Shown: piece after piece, positions 1 to 38,553 of the stretch | How positions within the stretch are numbered: position 1 is the first letter of the stretch | Layout: every line of letters starts with the position of its first letter | Source of the DNA: Escherichia phage T7 | Reading direction: 5' to 3' (one strand) | Sequence record: MG833025.1 | Length of the DNA: 38,553 nt | The notes under the pieces: generated by a model | What the model was told of the DNA's origin: nothing | Database searches by the model: none | The model's input: the letters and a program-made list of their open reading frames with translations, nothing else | Program-made: the position numbers and the translations under genes

Positions 1-160
1 TCTCACAGTGTACGGACCTAAAGTTCCCCCATAGGGGGTACCTAAAGCCCAGCCAATCACCTAAAGTCAACCTTCGGTTGACCTTGAGGGTTCCCTAAGG
101 GTTGGGGATGACCCTTGGGTTTGTCTTTGGGTGTTACCTTGAGTGTCTCTCTGTGTCCCT
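1..160. repeat. Left direct terminal repeat, identical to 38394-38553
   Basis: The first 160 nt recur exactly at the right end; T7 has a 160-bp terminal redundancy. Confidence 0.95.
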
Positions 161-174
161 ATCTGTTACAGTCT

Positions 175-345
175 CCTAAAGTATCCTCCTAAAGTCACCT
201 CCTAACGTCCATCCTAAAGCCAACACCTAAAGCCTACACCTAAAGACCCATCAAGTCAACGCCTATCTTAAAGTTTAAACATAAAGACCAGACCTAAAGA
301 CCAGACCTAAAGACACTACATAAAGACCAGACCTAAAGACGCCTT
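175..345. repeat. Array of short CCTAAAG-family repeats next to the left terminal repeat
   Basis: Repeated cctaaag/acctaaag units, including the tandem agaccagacctaaag copies, are read directly; T7 has such repeats at its ends. Confidence 0.7.
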
Positions 346-387
346 GTTGTTAGCCATAAAGTGATAACCTTTAATCATTGTCTTTAT

Positions 388-410
388 TAATACAACTCAC
401 TATAAGGAGA
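388..410 (+). promoter_or_regulatory. T7 RNA polymerase promoter phiOL (left replication origin promoter)
   Basis: taatacaactcactataaggaga is a near-consensus 23-mer with +1 near 405. Confidence 0.85.
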
Positions 411-462
411 GACAACTTAAAGAGACTTAAAAGATTAATTTAAAATTTATCAAAAAGAGTAT

Positions 463-498
463 TGACTTAAAGTCTAACCTATAGGATACTTACAGCCA
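463..498 (+). promoter_or_regulatory. Host sigma70 early promoter A1
   Basis: -35 ttgact at 463-468 and -10 gatact at 485-490, at the known T7 A1 position. Confidence 0.85.
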
Positions 499-588
499 TC
501 GAGAGGGACACGGCGAATAGCCATCCCAATCGACACCGGGGTCAACCGGATAAGTAGACAGCCTGATAAGTCGCACGAAAAACAGGTA

Positions 589-626
589 TTGACAACATGA
601 AGTAACATGCAGTAAGATACAAATCG
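589..626 (+). promoter_or_regulatory. Host sigma70 early promoter A2
   Basis: -35 ttgaca at 589-594 and -10 taagat at 613-618. Confidence 0.85.
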
Positions 627-713
627 CTAGGTAACACTAGCAGCGTCAACCGGGCGCACAGTGCCTTCTAGGTGACTTAAGCGCACCACGGCACATAAGG
701 TGAAACAAAACGG

Positions 714-750
714 TTGACAACATGAAGTAAACACGGTACGATGTACCACA
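714..750 (+). promoter_or_regulatory. Host sigma70 early promoter A3
   Basis: -35 ttgaca at 714-719 and -10 tacgat at 737-742. Confidence 0.85.
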
Positions 751-924
751 TGAAACGACAGTGAGTCACCACACTGAAAGGTGATGCGGTCTAACGAAAC
801 CTGACCTAAGACGCTCTTTAACAATCTGGTAAATAGCTCTTGAGTGCATGACTAGCGGATAACTCAAGGGTATCGCAAGGTGCCCTTTATGATATTCACT
901 AATAACTGCACGAGGTAACACAAG

Positions 925-1278
925 ATGGCTATGTCTAACATGACTTACAACAACGTTTTCGACCACGCTTACGAAATGCTGAAAGAAAACATCCGTTATG
1001 ATGACATCCGTGACACTGATGACCTGCACGATGCTATTCACATGGCTGCCGATAATGCAGTTCCGCACTACTACGCTGACATCTTTAGCGTAATGGCAAG
1101 TGAGGGCATTGACCTTGAGTTCGAAGACTCTGGTCTGATGCCTGACACCAAGGACGTAATCCGCATCCTGCAAGCGCGTATCTATGAGCAATTAACGATT
1201 GACCTCTGGGAAGACGCAGAAGACTTGCTCAATGAATACTTGGAGGAAGTCGAGGAGTACGAGGAGGATGAAGAGTAA
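925..1278 (+). CDS. 0.3: Ocr, DNA-mimic inhibitor of type I restriction-modification
   Basis: 117-aa acidic protein [22 protein letters not shown]... matching T7 gp0.3, first gene after A1-A3. Confidence 0.95.
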
Positions 1279-1433
1279 TGTCTACTACCAACGTGCAATA
1301 CGGTCTGACCGCTCAAACTGTACTTTTCTATAGCGACATGGTGCGCTGTGGCTTTAACTGGTCACTCGCAATGGCACAGCTCAAAGAACTGTACGAAAAC
1401 AACAAGGCAATAGCTTTAGAATCTGCTGAGTGA
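1278..1433 (+). CDS. 0.4: Gene 0.4 small protein (51 aa)
   Basis: The ATG overlaps the 0.3 stop (taATG); [51 protein letters not shown]. It is below the ORF-track size cutoff. Confidence 0.8.
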   Translation: MSTTNVQYGLTAQTVLFYSDMVRCGFNWSLAMAQLKELYENNKAIALESAE

Positions 1434-1490
1434 TAGACTCAAGGTCGCTCCTAGCGAGTGGCCTTTTTGATTATCACTTTACTTATGAGG
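1434..1490 (+). promoter_or_regulatory. Probable RNase III processing site (R0.5-like) with the native gene 0.5 RBS
   Basis: actcaaggtcgctcctagcgagtggcc can form a hairpin like T7 RNase III sites; gaggga lies just before the ATG at 1496. Confidence 0.55.
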
Positions 1491-1495
1491 GAGTA

Positions 1496-2491
1496 ATGAG
1501 CATCGCGGCGACCCTGGAGAACGATCTGGCGCGTCTGGAAAACGAAAACGCTCGTCTCGAAAAAGACATCGCGAACCTGGAACGTGACCTGGCGAAACTG
1601 GAGCGTGAAGAAGCGTACTTCGGAGGTTCAGGTGGTAAGAACACTGGTGAAATCTCTGAGAAAGTCAAGCTGGGCACTAAGGCACTGGCTGGTCAATGGC
1701 TGGCTTACGGTGTTACTCGCAGTGTGACTAAGAGTTCAGTCATGACGCTGGCTTACGGGTCCAAAGAGTTCGGCTTCCGTCAACAAGTGCTGGAAGATAC
1801 CATTCAGCCAGCTATTGATTCCGGCAAGGGTCTGATGTTCACTCAGCCGAATCAGGCTGCTGGATACATGGCTAAGCTGATTTGGGAATCTGTGAGCGTG
1901 ACGGTGGTAGCTGCGGTTGAAGCAATGAACTGGCTTAAGTCTGCTGCTAAGCTGCTGGCTGCTGAGGTCAAAGATAAGAAGACTGGAGAGATTCTTCGCA
2001 AGCGTTGCGCTGTGCATTGGGTAACTCCTGATGGTTTCCCTGTGTGGCAGGAATACAAGAAGCCTATTCAGACGCGCTTGAACCTGATGTTCCTCGGTCA
2101 GTTCCGCTTACAGCCTACCATTAACACCAACAAAGATAGCGAGATTGATGCACACAAACAGGAGTCTGGTATCGCTCCTAACTTTGTACACAGCCAAGAC
2201 GGTAGCCACCTTCGTAAGACTGTAGTGTGGGCACACGAGAAGTACGGAATCGAATCTTTTGCACTGATTCACGACTCCTTCGGTACGATTCCGGCTGACG
2301 CTGCGAACCTGTTCAAAGCAGTGCGCGAAACTATGGTTGACACATATGAGTCTTGTGATGTACTGGCTGATTTCTACGACCAGTTCGCTGACCAGTTGCA
2401 CGAGTCTCAATTGGACAAAATGCCAGCACTTCCGGCTAAAGGTAACTTGAACCTCCGTGACATCTTAGAGTCGGACTTCGCGTTCGCGTAA
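1496..2491 (+). CDS. 1: Split T7 RNA polymerase, C-terminal fragment: Met, SYNZIP18-like coiled coil, GGSGG, Lys, polymerase residues 601-883 with apparent R632S
   Basis: Translation SIAATLENDLARLENENARLEKDIANLERDLAKLEREEAYF-GGSGG-KNTGEISEKV... runs to the polymerase C-terminus ...LRDILESDFAFA. It contains motif C (IHDSF, H811/D812) and the specificity-loop region. Confidence 0.93.
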   Translation: MSIAATLENDLARLENENARLEKDIANLERDLAKLEREEAYFGGSGGKNTGEISEKVKLGTKALAGQWLAYGVTRSVTKSSVMTLAYGSKEFGFRQQVLEDTIQPAIDSGKGLMFTQPNQAAGYMAKLIWESVSVTVVAAVEAMNWLKSAAKLLAAEVKDKKTGEILRKRCAVHWVTPDGFPVWQEYKKPIQTRLNLMFLGQFRLQPTINTNKDSEIDAHKQESGIAPNFVHSQDGSHLRKTVVWAHEKYGIESFALIHDSFGTIPADAANLFKAVRETMVDTYESCDVLADFYDQFADQLHESQLDKMPALPAKGNLNLRDILESDFAFA

Positions 2492-2510
2492 TAAAGAGGA
2501 GAAATACTAG
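2491..2510 (+). promoter_or_regulatory. Synthetic intercistronic RBS (aaagaggagaaa plus tactag spacer) after a double stop
   Basis: taataaagaggagaaatactagATG matches a standard synthetic-biology RBS part with an assembly scar; this is not native T7 sequence. Confidence 0.8.
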
Positions 2511-4463
2511 ATGAACACGATTAACATCGCTAAGAACGACTTCTCTGACATCGAACTGGCTGCTATCCCGTTCAACACTCTGGCTGACCATTACGGTGAG
2601 CGTTTAGCTCGCGAACAGTTGGCCCTTGAGCATGAGTCTTACGAGATGGGTGAAGCACGCTTCCGCAAGATGTTTGAGCGTCAACTTAAAGCTGGTGAGG
2701 TTGCGGATAACGCTGCCGCCAAGCCTCTCATCACTACCCTACTCCCTAAGATGATTGCACGCATCAACGACTGGTTTGAGGAAGTGAAAGCTAAGCGCGG
2801 CAAGCGCCCGACAGCCTTCCAGTTCCTGCAAGAAATCAAGCCGGAAGCCGTAGCGTACATCACCATTAAGACCACTCTGGCTTGCCTAACCAGTGCTGAC
2901 AATACAACCGTTCAGGCTGTAGCAAGCGCAATCGGTCGGGCCATTGAGGACGAGGCTCGCTTCGGTCGTATCCGTGACCTTGAAGCTAAGCACTTCAAGA
3001 AAAACGTTGAGGAACAACTCAACAAGCGCGTAGGGCACGTCTACAAGAAAGCATTTATGCAAGTTGTCGAGGCTGACATGCTCTCTAAGGGTCTACTCGG
3101 TGGCGAGGCGTGGTCTTCGTGGCATAAGGAAGACTCTATTCATGTAGGAGTACGCTGCATCGAGATGCTCATTGAGTCAACCGGAATGGTTAGCTTACAC
3201 CGCCAAAATGCTGGCGTAGTAGGTCAAGACTCTGAGACTATCGAACTCGCACCTGAATACGCTGAGGCTATCGCAACCCGTGCAGGTGCGCTGGCTGGCA
3301 TCTCTCCGATGTTCCAACCTTGCGTAGTTCCTCCTAAGCCGTGGACTGGCATTACTGGTGGTGGCTATTGGGCTAACGGTCGTCGTCCTCTGGCGCTGGT
3401 GCGTACTCACAGTAAGAAAGCACTGATGCGCTACGAAGACGTTTACATGCCTGAGGTGTACAAAGCGATTAACATTGCGCAAAACACCGCATGGAAAATC
3501 AACAAGAAAGTCCTAGCGGTCGCCAACGTAATCACCAAGTGGAAGCATTGTCCGGTCGAGGACATCCCTGCGATTGAGCGTGAAGAACTCCCGATGAAAC
3601 CGGAAGACATCGACATGAATCCTGAGGCTCTCACCGCGTGGAAACGTGCTGCCGCTGCTGTGTACCGCAAGGACAAGGCTCGCAAGTCTCGCCGTATCAG
3701 CCTTGAGTTCATGCTTGAGCAAGCCAATAAGTTTGCTAACCATAAGGCCATCTGGTTCCCTTACAACATGGACTGGCGCGGTCGTGTTTACGCTGTGTCA
3801 ATGTTCAACCCGCAAGGTAACGATATGACCAAAGGACTGCTTACGCTGGCGAAAGGTAAACCAATCGGTAAGGAAGGTTACTACTGGCTGAAAATCCACG
3901 GTGCAAACTGTGCGGGTGTCGACAAGGTTCCGTTCCCTGAGCGCATCAAGTTCATTGAGGAAAACCACGAGAACATCATGGCTTGCGCTAAGTCTCCACT
4001 GGAGAACACTTGGTGGGCTGAGCAAGATTCTCCGTTCTGCTTCCTTGCGTTCTGCTTTGAGTACGCTGGGGTACAGCACCACGGCCTGAGCTATAACTGC
4101 TCCCTTCCGCTGGCGTTTGACGGGTCTTGCTCTGGCATCCAGCACTTCTCCGCGATGCTCCGAGATGAGGTAGGTGGTCGCGCGGTTAACTTGCTTCCTA
4201 GTGAAACCGTTCAGGACATCTACGGGATTGTTGCTAAGAAAGTCAACGAGATTCTACAAGCAGACGCAATCAATGGGACCGATAACGAAGTAGTTACCGT
4301 GACCGATGAGAACGGAGGTTCAGGTGGTGGATCCAACGAAAAAGAAGAACTGAAATCCAAAAAAGCGGAACTGCGCAACCGTATCGAACAGCTGAAACAG
4401 AAACGTGAACAACTGAAGCAGAAAATCGCGAACCTGCGTAAAGAAATCGAAGCTTACAAATAA
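2511..4463 (+). CDS. 1: Split T7 RNA polymerase, N-terminal fragment: residues 1-601, GGSGGGS, SYNZIP17-like coiled coil
   Basis: MNTINIAKNDFSDIELAAIPFNTLADHYGERLAREQ... runs to ...NEVVTVTDEN, then GGSGGGS and NEKEELKSKKAELRNRIEQLKQKREQLKQKIANLRKEIEAYK. It contains motif A (D537). Confidence 0.93.
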   Translation: MNTINIAKNDFSDIELAAIPFNTLADHYGERLAREQLALEHESYEMGEARFRKMFERQLKAGEVADNAAAKPLITTLLPKMIARINDWFEEVKAKRGKRPTAFQFLQEIKPEAVAYITIKTTLACLTSADNTTVQAVASAIGRAIEDEARFGRIRDLEAKHFKKNVEEQLNKRVGHVYKKAFMQVVEADMLSKGLLGGEAWSSWHKEDSIHVGVRCIEMLIESTGMVSLHRQNAGVVGQDSETIELAPEYAEAIATRAGALAGISPMFQPCVVPPKPWTGITGGGYWANGRRPLALVRTHSKKALMRYEDVYMPEVYKAINIAQNTAWKINKKVLAVANVITKWKHCPVEDIPAIEREELPMKPEDIDMNPEALTAWKRAAAAVYRKDKARKSRRISLEFMLEQANKFANHKAIWFPYNMDWRGRVYAVSMFNPQGNDMTKGLLTLAKGKPIGKEGYYWLKIHGANCAGVDKVPFPERIKFIEENHENIMACAKSPLENTWWAEQDSPFCFLAFCFEYAGVQHHGLSYNCSLPLAFDGSCSGIQHFSAMLRDEVGGRAVNLLPSETVQDIYGIVAKKVNEILQADAINGTDNEVVTVTDENGGSGGGSNEKEELKSKKAELRNRIEQLKQKREQLKQKIANLRKEIEAYK

Positions 4464-4520
4464 GAGGGACAAACTCAAGGTCATTCGCAAGAGTGGCCTT
4501 TATGATTGACCTTCTTCCGG
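4464..4520 (+). promoter_or_regulatory. RNase III processing site R1.1 region
   Basis: gagggacaaactcaaggtcattcgcaagagtggcctttatgattgacc has a hairpin-capable actcaagg...gagtggcc motif like other T7 RNase III sites. Confidence 0.55.
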
Positions 4521-4521
4521 T

Positions 4522-4544
4522 TAATACGACTCACTATAGGAGAA
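4522..4544 (+). promoter_or_regulatory. T7 promoter phi1.1B
   Basis: taatacgactcactataggagaa, +1 near 4539. Confidence 0.9.
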
Positions 4545-4622
4545 CCTTAAGGTTTAACTTTAAGACCCTTAAGTGTTAATTAGAGATTTAAATTAAAGAA
4601 TTACTAAGAGAGGACTTTAAGT
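4545..4622. other. AT-rich region of the primary origin of replication
   Basis: AT-rich tract ttaaggtttaactttaag...agatttaaattaaagaattac just downstream of phi1.1B, where the T7 primary origin lies. Confidence 0.6.
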
Positions 4623-4751
4623 ATGCGTAACTTCGAAAAGATGACCAAACGTTCTAACCGTAATGCTCGTGACTTCGAGGCAACCAAAGGTCGCAAGTTG
4701 AATAAGACTAAGCGTGACCGCTCTCACAAGCGTAGCTGGGAGGGTCAGTAA
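4623..4751 (+). CDS. 1.1: Gene 1.1 small basic protein (42 aa)
   Basis: MRNFEKMTKRSNRNARDFEATKGRKLNKTKRDRSHKRSWEGQ with RBS gagagga upstream. Confidence 0.8.
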   Translation: MRNFEKMTKRSNRNARDFEATKGRKLNKTKRDRSHKRSWEGQ

Positions 4752-4752
4752 G

Positions 4753-5010
4753 ATGGGACGTTTATATAGTGGTAATCTGGCAGCATTCAAGGCAGCAACA
4801 AACAAGCTGTTCCAGTTAGACTTAGCGGTCATTTATGATGACTGGTATGATGCCTATACAAGAAAAGATTGCATACGGTTACGTATTGAGGACAGGAGTG
4901 GAAACCTGATTGATACTAGCACCTTCTACCACCACGACGAGGACGTTCTGTTCAATATGTGTACTGATTGGTTGAACCATATGTATGACCAGTTGAAGGA
5001 CTGGAAGTAA
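4753..5010 (+). CDS. 1.2: Gene 1.2, inhibitor of host dGTPase
   Basis: MGRLYSGNLAAFKAATNKLFQLDLAVIYDDWYDAY... 85 aa. Confidence 0.85.
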   Translation: MGRLYSGNLAAFKAATNKLFQLDLAVIYDDWYDAYTRKDCIRLRIEDRSGNLIDTSTFYHHDEDVLFNMCTDWLNHMYDQLKDWK

Positions 5011-5030
5011 TACGACTCAGTATAGGGACA
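5008..5030 (+). promoter_or_regulatory. T7 promoter phi1.3
   Basis: taatacgactcagtatagggaca, +1 near 5025. Confidence 0.9.
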
Positions 5031-5090
5031 ATGCTTAAGGTCGCTCTCTAGGAGTGGCCTTAGTCATTTAACCAATAGGAGATAAACATT

Positions 5091-6170
5091 ATGATGAACA
5101 TTAAGACTAACCCGTTTAAAGCCGTGTCTTTCGTAGAGTCTGCCATTAAGAAGGCTCTGGATAACGCTGGGTATCTTATCGCTGAAATCAAGTACGATGG
5201 TGTACGCGGGAACATCTGCGTAGACAATACTGCTAACAGTTACTGGCTCTCTCGTGTATCTAAAACGATTCCGGCACTGGAGCACTTAAACGGGTTTGAT
5301 GTTCGCTGGAAGCGTCTACTGAACGATGACCGTTGCTTCTACAAAGATGGCTTTATGCTTGATGGGGAACTCATGGTCAAGGGCGTAGACTTTAACACAG
5401 GGTCCGGCCTACTGCGTACCAAATGGACTGACACGAAGAACCAAGAGTTCCATGAAGAGTTATTCGTTGAACCAATCCGTAAGAAAGATAAAGTTCCCTT
5501 TAAGCTGCACACTGGACACCTTCACATAAAACTGTACGCTATCCTCCCGCTGCACATCGTGGAGTCTGGAGAAGACTGTGATGTCATGACGTTGCTCATG
5601 CAGGAACACGTTAAGAACATGCTGCCTCTGCTACAGGAATACTTCCCTGAAATCGAATGGCAAGCGGCTGAATCTTACGAGGTCTACGATATGGTAGAAC
5701 TACAGCAACTGTACGAGCAGAAGCGAGCAGAAGGCCATGAGGGTCTCATTGTGAAAGACCCGATGTGTATCTATAAGCGCGGTAAGAAATCTGGCTGGTG
5801 GAAAATGAAACCTGAGAACGAAGCTGACGGTATCATTCAGGGTCTGGTATGGGGTACAAAAGGTCTGGCTAATGAAGGTAAAGTGATTGGTTTTGAGGTG
5901 CTTCTTGAGAGTGGTCGTTTAGTTAACGCCACGAATATCTCTCGCGCCTTAATGGATGAGTTCACTGAGACAGTAAAAGAGGCCACCCTAAGTCAATGGG
6001 GATTCTTTAGCCCATACGGTATTGGCGACAACGATGCTTGTACTATTAACCCTTACGATGGCTGGGCGTGTCAAATTAGCTACATGGAGGAAACACCTGA
6101 TGGCTCTTTGCGGCACCCATCGTTCGTAATGTTCCGTGGCACCGAGGACAACCCTCAAGAGAAAATGTAA
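5091..6170 (+). CDS. 1.3: ATP-dependent DNA ligase
   Basis: 359 aa with the KYDGVRG adenylation motif (lysine nucleotidyltransferase motif I). Confidence 0.95.
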   Translation: MMNIKTNPFKAVSFVESAIKKALDNAGYLIAEIKYDGVRGNICVDNTANSYWLSRVSKTIPALEHLNGFDVRWKRLLNDDRCFYKDGFMLDGELMVKGVDFNTGSGLLRTKWTDTKNQEFHEELFVEPIRKKDKVPFKLHTGHLHIKLYAILPLHIVESGEDCDVMTLLMQEHVKNMLPLLQEYFPEIEWQAAESYEVYDMVELQQLYEQKRAEGHEGLIVKDPMCIYKRGKKSGWWKMKPENEADGIIQGLVWGTKGLANEGKVIGFEVLLESGRLVNATNISRALMDEFTETVKEATLSQWGFFSPYGIGDNDACTINPYDGWACQISYMEETPDGSLRHPSFVMFRGTEDNPQEKM

Positions 6171-6175
6171 TCACA

Positions 6176-6210
6176 CTGGCTCACCTTCGGGTGGGCCTTT
6201 CTGCGTTTAT
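6176..6210 (+). terminator. Early intrinsic terminator TE for host RNA polymerase
   Basis: GC-rich hairpin ggctcacc-ttcg-ggtgggcc followed by tttctgcgttta. Confidence 0.8.
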
Positions 6211-6223
6211 AAGGAGACACTTT

Positions 6224-6379
6224 ATGTTTAAGAAGGTTGGTAAATTCCTTGCGGCTTTGGCAGCTATCCTGACGCTTGCGTATATTCTTGCGGTATACCC
6301 TCAAGTAGCACTAGTAGTAGTTGGCGCTTGTTACTTAGCGGCAGTGTGTGCTTGCGTGTGGAGTATAGTTAACTGGTAA
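6224..6379 (+). CDS. 1.4: Gene 1.4 small hydrophobic protein (51 aa)
   Basis: MFKKVGKFLAALAAILTLAYILAV... with RBS aaggag 8 nt upstream; the ORF-track entry 6191-6379 is an upstream extension. Confidence 0.7.
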   Translation: MFKKVGKFLAALAAILTLAYILAVYPQVALVVVGACYLAAVCACVWSIVNW

Positions 6380-6399
6380 TACGACTCACTAAAGGAGGT
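6377..6399 (+). promoter_or_regulatory. T7 promoter phi1.5
   Basis: taatacgactcactaaaggaggt. Confidence 0.9.
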
Positions 6400-6406
6400 A
6401 CACACC

Positions 6407-6496
6407 ATGATGTACTTAATGCCATTACTCATCGTCATTGTAGGATGCCTTGCGCTCCACTGTAGCGATGATGATATGCCAGATGGTCACGCTTAA
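6407..6496 (+). CDS. 1.5: Gene 1.5 (29 aa)
   Basis: ATG after aggaggt; MMYLMPLLIVIVGCLALHCSDDDMPDGHA. Confidence 0.6.
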   Translation: MMYLMPLLIVIVGCLALHCSDDDMPDGHA

Positions 6497-29210: not shown

Positions 29211-32200
29211 ATGGATAAGTACGATAAGAACGTACCAAGTGATTATGATGGTCTGTTCCAAAAGGCTGCTGATGCCAACGGGGTCTCTTATGACCTTTTA
29301 CGTAAAGTCGCTTGGACAGAATCACGATTTGTGCCTACAGCAAAATCTAAGACTGGACCATTAGGCATGATGCAATTTACCAAGGCAACCGCTAAGGCCC
29401 TCGGTCTGCGAGTTACCGATGGTCCAGACGACGACCGACTGAACCCTGAGTTAGCTATTAATGCTGCCGCTAAGCAACTTGCAGGTCTGGTAGGGAAGTT
29501 TGATGGCGATGAACTCAAAGCTGCCCTTGCGTACAACCAAGGCGAGGGACGCTTGGGTAATCCACAACTTGAGGCGTACTCTAAGGGAGACTTCGCATCA
29601 ATCTCTGAGGAGGGACGTAACTACATGCGTAACCTTCTGGATGTTGCTAAGTCACCTATGGCTGGACAGTTGGAAACTTTTGGTGGCATAACCCCAAAGG
29701 GTAAAGGCATTCCGGCTGAGGTAGGATTGGCTGGAATTGGTCACAAGCAGAAAGTAACACAGGAACTTCCTGAGTCCACAAGTTTTGACGTTAAGGGTAT
29801 CGAACAGGAGGCTACGGCGAAACCATTCGCCAAGGACTTTTGGGAGACCCACGGAGAAACACTTGACGAGTACAACAGTCGTTCAACCTTCTTCGGATTC
29901 AAAAATGCTGCCGAAGCTGAACTCTCCAACTCAGTCGCTGGGATGGCTTTCCGTGCTGGTCGTCTCGATAATGGTTTTGATGTGTTTAAAGACACCATTA
30001 CGCCGACTCGCTGGAACTCTCACATCTGGACTCCAGAGGAGTTAGAGAAGATTCGAACAGAGGTTAAGAACCCTGCGTACATCAACGTTGTAACTGGTGG
30101 TTCCCCTGAGAACCTCGATGACCTCATTAAATTGGCTAACGAGAACTTTGAGAATGACTCCCGCGCTGCCGAGGCTGGCCTAGGTGCCAAACTGAGTGCT
30201 GGTATTATTGGTGCTGGTGTGGACCCGCTTAGCTATGTTCCTATGGTCGGTGTCACTGGTAAGGGCTTTAAGTTAATCAATAAGGCTCTTGTAGTTGGTG
30301 CCGAAAGTGCTGCTCTGAACGTTGCATCCGAAGGTCTCCGTACCTCCGTAGCTGGTGGTGACGCAGACTATGCGGGTGCTGCCTTAGGTGGCTTTGTGTT
30401 TGGCGCAGGCATGTCTGCAATCAGTGACGCTGTAGCTGCTGGACTGAAACGCAGTAAACCAGAAGCTGAGTTCGACAATGAGTTCATCGGTCCTATGATG
30501 CGATTGGAAGCCCGTGAGACAGCACGAAACGCCAACTCTGCGGACCTCTCTCGGATGAACACTGAGAACATGAAGTTTGAAGGTGAACATAATGGTGTCC
30601 CTTATGAGGACTTACCAACAGAGAGAGGTGCCGTGGTGTTACATGATGGCTCCGTTCTAAGTGCAAGCAACCCAATCAACCCTAAGACTCTAAAAGAGTT
30701 CTCCGAGGTTGACCCTGAGAAGGCTGCGCGAGGAATCAAACTGGCTGGGTTCACCGAGATTGGCTTGAAGACCTTGGGGTCTGACGATGCTGACATCCGT
30801 AGAGTGGCTATCGACCTCGTTCGCTCTCCTACTGGTATGCAGTCTGGTGCCTCAGGTAAGTTCGGTGCAACAGCTTCTGACATCCATGAGAGACTTCATG
30901 GTACTGACCAGCGTACTTATAATGACTTGTACAAAGCAATGTCTGACGCTATGAAAGACCCTGAGTTCTCTACTGGCGGCGCTAAGATGTCCCGTGAAGA
31001 AACTCGATACACTATCTACCGTAGAGCGGCACTAGCTATTGAGCGTCCAGAACTACAGAAGGCACTCACTCCGTCTGAGAGAATCGTTATGGACATCATT
31101 AAGCGTCACTTTGACACCAAGCGTGAACTTATGGAAAACCCAGCAATATTCGGTAACACAAAGGCTGTGAGTATCTTCCCTGAGAGTCGCCACAAAGGTA
31201 CTTACGTTCCTCACGTATATGACCGTCATGCCAAGGCGCTGATGATTCAACGCTACGGTGCCGAAGGTTTGCAGGAAGGGATTGCCCGCTCATGGATGAA
31301 CAGCTACGTCTCCAGACCTGAGGTCAAGGCCAGAGTCGATGAGATGCTTAAGGAATTACACGGGGTGAAGGAAGTAACACCAGAGATGGTAGAGAAGTAC
31401 GCTATGGATAAGGCTTATGGTATCTCCCACTCAGACCAGTTCACCAACAGTTCCATAATAGAAGAGAACATTGAGGGCTTAGTAGGTATCGAGAATAACT
31501 CATTCCTTGAGGCACGTAACTTGTTTGATTCGGACCTATCCATCACTATGCCAGACGGACAGCAATTCTCAGTGAATGACCTAAGGGACTTCGATATGTT
31601 CCGCATCATGCCAGCGTATGACCGCCGTGTCAATGGTGACATCGCCATCATGGGGTCTACTGGTAAAACCACTAAGGAACTTAAGGATGAGATTTTGGCT
31701 CTCAAAGCGAAAGCTGAGGGAGACGGTAAGAAGACTGGCGAGGTACATGCTTTAATGGATACCGTTAAGATTCTTACTGGTCGTGCTAGACGCAATCAGG
31801 ACACTGTGTGGGAAACCTCACTGCGTGCCATCAATGACCTAGGGTTCTTCGCTAAGAACGCCTACATGGGTGCTCAGAACATTACGGAGATTGCTGGGAT
31901 GATTGTCACTGGTAACGTTCGTGCTCTAGGGCATGGTATCCCAATTCTGCGTGATACACTCTACAAGTCTAAACCAGTTTCAGCTAAGGAACTCAAGGAA
32001 CTCCATGCGTCTCTGTTCGGGAAGGAGGTGGACCAGTTGATTCGGCCTAAACGTGCTGACATTGTGCAGCGCCTAAGGGAAGCAACTGATACCGGACCTG
32101 CCGTGGCGAACATCGTAGGGACCTTGAAGTATTCAACACAGGAACTGGCTGCTCGCTCTCCGTGGACTAAGCTACTGAACGGAACCACTAACTACCTTCT

Positions 32201-33167
32201 GGATGCTGCGCGTCAAGGTATGCTTGGGGATGTTATTAGTGCCACCCTAACAGGTAAGACTACCCGCTGGGAGAAAGAAGGCTTCCTTCGTGGTGCCTCC
32301 GTAACTCCTGAGCAGATGGCTGGCATCAAGTCTCTCATCAAGGAACATATGGTACGCGGTGAGGACGGGAAGTTTACCGTTAAGGACAAGCAAGCGTTCT
32401 CTATGGACCCACGGGCTATGGACTTATGGAGACTGGCTGACAAGGTAGCTGATGAGGCAATGCTGCGTCCACATAAGGTGTCCTTACAGGATTCCCATGC
32501 GTTCGGAGCACTAGGTAAGATGGTTATGCAGTTTAAGTCTTTCACTATCAAGTCCCTTAACTCTAAGTTCCTGCGAACCTTCTATGATGGATACAAGAAC
32601 AACCGAGCGATTGACGCTGCGCTGAGCATCATCACCTCTATGGGTCTCGCTGGTGGTTTCTATGCTATGGCTGCACACGTCAAAGCATACGCTCTGCCTA
32701 AGGAGAAACGTAAGGAGTACTTGGAGCGTGCACTGGACCCAACCATGATTGCCCACGCTGCGTTATCTCGTAGTTCTCAATTGGGTGCTCCTTTGGCTAT
32801 GGTTGACCTAGTTGGTGGTGTTTTAGGGTTCGAGTCCTCCAAGATGGCTCGCTCTACGATTCTACCTAAGGACACCGTGAAGGAACGTGACCCAAACAAA
32901 CCGTACACCTCTAGAGAGGTAATGGGCGCTATGGGTTCAAACCTTCTGGAACAGATGCCTTCGGCTGGCTTTGTGGCTAACGTAGGGGCTACCTTAATGA
33001 ATGCTGCTGGCGTGGTCAACTCACCTAATAAAGCAACCGAGCAGGACTTCATGACTGGTCTTATGAACTCCACAAAAGAGTTAGTACCGAACGACCCATT
33101 GACTCAACAGCTTGTGTTGAAGATTTATGAGGCGAACGGTGTTAACTTGAGGGAGCGTAGGAAATAA
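29211..33167 (+). CDS. 16: Internal core protein D with N-terminal lytic transglycosylase domain
   Basis: 1318 aa; N-terminal region with catalytic Glu (AWTESRF) of the SLT type. Confidence 0.95.
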   Translation: MDKYDKNVPSDYDGLFQKAADANGVSYDLLRKVAWTESRFVPTAKSKTGPLGMMQFTKATAKALGLRVTDGPDDDRLNPELAINAAAKQLAGLVGKFDGDELKAALAYNQGEGRLGNPQLEAYSKGDFASISEEGRNYMRNLLDVAKSPMAGQLETFGGITPKGKGIPAEVGLAGIGHKQKVTQELPESTSFDVKGIEQEATAKPFAKDFWETHGETLDEYNSRSTFFGFKNAAEAELSNSVAGMAFRAGRLDNGFDVFKDTITPTRWNSHIWTPEELEKIRTEVKNPAYINVVTGGSPENLDDLIKLANENFENDSRAAEAGLGAKLSAGIIGAGVDPLSYVPMVGVTGKGFKLINKALVVGAESAALNVASEGLRTSVAGGDADYAGAALGGFVFGAGMSAISDAVAAGLKRSKPEAEFDNEFIGPMMRLEARETARNANSADLSRMNTENMKFEGEHNGVPYEDLPTERGAVVLHDGSVLSASNPINPKTLKEFSEVDPEKAARGIKLAGFTEIGLKTLGSDDADIRRVAIDLVRSPTGMQSGASGKFGATASDIHERLHGTDQRTYNDLYKAMSDAMKDPEFSTGGAKMSREETRYTIYRRAALAIERPELQKALTPSERIVMDIIKRHFDTKRELMENPAIFGNTKAVSIFPESRHKGTYVPHVYDRHAKALMIQRYGAEGLQEGIARSWMNSYVSRPEVKARVDEMLKELHGVKEVTPEMVEKYAMDKAYGISHSDQFTNSSIIEENIEGLVGIENNSFLEARNLFDSDLSITMPDGQQFSVNDLRDFDMFRIMPAYDRRVNGDIAIMGSTGKTTKELKDEILALKAKAEGDGKKTGEVHALMDTVKILTGRARRNQDTVWETSLRAINDLGFFAKNAYMGAQNITEIAGMIVTGNVRALGHGIPILRDTLYKSKPVSAKELKELHASLFGKEVDQLIRPKRADIVQRLREATDTGPAVANIVGTLKYSTQELAARSPWTKLLNGTTNYLLDAARQGMLGDVISATLTGKTTRWEKEGFLRGASVTPEQMAGIKSLIKEHMVRGEDGKFTVKDKQAFSMDPRAMDLWRLADKVADEAMLRPHKVSLQDSHAFGALGKMVMQFKSFTIKSLNSKFLRTFYDGYKNNRAIDAALSIITSMGLAGGFYAMAAHVKAYALPKEKRKEYLERALDPTMIAHAALSRSSQLGAPLAMVDLVGGVLGFESSKMARSTILPKDTVKERDPNKPYTSREVMGAMGSNLLEQMPSAGFVANVGATLMNAAGVVNSPNKATEQDFMTGLMNSTKELVPNDPLTQQLVLKIYEANGVNLRERRK

Positions 33168-33188
33168 TACGACTCACTATAGGGAGAG
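33166..33188 (+). promoter_or_regulatory. T7 promoter phi17
   Basis: taatacgactcactatagggaga. Confidence 0.95.
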
Positions 33189-33239
33189 GCGAAATAATCT
33201 TCTCCCTGTAGTCTCTTAGATTTACTTTAAGGAGGTCAA

Positions 33240-34901
33240 ATGGCTAACGTAATTAAAACCGTTTTGACTTACCAGTTAGATGGCTCCAATCGTGATTTTA
33301 ATATCCCGTTTGAGTATCTAGCCCGTAAGTTCGTAGTGGTAACTCTTATTGGTGTAGACCGAAAGGTCCTTACGATTAATACAGACTATCGCTTTGCTAC
33401 ACGTACTACTATCTCTCTGACAAAGGCTTGGGGTCCAGCCGATGGCTACACGACCATCGAGTTACGTCGAGTAACCTCCACTACCGACCGATTGGTTGAC
33501 TTTACGGATGGTTCAATCCTCCGCGCGTATGACCTTAACGTCGCTCAGATTCAAACGATGCACGTAGCGGAAGAGGCCCGTGACCTCACTACGGATACTA
33601 TCGGTGTCAATAACGATGGTCACTTGGATGCTCGTGGTCGTCGAATTGTGAACCTAGCGAACGCCGTGGATGACCGCGATGCTGTTCCGTTTGGTCAACT
33701 AAAGACCATGAACCAGAACTCATGGCAAGCACGTAATGAAGCCTTACAGTTCCGTAATGAGGCTGAGACTTTCAGAAACCAAGCGGAGGGCTTTAAGAAC
33801 GAGTCCAGTACCAACGCTACGAACACAAAGCAGTGGCGCGATGAGACCAAGGGTTTCCGAGACGAAGCCAAGCGGTTCAAGAATACGGCTGGTCAATACG
33901 CTACATCTGCTGGGAACTCTGCTTCCGCTGCGCATCAATCTGAGGTAAACGCTGAGAACTCTGCCACAGCATCCGCTAACTCTGCTCATTTGGCAGAACA
34001 GCAAGCAGACCGTGCGGAACGTGAGGCAGACAAGCTGGAAAATTACAATGGATTGGCTGGTGCAATTGATAAGGTAGATGGAACCAATGTGTACTGGAAA
34101 GGAAATATTCACGCTAACGGGCGCCTTTACATGACCACAAACGGTTTTGACTGTGGCCAGTATCAACAGTTCTTTGGTGGTGTCACTAATCGTTACTCTG
34201 TCATGGAGTGGGGAGATGAGAACGGATGGCTGATGTATGTTCAACGTAGAGAGTGGACAACAGCGATAGGCGGTAACATCCAGTTAGTAGTAAACGGACA
34301 GATCATCACCCAAGGTGGAGCCATGACCGGTCAGCTAAAATTGCAGAATGGGCATGTTCTTCAATTAGAGTCCGCATCCGACAAGGCGCACTATATTCTA
34401 TCTAAAGATGGTAACAGGAATAACTGGTACATTGGTAGAGGGTCAGATAACAACAATGACTGTACCTTCCACTCCTATGTACATGGTACGACCTTAACAC
34501 TCAAGCAGGACTATGCAGTAGTTAACAAACACTTCCACGTAGGTCAGGCCGTTGTGGCCACTGATGGTAATATTCAAGGTACTAAGTGGGGAGGTAAATG
34601 GCTGGATGCTTACCTACGTGACAGCTTCGTTGCGAAGTCCAAGGCGTGGACTCAGGTGTGGTCTGGTAGTGCTGGCGGTGGGGTAAGTGTGACTGTTTCA
34701 CAGGATCTCCGCTTCCGCAATATCTGGATTAAGTGTGCCAACAACTCTTGGAACTTCTTCCGTACTGGCCCCGATGGAATCTACTTCATAGCCTCTGATG
34801 GTGGATGGTTACGATTCCAAATACACTCCAACGGTCTCGGATTCAAGAATATTGCAGACAGTCGTTCAGTACCTAATGCAATCATGGTGGAGAACGAGTA
34901 A
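33240..34901 (+). CDS. 17: Tail fibre protein
   Basis: 553 aa, MANVIKTVLTYQLDGSNRDFNIPFEYLARKF... Confidence 0.95.
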   Translation: MANVIKTVLTYQLDGSNRDFNIPFEYLARKFVVVTLIGVDRKVLTINTDYRFATRTTISLTKAWGPADGYTTIELRRVTSTTDRLVDFTDGSILRAYDLNVAQIQTMHVAEEARDLTTDTIGVNNDGHLDARGRRIVNLANAVDDRDAVPFGQLKTMNQNSWQARNEALQFRNEAETFRNQAEGFKNESSTNATNTKQWRDETKGFRDEAKRFKNTAGQYATSAGNSASAAHQSEVNAENSATASANSAHLAEQQADRAEREADKLENYNGLAGAIDKVDGTNVYWKGNIHANGRLYMTTNGFDCGQYQQFFGGVTNRYSVMEWGDENGWLMYVQRREWTTAIGGNIQLVVNGQIITQGGAMTGQLKLQNGHVLQLESASDKAHYILSKDGNRNNWYIGRGSDNNNDCTFHSYVHGTTLTLKQDYAVVNKHFHVGQAVVATDGNIQGTKWGGKWLDAYLRDSFVAKSKAWTQVWSGSAGGGVSVTVSQDLRFRNIWIKCANNSWNFFRTGPDGIYFIASDGGWLRFQIHSNGLGFKNIADSRSVPNAIMVENE

Positions 34902-34959
34902 TTGGTAAATCACAAGGAAAGACGTGTAGTCCACGGATGGACTCTCAAGGAGGTACAAG

Positions 34960-35163
34960 GTGCTATCATTAGACTTTAACAACGAATTGATTAAGGCTGC
35001 TCCAATTGTTGGGACGGGTGTAGCAGATGTTAGTGCTCGACTGTTCTTTGGGTTAAGCCTTAACGAATGGTTCTACGTTGCTGCTATCGCCTACACAGTG
35101 GTTCAGATTGGTGCCAAGGTAGTCGATAAGATGATTGACTGGAAGAAAGCCAATAAGGAGTGA
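34960..35163 (+). CDS. 17.5: Holin (GTG start)
   Basis: 67-aa membrane protein LSLDFNNELIKAAPIVGTGVADVSARLFFGL... Confidence 0.8.
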   Translation: MLSLDFNNELIKAAPIVGTGVADVSARLFFGLSLNEWFYVAAIAYTVVQIGAKVVDKMIDWKKANKE

Positions 35164-35168
35164 TATGT

Positions 35169-35438
35169 ATGGAAAAGGATAAGAGCCTTATTACATTCTT
35201 AGAGATGTTGGACACTGCGATGGCTCAGCGTATGCTTGCGGACCTTTCGGACCATGAGCGTCGCTCTCCGCAACTCTATAATGCTATTAACAAACTGTTA
35301 GACCGCCACAAGTTCCAGATTGGTAAGTTGCAGCCGGATGTTCACATCTTAGGTGGCCTTGCTGGTGCTCTTGAAGAGTACAAAGAGAAAGTCGGTGATA
35401 ACGGTCTTACGGATGATGATATTTACACATTACAGTGA
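35169..35438 (+). CDS. 18: Terminase small subunit (DNA maturation protein A)
   Basis: MEKDKSLITFLEMLDTAMAQRMLADLSDHERRSPQLYNAINKLLD... 89 aa. Confidence 0.85.
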   Translation: MEKDKSLITFLEMLDTAMAQRMLADLSDHERRSPQLYNAINKLLDRHKFQIGKLQPDVHILGGLAGALEEYKEKVGDNGLTDDDIYTLQ

Positions 35439-35532
35439 TATACTCAAGGCCACTACAGATAGTGGTCTTTATGGATGTCATTGTCTATACGAGATGCTCC
35501 TACGTGAAATCTGAAAGTTAACGGGAGGCATT

Positions 35533-35964
35533 ATGCTAGAATTTTTACGTAAGCTAATCCCTTGGGTTCTCGCTGGGATGCTATTCGGGTTAGGATGGCA
35601 TCTAGGGTCAGACTCAATGGACGCTAAATGGAAACAGGAGGTACACAATGAGTACGTTAAGAGAGTTGAGGCTGCGAAGAGCACTCAAAGAGCAATCGAT
35701 GCGGTATCTGCTAAGTATCAAGAAGACCTTGCCGCGCTGGAAGGGAGCACTGATAGGATTATTTCTGATTTGCGTAGCGACAATAAGCGGTTGCGCGTCA
35801 GAGTCAAAACTACCGGAACCTCCGATGGTCAGTGTGGATTCGAGCCTGATGGTCGAGCCGAACTTGACGACCGAGATGCTAAACGTATTCTCGCAGTGAC
35901 CCAGAAGGGTGACGCATGGATTCGTGCGTTACAGGATACTATTCGTGAACTGCAACGTAAGTAG
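35533..35964 (+). CDS. 18.5: Spanin, inner-membrane component (Rz-like)
   Basis: 143 aa with N-terminal transmembrane segment LIPWVLAGMLFGLGW. Confidence 0.8.
   Translation: MLEFLRKLIPWVLAGMLFGLGWHLGSDSMDAKWKQEVHNEYVKRVEAAKSTQRAIDAVSAKYQEDLAALEGSTDRIISDLRSDNKRLRVRVKTTGTSDGQCGFEPDGRAELDDRDAKRILAVTQKGDAWIRALQDTIRELQRK
35648..35899 (+). CDS. 18.7: Spanin, outer-membrane lipoprotein component (Rz1-like), embedded in 18.5 in another frame
   Basis: 83-aa embedded ORF with lipobox-like LICVATISGCAS. Confidence 0.65.
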   Translation: MSTLRELRLRRALKEQSMRYLLSIKKTLPRWKGALIGLFLICVATISGCASESKLPEPPMVSVDSSLMVEPNLTTEMLNVFSQ

Positions 35965-35985
35965 GAAATCAAGTAAGGAGGCAAT

Positions 35986-37746
35986 GTGTCTACTCAATCC
36001 AATCGTAATGCGCTCGTAGTGGCGCAACTGAAAGGAGACTTCGTGGCGTTCCTATTCGTCTTATGGAAGGCGCTAAACCTACCGGTGCCCACTAAGTGTC
36101 AGATTGACATGGCTAAGGTGCTGGCGAATGGAGACAACAAGAAGTTCATCTTACAGGCTTTCCGTGGTATCGGTAAGTCGTTCATCACATGTGCGTTCGT
36201 TGTGTGGTCCTTATGGAGAGACCCTCAGTTGAAGATACTTATCGTATCAGCCTCTAAGGAGCGTGCAGACGCTAACTCCATCTTTATTAAGAACATCATT
36301 GACCTGCTGCCATTCCTATCTGAGTTAAAGCCAAGACCCGGACAGCGTGACTCGGTAATCAGCTTTGATGTAGGCCCAGCCAATCCTGACCACTCTCCTA
36401 GTGTGAAATCAGTAGGTATCACTGGTCAGTTAACTGGTAGCCGTGCTGACATTATCATTGCGGATGACGTTGAGATTCCGTCTAACAGCGCAACTATGGG
36501 TGCCCGTGAGAAGCTATGGACTCTGGTTCAGGAGTTCGCTGCGTTACTTAAACCGCTGCCTTCCTCTCGCGTTATCTACCTTGGTACACCTCAGACAGAG
36601 ATGACTCTCTATAAGGAACTTGAGGATAACCGTGGGTACACAACCATTATCTGGCCTGCTCTGTACCCAAGGACACGTGAAGAGAACCTCTATTACTCAC
36701 AGCGTCTTGCTCCTATGTTACGCGCTGAGTACGATGAGAACCCTGAGGCACTTGCTGGGACTCCAACAGACCCAGTGCGCTTTGACCGTGATGACCTGCG
36801 CGAGCGTGAGTTGGAATACGGTAAGGCTGGCTTTACGCTACAGTTCATGCTTAACCCTAACCTTAGTGATGCCGAGAAGTACCCGCTGAGGCTTCGTGAC
36901 GCTATCGTAGCGGCCTTAGACTTAGAGAAGGCCCCAATGCATTACCAGTGGCTTCCGAACCGTCAGAACATCATTGAGGACCTTCCTAACGTTGGCCTTA
37001 AGGGTGATGACCTGCATACGTACCACGATTGTTCCAACAACTCAGGTCAGTACCAACAGAAGATTCTGGTCATTGACCCTAGTGGTCGCGGTAAGGACGA
37101 AACAGGTTACGCTGTGCTGTACACACTGAACGGTTACATCTACCTTATGGAAGCTGGAGGTTTCCGTGATGGCTACTCCGATAAGACCCTTGAGTTACTC
37201 GCTAAGAAGGCAAAGCAATGGGGAGTCCAGACGGTTGTCTACGAGAGTAACTTCGGTGACGGTATGTTCGGTAAGGTATTCAGTCCTATCCTTCTTAAAC
37301 ACCACAACTGTGCGATGGAAGAGATTCGTGCCCGTGGTATGAAAGAGATGCGTATTTGCGATACCCTTGAGCCAGTCATGCAGACTCACCGCCTTGTAAT
37401 TCGTGATGAGGTCATTAGGGCCGACTACCAGTCCGCTCGTGACGTAGACGGTAAGCATGACGTTAAGTACTCGTTGTTCTACCAGATGACCCGTATCACT
37501 CGTGAGAAAGGCGCTCTGGCTCATGATGACCGATTGGATGCCCTTGCGTTAGGCATTGAGTATCTCCGTGAGTCCATGCAGTTGGATTCCGTTAAGGTCG
37601 AGGGTGAAGTACTTGCTGACTTCCTTGAGGAACACATGATGCGTCCTACGGTTGCTGCTACGCATATCATTGAGATGTCTGTGGGAGGAGTTGATGTGTA
37701 CTCTGAGGACGATGAGGGTTACGGTACGTCTTTCATTGAGTGGTGA
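35986..37746 (+). CDS. 19: Terminase large subunit (DNA maturation protein B), GTG start
   Basis: 586 aa with ATPase Walker A-like GIGKS and a nuclease domain. Confidence 0.95.
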
Positions 37747-37827
37747 TTTATGCATTAGGACTGCATAGGGATGCACTATAGACCACGGATGGTCAGTTCT
37801 TTAAGTTACTGAAAAGACACGATAAAT

Positions 37828-37850
37828 TAATACGACTCACTATAGGGAGA
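37828..37850 (+). promoter_or_regulatory. T7 promoter phiOR (right-end promoter)
   Basis: taatacgactcactatagggaga. Confidence 0.95.
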
Positions 37851-38004
37851 GGAGGGACGAAAGGTTACTATATAGATACTGAATGAATACTTATAGAGTG
37901 CATAAAGTATGCATAATGGTGTACCTAGAGTGACCTCTAAGAATGGTGATTATATTGTATTAGTATCACCTTAACTTAAGGACCAACATAAAGGGAGGAG
38001 ACTC

Positions 38005-38154
38005 ATGTTCCGCTTATTGTTGAACCTACTGCGGCATAGAGTCACCTACCGATTTCTTGTGGTACTTTGTGCTGCCCTTGGGTACGCATCTCTTACTGGA
38101 GACCTCAGTTCACTGGAGTCTGTCGTTTGCTCTATACTCACTTGTAGCGATTAG
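38005..38154 (+). CDS. 19.5: Gene 19.5 (49 aa)
   Basis: MFRLLLNLLRHRVTYRFLVVLCAALGYASLTGDLSSLESVVCSILTCSD with RBS aagggagg. Confidence 0.6.
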   Translation: MFRLLLNLLRHRVTYRFLVVLCAALGYASLTGDLSSLESVVCSILTCSD

Positions 38155-38224
38155 GGTCTTCCTGACCGACTGATGGCTCACCGAGGGATTCAGCGGTATG
38201 ATTGCATCACACCACTTCATCCCT

Positions 38225-38393
38225 ATAGAGTCAAGTCCTAAGGTATACCCATAAAGAGCCTCTAATGGTCTATCCTAAGGTCTATACCTAAAGATAGGCC
38301 ATCCTATCAGTGTCACCTAAAGAGGGTCTTAGAGAGGGCCTATGGAGTTCCTATAGGGTCCTTTAAAATATACCATAAAAATCTGAGTGACTA
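38225..38393. repeat. CCTAAAG-family short repeats next to the right terminal repeat
   Basis: Repeated cctaaag/cctatag units; T7 has such repeats at its ends. Confidence 0.6.
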
Positions 38394-38553
38394 TCTCACA
38401 GTGTACGGACCTAAAGTTCCCCCATAGGGGGTACCTAAAGCCCAGCCAATCACCTAAAGTCAACCTTCGGTTGACCTTGAGGGTTCCCTAAGGGTTGGGG
38501 ATGACCCTTGGGTTTGTCTTTGGGTGTTACCTTGAGTGTCTCTCTGTGTCCCT
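38394..38553. repeat. Right direct terminal repeat
   Basis: Identical to 1-160. Confidence 0.95.

Follow-up and report, generated by a model that had tools for sequence, protein, structure and literature searches.

A two-cistron split RNA polymerase cassette in place of genes 0.5 to 1 in an engineered bacteriophage T7 genome

The window, that is, the whole stretch of DNA analysed here, comprises 38,553 bp and represents a complete phage genome with a 160-bp terminal repeat at both ends. Comparison with the T7 reference genome (NC_001604) by BLAST resolves it into four blocks, either collinear or rearranged: window 1-1498 corresponds to T7 1-1498 with one mismatch, window 1638-2491 to T7 4969-5822 (the 3′ third of gene 1), window 2506-4313 to T7 3166-4973 (the 5′ two thirds of gene 1), and window 4463-38553 to T7 5847-39937 (34,091 nt, no mismatches). 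The replaced block is exactly window 1499-4462, a 2,964-bp cassette that stands in place of T7 nt 1499-5846, and the sequence lost with this segment includes genes 0.5, 0.6A/B, 0.7 and 1, together with positions -17 to -1 of the promoter φ1.1A. A first-pass annotation of the window had claimed that an engineered two-cistron split T7 RNA polymerase (RNAP) cassette replaces genes 0.5 to 1, with T7-like genes 0.3 and 0.4 at its left and gene 1.1 onward at its right. The alignment bears this out, in that a contiguous gene 1 is absent, there is one replacement block, and the sequence on both sides is native; the arrangement is also that of a published phage, JB 13-78 (Garry et al., 2018; PMC6009699). 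The range assigned to the replacement, 1434-4520, contains the cassette but also takes in both of the flanking native intergenic hairpin regions.

All of the features described below lie on the plus strand. The early promoters A1, A2 and A3 for E. coli RNAP (462-750; starts at 498, 626 and 750) were placed by transfer of the NC_001604 annotation to the collinear window 1-1498, and a sigma-70 scan recovers them at 462-490, 589-618 and 714-742; these are the promoters that transcribe the cassette. The native genes 0.3 (925-1278) and 0.4 (1278-1433) follow unchanged over 925-1433. Beyond them, the native 0.4/0.5 intergenic region (1436-1495) carries the R0.5 hairpin (stem at 1441-1465), reportedly an RNase III site (Dunn and Studier, 1983), and the Shine-Dalgarno sequence of gene 0.5, GAGG(GAG), at 1488-1494. 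On the other side of the cassette, native T7 5848-5904 (window 4464-4520) comprises the transcribed stub of φ1.1A and the R1.1 hairpin, so that this promoter (T7 5831-5853) persists only from +1 onward. The T7 promoter φ1.1B (4522-4544) is kept and is the first T7 RNAP promoter downstream of the cassette; it is followed by the native genes 1.1 (4623-4751), 1.2 (4753-5010) and 1.3, encoding ligase (5091-6170), which span 4623-6170, and then by the remaining T7 genome, identical to the reference.

The first cistron of the cassette (1496-2491) encodes a "sigma fragment" of 331 aa that ends at a TAA stop and has the layout Met (1496-1498), SYNZIP18 (1499-1621), GGSGG (1622-1636), an additional Lys (1637-1639) and RNAP residues 601-883 with the substitution R632S (1640-2488). 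Its translation starts at ATG 1496, on the native ribosome binding site (RBS) and start codon of gene 0.5. A 353-aa open reading frame (ORF) from GTG 1430 was considered as the true extent of this cistron and was rejected as an over-extension; ATG 1496 is preferred because it is the native gene 0.5 start, is preceded by the Shine-Dalgarno sequence, agrees with the codon numbering of Garry et al. (V133 = nt 1892-1894) and gives the exact 331-aa protein deposited at NCBI. R632S results from A instead of the T7 C at window nt 1733 (CGT to AGT), and a silent C>G change at 2287 destroys a KpnI site. The SYNZIP18 peptide is identical to the Syn18 sequence printed in PMC8477956. A PDB search with this cistron returned T7 RNAP matches, and its N-terminal peptide matched SYNZIP6 (E 5e-8). 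Residues 1-79 (Met-SYNZIP18-GGSGG-Lys and RNAP 601-631) are identical to those of "SZ18-T3_sigma_factor" (APA32051.1); R632S and the specificity loop set the two proteins apart.

A 19-nt spacer, TAAAGAGGAGAAATACTAG, at 2492-2510 separates the two cistrons and contains a second stop codon, the strong consensus RBS AAAGAGGAGAAA and a TACTAG scar; we take the RBS and scar to be BioBrick B0034 and the BioBrick scar, respectively. The second cistron (2511-4463) encodes the "core (alpha-beta) fragment" of 650 aa, in which RNAP residues 1-601 (2511-4313) are joined through GGSGGGS (4314-4334) to SYNZIP17 (4335-4460), with a TAA stop. A BamHI site lies inside the linker (4329-4334), and a SalI site has been created by a silent T>C change at 3923. 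A PDB search with this cistron likewise returned T7 RNAP matches, and its product matches exactly "Core polymerase-SZ17 [Synthetic plasmid pCore]" (APA32048.1). The SYNZIP17 peptide string was not found in a literature search or in the supplements of Segall-Shapiro et al.; its identity is assigned because of this NCBI source name and the design described by Garry et al. (2018).

Between them the two ORFs cover the whole polymerase, residues 1-601 in the second cistron and 601-883 in the first, and their order is reversed relative to gene 1, with the C-terminal part of RNAP encoded 5′ of the N-terminal part. The Pfam domain PF00940 is tiled over both ORFs (profile positions 1-145 in the second cistron and 147-376 in the first), and PF14700 falls in the second. 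The catalytic residues D537, K631, Y639, H811 and D812 are all present, D537 on the core fragment and the other four, together with the specificity loop (739-770), on the sigma fragment; the functional roles of these residues in T7 RNAP are well established. Relative to wild-type gene 1 (NP_041960, P00573), residues 1-883 are all kept, R632S is the sole substitution, and neither catalytic nor specificity residues are altered. Unlike the wild type, the enzyme consists here of two chains encoded in a permuted order, zippers and linkers have been added, and genes 0.5 to 0.7 and φ1.1A are absent. T7-like RNAP is a single polypeptide, and what the window encodes instead is two ORFs with two stop codons between them. 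The zippers, each attached through a Gly/Ser linker, are heptad-repeat peptides of about 41 aa; they keep a heptad register and carry net charges of opposite sign (-5 and +6). The earlier description of each fragment as fused in this way to a designed coiled coil holds, with SYNZIP18 and GGSGG on one fragment and SYNZIP17 and GGSGGGS on the other.

The existence of two ORFs, and nothing further, would suit a T7-like RNAP gene that had split naturally. This origin is scarcely conceivable: the zipper peptides are designed SYNZIPs, the intercistronic RBS is synthetic and accompanied by a cloning scar, one linker contains a BamHI site, R632S (T7*) is an allele engineered for low toxicity (Segall-Shapiro et al., 2014; PMC4299498), and the genome outside the cassette is base-identical to the 1983 reference apart from a single substitution, A1467T. 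Among 50,697 phage records searched, none covered a zipper-containing query, and the best matches comprised the native T7 flanks only (24% of the query). The lesson for genome scanning concerns triage: the record is that of a deposited synthetic phage under the label "Escherichia phage T7", and the odd architecture is of human design rather than biology.

The cassette is built of parts from the transcriptional resource allocator (Segall-Shapiro et al., 2014), in which T7* RNAP carrying R632S was split at 601 and the N-terminal fragment bore SZ17, the C-terminal one SZ18 (PMC4299498). The window shares with this system the split site, the duplicated N601, the added Lys, R632S, the placement of SYNZIP17/18 and the linkers. 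The two differ in context, however: the fragments of the allocator were plasmid-borne, were expressed from PTac or constitutive promoters, and drove reporters (PMC4299498), whereas those described here reside in a phage genome, are served by host-RNAP early promoters, form one operon in reversed order and determine viability. Since the parts are known on plasmids (pCore and the pTac-series), the window might be suspected of being an assembly chimera, or of representing T7 reads contaminated by a split-RNAP expression plasmid. Such an artefact is highly improbable: the junctions are base-precise and purposeful, with fusion at the gene 0.5 ATG and resumption at +1 of φ1.1A, no vector backbone occurs in the window, and the genome is complete with its terminal repeats. 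Moreover, the sigma-first order and the 19-nt spacer are unlike the source plasmids and like the published recombination design. The cassette was not matched among 72,556 plasmid records (PLSDB).

The window is almost certainly the genome of the engineered T7 strain JB 13-78 of Garry, Ellington, Molineux and Bull (2018; Virus Evol 4:vey017), for which the paper gives the accession MG833025 (PMC6009699). This phage arose by recombination of a plasmid-borne cassette into T7-delta-1, which has lost genes 0.5 to 1 as well as part of φ1.1A (PMC6009699). The identification with MG833025 is made because the design described in the paper fits and both proteins are exactly identical to NCBI entries, namely AVH85520.1 for the first cistron and AVH85521.1 for the second, each titled "RNA polymerase [Escherichia phage T7]". 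The window matches the published design in five points: the deletion of 0.5 to 1 reaching φ1.1A, the sigma fragment lying 5′ to the alpha-beta one, the 19-nt spacer bearing an additional stop, the leucine zippers and the use of the Segall-Shapiro parts (PMC6009699). In addition, positions 1074, 1486, 1893, 1929 and 4297 in Table 1 of that paper, as well as an in-frame deletion of 1180-1534, fit the bases, codons and frames of the window exactly. Positions 17498, 22666, 33991 and 36465 fit their stated codons only with a shift of +38 nt, so that the downstream coordinates of the paper are offset by 38 nt from those of the window.

The same Table 1 sites bear on whether the window could be an evolved descendant (26 h or 38 h) of the split-RNAP phage and not the ancestral construct, a question raised by the fact that this lineage was passaged and sequenced (PMC6009699). 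The listed sites in and near the cassette carry the ancestral bases T1486, T1893 (V133), A1929 (N145) and C4297 (T596), neither the TAC insertion at 1074 nor the deletion 1180-1534 is present, and at the +38 shift genes 6.7, 10B, 17 and 19 show C, G, G and C, respectively, all of them ancestral; the downstream 34 kb are 100% identical to reference T7. Because every Table 1 site is ancestral, the evolved endpoint is rejected as very improbable. The construct was already described in 2018, along with what it was made for and how it evolved, and the window therefore holds no new discovery.

The split polymerase most probably works as follows. Host RNAP would initiate at A1, A2 and A3 and transcribe the early region including the cassette, and RNase III cleavage at R0.5 and R1.1 would yield a dicistronic mRNA, from which SZ18-sigma (RNAP 601-883, R632S) would be translated off the gene 0.5 RBS and Core-SZ17 (RNAP 1-601) off the synthetic RBS. 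Both the RNase III processing of this mRNA and the relative translation of its two cistrons are what we infer for the cassette. An antiparallel SYNZIP17:SYNZIP18 heterodimer would then bring the broken ends at residue 601 together to form a working polymerase, which would drive the 16 remaining T7 promoters and hence every class II and III gene. The active site is a composite of the core and sigma fragments, and neither fragment should function alone; in the study of Segall-Shapiro et al. (2014), omission of either fragment left no activity (PMC4299498). The expectation of the first-pass annotation that the phage would depend on assembly of the fragments agrees with the published behaviour, since the T7-delta-1 parent requires RNAP in trans and the cassette recombinants grow without complementation (PMC6009699). 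The sigma fragment was put first by design, because in that order a single-chain gene 1 cannot be regenerated by any simple deletion. This order, R632S, the reuse of the gene 0.5 RBS and ATG, the loss of φ1.1A and the prior publication did not figure in the first-pass annotation.

T7 RNAP has also been divided elsewhere. The natural enzyme undergoes a proteolytic nick near residues 172-180, Shis and Bennett reportedly split it at 179/180 in 2013, and Pu, Zinkus-Boltz and Dickinson are said to have built biosensors on the 179/180 split in 2017. In these cases, as here, two polypeptides reassemble into an active RNAP of the single-subunit type; by contrast, their break lies in the N-terminal domain, whereas the 601 split lies inside the palm/fingers Pfam domain. 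To our knowledge, none of the split RNAPs of the 179/180 type is encoded in a phage genome.

JB 13-78 was made for the examination of protein fragmentation as an attenuation strategy, and fitness, about 35 doublings/h at first, fell to about 15 on splitting; 38 h of adaptation brought it back to about 37, and the chains did not re-fuse (Garry et al., 2018; PMC6009699). An essential viral enzyme can be split in a way that attenuates the virus about a million-fold per hour, yet a few point mutations restore fitness without rejoining the chains, and the credit for this insight belongs to the original authors.

The substitution A1467T is the sole mismatch within window 1-1498 and differs from every T7 record searched. 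It lies 2 bases past the R0.5 hairpin stem on the 3′ side, directly upstream of the sigma-fragment cistron, is not mentioned by Garry et al. (2018; PMC6009699), and is the one element for which their publication does not account. In the predicted R0.5 fold, the minimum free energy (MFE) structure and its energy are unchanged by A1467T, which leaves a structural explanation of the change unsupported. An early compensatory change, acquired as a very unfit recombinant formed plaques, would be one conceivable origin, in which A1467T changes how RNase III processes the transcript, or abolishes an upstream ATG, and thereby tunes expression of the sigma fragment; this is unlikely. More likely, A1467T is a neutral mutation, of PCR or lineage origin, that came with the T7-delta-1 parent or the plasmid flank.

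The sequence is a complete T7-type genome of 38,553 bp with a 160-bp terminal repeat at both ends. BLAST comparison with the T7 reference genome (NC_001604) resolves it into four blocks: 1-1498 corresponds to T7 1-1498 with a single mismatch, 1638-2491 to T7 4969-5822 (the 3′ third of gene 1), 2506-4313 to T7 3166-4973 (the 5′ two thirds of gene 1), and 4463-38553 to T7 5847-39937 (34,091 nt, 0 mismatches). Thus, T7 nt 1499-5846 have been exchanged for 2,964 bp at window 1499-4462, as expected from the proposal of the first-pass annotation that an engineered cassette replaces genes 0.5 to 1. With this segment the phage lost genes 0.5, 0.6A/B, 0.7, and 1, two minor E. coli promoters (B and C), and the −17 to −1 part of phi1.1A; a scan with the T7 promoter consensus found phi1.1A in the reference and not in the window, and phi1.1B retained at 4522-4544. 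The right junction reads ...TACAAATAA followed directly by GAGGGACAAAC, with T7 sequence restarting at phi1.1A +1.

Cistron 1 begins at ATG 1496, reusing the start codon and Shine-Dalgarno sequence of native gene 0.5, and ends at the TAA stop at 2489-2491; a 353-aa ORF from GTG 1430 was rejected as a mechanical over-extension by the ORF caller. Its product comprises Met, SIAATLENDLARLENENARLEKDIANLERDLAKLEREEAYF, GGSGG, Lys, and T7 RNA polymerase (RNAP) residues 601-883, in which R632S (nt 1733) is the sole substitution. A 19-nt spacer, TAAAGAGGAGAAATACTAG, with an additional stop codon, a strong RBS, and a TACTAG scar, leads to cistron 2 (2511-4463), encoding RNAP 1-601, GGSGGGS, and NEKEELKSKKAELRNRIEQLKQKREQLKQKIANLRKEIEAYK; the final two linker codons form a BamHI site. 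The C-terminal fragment therefore precedes the N-terminal fragment in the DNA, and N601 is common to both. Two silent changes, GGTACC to GGTACG at nt 2287 in cistron 1 (loss of a KpnI site) and GTCGAT to GTCGAC at nt 3923 in cistron 2 (gain of a SalI site), look like provenance marks of a plasmid-borne T7* (R632S) RNAP allele rather than products of phage evolution. The linker sequences at 1621-1636 and 4313-4328 form a perfect 16-nt direct repeat, and 17-19-nt near-repeats in the R0.5 and R1.1 hairpin sequences (1428-1472 and 4464-4507) bracket the entire cassette. Deletion between either pair would abolish the polymerase, not restore it, which is consistent with a design goal of no simple reversion.

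That the two ORFs together encode the polymerase is confirmed by domain searches: RPOL_N and positions 1-145 of the RNA_pol profile (PF00940) lie in cistron 2, and positions 147-376 in cistron 1, which places the split point inside the catalytic domain. In PDB searches, both the core fragment (RNAP 1-601; E = 0) and the sigma fragment (RNAP 601-883; E ~1e-189) matched T7 RNAP chains such as 1CEZ and 1QLN. The linked peptides are likewise the designed coiled coils that had been proposed, SZ18 ahead of GGSGG in cistron 1 and SZ17 behind GGSGGGS in cistron 2. The former is identical in every letter to "Syn18" (PMC8477956) and also matches SYNZIP6 (3HE4, E 5e-8), and the latter resembles designed antiparallel coiled coils and bZIPs; in both, Leu/Ile fill the a/d heptad positions in a clean pattern that includes a buried Asn, and the net charges have opposite signs (−5 and +6). 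By exact-sequence look-up, the products are AVH85520.1 (cistron 1) and AVH85521.1 (cistron 2), each named "RNA polymerase [Escherichia phage T7]," and the cistron 2 product is also APA32048.1, "Core polymerase-SZ17 [Synthetic plasmid pCore]." APA32051.1, "SZ18-T3_sigma_factor" (331 aa), carries the same Met-SZ18-GGSGG-Lys module; R632S and the specificity loop are its only differences from cistron 1. A natural gene fission is excluded by the synthetic zippers, the RBS scar and restriction sites, and the R632S allele, as well as by a search in which no zipper-containing match to the cassette turned up among 50,697 phage and 72,556 plasmid records.

Within the early region, the cassette is positioned 3′ of the E. 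coli RNAP promoters A1, A2, and A3 and 5′ of TE, so it is transcribed by the host RNAP. Two native hairpins, one at 1441-1465 and the other inside 4464-4520, form stable folds (z-scores −2.5 and −3.6); these correspond to the RNase III sites R0.5 and R1.1, at which cleavage would free a dicistronic sigma-core mRNA. Both fragments contribute to a composite active site, with D537 on the core fragment and K631, Y639, H811, D812, and the specificity loop (739-770) on the sigma fragment, all elements with established catalytic or specificity roles in T7 RNAP. Translation of the two cistrons side by side may promote fast zipper-mediated assembly, as also suggested by Garry et al. (2018; PMC6009699). 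The reassembled enzyme would then act at the 16 remaining T7 promoters and would also take on the functions that gene 1 has outside transcription, in genome entry, replication, and packaging.

The split-RNAP cassette is a synthetic construct already in print, and is accordingly of low interest as a discovery. Its parts derive from Segall-Shapiro et al. (2014; PMC4299498), in which T7* RNAP was split at residue 601 and the 601-aa "core fragment" was tagged with SynZIP17 and the "sigma fragment" with SynZIP18, two zippers that pair in antiparallel orientation; the split enzyme has approximately one quarter of full-length activity, and zero if a fragment is absent. The phage is isolate JB 13-78, deposited as MG833025 (Garry et al., 2018). 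Its parent T7-delta-1, which lacks genes 0.5 to 1 and part of phi1.1A, does not grow unless RNAP is given in trans, and the recombinant with the cassette does. Together with the requirement for both fragments, this supports the earlier interpretation that phage development depends on their assembly. Fitness was ~15 doublings/h, compared with ~35 for the wild type, and reached ~37 after ~38 h without re-fusion. Agreement of the layout with this published design, base-precise and purposeful junctions, and the absence of vector sequence argue against an assembly chimera.

The notion that the sequence is an evolved descendant of the split-RNAP phage is refuted by the mutation table of Garry et al. 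(2018; Table 1), since the window has the ancestral allele at all listed sites and thus represents the starting construct rather than the evolved population. T1486 is intergenic, and T>G there converts TTATGAGG to TTAGGAGG, a probable improvement of the Shine-Dalgarno sequence. T1893 occupies the middle position of codon 133 (V, RNAP V685), A1929 lies within codon 145 (N697), and C4297 within T596; the TAC insertion site at 1074 falls in the YY of gene 0.3, and the deletion of 1180-1534 takes exactly 99 nt from gene 0.3, keeping the frame into the zipper. Coordinates upstream of and within the cassette agree exactly with the window. At the four sites 3′ of it, in genes 6.7, 10B, 17, and 19, the stated codon and base fit only at +38 nt (17498 to 17536, 22666 to 22704, 33991 to 34029, and 36465 to 36503). 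The record of the deposited proteins is 38,553 bp, equal to the window, so this shift is most likely internal to the paper, where a different mapping reference was perhaps used.

Nucleotide 1467 is T in the window and A in every T7 record searched in the phage collection, where no 100% match to 1420-1498 was found; the change goes without mention in PMC6009699. It lies just ahead of cistron 1, two nucleotides beyond the 3′ end of the R0.5 hairpin stem, leaves the predicted R0.5 fold unchanged, and abolishes ATG 1466-1468 of a 9-codon upstream mini-ORF whose TAA overlaps the gene 0.5 start.

Other members of the 90%-identity cluster that contains T7 RNAP and the core fragment include 278- and 287-aa proteins labelled "mRNA capping enzyme small subunit [Monkeypox virus]" and, from unrelated bacteria, numerous short sequences labelled "partial DNA-directed RNA polymerase," which look like T7 RNAP/vector contamination or mislabelling in public assemblies. 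A 234-aa "RNA polymerase" of the natural T7-like Yersinia phage YpP-Y (37,714-bp record) clusters with the C-terminal fragment; this probably reflects a gene 1 annotation that is frameshifted or truncated, not a naturally split gene.

Follow-up and report, generated by a model that had tools for sequence, protein, structure and literature searches.

The window analysed here is 38,553 bp long and comprises a whole T7 genome, 160-bp terminal repeats included (positions 1–160 recur at 38394–38553), from which genes 0.5, 0.6A/B and 0.7 are absent and in which one replaced block carries the phage RNA polymerase in two pieces. Judged by its sequence, the replacement is synthetic, and the window is almost certainly the genome of the engineered strain T7 JB 13-78 (GenBank MG833025), or an in silico reference built for that strain. 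That this engineered strain is without genes 0.5–0.7 has been published and is already known.

To compare the window with T7, the whole sequence was aligned to NC_001604 (V01146) by blastn and checked base by base. The resulting blocks are listed in the table together with the features they contain. A single block is replaced, T7 1499–5846 (4348 bp) having given way to window 1499–4462 (2964 bp) with a net change of -1384 bp, and everything outside it is retained, terminal repeats included, save for the substitution A1467T. The value of 1384 is a net figure and not the size of a deletion, as it is made up of 1696 lost T7 bases (1499–3170 and 5823–5846), 307 gained synthetic bases and 5 doubled bases. 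An earlier note on this DNA had estimated that all features to the right were shifted by about 1384 bp, which suggested a single net replacement, and had proposed a whole-genome alignment as the check. The blastn alignment bears out both points, with a shift of exactly 1384 throughout 34,091 bp (the start of gene 1.1, for example, moves from 6007 in T7 to 4623) and with T7 sequence end to end except for one contiguous block, instead of multiple indel blocks. T7 3166–3170, which blastn joins to the block that starts with gene 1, was considered as retained T7 DNA upstream of the gene 1 ATG and rejected, as it is read as a chance overlap with TACTAG of the spacer (4/5 bases).

Blocks and features of the window, with T7 coordinates for the blocks derived from T7
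Feature	Window position	Strand	T7 position	Details
T7 block, left	1–1498		1–1498	99.93% identity; one mismatch, A1467T
Gene 0.3 (ocr)	925–1278	+		Intact left flank; Pfam ocr E = 1.3e-64
Gene 0.4	1278–1433	+		Intact left flank of the replaced block
T7 0.4/0.5 intergenic region	1434–1495	+		R0.5 stem-loop at 1441–1465; gene 0.5 Shine-Dalgarno GAGGGAG
Sigma fragment ORF	1496–2491	+		331 aa; gene 0.5 ATG (1496–1498) as start, TAA end
Synthetic block	1499–1637			SynZIP18, linker, first base of Lys codon
SynZIP18	1499–1621	+		Part of sigma fragment ORF
GGSGG linker	1622–1636	+		Part of sigma fragment ORF
Lys codon	1637–1639	+		Extra residue ahead of N601 in sigma fragment
T7 block	1638–2491		4969–5822	R632S and silent T816 change
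T7 RNAP residues 601–883	1640–2488	+		R632S, silent T816 change; Pfam RNA_pol profile positions 147–376
Synthetic spacer	2492–2510	+		19 nt, TAAAGAGGAGAAATACTAG; second stop (begins TAA), strong ribosome-binding site AAAGAGGAGAAA, TACTAG
Alpha-beta (core) fragment ORF	2511–4463	+		650 aa; TAA end
T7 block	2511–4313		3171–4973	Silent D471 change; blastn block is window 2506–4313 = T7 3166–4973
T7 RNAP residues 1–601	2511–4313	+		RPOL_N and RNA_pol profile positions 1–145; silent D471 change creates SalI site
Synthetic block	4314–4462			Linker, SynZIP17, first two bases of stop codon
GGSGGGS linker	4314–4334	+		BamHI site
SynZIP17	4335–4460	+		Peptide NEKEELKSKKAELRNRIEQLKQKREQLKQKIANLRKEIEAYK; HindIII site
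T7 block, right	4463–38553	+	5847–39937	34,091 bp, 100% identity, 0 mismatches, 0 gaps; all features shifted by -1384
Right junction	4463–4622	+		T7 resumes at 5847, position -1 of deleted phi1.1A
R1.1 hairpin	within 4463–4622	+		-21.5 kcal/mol, z = -4.1
phi1.1B promoter	4522–4544	+		Intact
Gene 1.1	starts at 4623	+		Start shifted by -1384 from T7

The right-hand block, window 4463–38553, has zero differences from the 1983 reference V01146/NC_001604. A commercial T7 stock sequenced in the PHEIGES paper differed from V01146 at two positions. Because no difference is found over 34 kb, the window sequence is probably an edited copy of the reference and not a de novo assembly, and small real differences in the physical phage may be missing from a sequence built in this way.

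According to the T7 annotation, the absent segment T7 1499–3170 comprises gene 0.5 (all but its ATG), genes 0.6A/0.6B and gene 0.7, which encodes the protein kinase, as well as the E. coli promoters B (1514) and C (3113) and the 0.7/1 spacer. No homologue of gp0.5, gp0.6A or gp0.7 was found in the window by tblastn (best E = 0.075) or by phmmer --max against all 791 stop-to-stop segments of at least 25 aa in the six frames (best E = 0.09–0.23), whereas identical searches on T7, run as a positive control, gave E values of 1e-25 to 1e-252. For gp0.7 alone the best six-frame values were E = 0.075 by tblastn and E = 0.18 by phmmer, and no reading frame of the window is significantly similar to this protein, which in T7 belongs to the serine/threonine kinase family PHROG 2828 (phrog_2828, E = 1.6e-169). 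By blastn, the deleted T7 DNA has only chance-level matches of 12–24 nt in the window. The sole remaining product named a kinase is the nucleotide kinase of gene 1.7 (6782–7372, phrog_2585), a family unrelated to the gp0.7 protein kinase. The statements in the earlier note that genes 0.5, 0.6 and 0.7 are absent and that the window has no kinase-like reading frame are thus upheld by the missing T7 segment, by the negative tblastn and phmmer searches with positive T7 controls and by the six-frame search for a gene 0.7-like kinase that the note had itself proposed, gene 1.7 being the unrelated exception in name.

On its right side the loss extends into a promoter. The 24 lost bases T7 5823–5846 correspond to positions -25 to -2 of phi1.1A, and a promoter-consensus search shows that phi1.1A, present in T7, is absent from the window, with phi1.1B and all later promoters retained. 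The early promoters A1–A3 have consensus matches at 462–490, 589–618 and 714–742.

The block that fills the gap encodes both parts of the polymerase, and Pfam and PHROGs place its two reading frames in the single-subunit RNA polymerase family, as halves that complement each other. Their order is reversed, with the C-terminal sigma fragment first and the alpha-beta core second. The sigma reading frame reads M-SIAATLENDLARLENENARLEKDIANLERDLAKLEREEAYF-GGSGG-K followed by T7 RNAP residues 601–883, and its first codon is the ATG at 1496–1498, so that the start position of gene 0.5 is now that of the SynZIP18-sigma reading frame, in agreement with the earlier proposal that a split-polymerase cassette had taken it over. 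A start at GTG 1430, given in a mechanical list of open reading frames and situated inside the gene 0.4 end/R0.5 hairpin, was rejected in favour of ATG 1496 because the latter coincides with the start of gene 0.5, preceded by its Shine-Dalgarno sequence, and yields the published residue numbering of V133 and N145. In the spacer between the fragments, AAAGAGGAGAAA followed by TACTAG corresponds to the BioBrick B0034 ribosome-binding site plus assembly scar. The codon for N601 is present in both fragments (1640–1642 and 4311–4313), seen as a 5-nt overlap of the T7-derived blocks, and the extra lysine in front of it in the sigma fragment is probably a remnant of the transposon-based splitting method of Segall-Shapiro et al. 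A 15-nt linker sequence, GGAGGTTCAGGTGGT, also occurs in both fragments (1621–1635 and 4314–4328) and forms a direct repeat with 2.7 kb between the copies. If the copies recombined, most of both polymerase fragments would be deleted and the outcome would be lethal, in keeping with the stability of the design.

The SynZIP18 peptide of 41 aa agrees at every residue with the one printed in PMC8477956, and the nearest solved structures to the zipper in the PDB are the designed SYNZIP6, 2 and 1. In a full-text literature search only SynZIP18 was matched, with no match for the SynZIP17 peptide, and none of the zipper peptide and DNA strings occurs in the supplements of Segall-Shapiro et al. The second zipper is assigned as SynZIP17 on the basis of the pairing described by Segall-Shapiro et al. 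(2014) and Garry et al. (2018). The only SalI (3919), BamHI (4330) and HindIII (4451) sites of the genome all lie within the cassette, the first arising from the silent D471 change GAT>GAC, the second lying in the linker and the third in SynZIP17, and the KpnI site of gene 1 (T7 5618) has been removed by the silent T816 change ACC>ACG. These restriction-site changes are cloning footprints of the plasmid lineage. No phage record in the collection spans the synthetic parts (best coverage of window 1–6000, 95%), and an exact scan of IMG/VR gave no match to the junction between the gene 0.5 ATG and SynZIP18.

The features described for JB 13-78 by Garry, Ellington, Molineux and Bull (Virus Evolution 4:vey017, 2018; PMC6009699), deposited as MG833025, are all present in the window. 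In that work T7 RNAP was expressed as two peptides divided at the beta-sigma breakpoint and carrying leucine zippers, and recombination of T7Δ1 with a plasmid bearing the cassette gave JB 13-78 (PMC6009699). The authors describe a 19-base spacer with an extra stop codon, and in the window 2492–2510 is 19 nt long and starts with TAA. They also state that the ancestor is without genes 0.5–0.7 and that the T7Δ1 parent already carried the deletion (PMC6009699), and a second paper of the same group confirms that T7Δ1 is without phi1.1A. The window agrees with this parentage, with 0.5, 0.6A, 0.6B and 0.7 gone and the loss extending into phi1.1A. In JB 13-78 the arrangement arose in two historical steps (PMC6009699). 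A pre-existing deletion in T7Δ1, beginning immediately past the start codon of gene 0.5 and ending inside phi1.1A, had removed 0.5, 0.6A/B, 0.7 and 1, and the plasmid-borne cassette then recombined into the gap. As genes 0.5–0.7 were never restored, their absence is an inherited by-product of the design and neither natural nor newly evolved.

The mutations reported in Table 1 of Garry et al. provide a position-by-position comparison. At the four sites 1486 (T>G, intergenic), 1893 (T>C, V133A), 1929 (A>G, N145S) and 4297 (C>T, T596I), the published reference base fits the window exactly and the substitution yields the published amino-acid change where there is one, and the transient deletion 1180–1534 shortens gene 0.3 by precisely its last 99 bases, in agreement with the paper. 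The four right-hand sites, 17498 (gene 6.7), 22666 (10B), 33991 (17) and 36465 (19), fit the window only after addition of 38, upon which they yield exactly the published codon changes. At some point between 4297 and about 17500 (17536), the numbering of the Table 1 template and that of the window come to differ by 38 bp. This offset has no effect on the gene 0.5–0.7 finding because the latter lies in the exactly matching part.

Three other origins for the missing genes were considered. A spontaneous deletion of the early region during laboratory passage, independent of engineering, has some precedent, as such deletions are often observed when T7 is propagated in rich medium (PMC6009699), and the tetranucleotide TATA is found at both T7 edges of the missing block (1499–1502 and 5844–5847), a microhomology typical of spontaneous deletions. 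Such an event would be expected to be a simple deletion between short direct repeats and to leave a junction free of foreign DNA, whereas here a 2964-bp engineered cassette occupies the junction, fills the gap exactly and has the gene 0.5 ATG as its first codon. The T7Δ1 parent used for the recombination already carried the deletion (PMC6009699), and there is no second, independent deletion in the genome. We consider a spontaneous loss in this lineage very unlikely. The T7Δ1 deletion itself might be of spontaneous origin at the TATA microhomology, although this microhomology is not decisive for how T7Δ1 arose.

An artefact of assembly or record editing, in which genes 0.5–0.7 were present in the physical phage and omitted from the deposited sequence, would be in keeping with the resemblance of the sequence to an edited reference copy (0 differences over 34 kb) and with the 38-bp numbering discrepancy with the paper. 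It is scarcely credible given that the authors mapped Illumina reads to their template and explicitly state that 0.5–0.7 are absent from the ancestor, and that the observed 1180–1534 deletion fuses gene 0.3 directly to the zipper, which is possible only without intervening genes 0.5–0.7 (PMC6009699). A natural T7-like phage lacking a gp0.7 homologue and having a naturally split RNA polymerase has the bare absence of the genes in its favour and nothing more, and this reading is refuted by the synthetic sequence content, namely the designed SynZIP coiled coils, GGSGG linkers, synthetic ribosome-binding site, non-T7 restriction sites and laboratory mutation R632S set between flanks 99.9–100% identical to the T7 reference, with a 0.5/SynZIP18 junction unmatched in IMG/VR and synthetic parts found in no phage record of the collection.

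The engineered origin leaves one substitution within 1–1498 to be considered. A1467T lies directly 3' of the R0.5 stem, changing CCTTTATGATT to CCTTTTTGATT and the tail of the hairpin from CCUUUAUG to CCUUUUUG. T at this position is found in 0 of the 76 phage records that match the segment (best identity 98.4%). The predicted fold of R0.5 is the same with or without the substitution (-17.4 kcal/mol). The change abolishes an upstream out-of-frame ATG, and with T1467 the hairpin and T-run satisfy a simple terminator-like pattern, which is not the case in wild-type T7. It may be a PCR-derived or plasmid-borne change in the homology arm, a marker of the T7Δ1 lineage or a change affecting expression of the sigma fragment. 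It may act by terminating part of the transcription, by changing how RNase III cleaves R0.5 or by removing the upstream AUG, and gp0.7 normally stimulates RNase III. It appears unlikely that A1467T was selected, that it lowers or retunes expression of the sigma fragment and that, together with the loss of gp0.7, it explains a measurable share of the attenuation present at the outset, ascribed in the paper to fragmentation alone (PMC6009699).

The gene content, junctions and retained signals described above, taken with established T7 biology, suggest how the locus would work. E. coli RNA polymerase would start at A1–A3 and produce an early transcript comprising 0.3, 0.4, both polymerase fragments and genes 1.1–1.3. 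Since the 0.7/1 spacer is gone, R0.5 and R1.1 are the hairpins on either side of the two fragments, and processing would leave both on a single mRNA. Translation of the sigma fragment would use the Shine-Dalgarno sequence and ATG of gene 0.5, and that of the core fragment the synthetic ribosome-binding site. Antiparallel pairing of SynZIP17 with SynZIP18 would then reassemble an active polymerase acting on the unchanged class II and III promoters. The strain at first had a very low fitness of about 15 doublings/h compared with about 35 for the wild type. Over 38 h of passage its fitness recovered to about 37 doublings/h, and the polymerase stayed fragmented (PMC6009699).

The gp0.7 kinase phosphorylates host proteins of transcription, translation and RNA processing, and its C-terminal domain shuts off host transcription. 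Its loss means that host RNA polymerase and RNase III are not phosphorylated, as the earlier note remarked. An infection by this phage would be expected to proceed with neither phage-directed phosphorylation of host proteins nor gp0.7-mediated shutoff of host transcription, leaving control of the host RNA polymerase to gp2 and Ocr. As the genes for gp2 (7514–7708) and Ocr are intact in the window, the host enzyme would still be inhibited. The suggestion in the note that early-to-late switching may be altered is reasonable in principle, with a small effect expected in a laboratory host. The T7 kinase is known to be dispensable under standard laboratory growth. In natural isolates the kinase broadly counteracts bacterial defences, according to a 2026 study (PMC13645617). 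If the kinase is such a broad anti-defence factor, JB 13-78 and other T7Δ1 derivatives should be poorer than wild-type T7 at infecting natural isolates of E. coli, for a reason unrelated to the split polymerase. Where the fitness of JB 13-78 is compared with that of wild-type T7 having 0.5–0.7 and phi1.1A, the loss of these elements is confounded with polymerase fragmentation. The finding is of little value as a discovery, the deletion and cassette being published and deliberate. Its value lies in curation, where the sequence should be labelled as a synthetic construct and not as a case of natural gene loss.

When the window is compared with known systems, JB 13-78 is like it in the reversed sigma/alpha-beta order, the 19-nt spacer with an extra stop, the split at residue 601 and the SynZIP18/17 pair, as well as in being without 0.5, 0.6A/B, 0.7 and part of phi1.1A. 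Its Table 1 fits in the first 4.3 kb, whereas beyond 4297 its coordinates fall 38 short of those of the window. T7Δ1, from the Molineux/Bull laboratories, is without the same T7 material as the window, genes 0.5 through 1 and phi1.1A, but has no polymerase and needs complementation, whereas the gap in the window holds the two-piece polymerase. Wild-type T7 (V01146/NC_001604) has 0.5, 0.6A/B, 0.7, promoters B and C and phi1.1A, all of which the window is without, and its gene 1 is intact, in contrast to the split, reordered and tagged gene 1 with R632S seen here alongside A1467T. T7 Δ0.7 mutants made for work on the kinase (for example Nature 2026, PMC13645617) are without gp0.7 and hence without its kinase/shutoff domain, like the window, but unlike it they have an intact gene 1 and usually 0.5 and 0.6 too. 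The PHEIGES engineered T7 genomes (PP3843xx), which are high BLAST hits, were rejected as a source, as they contain no split polymerase and keep gene 0.7. The design of the polymerase itself is that of Segall-Shapiro et al. (Mol Syst Biol 10:742, 2014), who split T7*, the polymerase with R632S, at 601 and attached SynZIP17 to the N-terminal core fragment and SynZIP18 to the C-terminal sigma fragment. The residue-601 split, the SynZIP17/18 placement and R632S are all as in the window, but the fragments of Segall-Shapiro et al. were plasmid-borne and expressed from Ptac or constitutive promoters, whereas those in the window lie in the phage early region behind A1–A3 and in reversed order.

Follow-up and report, generated by a model that had tools for sequence, protein, structure and literature searches.

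A predicted RNase III-processed bicistronic message for the two RNA polymerase fragments of an engineered bacteriophage T7

The early precursor transcript of bacteriophage T7 is processed while it is being transcribed: cleavage at five sites yields mono- and dicistronic mRNAs (PMC4858673). When the polymerase gene is divided into two cistrons, it might be asked whether the two fragments are still expressed from one processed mRNA bounded by two RNase III sites, as the initial annotation of this DNA proposed, or from separate messages. The locus also raises the question of where such a message would begin and end, and whether sharing it could balance the amounts of the two proteins.

A T7 genome with a split and reordered polymerase

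By its sequence, the window, the whole stretch of 38,553 bases analysed here, is a complete T7 genome engineered to split the RNA polymerase into two zipper-tagged fragments, encoded in reversed order. Comparison with T7 gives the layout T7 1-1498, insert, and T7 5847-39937, the right arm being 100% identical. Genes 0.5-0.7, the RNase III site R1, gene 1, and the upstream part of promoter phi1.1A have been replaced by a SynZIP18-sigma fragment, a 19-base ribosome-binding-site spacer, and an alpha-beta-SynZIP17 fragment, in this order; the minor promoter C, R1, and phi1.1A are all missing from the window. The insert agrees with the published split-polymerase design (PMC4299498, PMC6009699), namely SZ18-601:883 with R632S, the 19-base spacer, and 1:601-SZ17. 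Judged by these features and by the bases at positions 1486, 1893, 1929, and 4297 of the paper, all of them ancestral, the construct matches phage JB 13-78 of Garry et al. 2018, from which gene 0.7 was deleted (PMC6009699).

The first cistron encodes Met, the SynZIP18 zipper, a GGSGG linker, and residues from about 601 to 883 of T7 RNA polymerase with R632S; the cistron's start codon and ribosome-binding site are those of T7 gene 0.5. The spacer adds a further stop codon and supplies a Shine-Dalgarno sequence. The second cistron encodes residues 1-601 of the polymerase, a GGSGGGS linker, and the SynZIP17 zipper, and its stop codon (4461-4463) adjoins the lower stem of the site R1.1 (Table 1). 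The early terminator TE, annotated at T7 7588 (6204 in the window), ends the early transcript of the host polymerase.

Table 1. Features of the early region in the window
Feature	Position	Strand	Basis
T7 promoter phiOL, just upstream of A1	388-405	+	T7-promoter search, T7 annotation
Promoter A1 (host polymerase, early)	462-490	+	promoter scan, T7 annotation
Promoter A2 (host polymerase, early)	589-618	+	promoter scan, T7 annotation
Promoter A3 (host polymerase, early)	714-742	+	promoter scan, T7 annotation
RNase III site R0.3	852-905	+	covariance-model match, 49.1 bits
RNase III site R0.5	1427-1482	+	identical to T7 1427-1482 at 55/56 bases, mismatch at 1467; 45.8 bits, E 1.8e-9
A-to-T substitution relative to T7	1467	+	comparison with NC_001604
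First cistron (sigma fragment)	1496-2491	+	translation, comparison with T7 gene 1
Synthetic spacer TAAAGAGGAGAAATACTAG, 19 bases	2492-2510	+	read from sequence
Second cistron (alpha-beta or 'core' fragment)	2511-4463	+	comparison with T7 gene 1
RNase III site R1.1	4463-4517	+	100% identical to T7 5847-5901; 53.2 bits, E 1.9e-11
RNase III site R1.3, next processing site downstream of R1.1	5024-5079	+	covariance-model match, 45.7 bits
Early terminator TE	6178-6204	+	hairpin 6178-6197 followed by a U-rich tail (fold)

Two hairpins flanking the fragment genes

The pattern ACTCAAGGTC-N(8-16)-GAGTGGCC has exactly two matches in the whole 38,553 bases, at 1437-1463 and 4473-4498, both on the + strand, and none in 100 dinucleotide-preserving shuffles, with 0 expected by chance. 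The shared hairpin motif proposed just upstream of the first cistron and just downstream of the second is therefore borne out, although the spans of about 30 nt given for the elements were too short, the covariance model extending both to their full size (Table 1). RNA folding, which the initial annotation had suggested, produces the same two-helix hairpin in both; its helices, roughly 10 bp in the upper part and 9 bp in the lower, are separated by an asymmetric internal loop of four nucleotides on the 5' side and five on the 3' side. In the upstream element (1421-1492 folded; -22.8 kcal/mol, z -2.1), the lower stem pairs 1428-1436 with 1471-1479 and the upper stem 1441-1450 with 1456-1465, around the internal loop ACUC / U(U)UGA. 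The downstream element (4458-4525 folded; -22.9 kcal/mol, z -4.0) pairs 4462-4472 with 4506-4516 and 4477-4486 with 4491-4500, closed by a GCAA loop.

Their agreement with T7 identifies the two hairpins as the RNase III sites R0.5, with one base changed, and R1.1, unchanged. Both are located inside the early transcription unit, downstream of A1-A3 and upstream of TE: R0.5 follows gene 0.4 and precedes the sigma cistron, and R1.1 separates the alpha-beta cistron from phi1.1B/gene 1.1. They thus keep their wild-type positions relative to genes 0.4 and 1.1, as well as the two-helix internal-loop architecture with its expected single cut at U↓G. What precedes R1.1 differs, being the end of the SynZIP17 coding sequence here and phi1.1A promoter sequence in wild-type T7. 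On the basis of this comparison, R0.5 and R1.1 are native T7 signals in unmodified DNA and were not placed by design; they have been retained because the T7-delta-1 deletion ends just short of both. We considered deliberate bracketing of the operon by the two sites and rejected it, since the flanking DNA is unmodified T7 sequence next to that pre-existing deletion. The same R0.5/R1.1 pair sets the RNA ends around an engineered insert in the RIIIG terminator-measurement device (Cambray et al. 2013, PMC3643576); there, the pairing is deliberate and brackets a terminator between two reporters, whereas in the engineered phage it results incidentally from where the deletion ends.

A sliding 70-nt minimum-energy scan was discarded as a site detector: the coding window 3095-3164 (-26.5 kcal/mol) is as stable as the true sites. 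Because stability alone does not discriminate, we relied on a covariance model (55 positions, 19 pairs) trained on five other T7 sites, with R0.5 and R1.1 excluded and R3.8 left out of the alignment as out of register. This leave-out model recovers both R0.5 and R1.1 at full length. Its matches coincide with annotated RNase III stem-loops in T3 and phiSG-JL2, where R0.5, R1, and R1.1 occupy the same relative positions. Across 46 sites from nine phages, 90.7% of the cells are paired (72.5% in shuffles) and double-sided changes number 131 (42.5 in shuffles), with 12 pairs showing them, while slid registers are paired at only 30-47%.

Elsewhere in the genome, the coordinates 18852 for R6.5 and 27281 for R13 were considered and rejected. 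The 70 nt around the former fold weakly (-7.7 kcal/mol), and the model puts R6.5 at 17119-17189 of the window instead; the latter position falls in a long helix that includes the phi13 promoter and not in a two-helix site. An Rfam scan of the whole window returned no family at the gathering score, and T7 RNase III sites appear not to constitute an Rfam family.

The predicted message and the interval between the sites

Single cleavage in the internal loop leaves protective 3' hairpins on the products, and proximal-box rules for RNase III reactivity have been formulated (PMC1540722). R1.1 presents the full set of proximal-box pairs (G-C, A-U, A-U, and a weak pair) and the conserved loop ...CCUU-UAU↓GA; the proximal box of R0.5 is also present (GC/AU/AU/C-U), with UUU↓GA where the conserved form is UAU↓GA. 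The 5' boundary of the message is predicted between U1468 and G1469, a position reported by Dunn & Studier 1983 and consistent with the aligned U↓G of all sites. The 3' boundary is predicted between U4503 and G4504, so that the hairpin stays on the 3' end of the message. R1.1 RNA has been shown to be cut at one phosphodiester into products of 47 and 13 nt (PMC4858673), and R0.5 and R1.1 function as portable processing sites in synthetic constructs (PMC3643576).

R1, the usual separator of the 0.7 and gene 1 messages, would have been lost with the replaced DNA according to the initial annotation. R1 (T7 3100-3153) is indeed absent from the window because the T7 homology of the N-terminal fragment begins only at T7 3166. 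In eight of the nine relatives examined, R1 is located directly upstream of the polymerase gene. Wild-type T7, with R1 between R0.5 and R1.1, has two messages bounded by these sites (0.5-0.7 and gene 1), in contrast to the one message of the engineered phage.

The interval itself holds no similar element, in agreement with the earlier claim: neither the motif search nor the covariance model gave a match there, the latter on the + strand of 1483-4462 even at E<=10. The spacer shows no hairpin, RNase III-like element, or model match, and the synthetic zipper and spacer segments together show no outstanding hairpin and no long inverted repeats. No T7 promoter was found between 406 and 4521 by the T7-promoter search, and the scan of the R0.5-R1.1 interval detected no sigma-70-like promoter or terminator-like hairpin on the + strand. 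It is very improbable that cryptic cleavage between or within the cistrons, by RNase E or by RNase III at a helix of a type different from the T7 sites, splits the fragments onto separate messages. Such cleavage could draw on the coding windows 3095-3164 and 1900-1969 (-25.4 kcal/mol), which match true sites in stability, and RNase E sites are beyond prediction by the methods used. However, these stable windows are native gene 1 sequence. In wild-type T7, gene 1 yields a discrete early mRNA, and the early precursor contains just five sites for RNase III (PMC4858673); the lack of a model match and of notable structure in the synthetic segments also speaks against it. It can be noted as a counterpoint that several coding windows equal the true sites in stability, so thermodynamics is insufficient as an argument against cryptic cleavage.

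With both sites retained, R1 gone, and no further such site found on the + strand between them, the proposal of one processed mRNA bounded by two RNase III sites is supported. The two fragment genes are probably carried on a single RNase III-processed bicistronic message from G1469 to U4503, as far as can be read from the sequence. Host RNA polymerase would initiate at A1-A3 and transcribe on to TE, and RNase III would cut each site once in the 3' strand of its internal loop, directly after U1468 and U4503. Since R1 is deleted, these cuts would release one RNA of 3035 nt, comprising a 27-nt leader, the sigma cistron, the 19-nt spacer, and the alpha-beta cistron, and the R1.1 hairpin kept on its 3' end should protect it against 3' exonucleases. 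Such a message is the expected outcome because the two T7 sites lie in the early unit, no RNase III-like site, T7 promoter, or + strand terminator-like hairpin was found between them, and the authors of the engineered phage describe the fragments as 'on the same transcript' (PMC6009699); it is an ordinary consequence of T7 biology that is already known. The dicistronic 0.3-0.4 and 1.1-1.2 messages of wild-type T7 likewise arise by flanking RNase III cuts that leave a 3' hairpin on the product. The engineered cistrons differ from them in being halves of one enzyme that need assembly, with a synthetic spacer and second ribosome-binding site.

A single-base change in R0.5 and the balance of the fragments

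The sole mismatch between window positions 1-1498 and NC_001604 is A1467T, which changes ATG to TTG and GGCCUUUAU to GGCCUUUUU. The base belongs to the 3' strand of the internal loop of R0.5, where a single nucleotide (U1468) separates it from the predicted cut, and the stretch containing it has no 100% match among 230 phage records. The equivalent column in the 46 related sites reads A35/G10/C1/U0, and A occupies it in all 48 distinct contexts from an IMG/VR pattern search (78 loci). In the RNA, the conserved U-A/U-G opposition beside the scissile bond becomes U-U, and a run of U5 arises 3' of the hairpin. The cleavage efficiency at the 5' boundary is uncertain because a U was never seen in the 46 sites or the 48 contexts.

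Poor cutting of R0.5, caused by A1467U and the missing gp0.7 kinase, would move the 5' boundary to the R0.3 cut after 890, and the main message, ending at the R1.1 cut, would be an RNA of about 3.6 kb with 0.3, 0.4, sigma, and alpha-beta. We assign this outcome a small, though not negligible, chance. Position 1467, a purine in 45 of the 46 related sites, faces U1439 (U in 45 of the 46) next to the proximal box, in a region whose base identities influence reactivity towards RNase III (PMC1540722). A deletion of 1180-1534, which lacks R0.5 entirely, still rose to about 50% frequency (PMC6009699), and R0.5 cleavage is therefore dispensable. On the other hand, the predicted minimum-energy fold and its energy (-22.8 kcal/mol) are the same with or without the substitution, the model score drops only from 49.3 to 45.8 bits, and neither the upper stem nor proximal-box pairs 1-4 are disrupted. 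The deletion of gene 0.7 is a counterpoint to the reading of a message trimmed at R0.5, as the kinase stimulates RNase III, raising kcat about 5-fold (PMC4858673); nevertheless, the sites are processed by RNase III without the T7 kinase in uninfected cells (PMC3643576).

The same base could act through transcription if the mutated R0.5, whose 10-bp hairpin precedes UUUUUGAUU, served host RNA polymerase as a partial intrinsic terminator. Fewer transcripts would then extend into the polymerase fragments, contributing to the very low initial fitness. The window scan flags 1441-1465 plus TTTGATTATC but leaves wild-type R0.5 unflagged, the upper hairpin folds at -13.6 kcal/mol, and both T1486G and the 1180-1534 deletion, which removes the hairpin, fit selection for more expression of the first cistron. 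We nonetheless regard termination at R0.5 as quite unlikely: the scan is a bare consensus match with a regional count not above shuffles, the U-run has only five bases with two further U's paired in the stem, the lower stem competes for the U-tract region, and 1467 did not revert during adaptation (PMC6009699). Partial termination would be compatible with RNase III trimming of the transcripts that read through.

The authors attribute the million-fold initial fitness defect to protein fragmentation alone (PMC6009699). That A1467U is functionally important, through weaker RNase III cleavage or a hairpin-U5 partial terminator that alters or lowers fragment expression and adds to the defect, is unlikely in our estimate. 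The undocumented substitution at the point where R0.5 would be cut could confound the attenuation study.

The suggestion that a shared message helps balance expression found no support, since the two cistrons have ribosome-binding sites of unequal predicted strength and accessibility. Sharing a message would fix the template ratio at 1:1, and the protein ratio would still be set by the two different sites. In the evolved phage, a change arose at T1486, in the leader just upstream of the first cistron (PMC6009699), and T1486G improves the predicted anti-SD pairing from -8.0 to -10.7 kcal/mol.

In summary, both polymerase halves are expected to be made from one RNase III-trimmed message of 3.0 kb, with 1:1 templates and co-localised translation. 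Because one message would give a 1:1 template ratio, explanations of the fitness defect and of its recovery should be looked for in the translation of the first cistron and in how the protein assembles or functions, rather than in transcript stoichiometry. The practical value of this result lies in interpreting the attenuation study, and it has little importance beyond this construct.

Identity and layout of the construct

The window is the published JB 13-78 design, an exact fit to the description of T7-delta-1 carrying the split polymerase in reversed order (Garry, Ellington, Molineux, Bull 2018, PMC6009699; GenBank MG833025). The underlying SynZIP17/18 split of T7 RNA polymerase at residue 601 was described by Segall-Shapiro et al. 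2014 (PMC4299498). T7 phage records matched 1200-4700 by megablast at 99.8% identity, but the match was split into four pieces that together span just 91% of the query, and the layout was taken from a comparison of the whole window with T7 NC_001604. The 160-bp direct terminal repeat (1-160 and 38394-38553) is identical to the T7 terminal redundancy, so the window is a complete linear genome. The polymerase differs from T7 at window positions 1733, 2287 and 3923: the C-to-A change at 1733 produces R632S, the low-toxicity 'T7*' allele, and the silent changes at 2287 and 3923 abolish a GGTACC site and generate GTCGAC, respectively. Ancestral bases occupy the positions 1486, 1893, 1929 and 4297 of PMC6009699, and the codon changes agree. 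Table 1 of that paper places mutations in genes 6.7, 17 and 19 at 17498, 33991 and 36465, exactly 38 below the window codons at 17536, 34029 and 36503, with agreement up to 4297. It seems that the calling reference was 38 bases shorter between 4297 and 17498, or that Table 1 mixes coordinate systems.

Features of the split-polymerase phage genome
Feature	Position	Strand	Content	Basis
Left arm	1-1498		T7 1-1498	whole-window comparison with NC_001604
R0.5	1427-1482	+	45.8 bits, E 1.8e-9	covariance model
Cistron 1	1496-2491		Met, 40-residue zipper, GGSGG, T7 RNA polymerase ~601 to 883, R632S	translation
Polymerase segment in cistron 1	1638-2491		T7 4969-5822	whole-window comparison with NC_001604
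Second polymerase segment	2506-4313		T7 3166-4973	whole-window comparison with NC_001604
Cistron 2	2511-4463		polymerase residues 1-601, GGSGGGS, second zipper	translation
Right arm	4463-38553		T7 5847-39937, 100% identity	whole-window comparison with NC_001604
R1.1	4463-4517	+	53.2 bits, E 1.9e-11	covariance model
TE (early terminator)	6178-6204		present	
R6.5 (presumed)	17119-17189		29.8 bits, weaker; overlaps phi6.5 promoter 17144-17161	covariance model

RNase III sites and the predicted processed message

The initial annotation judged that both polymerase fragments probably lie on one processed mRNA bounded by two RNase III sites, and T7 biology together with the published construct supports this arrangement. 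The shared motif it described, taken as ACTCAAGGTC-N(8-16)-GAGTGGCC, has exactly two matches, at 1437-1463 and 4473-4498 on the cistron flanks, and none in 100 shuffles. RNA folding bore out the hairpin capacity of both elements, each forming two helices, one lower and one upper, on either side of an asymmetric internal loop (1421-1492, -22.8 kcal/mol, z -2.1; 4458-4525, -22.9 kcal/mol, z -4.0). Judged by coordinate and sequence, these regions are T7 R0.5 and R1.1, respectively; R1.1 is the same as in T7, and R0.5 has one differing base, at 1467. Certain stretches of native gene 1 match true RNase III sites in fold stability, which is therefore not diagnostic on its own; during wild-type infection, however, the mRNA of gene 1 is seen as one discrete species.

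A covariance model was built from five other T7 sites (R0.3, R1, R1.3, R4.7 and R18.5), leaving out R0.5 and R1.1, and searched against the whole window with filters off. The coordinates of the five follow Dunn & Studier 1983 and were checked by folding, and their RNAalifold structure had the expected 9 + 10 pairs, with double-sided changes in 10 pairs. The model found again all four training sites still present and recovered three from outside the training set, R1.1, R0.5 and R6.5. Across nine T7-like early regions it matched 46 sites, and all the RNase III stem-loops annotated in T3 and phiSG-JL2 coincide with sites in this set. In the 46-site alignment, which carries the caveat of having been fitted to the model, standard pairs filled 90.7% of cells; this share was 72.5% in shuffles and 30-47% when the register was slid. 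Double-sided changes filled 131 cells versus 42.5 in shuffles. R3.8 was matched weakly and in part (9789-9824, 11.6 bits, E 2.7), and no + strand match fell at ~25897, where R13 is expected, so these two sites seem to be of a different architecture.

That no similar element lies between the cistrons held even at E<=10, where the model had no + strand match in 1483-4462. Scans of this interval found neither a sigma-70-like promoter nor a terminator-like hairpin on the + strand, and the synthetic zipper and spacer segments contained no long inverted repeat and no outstanding local fold. The host promoters A1-A3 are intact (462-742); the minor host promoter C fell within deleted DNA, and promoter B (T7 1514) is disrupted because its position is past the 1498 junction. 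Among T7 promoters, phiOL (388-405) alone precedes the R0.5-R1.1 interval, and the next is phi1.1B (4522-4539), phi1.1A being absent.

R1.1 is cleaved at a single phosphodiester into 47 + 13 nt products (PMC4858673), single internal-loop cleavage leaves a 3' hairpin protective against 3'-5' exonucleases (PMC1540722), and in synthetic constructs both R0.5 and R1.1 work as portable processing signals (PMC3643576). Cleavage after U1468 and after U4503 would release a 3035-nt RNA, which would comprise, in order, a 27-nt leader, the cistron for the sigma fragment, the 19-nt spacer TAAAGAGGAGAAATACTAG, the cistron for the alpha-beta (core) fragment and the R1.1 hairpin at the 3' end. The stop codon of the alpha-beta cistron (4461-4463) adjoins the lower stem of R1.1 on its 5' strand, an arrangement with a natural precedent in gene 0.4, whose stop codon falls within the lower stem of R0.5. 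The junction (4461-4468) adds one A-U pair to the R1.1 lower stem compared with wild-type T7, and ribosomes terminating there would transiently open this stem. According to the source authors, both fragments are carried on one transcript (PMC6009699), and the predicted processed message follows from textbook T7 biology in a published construct.

The substitution in R0.5

A1467T, the sole left-arm difference from T7, lies in the R0.5 internal loop, one base 5' of the nucleotide preceding the predicted cut. It was absent from 230/230 matching phage records and has no mention in the source paper (PMC6009699). The equivalent column held A35/G10/C1/U0 among the 46 related sites and A in 48/48 distinct IMG/VR contexts. 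The opposing base, U1439, is U in 45/46 sites, so the substitution turns a conserved U-A/U-G opposition into U-U. An ATG becomes TTG as well, so that an upstream 9-codon mini-ORF loses its start, and the run of U that follows the hairpin grows to five; a pattern scan flagged R0.5 of the window, and not wild-type R0.5, as terminator-like. Folding predicts the same minimum-energy structure, at the same energy, with and without the substitution, and the model score drops slightly, from 49.3 bits in the wild type to 45.8. JB 13-78 also lacks the gp0.7 kinase, which increases the kcat of RNase III ~5-fold (PMC4858673). With this loss and A1467T, the 5' boundary of the message is the less certain of its two ends; neither change would separate the two cistrons.

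Proposed expression balance and natural precedent

The proposal that a shared message balances expression is speculative, since sharing equalises the template ratio and not translation. Anti-SD pairing is predicted at -8.0 kcal/mol for sigma, where the paired bases nearly touch the AUG, against -9.1 kcal/mol for alpha-beta. In the processed leader, the ribosome-binding region of sigma has a predicted probability of 0.38 of being unpaired; for that of alpha-beta the value is 0.73. The sigma Shine-Dalgarno and AUG are thus predicted to be partly sequestered in the processed leader (1469-1498). In the published adaptation, the intergenic T1486G was fixed, and a 1180-1534 deletion that removed R0.5 and fused gene 0.3 to the zipper rose transiently to ~50% frequency (PMC6009699). 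By calculation, T1486G creates the near-consensus UAGGAGG with better spacing and a pairing of -10.7 kcal/mol. Both events are compatible with limiting first-cistron expression and show that R0.5 cleavage is dispensable. Because the ribosome-binding sites differ and the leader evolved, the balancing idea stays speculative.

The R1 site between gene 0.7 and gene 1 is lost from the window, as had been suggested, whereas 8/9 T7-like relatives keep R1 directly upstream of the polymerase gene. Citrobacter phage CR8 (2597-3460) is the sole relative of the nine without an RNase III-like site there. Its nearest such site follows gene 0.7, so that the polymerase message would include three small genes, and CR8 can be taken as a precedent in nature for a polymerase mRNA with several cistrons.

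Follow-up and report, generated by a model that had tools for sequence, protein, structure and literature searches.

The first part of the ORF at 1496-2491 (+) is almost certainly SYNZIP18 followed by a GGSGG linker, a designed fusion to the sigma fragment of a split T7 RNA polymerase (RNAP) carrying R632S, in the engineered phage T7 JB 13-78 (MG833025). The window, meaning the whole stretch of DNA analyzed, comprises all 38,553 bp of a complete T7 genome, 160-bp terminal repeats included. The translation of the ORF begins MSIAATLENDLARLENENARLEKDIANLERDLAKLEREEAYFGGSGGKNTGEISEKV, and its layout is M-SIAATLENDLARLENENARLEKDIANLERDLAKLEREEAYF-GGSGG-K-NTGEISEKV.... A first-pass annotation had placed a designed coiled coil and linker at 1496-1636. 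These coordinates were exact: Met, a 41-residue peptide and GGSGG fill the interval with no residue left over. We identified the phage as JB 13-78 from the description in the source paper and from our checks of its mutation coordinates, of which those within or upstream of the cassette match the window directly.

Alignment to the T7 reference resolved the window into four T7 blocks, and all of the sequence between these blocks is synthetic. Window 1-1498 corresponds to T7 1-1498 with a single mismatch at 1467, 1638-2491 to T7 4969-5822 (polymerase residues 601-883), 2506-4313 to T7 3166-4973 (polymerase residues 1-601 from 2511), and 4463-38553 to T7 5847-39937 at 100% identity. A two-ORF cassette, with the sigma fragment first and the core second, stands in place of genes 0.5 (annotated at 1496-1639 in T7), 0.6A/B, 0.7 and 1. 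T7 1499-3165 and 5823-5846 are absent from the window, which also lacks the intergenic stretch that precedes gene 1 and the greater part of promoter phi1.1A. The synthetic stretch at 1499-1637 runs from SYNZIP18 through the linker to the opening base of a putative Lys scar codon. Another, at 4314-4463, encodes GGSGGGS, then NEKEELKSKKAELRNRIEQLKQKREQLKQKIANLRKEIEAYK, then a stop, with SYNZIP17 at the C-terminus of RNAP residues 1-601 (...DEN-GGSGGGS-SZ17). The features of the cassette and its borders are as follows.

1467..1467 (+): A>T relative to wild-type T7, within the R0.5 RNase III hairpin, in its internal loop (T7 alignment).
1487..1498 (+): native gene 0.5 Shine-Dalgarno GAGGGAG (1487-1493) and ATG (1496-1498), reused for the sigma fusion (T7 alignment).
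1499..1621 (+): SYNZIP18, an acidic synthetic coiled-coil peptide of 41 codons, residues 2-42 (translation, string identity, heptad register, AlphaFold2).
1622..1636 (+): GGSGG flexible linker (translation; a "short flexible linker" in PMC4299498).
1637..1639 (+): AAG Lys codon, non-native, a putative scar (block overlap at T7 4969-4973).
1640..2491 (+): T7 RNAP residues 601-883 (the "sigma fragment") and stop (T7 alignment).
2492..2510 (+): spacer taaagaggagaaatactag, 19 nt, with an extra TAA stop and a synthetic ribosome-binding site (RBS) (sequence).
2511..4313 (+): T7 RNAP residues 1-601 (the "core" or alpha-beta fragment), T7 nt 3171-4973 (T7 alignment).
4314..4334 (+): GGSGGGS flexible linker (translation, T7 alignment).
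4335..4463 (+): SYNZIP17, the basic partner of SYNZIP18, 42 codons (4335-4460) and TAA ("Syn17" identity, heptad register).
4463..4520 (+): right junction with T7 at T7 nt 5847; phi1.1A is cut short by loss of positions -17 to -2; the R1.1 RNase III site remains (T7 alignment).

The RBS in the spacer is probably BioBrick B0034 plus scar. Within the polymerase blocks we observed R632S at window 1733 (C>A, codon CGT>AGT), a silent T816 change at 2287 (ACC>ACG) that abolishes GGTACC, and a silent D471 change at 3923 (GAT>GAC) that generates GTCGAC.

To establish the identity of the peptide, we compared it with published strings. Residues 2-42 were identical at 41/41 positions to "Syn18" in the key resources table of PMC8477956, a paper that credits Syn18 to Thompson et al. 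2012 and picked the SYNZIP17/18 pair for its antiparallel orientation. The peptide on the core fragment was equal to "Syn17" in the same source. The first-pass annotation had called the segment "SYNZIP18-like"; the string identity bears out the SYNZIP assignment, and the suffix proved too weak, the peptide being SYNZIP18 itself. The zipper and GGSGG sit on the N-terminus of the C-terminal polymerase fragment, as had been proposed, and this fragment is T7 RNAP residues 601-883, as in PMC4299498.

Both fusion proteins were present in NCBI by exact look-up (AVH85520.1 and AVH85521.1, "RNA polymerase [Escherichia phage T7]"). The 650-aa core fusion was identical to APA32048.1, "Core polymerase-SZ17 [Synthetic plasmid pCore]". 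Residues 1-79 of the sigma fusion were identical to APA32051.1, "SZ18-T3_sigma_factor [Synthetic plasmid pTac-T3]", including M-SZ18-GGSGG-K-N601, and APA32051.1 belongs to the same protein cluster as the sigma fusion. In the PDB, the nearest neighbor of the peptide was SYNZIP6 (3HE4 chain A; E = 2e-10 over 36 residues), and the next matches were to other designed coiled coils. The copy of the PDB that we searched held no solved structure of SYNZIP17 or SYNZIP18, and SYNZIP6 was the sole solved relative with strong similarity. This would be the pattern to start from if the zipper were designed but were another SYNZIP member or a generic E/K coil. We regard that reading as very improbable: the SYNZIP6 match is partial as against 41/41 for the printed "Syn18", depositors name the same module "SZ18", and PMC4299498 puts SynZIP 18 on the C-terminal fragment.

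The peptide also has the expected pattern of a coiled coil. In the best heptad register of SYNZIP18, the d positions are L,L,L,L,L,F and the a positions A,L,N,I,L,E; in the same register the e positions are E,E,E,E,E and the g positions I,D,E,D,D,E. When these residues were shuffled 20,000 times, the a/d core score was reached in only 7 cases. AlphaFold2 modeled residues 1-48 as a single helix at 3-42 (mean pLDDT 90), with the linker at low confidence. The heptad pattern of SYNZIP18 is thus highly non-random, and the register, the shuffles and the predicted helix agree with the initial description of a heptad coiled coil with Leu at d and charged e/g positions. In SYNZIP17, the d positions are LLLLLY, and the e/g positions are basic and complementary to those of acidic SYNZIP18.

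Codon usage was compared using per-amino-acid binomial tests and a G statistic, with SYNZIP17 and SYNZIP18 pooled. We observed that Leu was encoded by CTG in 11/12 cases in the two zippers, compared to a frequency of 0.25 in T7 genes (P = 2.6e-6). The same held for Ala GCG (8/10 vs 0.16, P = 1.3e-5), Lys AAA (11/12 vs 0.34, P = 5.5e-5) and Glu GAA (14/16 vs 0.40, P = 1.5e-4). The global G statistic was 115, whereas the maximum across 5,000 T7-style recodings was 69. The top E. coli synonymous codon, with preference taken from ribosomal-protein and elongation-factor genes, was used at 66/83 codons in the zippers and at 425/839 in native RNAP sequence. Arg CGT was only weakly discriminating (P = 0.013), being T7's own preferred Arg codon too (0.43). 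The log-likelihood of the insert codons under T7 usage was unremarkable (z = 0.6 and -0.15), a measure that is uninformative here because a peaked but different codon choice scores near average. Zipper codon usage therefore differs significantly from that of T7 and leans to E. coli-preferred codons. The first-pass annotation had rested its case for E. coli-type codons unlike the flanking phage sequence on ctg, cgt and gaa; the binomial tests, the G statistic and the 66/83 count uphold it, except that cgt barely discriminates.

As an alternative to design, a phage RNAP split or rearranged in nature could bear a natural coiled-coil domain, acquired for example by horizontal transfer. Coiled coils are common in nature, and we observed weak PDB similarity to natural zippers such as GCN4 and Fos, as any bZIP-like heptad sequence would be expected to give. 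Nucleotides 1499-1637 had no BLAST match in the T7 reference, in line with the claim that the segment has no counterpart in T7. The DNA of the segment (156 nt), nucleotides 1499-1637 included, had no BLAST match among 50,697 phage records or 72,556 plasmids. A word-based search of limited sensitivity, run across ~5.8 billion protein representatives, gave no homologue of SYNZIP18 with E <= 1e-3. Across the protein, phage, plasmid and PDB searches, no natural phage or host protein aligned with the segment. The identity to published synthetic peptides and to depositor-named synthetic plasmid proteins is exact, and the codons are E. coli-type and unlike those of T7. The surroundings are synthetic as well: the spacer carries a synthetic RBS, R632S is a laboratory mutation and a silent change takes out a restriction site. 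Across the remaining genome, identity to the T7 reference is 100%. Since these searches gave no homologues and the peptide equals synthetic sequences exactly, we rejected a natural coiled-coil origin, which we consider vanishingly improbable. With no natural carriers found and designed peptides as the best PDB matches, the sequence comparisons argue for a synthetic origin of the 41-mer.

The fragment limits (core, aa 1-601; sigma, N601-A883) fit the split at residue 601 described by Segall-Shapiro et al. 2014. In that work, split sites in T7* RNAP, which is defined by R632S, were mapped with a Mu-derived "splitposon" and residue 601 was chosen (PMC4299498). Short flexible linkers joined SynZIP 17 to the N-terminal "core" and SynZIP 18 to the C-terminal "sigma" fragment; the pair was selected for antiparallel binding, and the activity gain was more than tenfold at low expression (PMC4299498). 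We observed that the two RNAP blocks of the window share the 5 nt AGAAC (T7 4969-4973; window 1638-1642 in the sigma block) and that one extra A precedes the C-terminal block. In the splitposon, positions -4 to -2 of the transposon end are an ATG (PMC4299498). An in-frame splitposon, with its ATG, one transposon base and a 5-bp duplication, would thus leave an AAG Lys codon and a duplicated N601. In that case base 1637 of the Lys codon would come from the transposon end, and its other two bases would be the first two of AGAAC, the 5-bp Mu target-site duplication; we infer that the codon is probably a splitposon scar.

The phage itself was described by Garry, Ellington, Molineux and Bull in 2018 (Virus Evolution, PMC6009699), who placed the two-fragment polymerase in T7-delta-1, a phage that has lost genes 0.5-0.7 together with gene 1 and a portion of phi1.1A, and deposited isolate JB 13-78 as GenBank MG833025. 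Their purpose was protein fragmentation as a means of viral attenuation, and the two ORFs were reported to lie 19 bases apart with an extra stop codon included (PMC6009699). The window shows all of the design features described. The starting fitness of the split-RNAP phage was ~15 doublings per hour compared to ~35 for the wild type, and it recovered to ~37 after ~100 generations with the split retained (PMC6009699). R632S was carried into the phage without mention in PMC6009699.

We checked the mutations in Table 1 of PMC6009699 against the window. Positions 1486 (T), 1893 (V133A), 1929 (N145S) and 4297 (codon 596 Thr>Ile) fit the window coordinates exactly, so that all four mutations within or upstream of the cassette (4/4) fit directly. 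The four downstream ones (6.7 A18A, 10B E375K, 17 D263N and 19 A172V) fit only after a uniform +38, their published coordinates being 38 nt below those of the window. The reference used for the downstream part of the table must therefore be 38 nt out of step with the window from some point between 4298 and 17536.

This constant offset raises the question of whether the window is partly an in-silico template, in which the cassette design was pasted into V01146 and details outside the cassette may not mirror the physical phage. Rightward of the cassette, the window agrees with the 1983 reference V01146 at 100% identity over 34,091 nt, and for read mapping the authors used "the template of JB 13-78" (PMC6009699). 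However, the window has a non-reference base at 1467 that occurs in no other matching phage record, which suggests some read-based correction. We consider a partial template possible but on balance unlikely. It would leave the identity of the 1496-1636 feature, SYNZIP18 and its linker on the sigma fragment, unchanged.

The base at 1467 was characterized further. The A>T change turns the ATG of a 9-codon upstream ORF (MIITLLMRE), the end of which overlaps the start codon of the sigma fragment, into TTG. T at 1467 was found in 0/82 matching phage records. The predicted structure and energy of the R0.5 hairpin were unchanged (-25.4 kcal/mol), and we dropped a structural effect of the change on R0.5 on the basis of this folding prediction. 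The change is unreported in PMC6009699. The T>G at 1486, which evolved later, abolishes another upstream ATG, the second, and makes the Shine-Dalgarno sequence longer.

The T at 1467 could raise translation of the sigma fragment because an upstream ATG is lost and because of its location in the R0.5 processing loop. The T>G at 1486 would act likewise because the second upstream ATG is lost and the Shine-Dalgarno sequence is extended. On a tentative reading, which we think doubtful, 1467 A>T would be an early compensatory mutation of the founding recombinant plaque. If this were true, and taken together with R632S, part of the "attenuation by fragmentation" and of its recovery would reflect expression level and a pre-existing activity-lowering mutation and would not be due to fragmentation itself.

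The layout suggests how the split polymerase may work in the phage. E. coli RNA polymerase would transcribe the early region from A1-A3, as the intact T7 left end implies. The sigma fusion would be translated from the native gene 0.5 RBS and ATG and the core fusion from the synthetic RBS, as read from the sequence. Acidic SYNZIP18 and basic SYNZIP17 would pair as an antiparallel coiled coil, the pairing being that reported in PMC4299498 and PMC8477956, and would raise the affinity of the fragments for each other. The tether is on the N-terminus of SYNZIP17 and on the C-terminus of SYNZIP18. With tethers at opposite termini and an antiparallel pair, the two tethers would therefore lie at the same end and bring the two residue-601 ends together; this tether geometry would unite the residue-601 ends only if the pair is antiparallel. 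The reassembled polymerase, whose activity is taken from the literature, would transcribe the T7 middle and late genes. With sigma upstream of core, a simple deletion would not restore one wild-type reading frame.

These data place a documented synthetic-biology part in a documented engineered phage, so that the segment was correctly recognized as an artificial construct. The construct and the whole phage were already published (PMC4299498, PMC6009699), and nothing here is new in that respect. The window is a laboratory-engineered genome, and its gene 0.5 to gene 1 region should not be read as natural phage biology. The source study was interested in whether an essential viral protein supplied as two zipper-tethered fragments gives evolutionarily stable attenuation. 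Overall, synthetic inserts of this kind are recognizable from peptide pattern and codon usage alone.

The SYNZIP toolbox, with its antiparallel heterodimeric SYNZIP17/18 pair, reportedly goes back to Reinke et al. 2010 and Thompson et al. 2012. The pair in the window is the same in its 41-aa and 42-aa strings, its heptads with Leu at d, its acidic versus basic e/g positions and its use as Gly/Ser-linked fusion tags. The peptides are unchanged, but they are carried here by a replicating phage genome and not by a plasmid or a purified protein. SYNZIP6 (3HE4 chain A) is the closest solved relative and has the repeated motif LENxNAxLEKDIANLE in common with SYNZIP18; it belongs to the same designed set but is a different peptide, not identical to SYNZIP18.

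The split site, zipper placement, linkers and R632S of the window are those of Segall-Shapiro et al. 2014, as is the putative splitposon scar with N601 duplicated. In the 2014 system, the fragments were on separate plasmids under Ptac or constitutive promoters. In the phage, in contrast, they are adjacent in the T7 early region with sigma first, under native early transcription and with the gene 0.5 RBS and ATG. The window and JB 13-78 as described are the same in the reverse order of the fragments, in the 19-nt spacer with its extra stop, and in the T7-delta-1 deletion limits.

We observed that the sigma fragment of the polymerase cassette, which encodes T7 RNAP residues 601-883 behind SYNZIP18, carries the R632S mutation. 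This is the toxicity-reducing T7* mutation, passed down to the phage from Voigt-lab constructs, and it has 0 occurrences in the paper describing the phage (PMC6009699). The fitness loss ascribed to fragmentation could therefore stem in part from R632S. The polymerase coding sequence also contains two silent substitutions, each altering a restriction site; they probably mark the cloning lineage of the synthetic T7* gene.

Changes in the polymerase coding sequence (window positions)
1733, R632S in the sigma fragment, the T7* mutation
2287, silent T816 ACC>ACG, GGTACC (KpnI) site removed
3923, silent D471 GAT>GAC, GTCGAC (SalI) site created

Outside the window, protein clusters at 90% identity containing T7 RNAP fragments also include partial "DNA-directed RNA polymerase" entries assigned to Pseudomonas aeruginosa, Bacillus cereus, Staphylococcus aureus, Weissella and others. 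These entries come from contigs of 230-800 bp and probably reflect assemblies contaminated with T7 RNAP sequence. The same clusters include several entries named "mRNA capping enzyme small subunit" from Monkeypox virus, a clustering oddity.

Upstream of the sigma fragment, position 1467 is T in the window versus A in all T7 references, and this T was absent from 82 of 82 matching phage records. The change (A>T) turns the first codon of MIITLLMRE, an upstream ORF of 9 codons, from ATG into TTG; the ORF ends in TAATG, overlapping the start codon at 1496. Position 1467 is also part of the internal loop of the R0.5 RNase III hairpin, and the change leaves the predicted fold of this hairpin as it was. 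There is no mention of 1467 A>T in the phage paper (PMC6009699). A second upstream ATG is lost through 1486 T>G, an evolved change in the JB 13-78 lineage (PMC6009699). Its loss suggests that translation of the sigma fragment was under selection.

We compared the published mutation coordinates (Table 1 of PMC6009699) with the window. The four mutations that fall within the polymerase cassette or upstream of it agree with the window unshifted. For the four downstream mutations, the window bases and codon changes agree only with a uniform shift of +38 nt.

Downstream mutations, published and window positions
17498, window 17536
22666, window 22704
33991, window 34029
36465, window 36503

The Table 1 reference thus differs from the window by 38 nt, and the difference falls somewhere in 4298-17536. 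The change at 4297 is named "T530I (T596)" (PMC6009699). Counted along the core-fragment ORF, this position falls in codon 596, so the window sequence offers no obvious basis for the "530" numbering.

At the right-hand junction (window 4461-4475), the SYNZIP17 stop codon of the core fragment directly adjoins T7 nt 5847-5848. Promoter phi1.1A lacks positions -17 to -2 and is expected to be inactive. Downstream of the junction, both the R1.1 RNase III site and promoter phi1.1B are intact. Window 4463-38553 (34,091 nt) matches V01146, the T7 reference of 1983, at 100% identity, which is unusually perfect for a laboratory stock. This identity suggests that the reference served as the mapping template from which the deposited sequence was made, in place of a de novo assembly.

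Both RNAP fragments share a 5-bp duplication at the 601 split.

Copies of AGAAC (T7 4969-4973)
1637-1642, window, including the extra A
4309-4313, window

One extra A stands before the C-terminal copy; the result is a Lys scar, with N601 present in duplicate. Read from the sequence, the duplication and the extra A would be the footprint expected from insertion of the Mu "splitposon" that first defined the 601 split (PMC4299498).

Follow-up and report, generated by a model that had tools for sequence, protein, structure and literature searches.

The window analysed here, that is, the whole stretch of DNA deposited as MG833025.1, is a complete engineered genome of bacteriophage T7 of 38,553 bp, bounded at each end by the 160-bp T7 terminal repeat. 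In this genome, the gene of T7 RNA polymerase (RNAP), gene 1, is split into two open reading frames (ORFs) whose order is swapped, so that the C-terminal piece comes first. The first ORF (1496-2491) has the composition SynZIP18-GGSGG-K-601:883 and the second (2511-4463) the composition 1:601-GGSGGGS-SynZIP17, in which SynZIP17 is a presumptive identification; the individual parts are listed in the table below.

Parts of the split RNA polymerase cassette and sequence differences within it (positions in the window)
Feature	Position	Strand	Evidence
Start ATG (1496-1498, from gene 0.5; native gene 0.5 Shine-Dalgarno upstream), SynZIP18 and GGSGG	1496-1636	+	Translation
SynZIP18, 41 aa	1499-1621	+	Exact match to published Syn18 sequence
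GGSGG linker	1622-1636	+	Translation
C-terminal "sigma" portion: K, N601-A883 and stop	1637-2491	+	T7 identity; PF00940
Scar Lys replacing E600	1637-1639	+	
Codon 632 of T7 RNAP, AGT = Ser	1733-1735	+	NC_001604 comparison; PDB alignment; translation
Silent change in T816, ACC to ACG; KpnI site lost (GGTACC to GGTACG)	2287	+	G versus C at T7 5618
Sigma-ORF stop TAA	2489-2491	+	
Inter-cistronic spacer, 19 nt, TAAAGAGGAGAAATACTAG: second stop (TAA) and synthetic RBS	2492-2510	+	Sequence
N-terminal "core" (alpha-beta), T7 RNAP residues 1-601	2511-4313	+	Pfam RPOL_N and RNA_pol profile 1-145
Silent change in D471, GAT to GAC; SalI site gained (GTCGAC)	3923	+	NC_001604 comparison
GGSGGGS linker	4314-4334	+	Translation
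42-aa coiled coil taken as SynZIP17	4335-4460	+	Translation; design description
Core-ORF stop TAA	4461-4463	+	Translation
T7 sequence resumes at about T7 5847, the phi1.1A transcription start	4464-4500	+	Comparison with T7

The translation of 1637-2491 reads K-NTGEISEKV...DFAFA-stop and comprises 284 residues. The core fragment ends with ...TVTDEN(601) at 4313 and the sigma fragment begins with K-N601 at 1637, which places the break at residue 601 and distributes the polymerase over two ORFs. The RNA_pol family PF00940 is likewise cut in two, with profile positions 1-145 in the second ORF and 147-376 in the first, where the C-terminal fragment is matched with E = 2.2e-55. The core fragment is wild type at the protein level and differs by one silent nucleotide change; together, the silent changes at 2287 and 3923 are a typical signature of a cloned, domesticated gene copy. 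Among solved structures in the PDB, the nearest relatives of the SynZIP18 peptide are SYNZIP6/2/1, and the 42-aa heptad-repeat peptide at 4335-4460, presumably SynZIP17, matches designed coiled coils only. The ribosome-binding site in the spacer between the two cistrons resembles BioBrick B0034 plus a scar.

The cassette takes the place of a larger piece of the early region. T7 homology stops at window 1498, and T7 1499-3165 is deleted, a segment which covers genes 0.5, 0.6A/B and 0.7 as well as the host promoters B and C. A second deletion, T7 5823-5846, removes the upstream part of the promoter phi1.1A. The promoters lost are thus host B (T7 1514), host C (T7 3113) and phage phi1.1A, and as a consequence of these losses both RNAP cistrons must be transcribed by the RNAP of Escherichia coli from A1, A2 and A3 (window 498, 626 and 750). 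Furthermore, phi1.1B is the only phage promoter left near genes 1.1 and 1.2. Beyond the cassette, window 4463-38553 (34,091 nt) is 100% identical to T7 5847-39937. This segment shows zero differences to the 1983 reference sequence (V01146/NC_001604) and two differences to the T7 sequence AY264774 of the Bull laboratory, which gives the record the appearance of having been assembled in silico from reference and insert rather than sequenced de novo. One isolated difference is found upstream of the cassette, where window 1467 is T and both NC_001604 and the Bull-laboratory wild type AY264774 have A. This base lies in an unpaired internal loop of a strong hairpin that separates gene 0.4 from gene 0.5 and is presumably the RNase III site R0.5; the predicted minimum free energy of the hairpin is the same with either base (-22.4 kcal/mol). 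The T may stem from the T7-delta-1 lineage or from a homology arm of the plasmid.

Within the C-terminal fragment, a single codon sets the polymerase apart from the wild type. In a base-by-base comparison, window base 1733 is A and the corresponding base 5064 of NC_001604 is C, whereby codon 632 of gene 1 changes from CGT (Arg) in the reference to AGT (Ser) in the window. The surrounding segment, window 1638-2491, corresponds to T7 4969-5822 and is identical at 852 of 854 nucleotides (99.77%), with R632S as the sole amino-acid change across residues 601-883. The same result is obtained at the protein level by phmmer, which aligns residues 1-284 of the product of 1637-2491 with chain residues 600-883 of 1cez, 1qln, 1msw and other PDB entries for T7 RNAP (E = 1.6e-189). 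The two sequences differ at two positions, K for E600 and S for R632, and 282 of the 284 residues are the same as in the 1cez/1qln chains; the lysine at residue 600 is the junction scar. The catalytic and NTP-binding residues R627, K631, Y639, H811 and D812 are all intact in the C-terminal part. A sequence-only reading of this DNA had given the wild-type motif as TKRSVMT and had placed a serine at position 632 by counting from N601; the preceding lysine occupies position 600. Both the motif and the numbering are borne out by the PDB alignment and the comparison with NC_001604, and the codon change that it had foreseen, agt or agc in place of cgt, proved at the nucleotide level to be exactly CGT to AGT.

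From the wild-type codon 632, this change is the only one-base route to serine, and it represents one of approximately 2,550 single-base changes that are possible within the C-terminal fragment. Given this number, and since the substitution occurs together with the split at 601 and the SynZIPs known from a published cassette that carries R632S, its presence is more than chance. An alternative would give the A at 1733 no engineered meaning and ascribe it to an error of sequencing or assembly, or to a polymorphism that occurs naturally in T7. As only one base is concerned, in a record of which the other 34,091 nt match the reference, the difference might in principle be noise; however, it yields precisely the substitution of the published T7* RNAP, in the same codon AGT, and the published parent of the surrounding cassette has R632S as well.

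Database searches bear on the same question. When the 67-nt context of codon 632 was used as a query, matches were obtained in 150 phage records and in 28 E. coli genomes that contain gene 1, all of them with one mismatch and none identical, and the plasmid collection gave no match to this context; the 28 E. coli genomes are DE3 lysogens and engineered strains. The C-terminal fragment as a whole matched 2,670 phage records by tblastn, with a best identity of 99.3%, and no record of the phage collection covered more than 91% of window 1400-4700. In addition, the wild-type T7 polymerase was aligned with 13 diverse natural phage polymerases, ranging from T3-like to phiKMV-, SP6- and Friunavirus (Fri1)-like enzymes. 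Across these 14 sequences R627, K631 and Y639 are invariant, and position 632 is occupied by arginine in nine, lysine in four and proline in one, with serine in none. A basic residue at 13 of 14 and serine nowhere in the set indicate that the basic residue is the natural state and Ser632 a laboratory state. The absence of the variant from the matched phage and E. coli sequences and from the sampled natural homologues, together with the agreement with T7* and the parentage of the cassette, leads us to reject sequencing error and natural polymorphism, which are effectively refuted.

The origin of the serine codon can be traced through the literature on engineered T7 polymerases. R632S, a change in the active site, arose spontaneously during cloning and made the polymerase markedly less toxic to its host (Temme et al., 2012, NAR; PMC3458549). 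The resulting allele, T7* RNAP, contains R632S and is the polymerase in which a bisection (splitposon) library was subsequently built (Segall-Shapiro et al., 2014, Mol Syst Biol; PMC4299498). In that study, the split alone left approximately one quarter of T7* activity, and the 601 split was improved more than tenfold when short flexible linkers attached SynZIP17 to the N-terminal and SynZIP18 to the C-terminal fragment, with the scar residues of the splitposon kept in the split RNAP (PMC4299498). The 42-aa peptide at the end of the second ORF is taken to be SynZIP17 on the basis of this design description (Segall-Shapiro et al., 2014). Parts from the Addgene pTHSSd plasmids were then rebuilt as a two-fragment RNAP in T7, which gave the phage JB 13-78 (MG833025; Garry et al., 2018, Virus Evolution; PMC6009699). 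The order of the cassette, the deletions and the 19-nt spacer with its extra TAA are those of JB 13-78 as described there (PMC6009699). Taken together, the three papers (PMC3458549, PMC4299498 and PMC6009699) account for every feature of the cassette.

Ser632 is therefore a known engineered allele within a known published construct, ordinary and already explained. Very probably, it is the T7* allele, which travelled as a passenger from the split-polymerase plasmids of the Voigt laboratory into the phage JB 13-78 of Garry, Ellington, Molineux and Bull. The inheritance of AGT from the plasmid parts is one that we infer from the papers, not from plasmid sequence. T7* RNAP has been used in several studies (Segall-Shapiro et al., 2014; Baumschlager et al., 2017, for Opto-T7RNAP; Boehm et al., 2018), and AGT has also been chosen by others for R632S (bioRxiv 10.1101/140871). 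The sequence-only reading had linked R632S to engineered polymerases of low toxicity, which agrees with PMC3458549 and PMC4299498, and had suspected a synthetic-biology origin, for which the split T7* parts of PMC4299498 and then the phage of PMC6009699 provide the documented path. The context that it had in mind is refined in one respect, as the cassette belongs to a whole engineered phage genome and not to an expression plasmid.

Two other routes to the same codon have to be weighed against inheritance from T7* parts. R632S could have arisen de novo while the construct was being made, either in the recombinant phage or in the recombination plasmid, possibly through selection, since an RNAP of lower activity harms the plasmid host less; a recurrence is conceivable for a substitution that was first seen as a spontaneous cloning mutation. 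We nevertheless regard this as highly unlikely, because the source plasmids are stated to be derivatives of T7* RNAP, the R632S variant, which makes an independent recurrence unnecessary, and because the two silent restriction-site changes mark the gene as a pre-existing cloned allele. The phage engineers could also have added R632S on purpose as a second attenuating lesion, which would suit both the attenuation that their study aimed at and the reduced activity of the R632S polymerase. Against such an intention, which we likewise consider highly unlikely, the full text of Garry et al. (2018; PMC6009699) ascribes the loss of fitness to fragmentation alone and contains neither "632" nor "toxic" nor "Temme", so that R632S goes unmentioned. 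The reading as an inherited T7* passenger thus remains the one adopted in the following.

The known functions of R632 give an indication of how the serine may act. R632 is located on the O-helix and, in the pre-insertion complex, makes contact with the ribose moiety of the incoming NTP, with R627 and K631 placed at the triphosphate alongside Y639 (PMC9836923). Together with R425, R632 also contacts the initiating GTP; the variants R632N and R632Q favour priming by cap analogs, and R632N makes no RNA when the cap analog is omitted (PMC13148922). In a deep mutational scan, R627, K631 and R632 were found to be intolerant of mutation. For R632S itself, the amount of inducer required for half-maximal output in vivo rises about 30-fold, the fall in output at high induction that is linked to toxicity is abolished, and in a split RNAP the maximal output is reduced about 3-fold (PMC5823926). 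A C-terminal fragment named "T7c R632S" even serves as a deliberately deactivated part in PACE (PMC12818411). The effect of R632S was earlier likened, by analogy only, to reduced processivity (Temme et al., 2012; PMC3458549), whereas the data on R632N, R632Q and R632A would rather point to initiation and NTP binding. Most likely, Ser632 lowers the activity per polymerase molecule.

In the mechanism that we propose for the phage, both cistrons, situated in the early region 3' of the host promoters A1-A3, would be translated from the gene 0.5 ribosome-binding site in the case of the first and from the synthetic one in the case of the second. The two fragments would then reassemble via the antiparallel SynZIP17/18 coiled coil to an active RNAP, by which the middle and late genes of T7 could be transcribed. 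The most likely contribution of Ser632 would be weaker NTP binding and de novo initiation, and hence less RNA per enzyme molecule. On plasmids its effect would be relief from toxicity, and in the phage it would presumably act as a handicap added to the attenuation by fragmentation.

In the phage study, the drop in fitness from approximately 35 to approximately 15 doublings/h was ascribed to fragmentation alone, and the evolved phage regained approximately 20 doublings/h (PMC6009699). It is conceivable, and in our judgement a little short of probable, that this phage, attenuated by protein fragmentation, carries in R632S a second, unacknowledged lesion, which accounts for part of the loss of approximately 20 doublings/h. 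After approximately 100 generations of evolution, Table 1 of the same study lists no change at 1733-1735 (PMC6009699). Three single-base routes lead from AGT back to arginine, namely to CGT, AGA and AGG, and the persistence of S632 in spite of them suggests that its cost to the phage may be small or is compensated elsewhere. If R632S is indeed a second lesion, the adaptive substitutions V685A and N697S, which both lie in the sigma fragment, might compensate for S632 rather than for the split; this role of the two substitutions is speculative. Fitness comparisons of the phage with wild-type T7 are in any case confounded, as R632S, the loss of genes 0.5-0.7 and the loss of phi1.1A come in addition to fragmentation. 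Users of the fragmented-RNAP phage, or of the mutations evolved in it, should therefore consider that its polymerase differs from the wild type beyond the split.

The mutation coordinates published for this phage can be placed directly on the window. The early rows of Table 1 of Garry et al. (2018) land exactly on the expected bases (1486 T, 1893 T, 1929 A and 4297 C), and the corresponding codons are V133 of the sigma ORF, or V685, for 1893, N145, or N697, for 1929, and T596 for 4297. At window 4296-4298, the change printed as "T530I (T596)" corresponds to codon 596 of the alpha-beta ORF. The offset of 66 equals the numbering of the beta fragment (residues 67 onward) in the three-fragment design, and the published ORF numbering therefore appears to mix constructs. 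For the four late-gene rows, the codons in the window are shifted uniformly by 38 nt to the right of the printed positions (17498 at 17536, 22666 at 22704, 33991 at 34029 and 36465 at 36503). The window may thus differ slightly from the reference behind Table 1; the offset implies either a 38-nt difference in length relative to the reference of the late rows, located between 4297 and 17498, or an inconsistency of the table.

Altogether, the window represents a synthetic construct rather than a natural variant of the phage, and its odd codon is a documented laboratory allele. Three engineered systems are close to it. T7* RNAP has the identical residue, amino acid and codon (AGT) in a polymerase that is otherwise of wild-type sequence; there, however, the allele is carried on an inducible plasmid with low toxicity as the goal, whereas in the window it is part of the genome of a replicating phage, which relies on it. 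The "resource allocator" of Segall-Shapiro et al. (2014), SZ18-601:883 plus 1:601-SZ17, shares with the window the split after residue 601 with N601 in both pieces, the retained scar residue, the flexible Gly/Ser linker and, at the N-terminal end of the C-terminal fragment, a SynZIP18 of exactly the same sequence. In contrast to the window, its fragments are carried on separate plasmids under PTac or constitutive promoters; in the phage they are encoded on one early transcript, with the sigma fragment first, and are served by the gene 0.5 and the synthetic ribosome-binding sites. The third system is JB 13-78 itself, from whose published description the window departs in the late-gene coordinates, which are 38 nt lower in the paper. 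With JB 13-78, the window has in common the T7-delta-1 backbone, which is devoid of genes 0.5, 0.6A/B and 0.7, gene 1 and part of phi1.1A, as well as the two-fragment RNAP in reverse order, the 19-nt spacer, the extra stop codon and the coordinates of the early-region mutations.

Follow-up and report, generated by a model that had tools for sequence, protein, structure and literature searches.

Reversed two-cistron replacement of the RNA polymerase gene in an engineered phage T7 genome

Positions 1496-4463 of the window, by which we mean the whole 38,553-nucleotide stretch analysed (MG833025.1), almost certainly hold an artificial two-cistron construct in place of T7 gene 1 which is, by design, that of phage JB 13-78, with the order of the cistrons reversed as a guard against reversion. 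The arrangement and its purpose are already known, in print, and the region offers nothing new on natural phage biology. Its value lies in being a worked example of 'reversion-proofing' attenuation by permuting the pieces of a gene, an idea aimed at live-vaccine design.

Composition of the cassette and its surroundings

Comparison with NC_001604 revealed the whole phage T7 genome in the window, with T7 bases 1499-5847, comprising genes 0.5, 0.6A/B, 0.7 and 1 together with the part of the phi1.1A promoter upstream of its +1, swapped for the two-cistron cassette. The left arm (window 1-1498) equals NC_001604 1-1498 with A1467T as the sole difference, and the right arm (window 4464-38553) equals T7 5848-39937 with 0 mismatches. 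At the right junction (4464..4544), window position 4464 corresponds to T7 5848, the +1 of phi1.1A, of which -17 to -1 are deleted; the R1.1 RNase III hairpin follows, and then an intact phi1.1B promoter (4522-4544), recognized by annotation, a T7-promoter scan and identity to T7. The same scan found no phi1.1A match in the window. All features described here lie on the + strand.

The first cistron (1496..2491), the 'sigma fragment' of 331 aa, was identified by alignment to T7 gp1 and by the Pfam RNA_pol profile, of which positions 147-376 fall here. It begins with the native gene 0.5 ATG as initiator Met (1496-1498), followed by SynZIP18 (1499-1621; residues 2-42, a perfect match to Syn18 as printed in PMC8477956), a GGSGG linker (1622-1636), a Lys (1637-1639), T7 RNA polymerase (RNAP) residues 601-883 (1640-2488) and a TAA stop (2489-2491). 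Its residues 49-331 align to RNAP 601-883 without change except R632S, which results from C->A at window position 1733; at the DNA level, window 1638-2491 and T7 4969-5822 show 2 differences, the other being a silent change at 2287. An exact-protein look-up of cistron 1 returned no entry among public assemblies.

A 19-nt intercistronic spacer, TAAAGAGGAGAAATACTAG (2492..2510), supplies a second TAA stop, the RBS BBa_B0034 (AAAGAGGAGAAA, 2493-2504), whose sequence was verified, and a TACTAG scar. The second cistron (2511..4463), the 'alpha-beta' or 'core' fragment of 650 aa, was identified by alignment, by Pfam (RPOL_N and RNA_pol positions 1-145) and by PDB T7 RNAP residues 1-604. It comprises T7 RNAP 1-601 (2511-4313), a GGSGGGS linker (4314-4334), a zipper (4335-4460) and a TAA stop (4461-4463). 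We take the sequence of this zipper to be SynZIP17 (SZ17). Its position is the one in which PMC4299498 specifies SZ17, on the N-terminal fragment. Residues 1-601 of this cistron equal RNAP 1-601 exactly, with a single silent change at 3923 separating window 2511-4313 from T7 3171-4973, and N601 is encoded twice, once in each fragment.

Taken together, the fragments differ from T7 gene 1 at 3 positions in 2657 nt, a near-identity that puts a chance match out of the question. That same closeness makes it practically inconceivable that the gene was split or permuted naturally in a T7-like phage: this explanation would cover the bare fact of two ORFs and nothing more, whereas SynZIP peptides, Gly-Ser linkers and a BioBrick RBS with its scar are attached to the fragments, and the remaining genome is base for base the T7 reference. 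When the zipper-containing junctions were compared with the phage collection, only the parts from T7 gene 1 and its flanks matched, with no hit for the SZ17 segment; the arrangement includes synthetic parts, and its zipper segments occur in no phage record compared.

Upstream of the cassette lie the E. coli early promoters A1, A2 and A3 (462..750; +1 at 498, 626 and 750), as indicated by T7 identity, the NC_001604 annotation and a sigma-70 scan (sites at 462-490, 589-618 and 714-742). By standard T7 biology, E. coli RNA polymerase would start at A1-A3 and read left to right across both cistrons. A separate internal promoter for cistron 2 was considered and rejected, as promoter scans gave neither a T7-promoter match nor a good sigma-70 match within 1496-4463; these scans and the loss of phi1.1A are consistent with a single transcript. 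The hairpin of RNase III site R0.5 (1428..1479; fold -25 kcal/mol, z = -3.2) is kept from T7, and R0.5 and R1.1 flank both cistrons, an arrangement that by standard T7 biology would yield one early mRNA of ~3 kb. The RNase III sites of T7 were reportedly described by Dunn and Studier in 1983. The annotated T7 records examined do not list RNase III features, and since an Rfam scan of positions 1-7000 (E <= 1) gave no matches, our RNase III assignments rest on folding and the T7 RNase III map.

The first-pass annotation had claimed that the C-terminal fragment (601-883, at 1496-2491) is encoded before the N-terminal one (1-601, at 2511-4463) and is transcribed first, that the upstream cistron uses the ATG and Shine-Dalgarno sequence (SD) native to gene 0.5, and that the N-terminal fragment is on a synthetic RBS. 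Alignment confirmed the order, and the C-terminal fragment is indeed promoter-proximal on the left-to-right early transcript. At the sequence level, the T7 annotation (gene 0.5 at 1496-1639) and the identity of the backbone support the claim on the start, ATG 1496 and the preceding 'gagggagta' being the native gene 0.5 start region, and the synthetic RBS proved to be B0034.

Relation to published phages and fragments

Phage JB 13-78 (MG833025; Garry, Ellington, Molineux & Bull 2018, Virus Evol 4:vey017) is, like the window, a T7 that lacks genes 0.5-0.7 and 1 and in which the deletion extends into phi1.1A. As in the window, its RNAP is divided into two fragments at the beta-sigma breakpoint and equipped with leucine zippers, and sigma is placed 5' of alpha-beta, with a 19-base spacer containing an extra stop. 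The reference bases or codons given by Garry 2018 at 1486 (T), 1893 (V133), 1929 (N145) and 4297 (T596) match the window exactly, and the published coordinates 17498, 22666, 33991 and 36465 fit the window only at +38, so that the window must differ by 38 bases, somewhere between 4298 and 17535, from either the published table or the deposited reference. The apparent identity with JB 13-78 rests on the published description.

The cassette was built from the parts of Segall-Shapiro et al. 2014 (Mol Syst Biol 10:742, PMC4299498), namely the 'core' 1:601-SZ17 and 'sigma' SZ18-601:883 fragments of the T7* RNAP, whose zippers form an antiparallel pair. It shares with that design the break at 601, the same zipper positions, with SZ18 on the C-fragment, the flexible linkers and the R632S change that defines 'T7*'. 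In that study, the fragments were plasmid-borne, were expressed from inducible or constitutive promoters and acted as a transcriptional resource allocator, whereas the cassette resides in a phage genome, in reverse order and on one early transcript, and provides the phage's only RNAP. Wild-type T7 gene 1 (883 aa, T7 3171-5822) has the same coding sequence bar 3 bases and likewise lies in the early region transcribed by the host RNAP. By contrast with this single ORF, which has its own RBS and lies between the R1 and R1.1 sites, the cassette consists of two permuted ORFs with a foreign RBS, zippers and linkers, in a genome without genes 0.5-0.7 and phi1.1A. Going by the T7 RNase III map, the R0.7 and R1 sites are presumably missing from the cassette genome as well.

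Purpose of the reversed order

The reversed order is a deliberate genetic safety device, serving evolutionary stability and not stoichiometry. Garry et al. 2018 (PMC6009699) give as the explicit reason that it blocks restoration of one reading frame, and state that the reversal also stops viable recombinants with the wild type. According to their methods, the native order was first made on the pDJG plasmid, where it complemented, and was then purposely re-encoded in reverse for the recombination plasmid. This history renders it highly improbable that the order arose unplanned during cloning or assembly, although convenience did shape the junctions, as the BioBrick scar and the reused gene 0.5 ATG show. 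The suggestion in the first-pass annotation that the order merely followed from how the cassette was built is contradicted by the same history, whereas reliance on the gene 0.5 RBS does seem to be such a consequence.

The protection afforded by the reversal was examined in silico. The cistrons share just one long exact repeat, a 16-nt direct repeat in the linker coding sequence, CGGAGGTTCAGGTGGT, with copies at 1621..1636, in third-codon-position phase, and at 4313..4328, in the same codon phase. In the native order, a deletion between the copies loses 295 nt and produces an 890-aa single-chain RNAP that departs from the wild type only in R632S and in GGSGGKN inserted after N601. In the actual order, the equivalent deletion loses 2692 nt, and what remains is a zipper-zipper protein of 91 aa. 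Because 601-883 precedes 1-601, a colinear gene 1 cannot be rebuilt by any single deletion or crossover, and the attenuating fragmentation therefore cannot simply revert. Another route to reversion, a circular-permutant fusion of 981 aa obtained by removing the stop and spacer in silico, was rejected because it would extend the C-terminus of the RNAP (…FAFA), and activity requires that end to be free.

Translation of the two fragments

The sigma fragment (SynZIP18-linker-RNAP 601-883, R632S) would, judging from the sequence, be translated from the native gene 0.5 start, now its own (1487..1498; GAGG at 1487-1490 with an aligned spacing of 4, and ATG at 1496-1498), and the alpha-beta fragment (RNAP 1-601-linker-SynZIP17) would be translated from B0034 after the double stop and the 19-nt spacer. 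The antiparallel SynZIP17/18 coiled coil would bring both residue-601 ends together, and the re-formed polymerase would then drive the remainder of infection; activity of the reassembled fragments has been shown experimentally (PMC4299498, Segall-Shapiro 2014; PMC6009699, Garry 2018). The ORF listing extends the first ORF in frame to a GTG at 1430, which is unlikely to be the true start, as it lacks an SD and overlaps the stop of gene 0.4, and its position is within the 5' arm of R0.5, upstream of the cleavage point.

In a home-made thermodynamic model, the sigma RBS, a 4-bp GAGG at usable spacing, scored -5.0 kcal/mol, and B0034, a 6-bp GAGGAG, scored -7.6 kcal/mol. T1486G, an adaptive change published for the phage and labelled 'intergenic' without explanation (Garry 2018, PMC6009699), turns the sigma SD into AGGAGG with unchanged spacing, at -9.2 kcal/mol in the same model. 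The model is crude, and even the gene 10 RBS ranked only moderate in it; its RBS ratios, 77-fold and, after T1486G, 12-fold, are distrusted as absolute values, and only the change in SD register and length is robust. A published 1180-1534 deletion, when mapped onto the window, places codon 14 of cistron 1 in frame directly behind codon 85 of gene 0.3.

These observations bear on the proposal that the order and RBS pairing were chosen to tune the fragment ratio. The two initiation regions are clearly unequal, and adaptive changes altered the sigma SD and in one case joined sigma to the start of gene 0.3, as might be cited in its favor. Nevertheless, we consider such tuning very unlikely: Garry 2018 state another explicit reason, the blocking of single-frame restoration, and are silent on any design by RBS choice or fragment ratio; a pre-existing deletion simply has its left edge at the gene 0.5 start; and immediate strengthening of the sigma SD by selection is not what a tuned ratio would lead one to expect. 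The first-pass annotation, which had raised deliberate stoichiometry tuning, was thus right that the order is deliberate and wrong about stoichiometry as the purpose.

The gene 0.5 RBS appears instead to have been taken over when the cassette was fitted to the pre-existing T7-delta-1 deletion. The unequal RBSs appear to be a by-product of fitting onto this existing end-point and probably left the sigma fragment under-translated, and unequal translation of the two fragments is plausibly an unintended side-effect. As a side-effect, stoichiometry probably did matter, given the GAGG of the sigma RBS and its conversion to AGGAGG by T1486G. We further propose, tentatively and with somewhat more doubt than confidence, that, owing to the reversed order and weak gene 0.5 SD, translation of the sigma fragment fell far below that of the alpha-beta fragment driven by B0034, that this made up a large part of the initial attenuation, and that the imbalance was corrected by T1486G and a transient gp0.3-zipper fusion. 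This runs contrary to the view of Garry 2018 that stoichiometry is not the main defect. If true, some of the published loss and recovery of fitness may be due to the fragment ratio set by the RBSs, which would refine attenuation design, a modest new point.

The private A1467T change sits in the internal loop of R0.5, and the MFE of the hairpin is unchanged with or without it. It adjoins what we take to be the R0.5 cleavage position (1468, in the Dunn & Studier numbering) and is absent from all phage records in the collection compared. This change might be an additional adjustment to the same mRNA, made at an earlier stage.

Composition and origin of the cassette

Alignment showed that window 1-1498 is identical to the T7 reference NC_001604 with the sole exception of A1467T, and that window 4464-38553 corresponds to T7 5848-39937 with 0 mismatches. 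The window, of 38,553 bases, represents an entire phage T7 genome, and its 1384-base length difference is fully accounted for by the exchange of T7 1499-5847 for the cassette at window 1499-4463. Annotated within the replaced stretch of NC_001604 are genes 0.5, 0.6A/B, 0.7 and 1, two minor E. coli promoters (B and C) and the part of phi1.1A from -17 to -1. The right junction (window 4463/4464) falls exactly at phi1.1A +1, which keeps the transcribed portion together with the R1.1 RNase III hairpin. A consensus promoter scan recovered phiOL, phi1.1B, phi1.3 and later promoters, with no match at phi1.1A; because its -17 to -1 recognition sequence is wholly absent, genes 1.1-1.3 must depend on phi1.1B, phi1.3 and host read-through.

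The first-pass annotation had placed the C-terminal polymerase piece before the N-terminal one, and the alignment confirmed this. Cistron 1 (window 1496-2491; 331 aa), the sigma fragment, comprises Met, a 41-residue coiled-coil peptide, GGSGG, Lys and T7 RNAP 601-883, in which R632S is the sole amino-acid change, alongside one silent change. Cistron 2 (window 2511-4463; 650 aa), the alpha-beta fragment, comprises an exact RNAP 1-601 with one silent change, GGSGGGS and a 42-residue coiled-coil peptide. These boundaries are consistent with Pfam and PDB comparisons. The assignment of translation signals also stood: cistron 1 begins at the annotated gene 0.5 ATG, preceded by native T7 sequence (gagggagta), while the 19-base intercistronic spacer (TAAAGAGGAGAAATACTAG) consists of a second stop codon, the synthetic BioBrick RBS B0034, whose identity was confirmed as AAAGAGGAGAAA, and TACTAG, the standard assembly scar. 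Relative to T7 gene 1, the silent changes lie at window 2287 (T7 5618 C->G, codon 816) and window 3923 (T7 4583 T->C, codon 471), the latter creating a GTCGAC (SalI) site; both were presumably inherited from a plasmid-borne polymerase gene.

The same parts were used by Segall-Shapiro et al. 2014 (PMC4299498), who split T7 RNAP at residue 601, placed the antiparallel pair SynZIP17 and SynZIP18 on the N-terminal "core" and C-terminal "sigma" fragments, respectively, and used the R632S "T7*" variant. The cistron 1 peptide is identical at every residue to the Syn18 sequence given in PMC8477956. The genome as a whole matches the design of JB 13-78 of Garry, Ellington, Molineux and Bull 2018 (PMC6009699), a two-fragment RNAP phage with zippers and the sigma fragment 5' of alpha-beta, whose parent T7-delta-1 lacks genes 0.5, 0.6A, 0.6B, 0.7 and 1 through a deletion extending into phi1.1A. 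The zipper brings the two peptides together as an active polymerase on which the phage can grow, initially with a large loss of fitness (PMC4299498, PMC6009699). The mutation table of PMC6009699 and the window coincide at 1486 (T), 1893 (codon 133 second base, Val), 1929 (codon 145, Asn) and 4297 (RNAP codon 596, Thr); the downstream entries 17498, 22666, 33991 and 36465 fit window bases and codons only at +38, so that, within window 4298-17535, either the table or its reference lacks 38 bases relative to the window. This is an engineered construct already described in print and, as such, already known.

Reason for the reversed order

The first-pass annotation described the arrangement correctly and misjudged its motive, for which it had proposed stoichiometry tuning or an accident of cloning. 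Neither is the documented reason: PMC6009699 explicitly states another, the blocking of reversion to a single polymerase reading frame, and the logic of this was tested on the sequence. On a plasmid, the authors had first built the native order, which complemented the deletion phage; with the reversed design, they state, the sole viable recombinants with wild type would be full replacements (PMC6009699). The sole long exact repeat common to both cistrons is a 16-nt sequence, CGGAGGTTCAGGTGGT, located in both linkers (window 1621-1636 and 4313-4328) and beginning at a codon third base in each copy. In the native order, deletion between the copies in silico takes out 295 nt and yields an 890-aa single-chain polymerase, predicted to be wild type but for R632S and a GGSGGKN insertion after N601, a position reported to accept added domains (Segall-Shapiro et al., PMC4299498). 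In the actual order, the same deletion costs 2692 nt, and the product is a zipper-zipper peptide of 91 aa that contains no polymerase. That cistron 1 starts at the gene 0.5 ATG does seem to follow from seating the cassette on an existing deletion end-point, judging from the junctions and the methods text.

Direct fusion of the two open reading frames was also considered as a reversion route and rejected, as it would lengthen the polymerase C-terminus. Extension of this terminus is not known to be tolerated.

Transcription and translation of the two fragments

Host RNAP would read from the early promoters A1-A3 through both cistrons, with the sigma cistron transcribed first. Sigma-70 and T7-promoter scans revealed no noteworthy promoter-like or terminator-like site inside the cassette, and the retained R0.5 (window 1428-1479) and R1.1 (from 4464) hairpins are predicted to fold as in T7. 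The RNase III sites R0.7 and R1 lie inside the replaced stretch of the T7 map; with both gone, the two cistrons should share a single processed mRNA, which is likewise what the authors assumed (PMC6009699). Owing to the absence of genes 0.5-0.7, the distance from the left end to the last polymerase codon is 1359 bases shorter than in the wild type.

In a home-made thermodynamic model, which is crude and whose absolute ratios we do not trust, the strongest pairing of the sigma upstream region with the 16S rRNA 3' end (AGGGAG) lies too near the ATG, leaving a usable register of 4-bp GAGG at an aligned spacing of 4 (-5.0 kcal/mol), and B0034 of the alpha-beta cistron, whose surroundings are less structured, offers 6-bp GAGGAG at a spacing of 7 (-7.6 kcal/mol). 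This qualitative asymmetry fits T1486G, an adaptive, fixed, "intergenic" mutation that PMC6009699 leaves unexplained, with ribosome binding not discussed. T1486G converts tatGAGG to tAGGAGG, a 6-bp core Shine-Dalgarno AGGAGG at the same near-optimal spacing, and shifts the modeled duplex energy from -8.0 to -10.7 kcal/mol unconstrained; in the usable register the shift is from -5.0 to -9.2. The transient 1180-1534 deletion (PMC6009699) fuses gene 0.3 codon 85 in frame with cistron 1 codon 14, so that translation of the sigma fragment would begin at the start of gene 0.3. We infer that, together, these two mutations suggest that sigma-fragment supply was limiting and support 1496 as the working start. 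The asymmetry may have contributed to the published attenuation and recovery, the one mildly new idea here.

In the predicted fold of the RNase III-processed 5' end (window 1469-1500), which is mostly native gene 0.5 leader, GAGG sits in a hairpin loop, and the 1496 AUG is taken up in pairing between UCA 1474-1476 and UGA 1497-1499. Such pairing may add to weak initiation at the sigma cistron.

R632S and A1467T

R632S (window 1733, cistron 1 codon 80) is a toxicity-reducing mutation from Voigt-lab plasmids. Since it is carried by the sigma fragment and is unmentioned in the phage paper (PMC6009699), R632S rather than fragmentation could be behind part of the reported attenuation. No R632S reversion appeared in the published adaptation (PMC6009699), though one base change would suffice.

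A1467T, the sole base outside the cassette unlike the T7 reference, is unmentioned in the source paper (PMC6009699) and occurs in no phage-collection record (best match 118/119). Its place is the internal loop of the R0.5 hairpin, an RNase III site, where it adjoins the cleavage position; the predicted fold energy is the same with and without it. The change removes an ATG at 1467-1469 that had opened a 9-codon mini-ORF ending TAATG on the 1496 start, and it lengthens the U-run past the GC-rich stem, so that the R0.5 hairpin now scores as terminator-like.

Follow-up and report, generated by a model that had tools for sequence, protein, structure and literature searches.

Two cistrons in the early region of this phage genome are separated by a short spacer whose ribosome-binding site (RBS) resembles a synthetic part, which raises the question of whether the spacer was designed in a laboratory or belongs to the natural phage. 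The window, the whole 38,553-nt stretch of DNA that was analyzed, was read directly at 2481-2513 as cgttcgcg TAA T AAAGAGGAGAAA TACTAG ATG. An earlier note on this DNA had recognized a registry RBS followed by its assembly scar between the two cistrons, at 2489-2510, and these coordinates proved exact. The string resolves into the following elements:

2489-2491, plus strand: stop codon TAA, read from the window letters
2492-2494, plus strand: second in-frame stop, formed by T2492 and the first two A's of the RBS to give TAATAA
2493-2504, plus strand: BBa_B0034, the 12-mer AAAGAGGAGAAA, an exact match to the registry part
2505-2510, plus strand: TACTAG, the RFC10 scar between an RBS and a coding sequence, abutting the ATG
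2511-2513, plus strand: ATG, start of cistron 2 and the native start codon of gene 1
2492-2510, plus strand: the 19-nt intercistronic spacer TAAAGAGGAGAAATACTAG, composed of the extra stop, BBa_B0034, and TACTAG

BBa_B0034, the Elowitz-derived registry RBS, is present as the exact 12-nt part and ends 6 nt upstream of the ATG at 2511; the intervening 6 bp are the XbaI/SpeI mixed scar TACTAG of BioBrick RFC10, placed directly between RBS and ATG. The part and scar named in the earlier note are documented in Table 1 of PMC5834881, where BBa_B0034 is given as AAAGAGGAGAAA and the BioBrick RBSs B0029 to B0064 are listed in a ...TACTAGATG context. The further claim that nothing alike exists elsewhere in the genome held for the composite string and failed for its parts. 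A search of the window with the 18-mer AAAGAGGAGAAATACTAG, tolerating up to two mismatches, hit this one site, and 100 dinucleotide-preserving shuffles yielded none; AAAGAGGAGAAA, TACTAGATG, and AGGAGAAATACTAG are likewise single-copy in the window, and wild-type T7 (NC_001604) lacks all three. The shorter GAGGAGAAA, however, has a second site at window 16107-16115 (T7 17491-17499), the native RBS of gene 6, which shares 9 of the 12 bases of the B0034 core and has an equal predicted anti-Shine-Dalgarno duplex energy (−9.1 kcal/mol), and bare TACTAG is found at five further places in native T7 sequence, counting both strands. Uniqueness belongs to the composite alone, not to its sub-strings: the RBS core by itself is no proof of synthetic origin, and it is the scar and the context that provide the proof.

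The composite string was detected in only two records of the plasmid database PLSDB, both of them cloning or reporter vectors. In pMQ it has the canonical layout, a synthetic constitutive promoter followed by TACTAGAG, AAAGAGGAGAAA, TACTAG, and the ATG of mCherry, and pSGKp-Tmcr-500GFP has the 22-mer of the phage in the order lacO-...-TAAAGAGGAGAAATACTAGATG-GFP, lacking the upstream scar. The phage spacer is identical to the standard arrangement of BBa_B0034 with the RFC10 scar in its exact 12-nt part, the TACTAG, and the ATG that follows, and it shares a 21-mer with pMQ (in front of mCherry) and pSGKp-Tmcr-500GFP (in front of GFP); it differs in having no TACTAGAG upstream, in the single T that links it to the preceding stop codon, and in its residence in a phage genome rather than a plasmid.

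When an RBS and a coding part are put together by RFC10 assembly, TACTAG is left immediately before the ATG, so the hexamer could record a real XbaI/SpeI BioBrick ligation made at this junction while the cassette was being built. We regard that as quite unlikely. The 8-bp BioBrick scar TACTAGAG that would mark a preceding part is absent from the whole window, and directly upstream of B0034 the sequence is GCG TAA T, where one T lies between the stop codon and the RBS and gives rise to the designed second stop. Moreover, pSGKp-Tmcr-500GFP carries TAAAGAGGAGAAATACTAGATG likewise without the upstream scar, and the methods of the paper describing the phage (PMC6009699) make no mention of BioBrick assembly. 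Because TACTAGAG is missing upstream of B0034, the block was not built in place by standard two-sided assembly, and because pSGKp-Tmcr-500GFP holds TAAAGAGGAGAAATACTAGATG in the same truncated state, the RBS-plus-scar block circulates as a unit. Most likely, then, the scar is a fossil that came along with B0034 when the block was copied from a primer, a previous construct, or a synthesized piece of DNA.

The surroundings of the spacer were defined by comparison with T7. Megablast of window 1-6000 against GenBank phages returned T7 at 99.9% identity and 95% coverage in four pieces, and the whole window was aligned block by block to NC_001604, with the following result:

1-1498: T7 1-1498, with one mismatch at 1467
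1499-1637: novel sequence
1638-2491: T7 4969-5822
2492-2505: novel sequence
2506-4313: T7 3166-4973, of which gene 1 proper is window 2511-4313 (T7 3171-4973)
4314-4462: novel sequence
4463-38553: T7 5847-39937, at 100% identity
4463-4544, plus strand: right junction, where T7 resumes at 5847, one base before the +1 position of phi1.1A

The block junctions are clean and in frame, and the part of the T7 match at 2506-2510 is a chance agreement of 4 out of 5 bases (ACTAG versus native ACTAA). Missing from the window are genes 0.5, 0.6A/B, and 0.7, the E. coli promoter C, the R1 RNase III site, and native gene 1, corresponding to T7 1499-3165 and 5823-5846, and a bicistron that carries both halves of gene 1, their order exchanged, fills the gap. 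With the deletion of T7 5823-5846, positions −17 to −2 of phi1.1A, its recognition region, were lost, and the window accordingly contains 15 T7-promoter-like sites against 16 in the wild type, the missing one being phi1.1A; downstream of the right junction, phi1.1B (4522-4544) is intact and the region of the R1.1 hairpin is kept. The 160-bp direct terminal repeat is intact, and its two copies (window 1-160 and 38394-38553) are identical; since the T7 repeat stands in the same form at both ends, the window is a complete linear genome.

Translation, alignment to T7, and, for the first cistron, a PDB search gave the composition of the two coding sequences:

1496-2494, plus strand: cistron 1, the sigma fragment
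1496-1498, plus strand: ATG of gene 0.5
1499-1621, plus strand: SynZIP18, SIAATLENDLARLENENARLEKDIANLERDLAKLEREEAYF, the 41 aa after the Met
1622-1636, plus strand: GGSGG linker
1637-1639, plus strand: Lys codon
1638-1642, plus strand: first copy of AGAAC (T7 4969-4973), the overlap of the aligned blocks
1640-2488, plus strand: T7 RNA polymerase (RNAP) residues 601-883
1733, plus strand: R632S, C>A (CGT to AGT), the low-toxicity "T7* RNAP" mutation
2287, plus strand: silent C>G in Thr816 (ACC to ACG), removing a KpnI site GGTACC (T7 5613)
2489-2494, plus strand: double stop TAATAA
2511-4463, plus strand: cistron 2, the alpha-beta (core) fragment
2511-4313, plus strand: T7 RNAP residues 1-601 (T7 3171-4973)
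3923, plus strand: silent T>C in Asp471 (GAT to GAC), creating a SalI site GTCGAC at 3918
4309-4313, plus strand: second copy of AGAAC, at the end of the RNAP part of the core fragment
4314-4334, plus strand: GGSGGGS linker with a BamHI site
4335-4460, plus strand: 42-aa heptad-repeat zipper with a HindIII site, presumed SynZIP17
4461-4463, plus strand: stop codon TAA

We take the 42-aa zipper on the core fragment to be SynZIP17. A full-text literature search for it returned no printed sequence, Syn18 in PMC8477956 being the only one of the two zippers that turned up in print, and neither the RBS-plus-scar string nor the SynZIP sequences are present in four supplementary files of Segall-Shapiro 2014 that were searched. 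On the sigma fragment, all 41 aa of SIAATLENDLARLENENARLEKDIANLERDLAKLEREEAYF are identical to Syn18 (SynZIP18) as printed in PMC8477956, and the PDB search aligned aa 48-331 of the cistron with T7 RNAP 600-883 and aa 5-40 with a SYNZIP-family coiled coil. The SalI change at 3923 is carried by none of the 229 matching phage records and, sought in PLSDB as a known polymorphism of cloned T7 gene 1, found no match there; the two silent changes at 2287 and 3923 are presumably cloning-history marks of a plasmid-borne T7* RNAP gene. AGAAC (T7 4969-4973) is present in both fragments, and Asn601 is therefore encoded twice. Mu transposition generates a 5-bp target-site duplication, and the doubled AGAAC looks like one that dates from the splitposon insertion by which the split site was located.

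The "splitposon" is the mini-Mu element with which Segall-Shapiro et al. (2014, Mol Syst Biol 10:742; PMC4299498) bisected T7* RNAP (R632S); in their design, split at 601, the N-terminal core bears SZ17 and the C-terminal sigma fragment bears SZ18, and BBa_B0034 is named among the RBSs employed. The polymerase encoded in the window has the same split after residue 601 (the core ends at T7 4973, in codon 601, and the sigma fragment restarts at T7 4969), the same SZ18 on 601-883, a zipper on 1-601, R632S, and the transposon footprint. Segall-Shapiro et al. expressed the fragments from plasmids with separate promoters, to serve as a resource allocator; in the phage, the pair makes up a single bicistron of reversed order under early phage promoters.

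That arrangement was described by Garry, Ellington, Molineux, and Bull (2018, Virus Evol 4:vey017; PMC6009699), who put a two-fragment RNAP, derived from the split polymerase of Segall-Shapiro et al., into T7-delta-1, a phage without genes 0.5, 0.6A/B, 0.7, and 1 and part of phi1.1A. The fragments were placed in reverse order (sigma 5′ of alpha-beta) "on the same transcript," with a 19-base separation that includes an extra stop, and the construct was published as a test of viral attenuation via protein fragmentation. The window agrees with their phage JB 13-78 (MG833025) in the extent of the deletion, in the reversed fragments, and in the 19-nt spacer, which occupies 2492-2510 and starts with TAA. 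The ancestral bases in Table 1 of that paper match the window at 1486 (T), 1893 (GTG, V133), 1929 (AAC, N145), and 4297 (ACC, T596), and the boundaries of the reported deletion 1180-1534 fit as well. Positions 17498, 22666, 33991, and 36465 of the same table (genes 6.7, 10B, 17, and 19) fit the window only at +38; either Table 1 was based on a reference that is shorter by 38 nt in the part downstream of gene 1, or mapping was done on a sequence other than the deposited one. Judged by this fit to the published description, the window appears to be the ancestral phage JB 13-78, GenBank MG833025. We put the probability at about 96% that the flagged string is the designed 19-nt spacer between the cistrons of the engineered split T7 RNAP in JB 13-78. 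The assertion of laboratory construction is also borne out by the 2018 description of a phage with a 19-base spacer and an extra stop; the element and the genome have both been published before and are not novel.

The phage was propagated on plasmid-bearing hosts (PMC6009699), so plasmid reads could contaminate a lysate, and the cassette might then be an assembly chimera between T7-delta-1 and its complementing or recombination plasmid, not physically in the phage at all. We rejected this as very improbable. The junctions are seamless at the ATG of gene 0.5 and at T7 5847, exactly where T7-flanked arms would recombine; without the cassette the genome has no RNA polymerase; and the recombinants of Garry et al. 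needed no complementation for growth, and substitutions arose within the cassette as they later evolved.

Natural sequence collections were searched for the string and for the junction. The 21-mer AAAGAGGAGAAATACTAGATG had no exact match in IMG/VR (2.9 million viral contigs) and none in GTDB, taken as one genome per species (596 Gb), a search in which about 0.3 matches to a 21-mer are expected by chance. With an 80-nt query spanning the junction, none of the 472 matching GenBank phage records covered at least 80% of its length: the alignments of T7 and its close relatives begin at window 2506, and none of the matching records reaches upstream of window 2500. The wild-type gene 1 leader is GGAAGAGGCACTAA, a natural T7-group leader that the window does not share. 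In this search, which corresponds to the refuting check named in the earlier note, no T7-group or other phage record spanned the junction. That the spacer is a natural intercistronic RBS of a T7-group phage with a chance likeness to the registry part is scarcely credible and effectively refuted, for although T7 has purine-rich RBSs such as that of gene 6, and the native gene 1 leader ends in ACTAAATG, whose last 5 bases before the ATG equal the scar by chance at 4 positions, wild-type T7 contains neither the 12-mer nor the composite, the 21-mer has no exact match in IMG/VR or GTDB, no matching phage record bridges the junction, and the flanks are a circularly reordered gene 1 with designed SynZIPs, Gly-Ser linkers, and BamHI and HindIII sites.

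With the string read as a designed spacer, its likely role is in translation of the second cistron. The Shine-Dalgarno sequence GAGGAG (2496-2501) lies 9 nt upstream of the ATG. Compared with the native T7 gene 1 initiation region (T7 3150-3173), the start codon and downstream coding sequence are the same and both leaders end in ACTA(A/G)ATG, but the native Shine-Dalgarno sequence is only GAGG, with a predicted anti-Shine-Dalgarno duplex of −5.8 kcal/mol against −9.1 kcal/mol for B0034 and −8.8 kcal/mol for gene 10. The B0034 initiation region is also predicted to be mostly unpaired, with a mean probability of being unpaired of 0.72 (native gene 1, 0.51). This phage has lost the leader of native gene 1 together with the E. 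coli promoter C and the R1 RNase III site upstream of it, and a scan of window 1280-4700 found no sigma-70-like promoter. Upstream of cistron 1 the T7 sequence is kept:

1441-1495, plus strand: native T7 leader upstream of cistron 1

It contains a hairpin with its stem at 1441-1465, which by the T7 map we take to be the R0.5 RNase III site, and the gene 0.5 Shine-Dalgarno sequence GAGGGAG at 1487-1493, with a predicted duplex of −8.0 kcal/mol.

These features are compatible with the following course of expression. T7-delta-1 was rescued through recombination with a plasmid cassette. As both cistrons are early and neither has its own promoter, they would be transcribed by E. coli RNA polymerase from A1-A3, probably on a single mRNA, the ends of which by the T7 map are presumably set by RNase III sites R0.5 and R1.1. 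The sigma cistron would be translated from the native gene 0.5 RBS, with the second in-frame stop of TAATAA ensuring that the sigma peptide is terminated, and the core cistron from B0034, which as a working signal would supply the Shine-Dalgarno sequence GAGGAG while the TACTAG scar sets the distance to the ATG of the core fragment. Joined by the antiparallel SynZIP17/18 zippers, the two peptides would then reconstitute an active polymerase. Sigma was placed before core so that the gene cannot be fused again by a simple deletion. Garry et al. raised the adjacency of the fragments as a possible aid to their association (PMC6009699). Ribosomes that finish the sigma fragment might reinitiate on the core cistron, 19 nt from stop to start, which would tie production of one fragment to that of the other, in location as well as quantity, and help their assembly; we consider this tentative and on balance unlikely. 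Were it true, the split-polymerase phage would owe its viability to the bicistronic layout as well as to the zippers.

The RBS by itself touches no open biological question. The element is a reliable, checkable mark of a laboratory construct, and its main value is for curation: since the genome is a laboratory construct, its early region should not be read as natural phage biology or diversity. In the published construct it is the reversed bicistron, its second cistron presumably translated from the flagged RBS, that prevents a simple deletion from causing reversion.

Just 3′ of the R0.5 hairpin, window 1467 is T where the wild type has A. All matching phage records have A at this position, and none of the 78 reaches 99% identity. 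The change, which is not mentioned in Garry et al. (2018, PMC6009699), converts CCTTTATGATT to CCTTTTTGATT, abolishes an upstream ATG (1466-1468), and causes the hairpin to score as terminator-like in a simple scan. A 70-nt fold had suggested that 1467 pairs with 1486, the intergenic site of an evolved T>G substitution that would then be compensatory; this pairing was rejected, as contexts of 65, 101, and 161 nt gave a pair probability of at most 0.12 and the pair is not in the minimum free energy structure. The A>T change could be a PCR mutation, a background mutation, or an early adaptation, and as an early adaptive change it could affect expression of the bicistron.

Follow-up and report, generated by a model that had tools for sequence, protein, structure and literature searches.

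A SYNZIP17 tag on the N-terminal fragment of a split T7 RNA polymerase in an engineered phage T7 genome

The replaced block and its surroundings

The window, meaning the whole stretch of 38,553 nucleotides that was analysed, was compared by BLAST with phage T7 (NC_001604). Its left end and everything from position 4463 onwards follow T7 with a single mismatch, and two parts of T7 gene 1 are found between them (Table 1). Terminal repeats of 160 nt are present at both window ends. From these alignments and repeats it follows that a complete T7 genome is present in the window, with one block replaced. A 2,964-nt block at 1499-4462 takes the place of T7 1499-5846, a region that comprises genes 0.5, 0.6A/B and 0.7, gene 1, and positions -17 to -2 of the promoter phi1.1A. 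The gene order within the block is reversed, so that the C-terminal polymerase fragment (sigma) comes first and the N-terminal fragment (the core, or alpha-beta) second. To the right of the block the consensus of phi1.1B begins at 4522, and that promoter is intact.

Table 1. Coordinates of the features in and around the replaced block
Feature	Window	Strand	T7 (NC_001604)	Remarks
Left T7 segment	1-1498		1-1498	one mismatch, A>T at 1467
E. coli early promoters A1, A2, A3	498..750	+		start sites 498, 626, 750; same as wild type (T7 annotation)
R0.5 RNase III hairpin	1430..1477	+		upstream of the sigma fragment; A>T at 1467 lies in the internal loop
Sigma fragment CDS	1496..2491	+		ATG 1496-1498, SYNZIP18 1499-1621, GGSGG 1622-1636, K 1637-1639
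Sigma fragment CDS, polymerase part	1640-2488	+		T7 RNA polymerase residues 601-883; stop 2489-2491
3' part of gene 1	1638-2491		4969-5822	
Spacer	2492..2510	+		19 nt; second stop codon and synthetic ribosome-binding site for the core fragment
5' part of gene 1	2506-4313		3166-4973	gene 1 codons start at 2511
T7 RNA polymerase residues 1-601 (core, or alpha-beta, fragment)	2511..4313	+		Pfam RPOL_N and first third of RNA_pol
Linker GGSGGGS	4314..4334	+		15-nt GGSGG cassette 4314-4328, then GGATCC 4329-4334 (BamHI, codes G-S)
SYNZIP17 CDS and stop	4335..4463	+		42 codons 4335-4460, TAA 4461-4463; contains the only HindIII site, 4450-4455
Right T7 segment	4463-38553		5847-39937	100% identical over 34,091 nt
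Right junction	4463..4544	+		phi1.1A truncated (T7 5823-5846 deleted), then R1.1 RNase III hairpin, then intact phi1.1B

The protein encoded by the ORF at 2511-4463 has polymerase residues 1-601 in unaltered form; the polymerase sequence stops at N601, where the foreign sequence takes over. Only three sites in the polymerase DNA of the two fragments differ from wild type. In the sigma fragment CGT has become AGT at codon 632 (R632S), and a silent ACC>ACG at T816 abolishes a KpnI site; in the core fragment a silent GAT>GAC at D471 makes the window's only SalI site (3918). The sigma fragment has taken over the start codon and ribosome-binding site of T7 gene 0.5, which is itself deleted. The core fragment is preceded by the spacer TAAAGAGGAGAAATACTAG, in which AAAGAGGAGAAA followed by TACTAG is the BioBrick B0034 ribosome-binding site with its assembly scar.

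The sigma ORF opens with M-SIAATLENDLARLENENARLEKDIANLERDLAKLEREEAYF-GGSGG-K and then continues with polymerase residues 601-883. Its polymerase part begins as K-N601 because the polymerase DNA of the core fragment ends with the pentamer AGAAC (T7 4969-4973) and that of the sigma fragment opens with it again, so that N601 occurs twice. MuA transposition leaves a 5-bp duplication of its target. The 'splitposon' of Segall-Shapiro was reportedly built on Mu transposition, and we take the AGAAC duplication at the split to be what MuA would leave, which is consistent with a Mu-based splitposon.

The tag, its linker and its partner

The segment 4314-4463 codes, in frame after N601, for GGSGGGS, a further 42 residues and a stop. 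The translation of 4293-4466 reads VTVTDEN-GGSGGGS-NEKEELKSKKAELRNRIEQLKQKREQLKQKIANLRKEIEAYK-stop; the first linker codon, GGA, starts at 4314 and the tag ORF ends with the TAA at 4461-4463. A sequence-only reading of this DNA had placed GGSGGGS and a peptide after polymerase residue 601 (...VTVTDEN), and on translation its coordinates and sequences prove to be exact. The 15-nt cassette GGAGGTTCAGGTGGT is common to the core-side linker and to the linker of the sigma fragment (1622-1636), the latter being without the extra G-S seen on the core side.

For both peptides the reference sequences were taken from the resource table of PMC8477956. The tag NEKEELKSKKAELRNRIEQLKQKREQLKQKIANLRKEIEAYK is identical to SYNZIP17 at 42/42 residues, and the peptide SIAATLENDLARLENENARLEKDIANLERDLAKLEREEAYF (1499-1621) on the sigma fragment is identical to SYNZIP18 at 41/41 (PMC8477956). 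The sequence-only reading had called the tag SYNZIP17-like and had pointed to the published SYNZIP17/18 pair as the proper comparison; the outcome goes beyond likeness for the tag and extends to its partner. Because all 42 residues agree with a published designed sequence, the tag, as judged from that sequence, is SYNZIP17 and not a chance feature.

The two peptides have the character of a complementary pair. By heptad assignment the d positions of SYNZIP17 are L6, L13, L20, L27, L34 and Y41, and K or R occupies 10 of its 12 e/g positions. SYNZIP18 has Leu at all d positions and D or E at 10 of 11 e/g positions. The net charges are +6 for SYNZIP17 and -5 for SYNZIP18, so the earlier description of the tag as basic and of the other peptide as acidic is borne out, both overall and at the e/g positions.

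Another engineered pair that merely resembles SYNZIP17/18 (E/K coils, Fos/Jun, the GCN4 acid/base pair or a different SYNZIP pair) is highly improbable as the source of the tags. The top matches in a PDB sequence search are indeed coiled coils of other designs, antiparallel or acid-base, but their E-values are weak: the best is 1.5e-5, over a partial stretch, and SYNZIP1 and SYNZIP6 follow at E ~0.2-0.3. That search returned designed coiled coils of this kind only and no structure of SYNZIP17 or SYNZIP18. A different dimerisation pair is excluded because of the identities over the full length of both peptides, and the source name 'Core polymerase-SZ17', described below, also speaks against it.

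In the zipper and linker segments the codons are optimised for E. coli, with CTG for 11/12 Leu, AAA for 11/12 Lys, GAA for 14/16 Glu and CGT for 7/8 Arg. These segments differ in this from T7 gene 1, where AAG and GAG are the favoured codons. The zipper DNA of the two segments found no match among 72,556 plasmid records, nor among 50,697 phage records in a distant-mode search. At the protein level an exact-sequence look-up at NCBI matched the 650-aa core fusion to APA32048.1, 'Core polymerase-SZ17 [Synthetic plasmid pCore]', and the two fragment proteins to AVH85521.1 and AVH85520.1, both 'RNA polymerase [Escherichia phage T7]'.

Two restriction sites lie in the tag segment. GGATCC at 4329-4334 is the sole BamHI site in the window, where 6.9 would be expected from shuffled sequences, and AAGCTT at 4450-4455 is the sole HindIII site, where 11.1 would be expected. 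The sequence-only reading had put both inside the linker and zipper coding sequence, at positions that are exact, and had considered them to fit a cloning design. This last point holds better for one site than for the other. The wild-type T7 genome has neither a BamHI nor a HindIII site, and the uniqueness of both in the window is mainly due to this and reflects foreign DNA; any foreign insert that carried them would make them unique. The opposite view, that the two sites are an incidental outcome of codon choice, is a serious contender at a little under even odds. Cloning with BamHI and HindIII is undescribed in Segall-Shapiro 2014 (PMC4299498) and in Garry 2018, and the HindIII site falls within GAA-GCT-TAC (the codons of E-A-Y), where there is no module boundary. 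Against it, GGATCC directly follows the shared GGSGG cassette and directly precedes the first codon of SYNZIP17, which is the signature of a BamHI junction. In addition, Ala is coded by GCT within the HindIII site, whereas GCG is used for 8/10 Ala codons in the two zipper segments and in the equivalent E-A-Y of SYNZIP18. The BamHI site thus looks like a discrete module at the linker/zipper boundary, very probably a cloning junction, made of the GGSGG cassette plus GGATCC, while the HindIII site may be incidental.

Comparison with published phages and parts

Every feature described for the engineered phage T7 JB 13-78 (Garry, Ellington, Molineux, Bull 2018, Virus Evol 4:vey017; GenBank MG833025) is also found in the window. 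JB 13-78 was made by recombining a two-fragment T7 RNA polymerase into T7-delta-1, a phage without 0.5, 0.6A, 0.6B, 0.7, gene 1 and part of phi1.1A (Garry 2018). From Segall-Shapiro et al. 2014 it takes both its leucine zippers and its beta-sigma breakpoint; its fragments are 19 bases apart, including an extra stop codon, with sigma 5' of alpha-beta, an order that was reversed on purpose to keep a single reading frame from being restored by simple deletion (Garry 2018). The window shares with it the extent of the T7-delta-1 deletion, the sigma fragment 5' of alpha-beta, the 19-nt spacer and the zippers on both fragments.

The point changes that arose in the published phage provide a further comparison. 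For four of the eight listed in Table 1 of Garry 2018 the ancestral base, with its codon, fits the window exactly: 1486 (T, intergenic), 1893 (GTG, V133 of sigma), 1929 (AAC, N145) and 4297 (ACC, T596). The other four lie downstream of the insert and fit only after 38 nt are added to their coordinates, upon which they read as stated (6.7 A18A, 10B E375K in the -1 frame, 17 D263N and 19 A172V). These four coordinates, 38 nt lower in the paper than in the window, and the A>T at 1467, which the paper does not discuss, are what separates the two descriptions; no difference between the window and JB 13-78 is demonstrated by them.

The polymerase parts resemble the 'resource allocator' of Segall-Shapiro 2014 (Mol Syst Biol 10:742; core 1:601-SZ17, sigma SZ18-601:883) in the break at 601, the placement of SYNZIP17 and SYNZIP18, the short flexible linkers and R632S. 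A T7* RNA polymerase with R632S, split at residue 601, was the enzyme used there (Segall-Shapiro et al., PMC4299498). Unlike the 'resource allocator', whose fragments are carried on separate plasmids with PTac or constitutive promoters, the window has both fragments in a phage genome, in reversed order and in one early transcript, with host-polymerase promoters and with T7 or synthetic ribosome-binding sites. The strings of the tag peptide and its DNA were not found in four supplementary files of Segall-Shapiro 2014.

At the level of the peptides the window does not differ from the designed SYNZIP17:SYNZIP18 pair, which is used here as fusion tags with GGSGG(GS) linkers. The pair is reportedly a designed antiparallel heterodimeric coiled coil, the work being credited to Reinke in 2010 and Thompson in 2012. 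Natural bZIP leucine zippers (bZIP_1, bZIP_2 and Myc-LZ) share with the tag the heptad Leu repeat and a weak profile similarity. In Pfam the SYNZIP17 tail scores 21.4 bits with Myc-LZ (cut-off 24.3) and 15.6 with bZIP_2 (cut-off 22.3), and its other coiled-coil matches are also sub-threshold. Unlike the natural proteins, the tag is without a basic DNA-binding region; it is designed and not a family member by descent.

All of this is best read as a T7 RNA polymerase that was split by design and whose core fragment carries, after residue 601, a GGSGG+GS linker and a SYNZIP17 tag; the window as a whole is then the genome of T7 JB 13-78, an engineered phage. A probability of about 0.97 is assigned to this reading. 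An assembly chimera, in which a T7 assembly had wrongly taken in plasmid reads with parts of the split polymerase and no such phage existed, could appeal to the core-SZ17 protein that is also on a synthetic plasmid record. It is nevertheless very unlikely because the junctions are precise and in frame and because construction and resequencing have been published. Both junctions are functional, the sigma ATG falling exactly at the start codon of gene 0.5 and the right junction at the known end of the T7-delta-1 deletion; the reversed order comes with a designed 19-nt spacer; and Garry 2018 reports building, plating and evolving the phage and mapping reads to it. A natural origin, with the tail as a coiled-coil extension at the C-terminus of a phage RNA polymerase that had split in nature (an evolved two-subunit enzyme), would be in keeping with the Pfam RNA_pol matches of both ORFs and the weak coiled-coil matches of the tail, but is effectively excluded because the tail equals a published designed peptide residue for residue, the spacer holds a synthetic ribosome-binding site and scar, the codon usage is unlike that of T7, the tail DNA is unmatched in the phage and plasmid records and NCBI labels the protein as from a synthetic plasmid, to which can be added the GGSGG cassette repeated at the DNA level and a remaining genome that is wild-type T7.

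One change outside the block deserves mention. The A>T at 1467 lies in the R0.5 hairpin, 29 nt upstream of the start codon of the sigma fragment; it was found in none of the T7 records searched and is without mention in Garry 2018. Folding of the hairpin with and without the change gave identical structure and energy, and hence no predicted effect. It is conceivable, if rather unlikely, that the change is an early compensatory mutation, fixed when the first plaque formed, and that it changes how the sigma-fragment mRNA is processed or translated. Alternatively, it is a PCR or strain polymorphism in a homology arm. The later evolved T1486G in the same leader suggests that the leader upstream of the sigma fragment was under selection.

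Proposed working of the split polymerase and its significance

Both ORFs would be transcribed from A1-A3 by the host RNA polymerase as one early transcript, before any T7 polymerase is made, because they lie in the early region downstream of these promoters and between R0.5 and R1.1. RNase III would then cut this transcript at R0.5 and R1.1. Translation of the sigma ORF would start from the ribosome-binding site of gene 0.5, and that of the core ORF from the synthetic one.

As a heterodimerisation handle of high affinity, the zipper tag would make the two halves of the polymerase bind each other with a greater effective affinity. SYNZIP17/18 form an antiparallel coiled coil with a KD of ~1 nM (PMC7441314). 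They were picked for their antiparallel binding, and zippers raised the activity of the split polymerase more than 10-fold at low expression (PMC4299498). In the window SYNZIP17 is tethered via its N-terminus and SYNZIP18 via its C-terminus; antiparallel pairing should therefore let the two linkers leave the coiled coil at one and the same end. Such pairing would bring the cut ends of the 601 surface loop close to each other and raise the local concentration of the fragments for reassembly of an active polymerase.

The tag construct is already known: it is documented as a component of an engineered phage in the literature and is not a natural discovery, and the segment 4314-4463 itself yields nothing new. 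For genome scanning its value is in the spotting of the window as a synthetic construct and not as natural biology. The biology to which it belongs has been published. The phage JB 13-78, attenuated on purpose through the splitting of its essential RNA polymerase, is viable and strongly attenuated, with an initial fitness of ~15 doublings per hour vs ~35 for wild type (Garry 2018). Also published are the use of SYNZIPs as affinity handles on split enzymes and the idea that fragmentation is a possible route to evolutionarily stable attenuation of viruses.

The split site and the polymerase DNA

Five base pairs of T7 sequence, AGAAC, occur twice in the split polymerase gene, once where the polymerase part of the core fragment (residues 1-601, fused to SYNZIP17) ends and once where that of the sigma fragment (residues 601-883, fused to SYNZIP18) begins. 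As a result of this duplication E600 is replaced by K and N601 is present twice. The split site of the polymerase was reportedly found with a Mu-based 'splitposon', and the repeat fits the 5-bp duplication of target sequence that such an element makes. Two silent changes in the polymerase DNA, at D471 and T816, probably come from a plasmid-borne T7* RNAP gene (the R632S background); the KpnI site lost at T816 is the one at 5613 in wild-type T7. In the protein database, the 90%-identity cluster of T7 RNA polymerase also includes proteins of Monkeypox virus, 278-287 aa long and named 'mRNA capping enzyme small subunit'; this is apparently a quirk of the clustering or the database and not a property of the window.

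Features in and near the engineered block, and shifted mutation sites (window coordinates)
Feature	Position	Detail
A>T change	1467	internal loop of R0.5 RNase III hairpin; sigma-fragment ATG 29 nt downstream
Gene 0.5 leader	1480-1498	TACTTATGAGGGAGTAATG; reused by sigma fragment
AGAAC, copy in sigma fragment	1638-1642	fragment start
T816	2282-2287	ACC>ACG, silent; KpnI site lost
D471	3918-3923	GAT>GAC, silent; makes genome's only SalI site
AGAAC, copy in core fragment	4309-4313	fragment end
Right junction	4461-4544	SYNZIP17 stop codon, phi1.1A remnant, R1.1 hairpin, phi1.1B
Shifted Table 1 sites	17536, 22704, 34029, 36503	

Right junction and published numbering

Promoter phi1.1A has lost positions -17 to -2 to the deletion, so that the SYNZIP17 stop codon directly adjoins the phi1.1A remnant AGAGGGACAAAC. 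Promoter phi1.1B (4522) is intact, as is the R1.1 RNase III hairpin. With the deleted region the phage has also lost two minor E. coli promoters, B and C (1514 and 3113 in wild-type T7).

The evolved mutations listed at 17498, 22666, 33991 and 36465 in Table 1 of PMC6009699 fit the window bases and codon changes only when 38 nt are added, whereas the four Table 1 positions at or below 4297 agree unshifted. The downstream numbering of that paper therefore differs from the window by 38 nt.

Upstream of the sigma fragment

At 1467 the window has T where wild-type T7 has A. This T is absent from all T7-like records in the phage collection (best identity 98.7% over 1420-1498) and is not mentioned in Garry 2018 (PMC6009699); the predicted fold and energy of the R0.5 hairpin are the same with either base. 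An evolved change in the sigma-fragment leader, T1486G, has been described (PMC6009699). It would convert TACTTATGAGGGAGTAATG to TTAGGAGGG, giving a longer Shine-Dalgarno match, which suggests selection for increased translation of the sigma fragment.

Follow-up and report, generated by a model that had tools for sequence, protein, structure and literature searches.

The 38,553-nt stretch of DNA analyzed here, hereafter the window, is almost certainly the genome of JB 13-78 (MG833025), an engineered coliphage T7 carrying a split RNA polymerase (RNAP) that was built to test attenuation by fragmentation. This identification derives from sequence comparison, namely the exact matches of both polymerase polypeptides to deposited proteins and the match of the window to a published design. 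Our analysis confirms that catalytic and promoter-recognition elements are divided between two polypeptides, as the original prediction had read from the DNA. Because this split belongs to a published and deliberate design, we judge it to be already known; the split polymerase in the window has been published, and its biology is not new.

Alignment to NC_001604 shows that the window (1-38553) is a complete T7 genome with one rearranged region, and that both 160-bp terminal repeats are present. The aligned segments are as follows.

1-1498: T7 1-1498, with one mismatch, at 1467
1638-2491: T7 4969-5822, the 3' third of gene 1
2506-4313: T7 3166-4973, the 5' two thirds of gene 1
4463-38553: T7 5847-39937, 100% identical

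Sequence foreign to T7 totals only 302 nt (1499-1637, 2492-2505, and 4314-4462). Missing from the window are T7 1499-3165, with genes 0.5, 0.6A/B, and 0.7 as well as the minor E. coli promoters B and C, and likewise T7 5823-5846. The ORFs were taken from a six-frame list and from direct reading of 1250-2600 and 4200-5120, and in these the gene 1 product is encoded not as a single polypeptide but by two neighboring plus-strand ORFs whose order is permuted (1496-2491 and 2511-4463). The C-terminal piece is encoded upstream of the N-terminal piece, the reverse of the arrangement in T7, and the two ORFs lie 19 nt apart with two stop codons between them. A search of a phage collection returned no record spanning the whole window, with the best matches covering 95% of it in four pieces. 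A full-text search for the zipper peptides likewise turned up no paper in which they are printed, and two candidate sources of the construct, PHEIGES and the Raman-lab T7 infectivity-switch preprint, proved unrelated.

The upstream ORF encodes the C-terminal, or sigma, fragment, for which the following features were identified.

1434-1495, plus strand: native region 5' of gene 0.5, with the R0.5 RNase III hairpin and the Shine-Dalgarno sequence GAGGGAG (1487-1493), reused for the sigma fragment
1496-2491, plus strand: sigma fragment ORF, 331 aa, composed of M, SynZIP18, GGSGGK, and T7 RNAP 601-883 with R632S
1499-1621, plus strand: SynZIP18 coiled coil, 41 aa, SIAATLEN...EEAYF
1622-1639, plus strand: GGSGGK linker
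1640-2488, plus strand: T7 RNAP residues 601-883
1730-1732, 1733-1735, and 1754-1756, plus strand: K631, S632 (R632S), and Y639, in the sigma fragment
2054-2149, plus strand: specificity loop, residues 739-770, in the sigma fragment
2261-2281, plus strand: ALIHDSF, with H811/D812 at 2270-2275, in the sigma fragment

The product of this ORF is identical to GenBank AVH85520.1 (331 aa, 'RNA polymerase [Escherichia phage T7]'). Its ATG, at 1496, is the old gene 0.5 start codon, and translation would therefore use the gene 0.5 ribosome-binding site. A longer GTG-started ORF (1430-2491, 353 aa) was considered for the start of the sigma fragment and rejected, the deposited protein being the 331 aa that begin at the ATG. 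Residues 49-331 correspond to T7 RNAP 601-883 with R632S as the sole exception, a change that results from C>A at window 1733 (CGT>AGT) and directly adjoins the catalytic K631. Consistent with this, T7 RNAP chains of solved structure, 1cez and 1qln among them, are matched by residues 48-331 (E = 2e-189) and differ only at R632; the RNA_pol family (PF00940) matches the fragment with 188.7 bits over profile positions 147-376. A silent C>G at 2287 destroys a GGTACC (KpnI) site. The zipper is related to SYNZIP6 (PDB 3he4, E = 5e-8), and the K of the GGSGGK linker is probably a residue left over from the splitposon method. The whole fragment is identical at 326 of 331 positions to APA32051.1, 'SZ18-T3_sigma_factor [Synthetic plasmid pTac-T3]'; the first 78 residues, zipper and linker head included, are the same in both, and the differences consist of R632S plus four residues of the specificity loop.

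The N-terminal piece, referred to as the alpha-beta or core fragment, follows after a short spacer.

2492-2510, plus strand: 19-nt spacer TAAAGAGGAGAAATACTAG, an extra TAA stop followed by a synthetic RBS
2511-4463, plus strand: core fragment ORF, 650 aa, composed of T7 RNAP 1-601, GGSGGGS, and SynZIP17
2511-4313, plus strand: T7 RNAP residues 1-601, corresponding to NC_001604 3171-4973, gene 1 codons 1-601
2787-2813 and 3198-3245, plus strand: AT-rich recognition loop and intercalating hairpin, in the core fragment
4104-4142, plus strand: motif A PLAFDGSCSGIQH, with D537 at 4119-4121, in the core fragment
4314-4334, plus strand: GGSGGGS linker
4335-4460, plus strand: SynZIP17, 42 aa, NEKEELKSKK...EIEAYK

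The spacer resembles BioBrick B0034 plus an assembly scar. Residues 1-601 of the core fragment are the same as in the wild type, the sole change at the DNA level being a silent T>C at 3923, and the reading frame runs past 4313 through the linker and the 42-aa coiled coil to a stop codon at 4461-4463. N601 is present on both pieces, as the polymerase part of the core fragment ends with it (4311-4313) and that of the sigma fragment begins with it (1640-1642). The complete product is identical both to AVH85521.1 (650 aa, 'RNA polymerase [Escherichia phage T7]') and to APA32048.1, 'Core polymerase-SZ17 [Synthetic plasmid pCore]'. In Pfam, it matches RPOL_N (PF14700) with 118.5 bits over residues 36-322 and RNA_pol with 174.4 bits over profile positions 1-145, the first third of the profile; taking both fragments together, the RPOL_N and RNA_pol matches exceed the Pfam cut-offs.

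With these features placed, the functional elements of the enzyme can be assigned to one chain or the other. Mapping of wild-type RNAP residues, together with the Pfam matches, bears out the original prediction that the core fragment holds the N-terminal domain and D537 of motif A. The K631, Y639, H811/D812, ALIHDSF, and specificity loop that it assigned to the other polypeptide are indeed on the sigma fragment, which lies upstream, outside the interval (2511-4313) for which the prediction was made. Mapping the catalytic residues on the alignment, the check that had been proposed, thus places motif A on the core fragment and motifs B (K631 and Y639) and C (H811/D812) on the sigma fragment. Promoter recognition is divided as well, with the AT-rich loop and intercalating hairpin on the core fragment and the specificity loop on the sigma fragment. 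The engineering of the locus, that is, the zippers, linkers, synthetic RBS, and reversed order, as well as its prior publication, went unmentioned in the original prediction.

A naturally evolved two-subunit T7-like polymerase, comparable to the gp15/gp16 heterodimer that forms RNAPII of phage N4, might also present as two intact ORFs, each with a plausible ribosome-binding site, and heterodimeric RNAPs of the single-subunit family do exist in nature (PMC4496689). However, the junctions in the window are designed coiled coils that are named SZ17 and SZ18 in synthetic-plasmid records, and they are accompanied by Gly-Ser linkers, a synthetic RBS spacer, and a reversed fragment order. The duplication of N601 is what a transposon splitting method would give, the remaining 34 kb show 100% identity with the reference sequence of 1983, and N4 RNAPII has motifs A, B, and C in one subunit, whereas here motif A is apart from B and C. 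We consider the probability of a natural origin to be vanishingly small, and the matches to engineered sequences, along with the published construction, rule it out.

The phage was described by Garry, Ellington, Molineux and Bull (2018, Virus Evolution 4:vey017; PMC6009699), who recombined a two-fragment RNAP into T7 delta-1, a parent from which genes 0.5-0.7, gene 1, and part of phi1.1A had been removed, yielding isolate JB 13-78 (GenBank MG833025). The fragments used were the core and sigma fragments of Segall-Shapiro et al. (2014), and the design placed sigma 5' of alpha-beta with a 19-base spacer containing an extra stop (PMC6009699). The window shows this published layout, with sigma first, the 19-nt spacer and extra stop, and the same deletions. 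The enzyme of Segall-Shapiro et al. is a split T7* RNAP with R632S, broken at 601, with SynZIP17 on the core fragment and SynZIP18 on the sigma fragment, and its activity is approximately one quarter that of the full-length enzyme (PMC4299498). The original prediction that neither fragment could be active alone is supported by published work on the same pair (PMC4299498, PMC6009699). The fragments 'have to be co-expressed to function', with no activity when any one is absent, and the negatives behind this statement are controls without the core or without the sigma fragment (PMC4299498). In the phage work, both fragments are described as carrying elements essential for transcription and as being 'on the same transcript', and placing any part outside the early region would leave the phage with no T7 RNAP (PMC6009699).

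That the record is an assembly or annotation artefact, in which T7 reads became chimeric with reads from a split-RNAP expression plasmid, appears very improbable. The parts of the split enzyme are also found on plasmids such as pCore and pTac-T3, and a backbone equal to the reference is what a reference-guided or in-silico map would give. Yet the junctions are exact and functional, with the cassette starting on the gene 0.5 ATG and ending one base before the +1 of phi1.1A; plasmid backbone is absent and both terminal repeats are present; and, according to the paper, the construct was recombined into T7 delta-1, plaques were isolated, and the genome was resequenced and evolved for 38 h (PMC6009699).

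The split phage forms plaques, with an initial fitness of ~15 doublings/h compared to ~35 for the wild type, and passage for ~38 h raised this to ~37 doublings/h with three substitutions in the RNAP pieces (V685A, N697S, and T596I) and the split retained, while gene 3.5 was unchanged during adaptation (PMC6009699). At sites 1486, 1893 (the V685 codon), 1929 (N697), and 4297 (T596) of Table 1, the window carries the ancestral bases, so that four of the eight sites fit directly; the remaining four, all 3' of gene 1, line up with the window only when their coordinates are raised by 38. Given this offset, the template used for mapping in the paper may differ slightly from the deposited record. One of the adaptive changes, T1486G, would convert ATGAGG to AGGAGG five bases 5' of the sigma ATG, which, in our own interpretation, suggests selection for more translation of the sigma fragment.

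The elements that govern expression of, and transcription by, the split polymerase are as follows.

498, 626, and 750 (498-750), plus strand: E. coli RNAP early promoters A1, A2, and A3, from the NC_001604 annotation and identical here
4463-4469, plus strand: remnant of phi1.1A, -1 to +6, with -17 to -2 deleted
4522-4544, plus strand: phi1.1B, the first T7 RNAP promoter 3' of the split gene, kept
9322-9777, plus strand: gene 3.5, T7 lysozyme (an RNAP inhibitor), intact, with 100% DNA identity to T7 10706-11161 and an identical translation
22779-22826, plus strand: Tphi terminator, intact

Both polymerase cistrons are situated in the early region, 3' of the intact A1-A3 promoters and flanked by the RNase III hairpin regions R0.5 and R1.1, and A1-A3 are the only available source of transcript for them. 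Sixteen of the 17 annotated T7 promoters are kept, with identical sequence from -17 to +6; the exception is phi1.1A, which is lost due to deletion of positions -17 to -2. The original prediction that all of the regulatory parts are retained therefore holds for Tphi, gene 3.5, and these 16 promoters but not for phi1.1A. Similarly, the notion that the native regulatory circuit acts on a two-piece enzyme corresponds precisely to the system that Garry et al. constructed and assayed, although the circuit is not fully native, as phi1.1A and genes 0.5-0.7, including the gene 0.7 kinase, are missing and R632S is present.

The single mismatch in the left segment is a T at window 1467 (A1467T) that is private to this genome, being a mismatch in 76 of 76 matching phage records (best match 98.5% over 65 nt). 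It falls in unpaired sequence immediately 3' of the R0.5 stem. With either base, the predicted minimum free energy comes to -17.4 kcal/mol, so folding by itself supports no conclusion on the effect of this substitution.

The presence of R632S may bear on how the fitness of JB 13-78 is to be read. This active-site change arose spontaneously and makes the enzyme less toxic, and mutations in this region can reduce processivity (Temme et al. 2012, PMC3458549). Neither a mention of R632S nor a comparison with a phage carrying an unsplit R632S polymerase was found in the text of Garry et al. (PMC6009699). R632S, along with the missing phi1.1A and genes 0.5-0.7, is not controlled for when the phage is compared with wild-type T7. 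The attenuation may not stem from fragmentation alone, given that R632S sits beside the active site and that phi1.1A and genes 0.5-0.7 are gone. It is conceivable, though we would tend to doubt it, that R632S accounts for a measurable share of the attenuation and that V685A, N697S, and T596I partly compensate for it.

Based on the sequence and the published work, the assembly and operation of this system can be outlined. A two-cistron cassette was recombined into the gap of T7 delta-1, from which genes 0.5 to 1 and most of phi1.1A had already been deleted. The first cistron, sigma, takes over the RBS and start codon of gene 0.5 for its translation, and the second, core, is preceded by the synthetic RBS. 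The order of the two genes was deliberately reversed, and consequently a simple deletion would be unable to restore the wild-type reading frame. From the retained T7 layout and the constraint to the early region stated in the paper, we infer that host RNAP reads both cistrons from A1-A3 as one early transcript. The two chains then pair via the antiparallel SynZIP17/18 zipper and the native interface, rebuilding one active site from motif A of the core fragment and motifs B and C of the sigma fragment, and a single surface for promoter binding from the N-terminal domain elements of the former and the specificity loop of the latter. The assembled enzyme drives the 16 remaining T7 promoters and stops at Tphi, and presumably it remains under the control of lysozyme.

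Compared with JB 13-78 as published (Garry et al. 2018), the window shows no differences in design; both proteins match exactly, and it likewise lacks genes 0.5-0.7 and part of phi1.1A. Being that published construct, the window represents neither a new member nor a new variant of a known system. The split site, zippers, linkers, and R632S are also the same as in the 'resource allocator' of Segall-Shapiro et al. 2014 (1:601-SZ17 plus SZ18-601:883), in which the fragments were carried on plasmids under Ptac or constitutive promoters and drove reporters. In the window, by contrast, the fragments are in the T7 genome, in reversed order and under phage early promoters, and must support a whole infection cycle.

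Other two-piece forms of T7 RNAP have been divided at a different site. The nicked polymerase, cut near residue 179, is the 20K+80K enzyme. Shis and Bennett in 2013 reportedly produced T7 RNAP in two pieces with the cut near residue 179, and a proximity-dependent split T7 RNAP, again cut near residue 179, is said to have been developed by Pu et al. in 2017. These 179-split polymerases likewise consist of two co-expressed chains, but all of their catalytic motifs are on one piece, unlike those of the 601 split. The split-intein T7 RNAP, also made from two co-expressed polypeptides, differs in another respect, as it is religated to one chain (PMC4231753), whereas the 601-split chains here stay separate. 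The nearest natural analogue of the split polymerase is N4 RNAPII, in which gp15 and gp16 correspond to non-overlapping parts of T7 RNAP and both are required (PMC4496689), as in the window. The break in N4 RNAPII falls between the thumb/DX2GR region and the palm, leaving motifs A, B, and C all in gp16 (PMC4496689). The N4 genes are also collinear, and their products meet at a natural interface without zippers, while in the window the order is reversed, the zippers are synthetic, and the break at 601 falls between motifs A and B.

The split enzyme was published in 2014; the 2018 paper reported the phage construct together with its rationale (attenuation that a simple deletion cannot revert), the cost in fitness, and the later evolutionary recovery. 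The window is a synthetic laboratory genome and should be flagged as such in genome scans. For those who reuse MG833025, it is also important that R632S, the losses of phi1.1A and genes 0.5-0.7, and A1467T are none of them part of the fragmentation itself.

The sigma fragment of the split polymerase (SynZIP18 fused to T7 RNAP residues 601-883) is taken back in the ORF listing to a GTG at 1430, an extension (window 1430-1495) that overlaps the gene 0.4 stop. This start was rejected: the deposited protein begins at the ATG at 1496, so the longer reading frame merely reflects the mechanical way in which ORFs are called. Within the same interval, T1486G was reported by Garry et al. 2018 (PMC6009699) as an adaptive intergenic mutation. 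This change would make AGGAGG (window 1485-1490), 5 bases upstream of the sigma-fragment ATG, and it is probably an up-translation mutation, a reading that is ours and is not stated by Garry et al. A separate private difference, A>T at 1467, lies in the unpaired bases that directly follow the stem of the R0.5 RNase III hairpin on its 3' side, and abolishes an upstream ATG (wild type 1467-1469); it was found in none of 76 matching phage records, and the predicted folding energy of R0.5 does not change with it.

At the other end of the split gene, the T7 promoter phi1.1A is absent at window 4447-4469 (T7 5831-5853), where the end of the SynZIP17 ORF, encoding the core fragment, stands in place of promoter positions -17 to -2. 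This leaves 16 of the 17 T7 promoters and agrees with the T7 delta-1 parent as described by Garry et al. 2018 (PMC6009699).

The evolved sites in Table 1 of Garry et al. match the window directly within 1486-4297. For the four sites at 17498, 22666, 33991, and 36465, base and codon are as expected only with an offset of +38 (window 17536, 22704, 34029, and 36503, respectively), which suggests a 38-bp difference, located somewhere past 4297, between the mapping template used for the table and the deposited record.

Compared with reference gene 1, the split gene also has two silent changes, which presumably came with the T7* RNAP gene carried on the plasmid:

Window 2287: C>G, silent, with loss of a GGTACC KpnI site
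Window 3923: T>C, silent

The sigma fragment additionally carries CGT>AGT at window 1733-1735, producing R632S, which adjoins the catalytic K631 and derives from the T7* RNAP of the Voigt lab. There is no mention of R632S in the text of Garry et al. 2018 (PMC6009699), and it is therefore a possible confound for the attenuation that was ascribed to fragmentation.

Follow-up and report, generated by a model that had tools for sequence, protein, structure and literature searches.

The primary origin of replication of coliphage T7 is described in the literature as the region of two tandem promoters, φ1.1A and φ1.1B, with secondary origins (φOR and φ6.5) that take over if the primary one is deleted. 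From about T7 5831 to 6006, the wild-type phage carries φ1.1A, the RNase III site R1.1, φ1.1B and an A+T-rich tract. A single T7 promoter together with an A+T-rich tract is reportedly enough for origin function, and either of the two promoters alone is said to suffice. According to the T7.1 record of the Endy group, the R1.1 stem-loop begins one base ahead of the φ1.1A start and reaches 51 bases past it, the cut site lying at +40.

T7Δ1 (Δ0.5–1), a deletion strain of the Molineux and Bull laboratories, is without a polymerase gene and needs complementation. Its deletion takes out genes 0.5–1 and reaches partway into φ1.1A (Garry, Ellington, Molineux & Bull 2018, Virus Evolution 4:vey017). A second T7Δ1 paper, with overlapping authors, also states the loss of φ1.1A and attributes no significance to it. 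The strain is described with 16 promoters and, when wild-type RNA polymerase (RNAP) is supplied in trans, lyses cultures in ~30 min, like wild type; an earlier paper takes the Δ0.5–1 lineage back to Springman et al. (2005) and Endy et al. (2000). Into T7Δ1, Garry et al. (2018) recombined a cassette via flanks matching the deletion edges. It encodes the polymerase in two fragments, split at the β-σ breakpoint and both provided with zippers; the σ fragment lies 5' of the α-β fragment, so that a simple deletion cannot restore a single reading frame, and a 19-base spacer with an extra stop stands between them. The recombinant genome, JB 13-78, is GenBank MG833025. This phage recovered from ~15 to ~37 doublings per hour, and no adaptive mutation in Table 1 of that paper lies within 4464–4622. 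The split T7* 'resource allocator' of Segall-Shapiro et al. (2014) is broken at residue 601, carries SZ17 on the N-terminal and SZ18 on the C-terminal fragment, and has the substitution R632S.

The window, as we call the whole stretch of 38,553 nucleotides analysed here, was compared by blastn with T7 (V01146, the 1983 reference, to which all T7 coordinates refer). Four collinear blocks were found: window 1–1498 corresponds to T7 1–1498 with one mismatch, 1638–2491 to T7 4969–5822, 2506–4313 to T7 3166–4973, and 4463–38553 to T7 5847–39937 with 34,091/34,091 identities (100%). By alignment to V01146, T7 1499–5846 is swapped for a 2.96-kb cassette; within the replaced block, which ends at 5846 or 5847, lie genes 0.5, 0.6A/B, 0.7 and 1 as well as E. 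coli promoters B and C and 17 bp of φ1.1A, its upstream part. As in T7Δ1, the wild-type block is missing, φ1.1A is lost and φ1.1B is kept; unlike in T7Δ1, the gap is filled by a split-polymerase cassette. The right arm (window 4464–38553; 34,091 bp counting from 4463) has zero differences from the 1983 reference, which suggests that it was copied from V01146 rather than determined independently. The features of the altered region are collected in Table 1.

Table 1. Features at and around the polymerase cassette, in coordinates of the window.
Feature	Position	Strand	Basis and remarks
Left flank: RNase III site R0.5 and gene 0.5 ribosome-binding site	1441..1495	+	Alignment, consensus scan; one difference from T7
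First cassette ORF, σ fragment: M-SynZIP18-GGSGG-K-T7 RNAP 601–883 (R632S)	1496..2491	+	Translation mapped to wild-type gp1; Pfam
Spacer, 19 nt, taaagaggagaaatactag; extra stop codon and a synthetic ribosome-binding site, presumably BioBrick-style	2492..2510	+	Sequence
Second cassette ORF, core (α-β) fragment: T7 RNAP 1–601, GGSGGGS, SynZIP17, TAA 4461–4463	2511..4463	+	Translation; Pfam RPOL_N and RNA_pol
Right junction, cassette / T7 5847/5848	4463..4464	.	blastn and pairwise alignment; T7 5823–5846/7 missing (8-nt spacer and φ1.1A −17 to −1)
RNase III processing stem-loop R1.1 (T7 5847–5899); putative cut site 4504 (T7 5888)	4463..4515	+	T7.1 annotation converted, identity, RNA fold
φ1.1A remnant, +1 to +6 (gaggga), without upstream promoter	4464..4469	+	Annotation, sequence, promoter scan
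T7 promoter φ1.1B, −17 to +6, start 4539	4522..4544	+	Annotation, blastn, consensus scan with 0 mismatches
A+T-rich tract of primary origin	4545..4622	+	73% A+T; unchanged from T7 5929–6006
Gene 1.1, unchanged from T7	4623..4751	+	Annotation, blastn identity

The σ-fragment ORF uses the ribosome-binding site and ATG of gene 0.5. Positions 1–145 of the Pfam RNA_pol profile fall in the second ORF, together with RPOL_N, and positions 147–376 in the first; by this profile one polymerase domain is thus split, its halves being encoded in swapped order. Judged from their translations, the cassette proteins are two fragments of the R632S 'T7*' polymerase described by Segall-Shapiro et al. (2014), the core one being 1:601-SZ17 and the σ one SZ18-601:883. 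Unlike the original parts, those in the window are carried by a phage genome, the σ fragment leading, and T7 early promoters drive their expression. Both proteins were looked up in public assemblies, where neither is on record. N601 is present in both fragments (window 1637–1645 and 4311–4313), the σ fragment having an extra K ahead of it. Relative to T7 the polymerase DNA contains three internal differences (window 1733, 2287 and 3923), comprising CGT to AGT (R632S), a C to G that is silent and removes GGTACC (KpnI), and a T to C, also silent, that gives rise to GTCGAC (SalI); these changes appear consistent with a plasmid-derived T7* gene.

In V01146 the gene 1 stop (5820–5822) is followed by cgccaaatcaatacgactcactata and then by gagggacaaactcaagg, and the starts of φ1.1A and φ1.1B are annotated at 5848 and 5923, respectively. 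In the window, gagggacaaactcaagg comes directly after the cassette TAA, the sequence around this stop (4461–4463) reading ...gaagcttacaaaTAA followed by gagggacaaactcaaggtc.... Missing are the 25 T7 bases after the gene 1 stop, namely cgccaaat and caatacgactcactata, the latter being φ1.1A from −17 to −1. Pairwise alignment revealed that identity begins at the junction a/g, with the T7 sequence picking up again at φ1.1A +1; as the TAA ends in an A that equals T7 5847, the junction has a one-base ambiguity. An initial annotation, made from the sequence alone, had claimed that φ1.1A is missing after this TAA. The sequence, blastn, the promoter scan and pairwise alignment all bear this out, and the alignment to T7 that it had proposed finds a promoter between the gene 1 stop and gagggacaaac in T7 and none in the window.

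The window and T7 were scanned for T7 promoters with TAATACGACTCACTATAG at ≤3 mismatches, for which 0.01–0.05 sites are expected by chance. Sixteen sites were found in T7 and 15 in the window, and the sole site without a counterpart is φ1.1A (T7 5831–5848), which in T7 matches the consensus with one mismatch. At the corresponding position of the window the conserved −17 to −1 sequence TAATACGACTCACTATA is absent before the +1 G, and there is no match at ≤3 mismatches; the sequence now upstream of +1 (window 4447–4463, tcgaagcttacaaataa) agrees with the promoter consensus at 5/17 positions. A consensus scan of 4440–4520 detected no new σ70-like or T7-like promoter, and the idea that the junction had created a new promoter or terminator was rejected on the same scan. 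A minus-strand ORF at 4320–4490 (56 aa, TTG start), spanning synthetic zipper DNA and R1.1, was dismissed as a mechanical ORF.

Downstream of the junction, the window agrees base for base with the wild-type T7 primary origin in R1.1, φ1.1B, the A+T-rich tract and gene 1.1; unlike in the wild type, the first of the tandem promoters is without its −17 to −1 positions. φ1.1B (window 4522–4539) is identical to T7 5906–5923 and a perfect match to the consensus, with +1 at 4539 and +6 at 4544, and the tract at 4545–4622 reproduces T7 5929–6006 exactly, with an A+T content of 73% as against 52% across the whole window. Both had been called intact from the sequence, correctly. A primary origin is expected to have at least one rightward T7 RNAP promoter leading into it, here φ1.1B, with φ1.1A absent, and an A+T-rich tract immediately downstream of the promoters, which is also present. 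With φ1.1A gone, and φ1.1B and the tract intact, it follows directly that φ1.1B is the only T7 promoter remaining at the primary origin. The promoter scan and the alignment agree on this point, which had been anticipated. R1.1 starts exactly at the junction and keeps every base (100% identity to T7). Its RNA is predicted to fold at −21.4 kcal/mol (z = −3.26), a value that describes folding, cleavage being putative; an Rfam search of window 1300–5200 gave no family match, R1.1 included.

The left flank differs from T7 by an A to T change at window 1467, inside R0.5 (cctttatgatt to cctttttgatt), and the hairpin at 1441–1465 with its T-run, directly upstream of the σ-fragment ORF, is now scored as terminator-like by consensus scan. 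This base change was found in no other record of the phage collection, the best identity being 99.1%. At window 1486, the published adaptive T to G converts ttatgaggga to ttaggaggga. In our reading of the sequence, which is absent from Garry et al. (2018), the σ-fragment ORF would thereby gain a stronger Shine-Dalgarno sequence. On either side of the cassette lie homologous RNase III sites with a common 17-mer, gagtggcctttatgatt (window 1456–1472 and 4491–4507), of which the left copy is broken by the change at 1467, and a GAGGGA repeat is found at both edges of the missing T7 block (T7 1487–1492 and 5848–5853). The 17-mer or the GAGGGA repeat could mediate deletions or explain the origin of T7Δ1. 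When a synthetic junction for deletion between the GAGGGA repeats was used as query, no record was found to span it.

Searching phage records with T7 5790–5960 produced 267 matches, 167 of them aligned over at least 80%. The first promoter, followed by the same GAGGGACAAACTCAAGGTC, is present in all five relatives examined, down to ~87% identity (YpP-R, ESh3, ESh6, IME390 and Pila), and in the alignment of these with T7 the window is the only sequence without it. From this comparison, the tandem promoter arrangement is a conserved one in nature, and the window has thus lost it through a laboratory event. At −17 of the first promoter (T7 5831) the five natural relatives have the consensus T where T7 has C. 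Phage IME390 (MH779619.1, 61–270) apparently contains three tandem promoter-plus-R1.1 units after gene 1, T7 having two promoters there. The T7 records with a shortened left end, MZ318361 and MZ375235, were considered as comparable cases and set aside, as both retain gene 1 and φ1.1A.

We are highly confident that the window is the genome, or a GenBank-style reference, of the engineered phage T7 JB 13-78, in which T7 1499–5846/7 is replaced, the right junction is the inherited edge of the T7Δ1 (Δ0.5–1) deletion, lying within the 23-bp φ1.1A promoter, and the primary origin has one promoter. The two share the reverse-order, two-fragment RNAP split at 601, SynZIP 17/18, the 19-base spacer with an extra stop, the absence of genes 0.5–0.7 and a truncated φ1.1A, and all of the design features of JB 13-78 (σ 5' of α-β, spacer and stop, zippers, Δ0.5–0.7) are found in the window. 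From 1074 to 4297, the positions that Garry et al. (2018) list in their Table 1 agree exactly with the window: the stated bases or residues are found at 1486 (T), 1893 (GTG, V133), 1929 (AAC, N145) and 4297 (ACC, T596), and the deletion 1180–1534 would take exactly 99 nt of gene 0.3 and join both reading frames in frame. The four positions beyond 17 kb differ in that they fit only with a shift, 17498, 22666, 33991 and 36465 giving 6.7 A18, 10B E375, 17 D263 and 19 A172 only at +38. By this register, the reference behind the published table must therefore lack 38 bp relative to the window at some point within 4298–17535.

The initial annotation had also ascribed the removal of φ1.1A to the right junction of the cassette. 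The promoter is indeed lost at this junction, but the loss predates the cassette, the T7Δ1 deletion already reaching into φ1.1A according to the source paper. Since the source papers place the truncation in T7Δ1 itself, the loss is inherited from this standard deletion strain and was not made by cassette design. None of the papers examined was found to give exact coordinates for the T7Δ1 deletion, and the wording of Garry et al. (2018), "extends into part of", fits the window without being base-exact. A clean junction exactly at +1, which is also the 5' edge of the annotated R1.1 stem-loop, looks designed, and the builders of the cassette might have taken φ1.1A out deliberately, perhaps so that no T7 promoter would stand right after the polymerase genes. 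We give this the least credence of the alternatives, as Garry et al. (2018) assign the truncation to T7Δ1 and matched the plasmid flanks to the sides of the deletion, and the paper on T7Δ1 without any cassette gives the same loss of φ1.1A. Only slightly less improbable is a junction produced in silico, by a composite reference of V01146 and the designed cassette that does not exactly represent the physical phage. This would account for a right arm of 34,091 bp without any difference from the 1983 reference and for the 38-bp disagreement of the downstream published coordinates; against it, the loss or truncation of φ1.1A in the T7Δ1 lineage is stated in words by two papers, the upstream coordinates of Table 1 fit the window exactly, and Garry et al. 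(2018) mapped reads with breseq and reported no junction discrepancy.

φ1.1A is dead because all of its polymerase-binding and melting positions, −17 to −1, are gone, leaving T7 RNAP without anything to bind or melt. For the rest of the altered region we propose the following working. Early E. coli RNAP transcripts from A1–A3 would run through both polymerase ORFs. R1.1 is intact from the junction onward, so that this polycistronic mRNA should still be processable just after the core-fragment ORF, with the core-fragment message keeping its usual 3' hairpin after the cut at R1.1. From gene 1.1 onward, transcription by T7 RNAP would start from φ1.1B only, and the leading-strand primer of the primary origin would be made by T7 RNAP from φ1.1B alone. 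φ1.1B on its own, with the secondary origins behind it, would probably be sufficient for near-normal replication.

The effect of the φ1.1A loss on replication is probably small. With wild-type RNAP supplied in trans, T7Δ1, which has the same promoter loss, takes no longer than the wild type to lyse cultures. The recovery of JB 13-78 is a weak hint in the same direction, because point mutations could not have rebuilt a 17-bp promoter. Both observations hint at a small cost, and neither isolates the contribution of the promoter. It might be argued instead that the loss matters functionally and that, with a split polymerase of reduced activity, firing from a primary origin with one promoter is late or rare, adding to the strong initial attenuation (~15 vs ~35 doublings per hour). 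The native origin is, after all, described as a φ1.1A and φ1.1B tandem, the first promoter is kept in 5/5 natural relatives examined, in a cell-free system replication was about threefold higher with three φ10 promoters in tandem than with a single one, and Garry et al. (2018) count the making of primers for DNA polymerase as one of the RNAP functions possibly impaired by fragmentation. We consider a functional cost of this kind unlikely, in view of the normal lysis timing of T7Δ1, the return of fitness to ~37 doublings per hour with the junction and origin region unchanged, and the existence of secondary origins in T7. It is similarly doubtful that the two-piece polymerase, weakened as it is, and the primary origin with its single promoter have a joint effect, so that replication would be late or moved to the secondary origins (φOR, φ6.5) and the attenuation would in part be a defect in replication initiation and not only in transcription.

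The loss of φ1.1A is a man-made deletion endpoint, already known from two papers. It brings with it a caveat for the use of these phages: T7Δ1-derived genomes, that of the attenuation model included, are also without φ1.1A and genes 0.5–0.7, and their fitness gap to wild type therefore does not come from the change in the polymerase alone.
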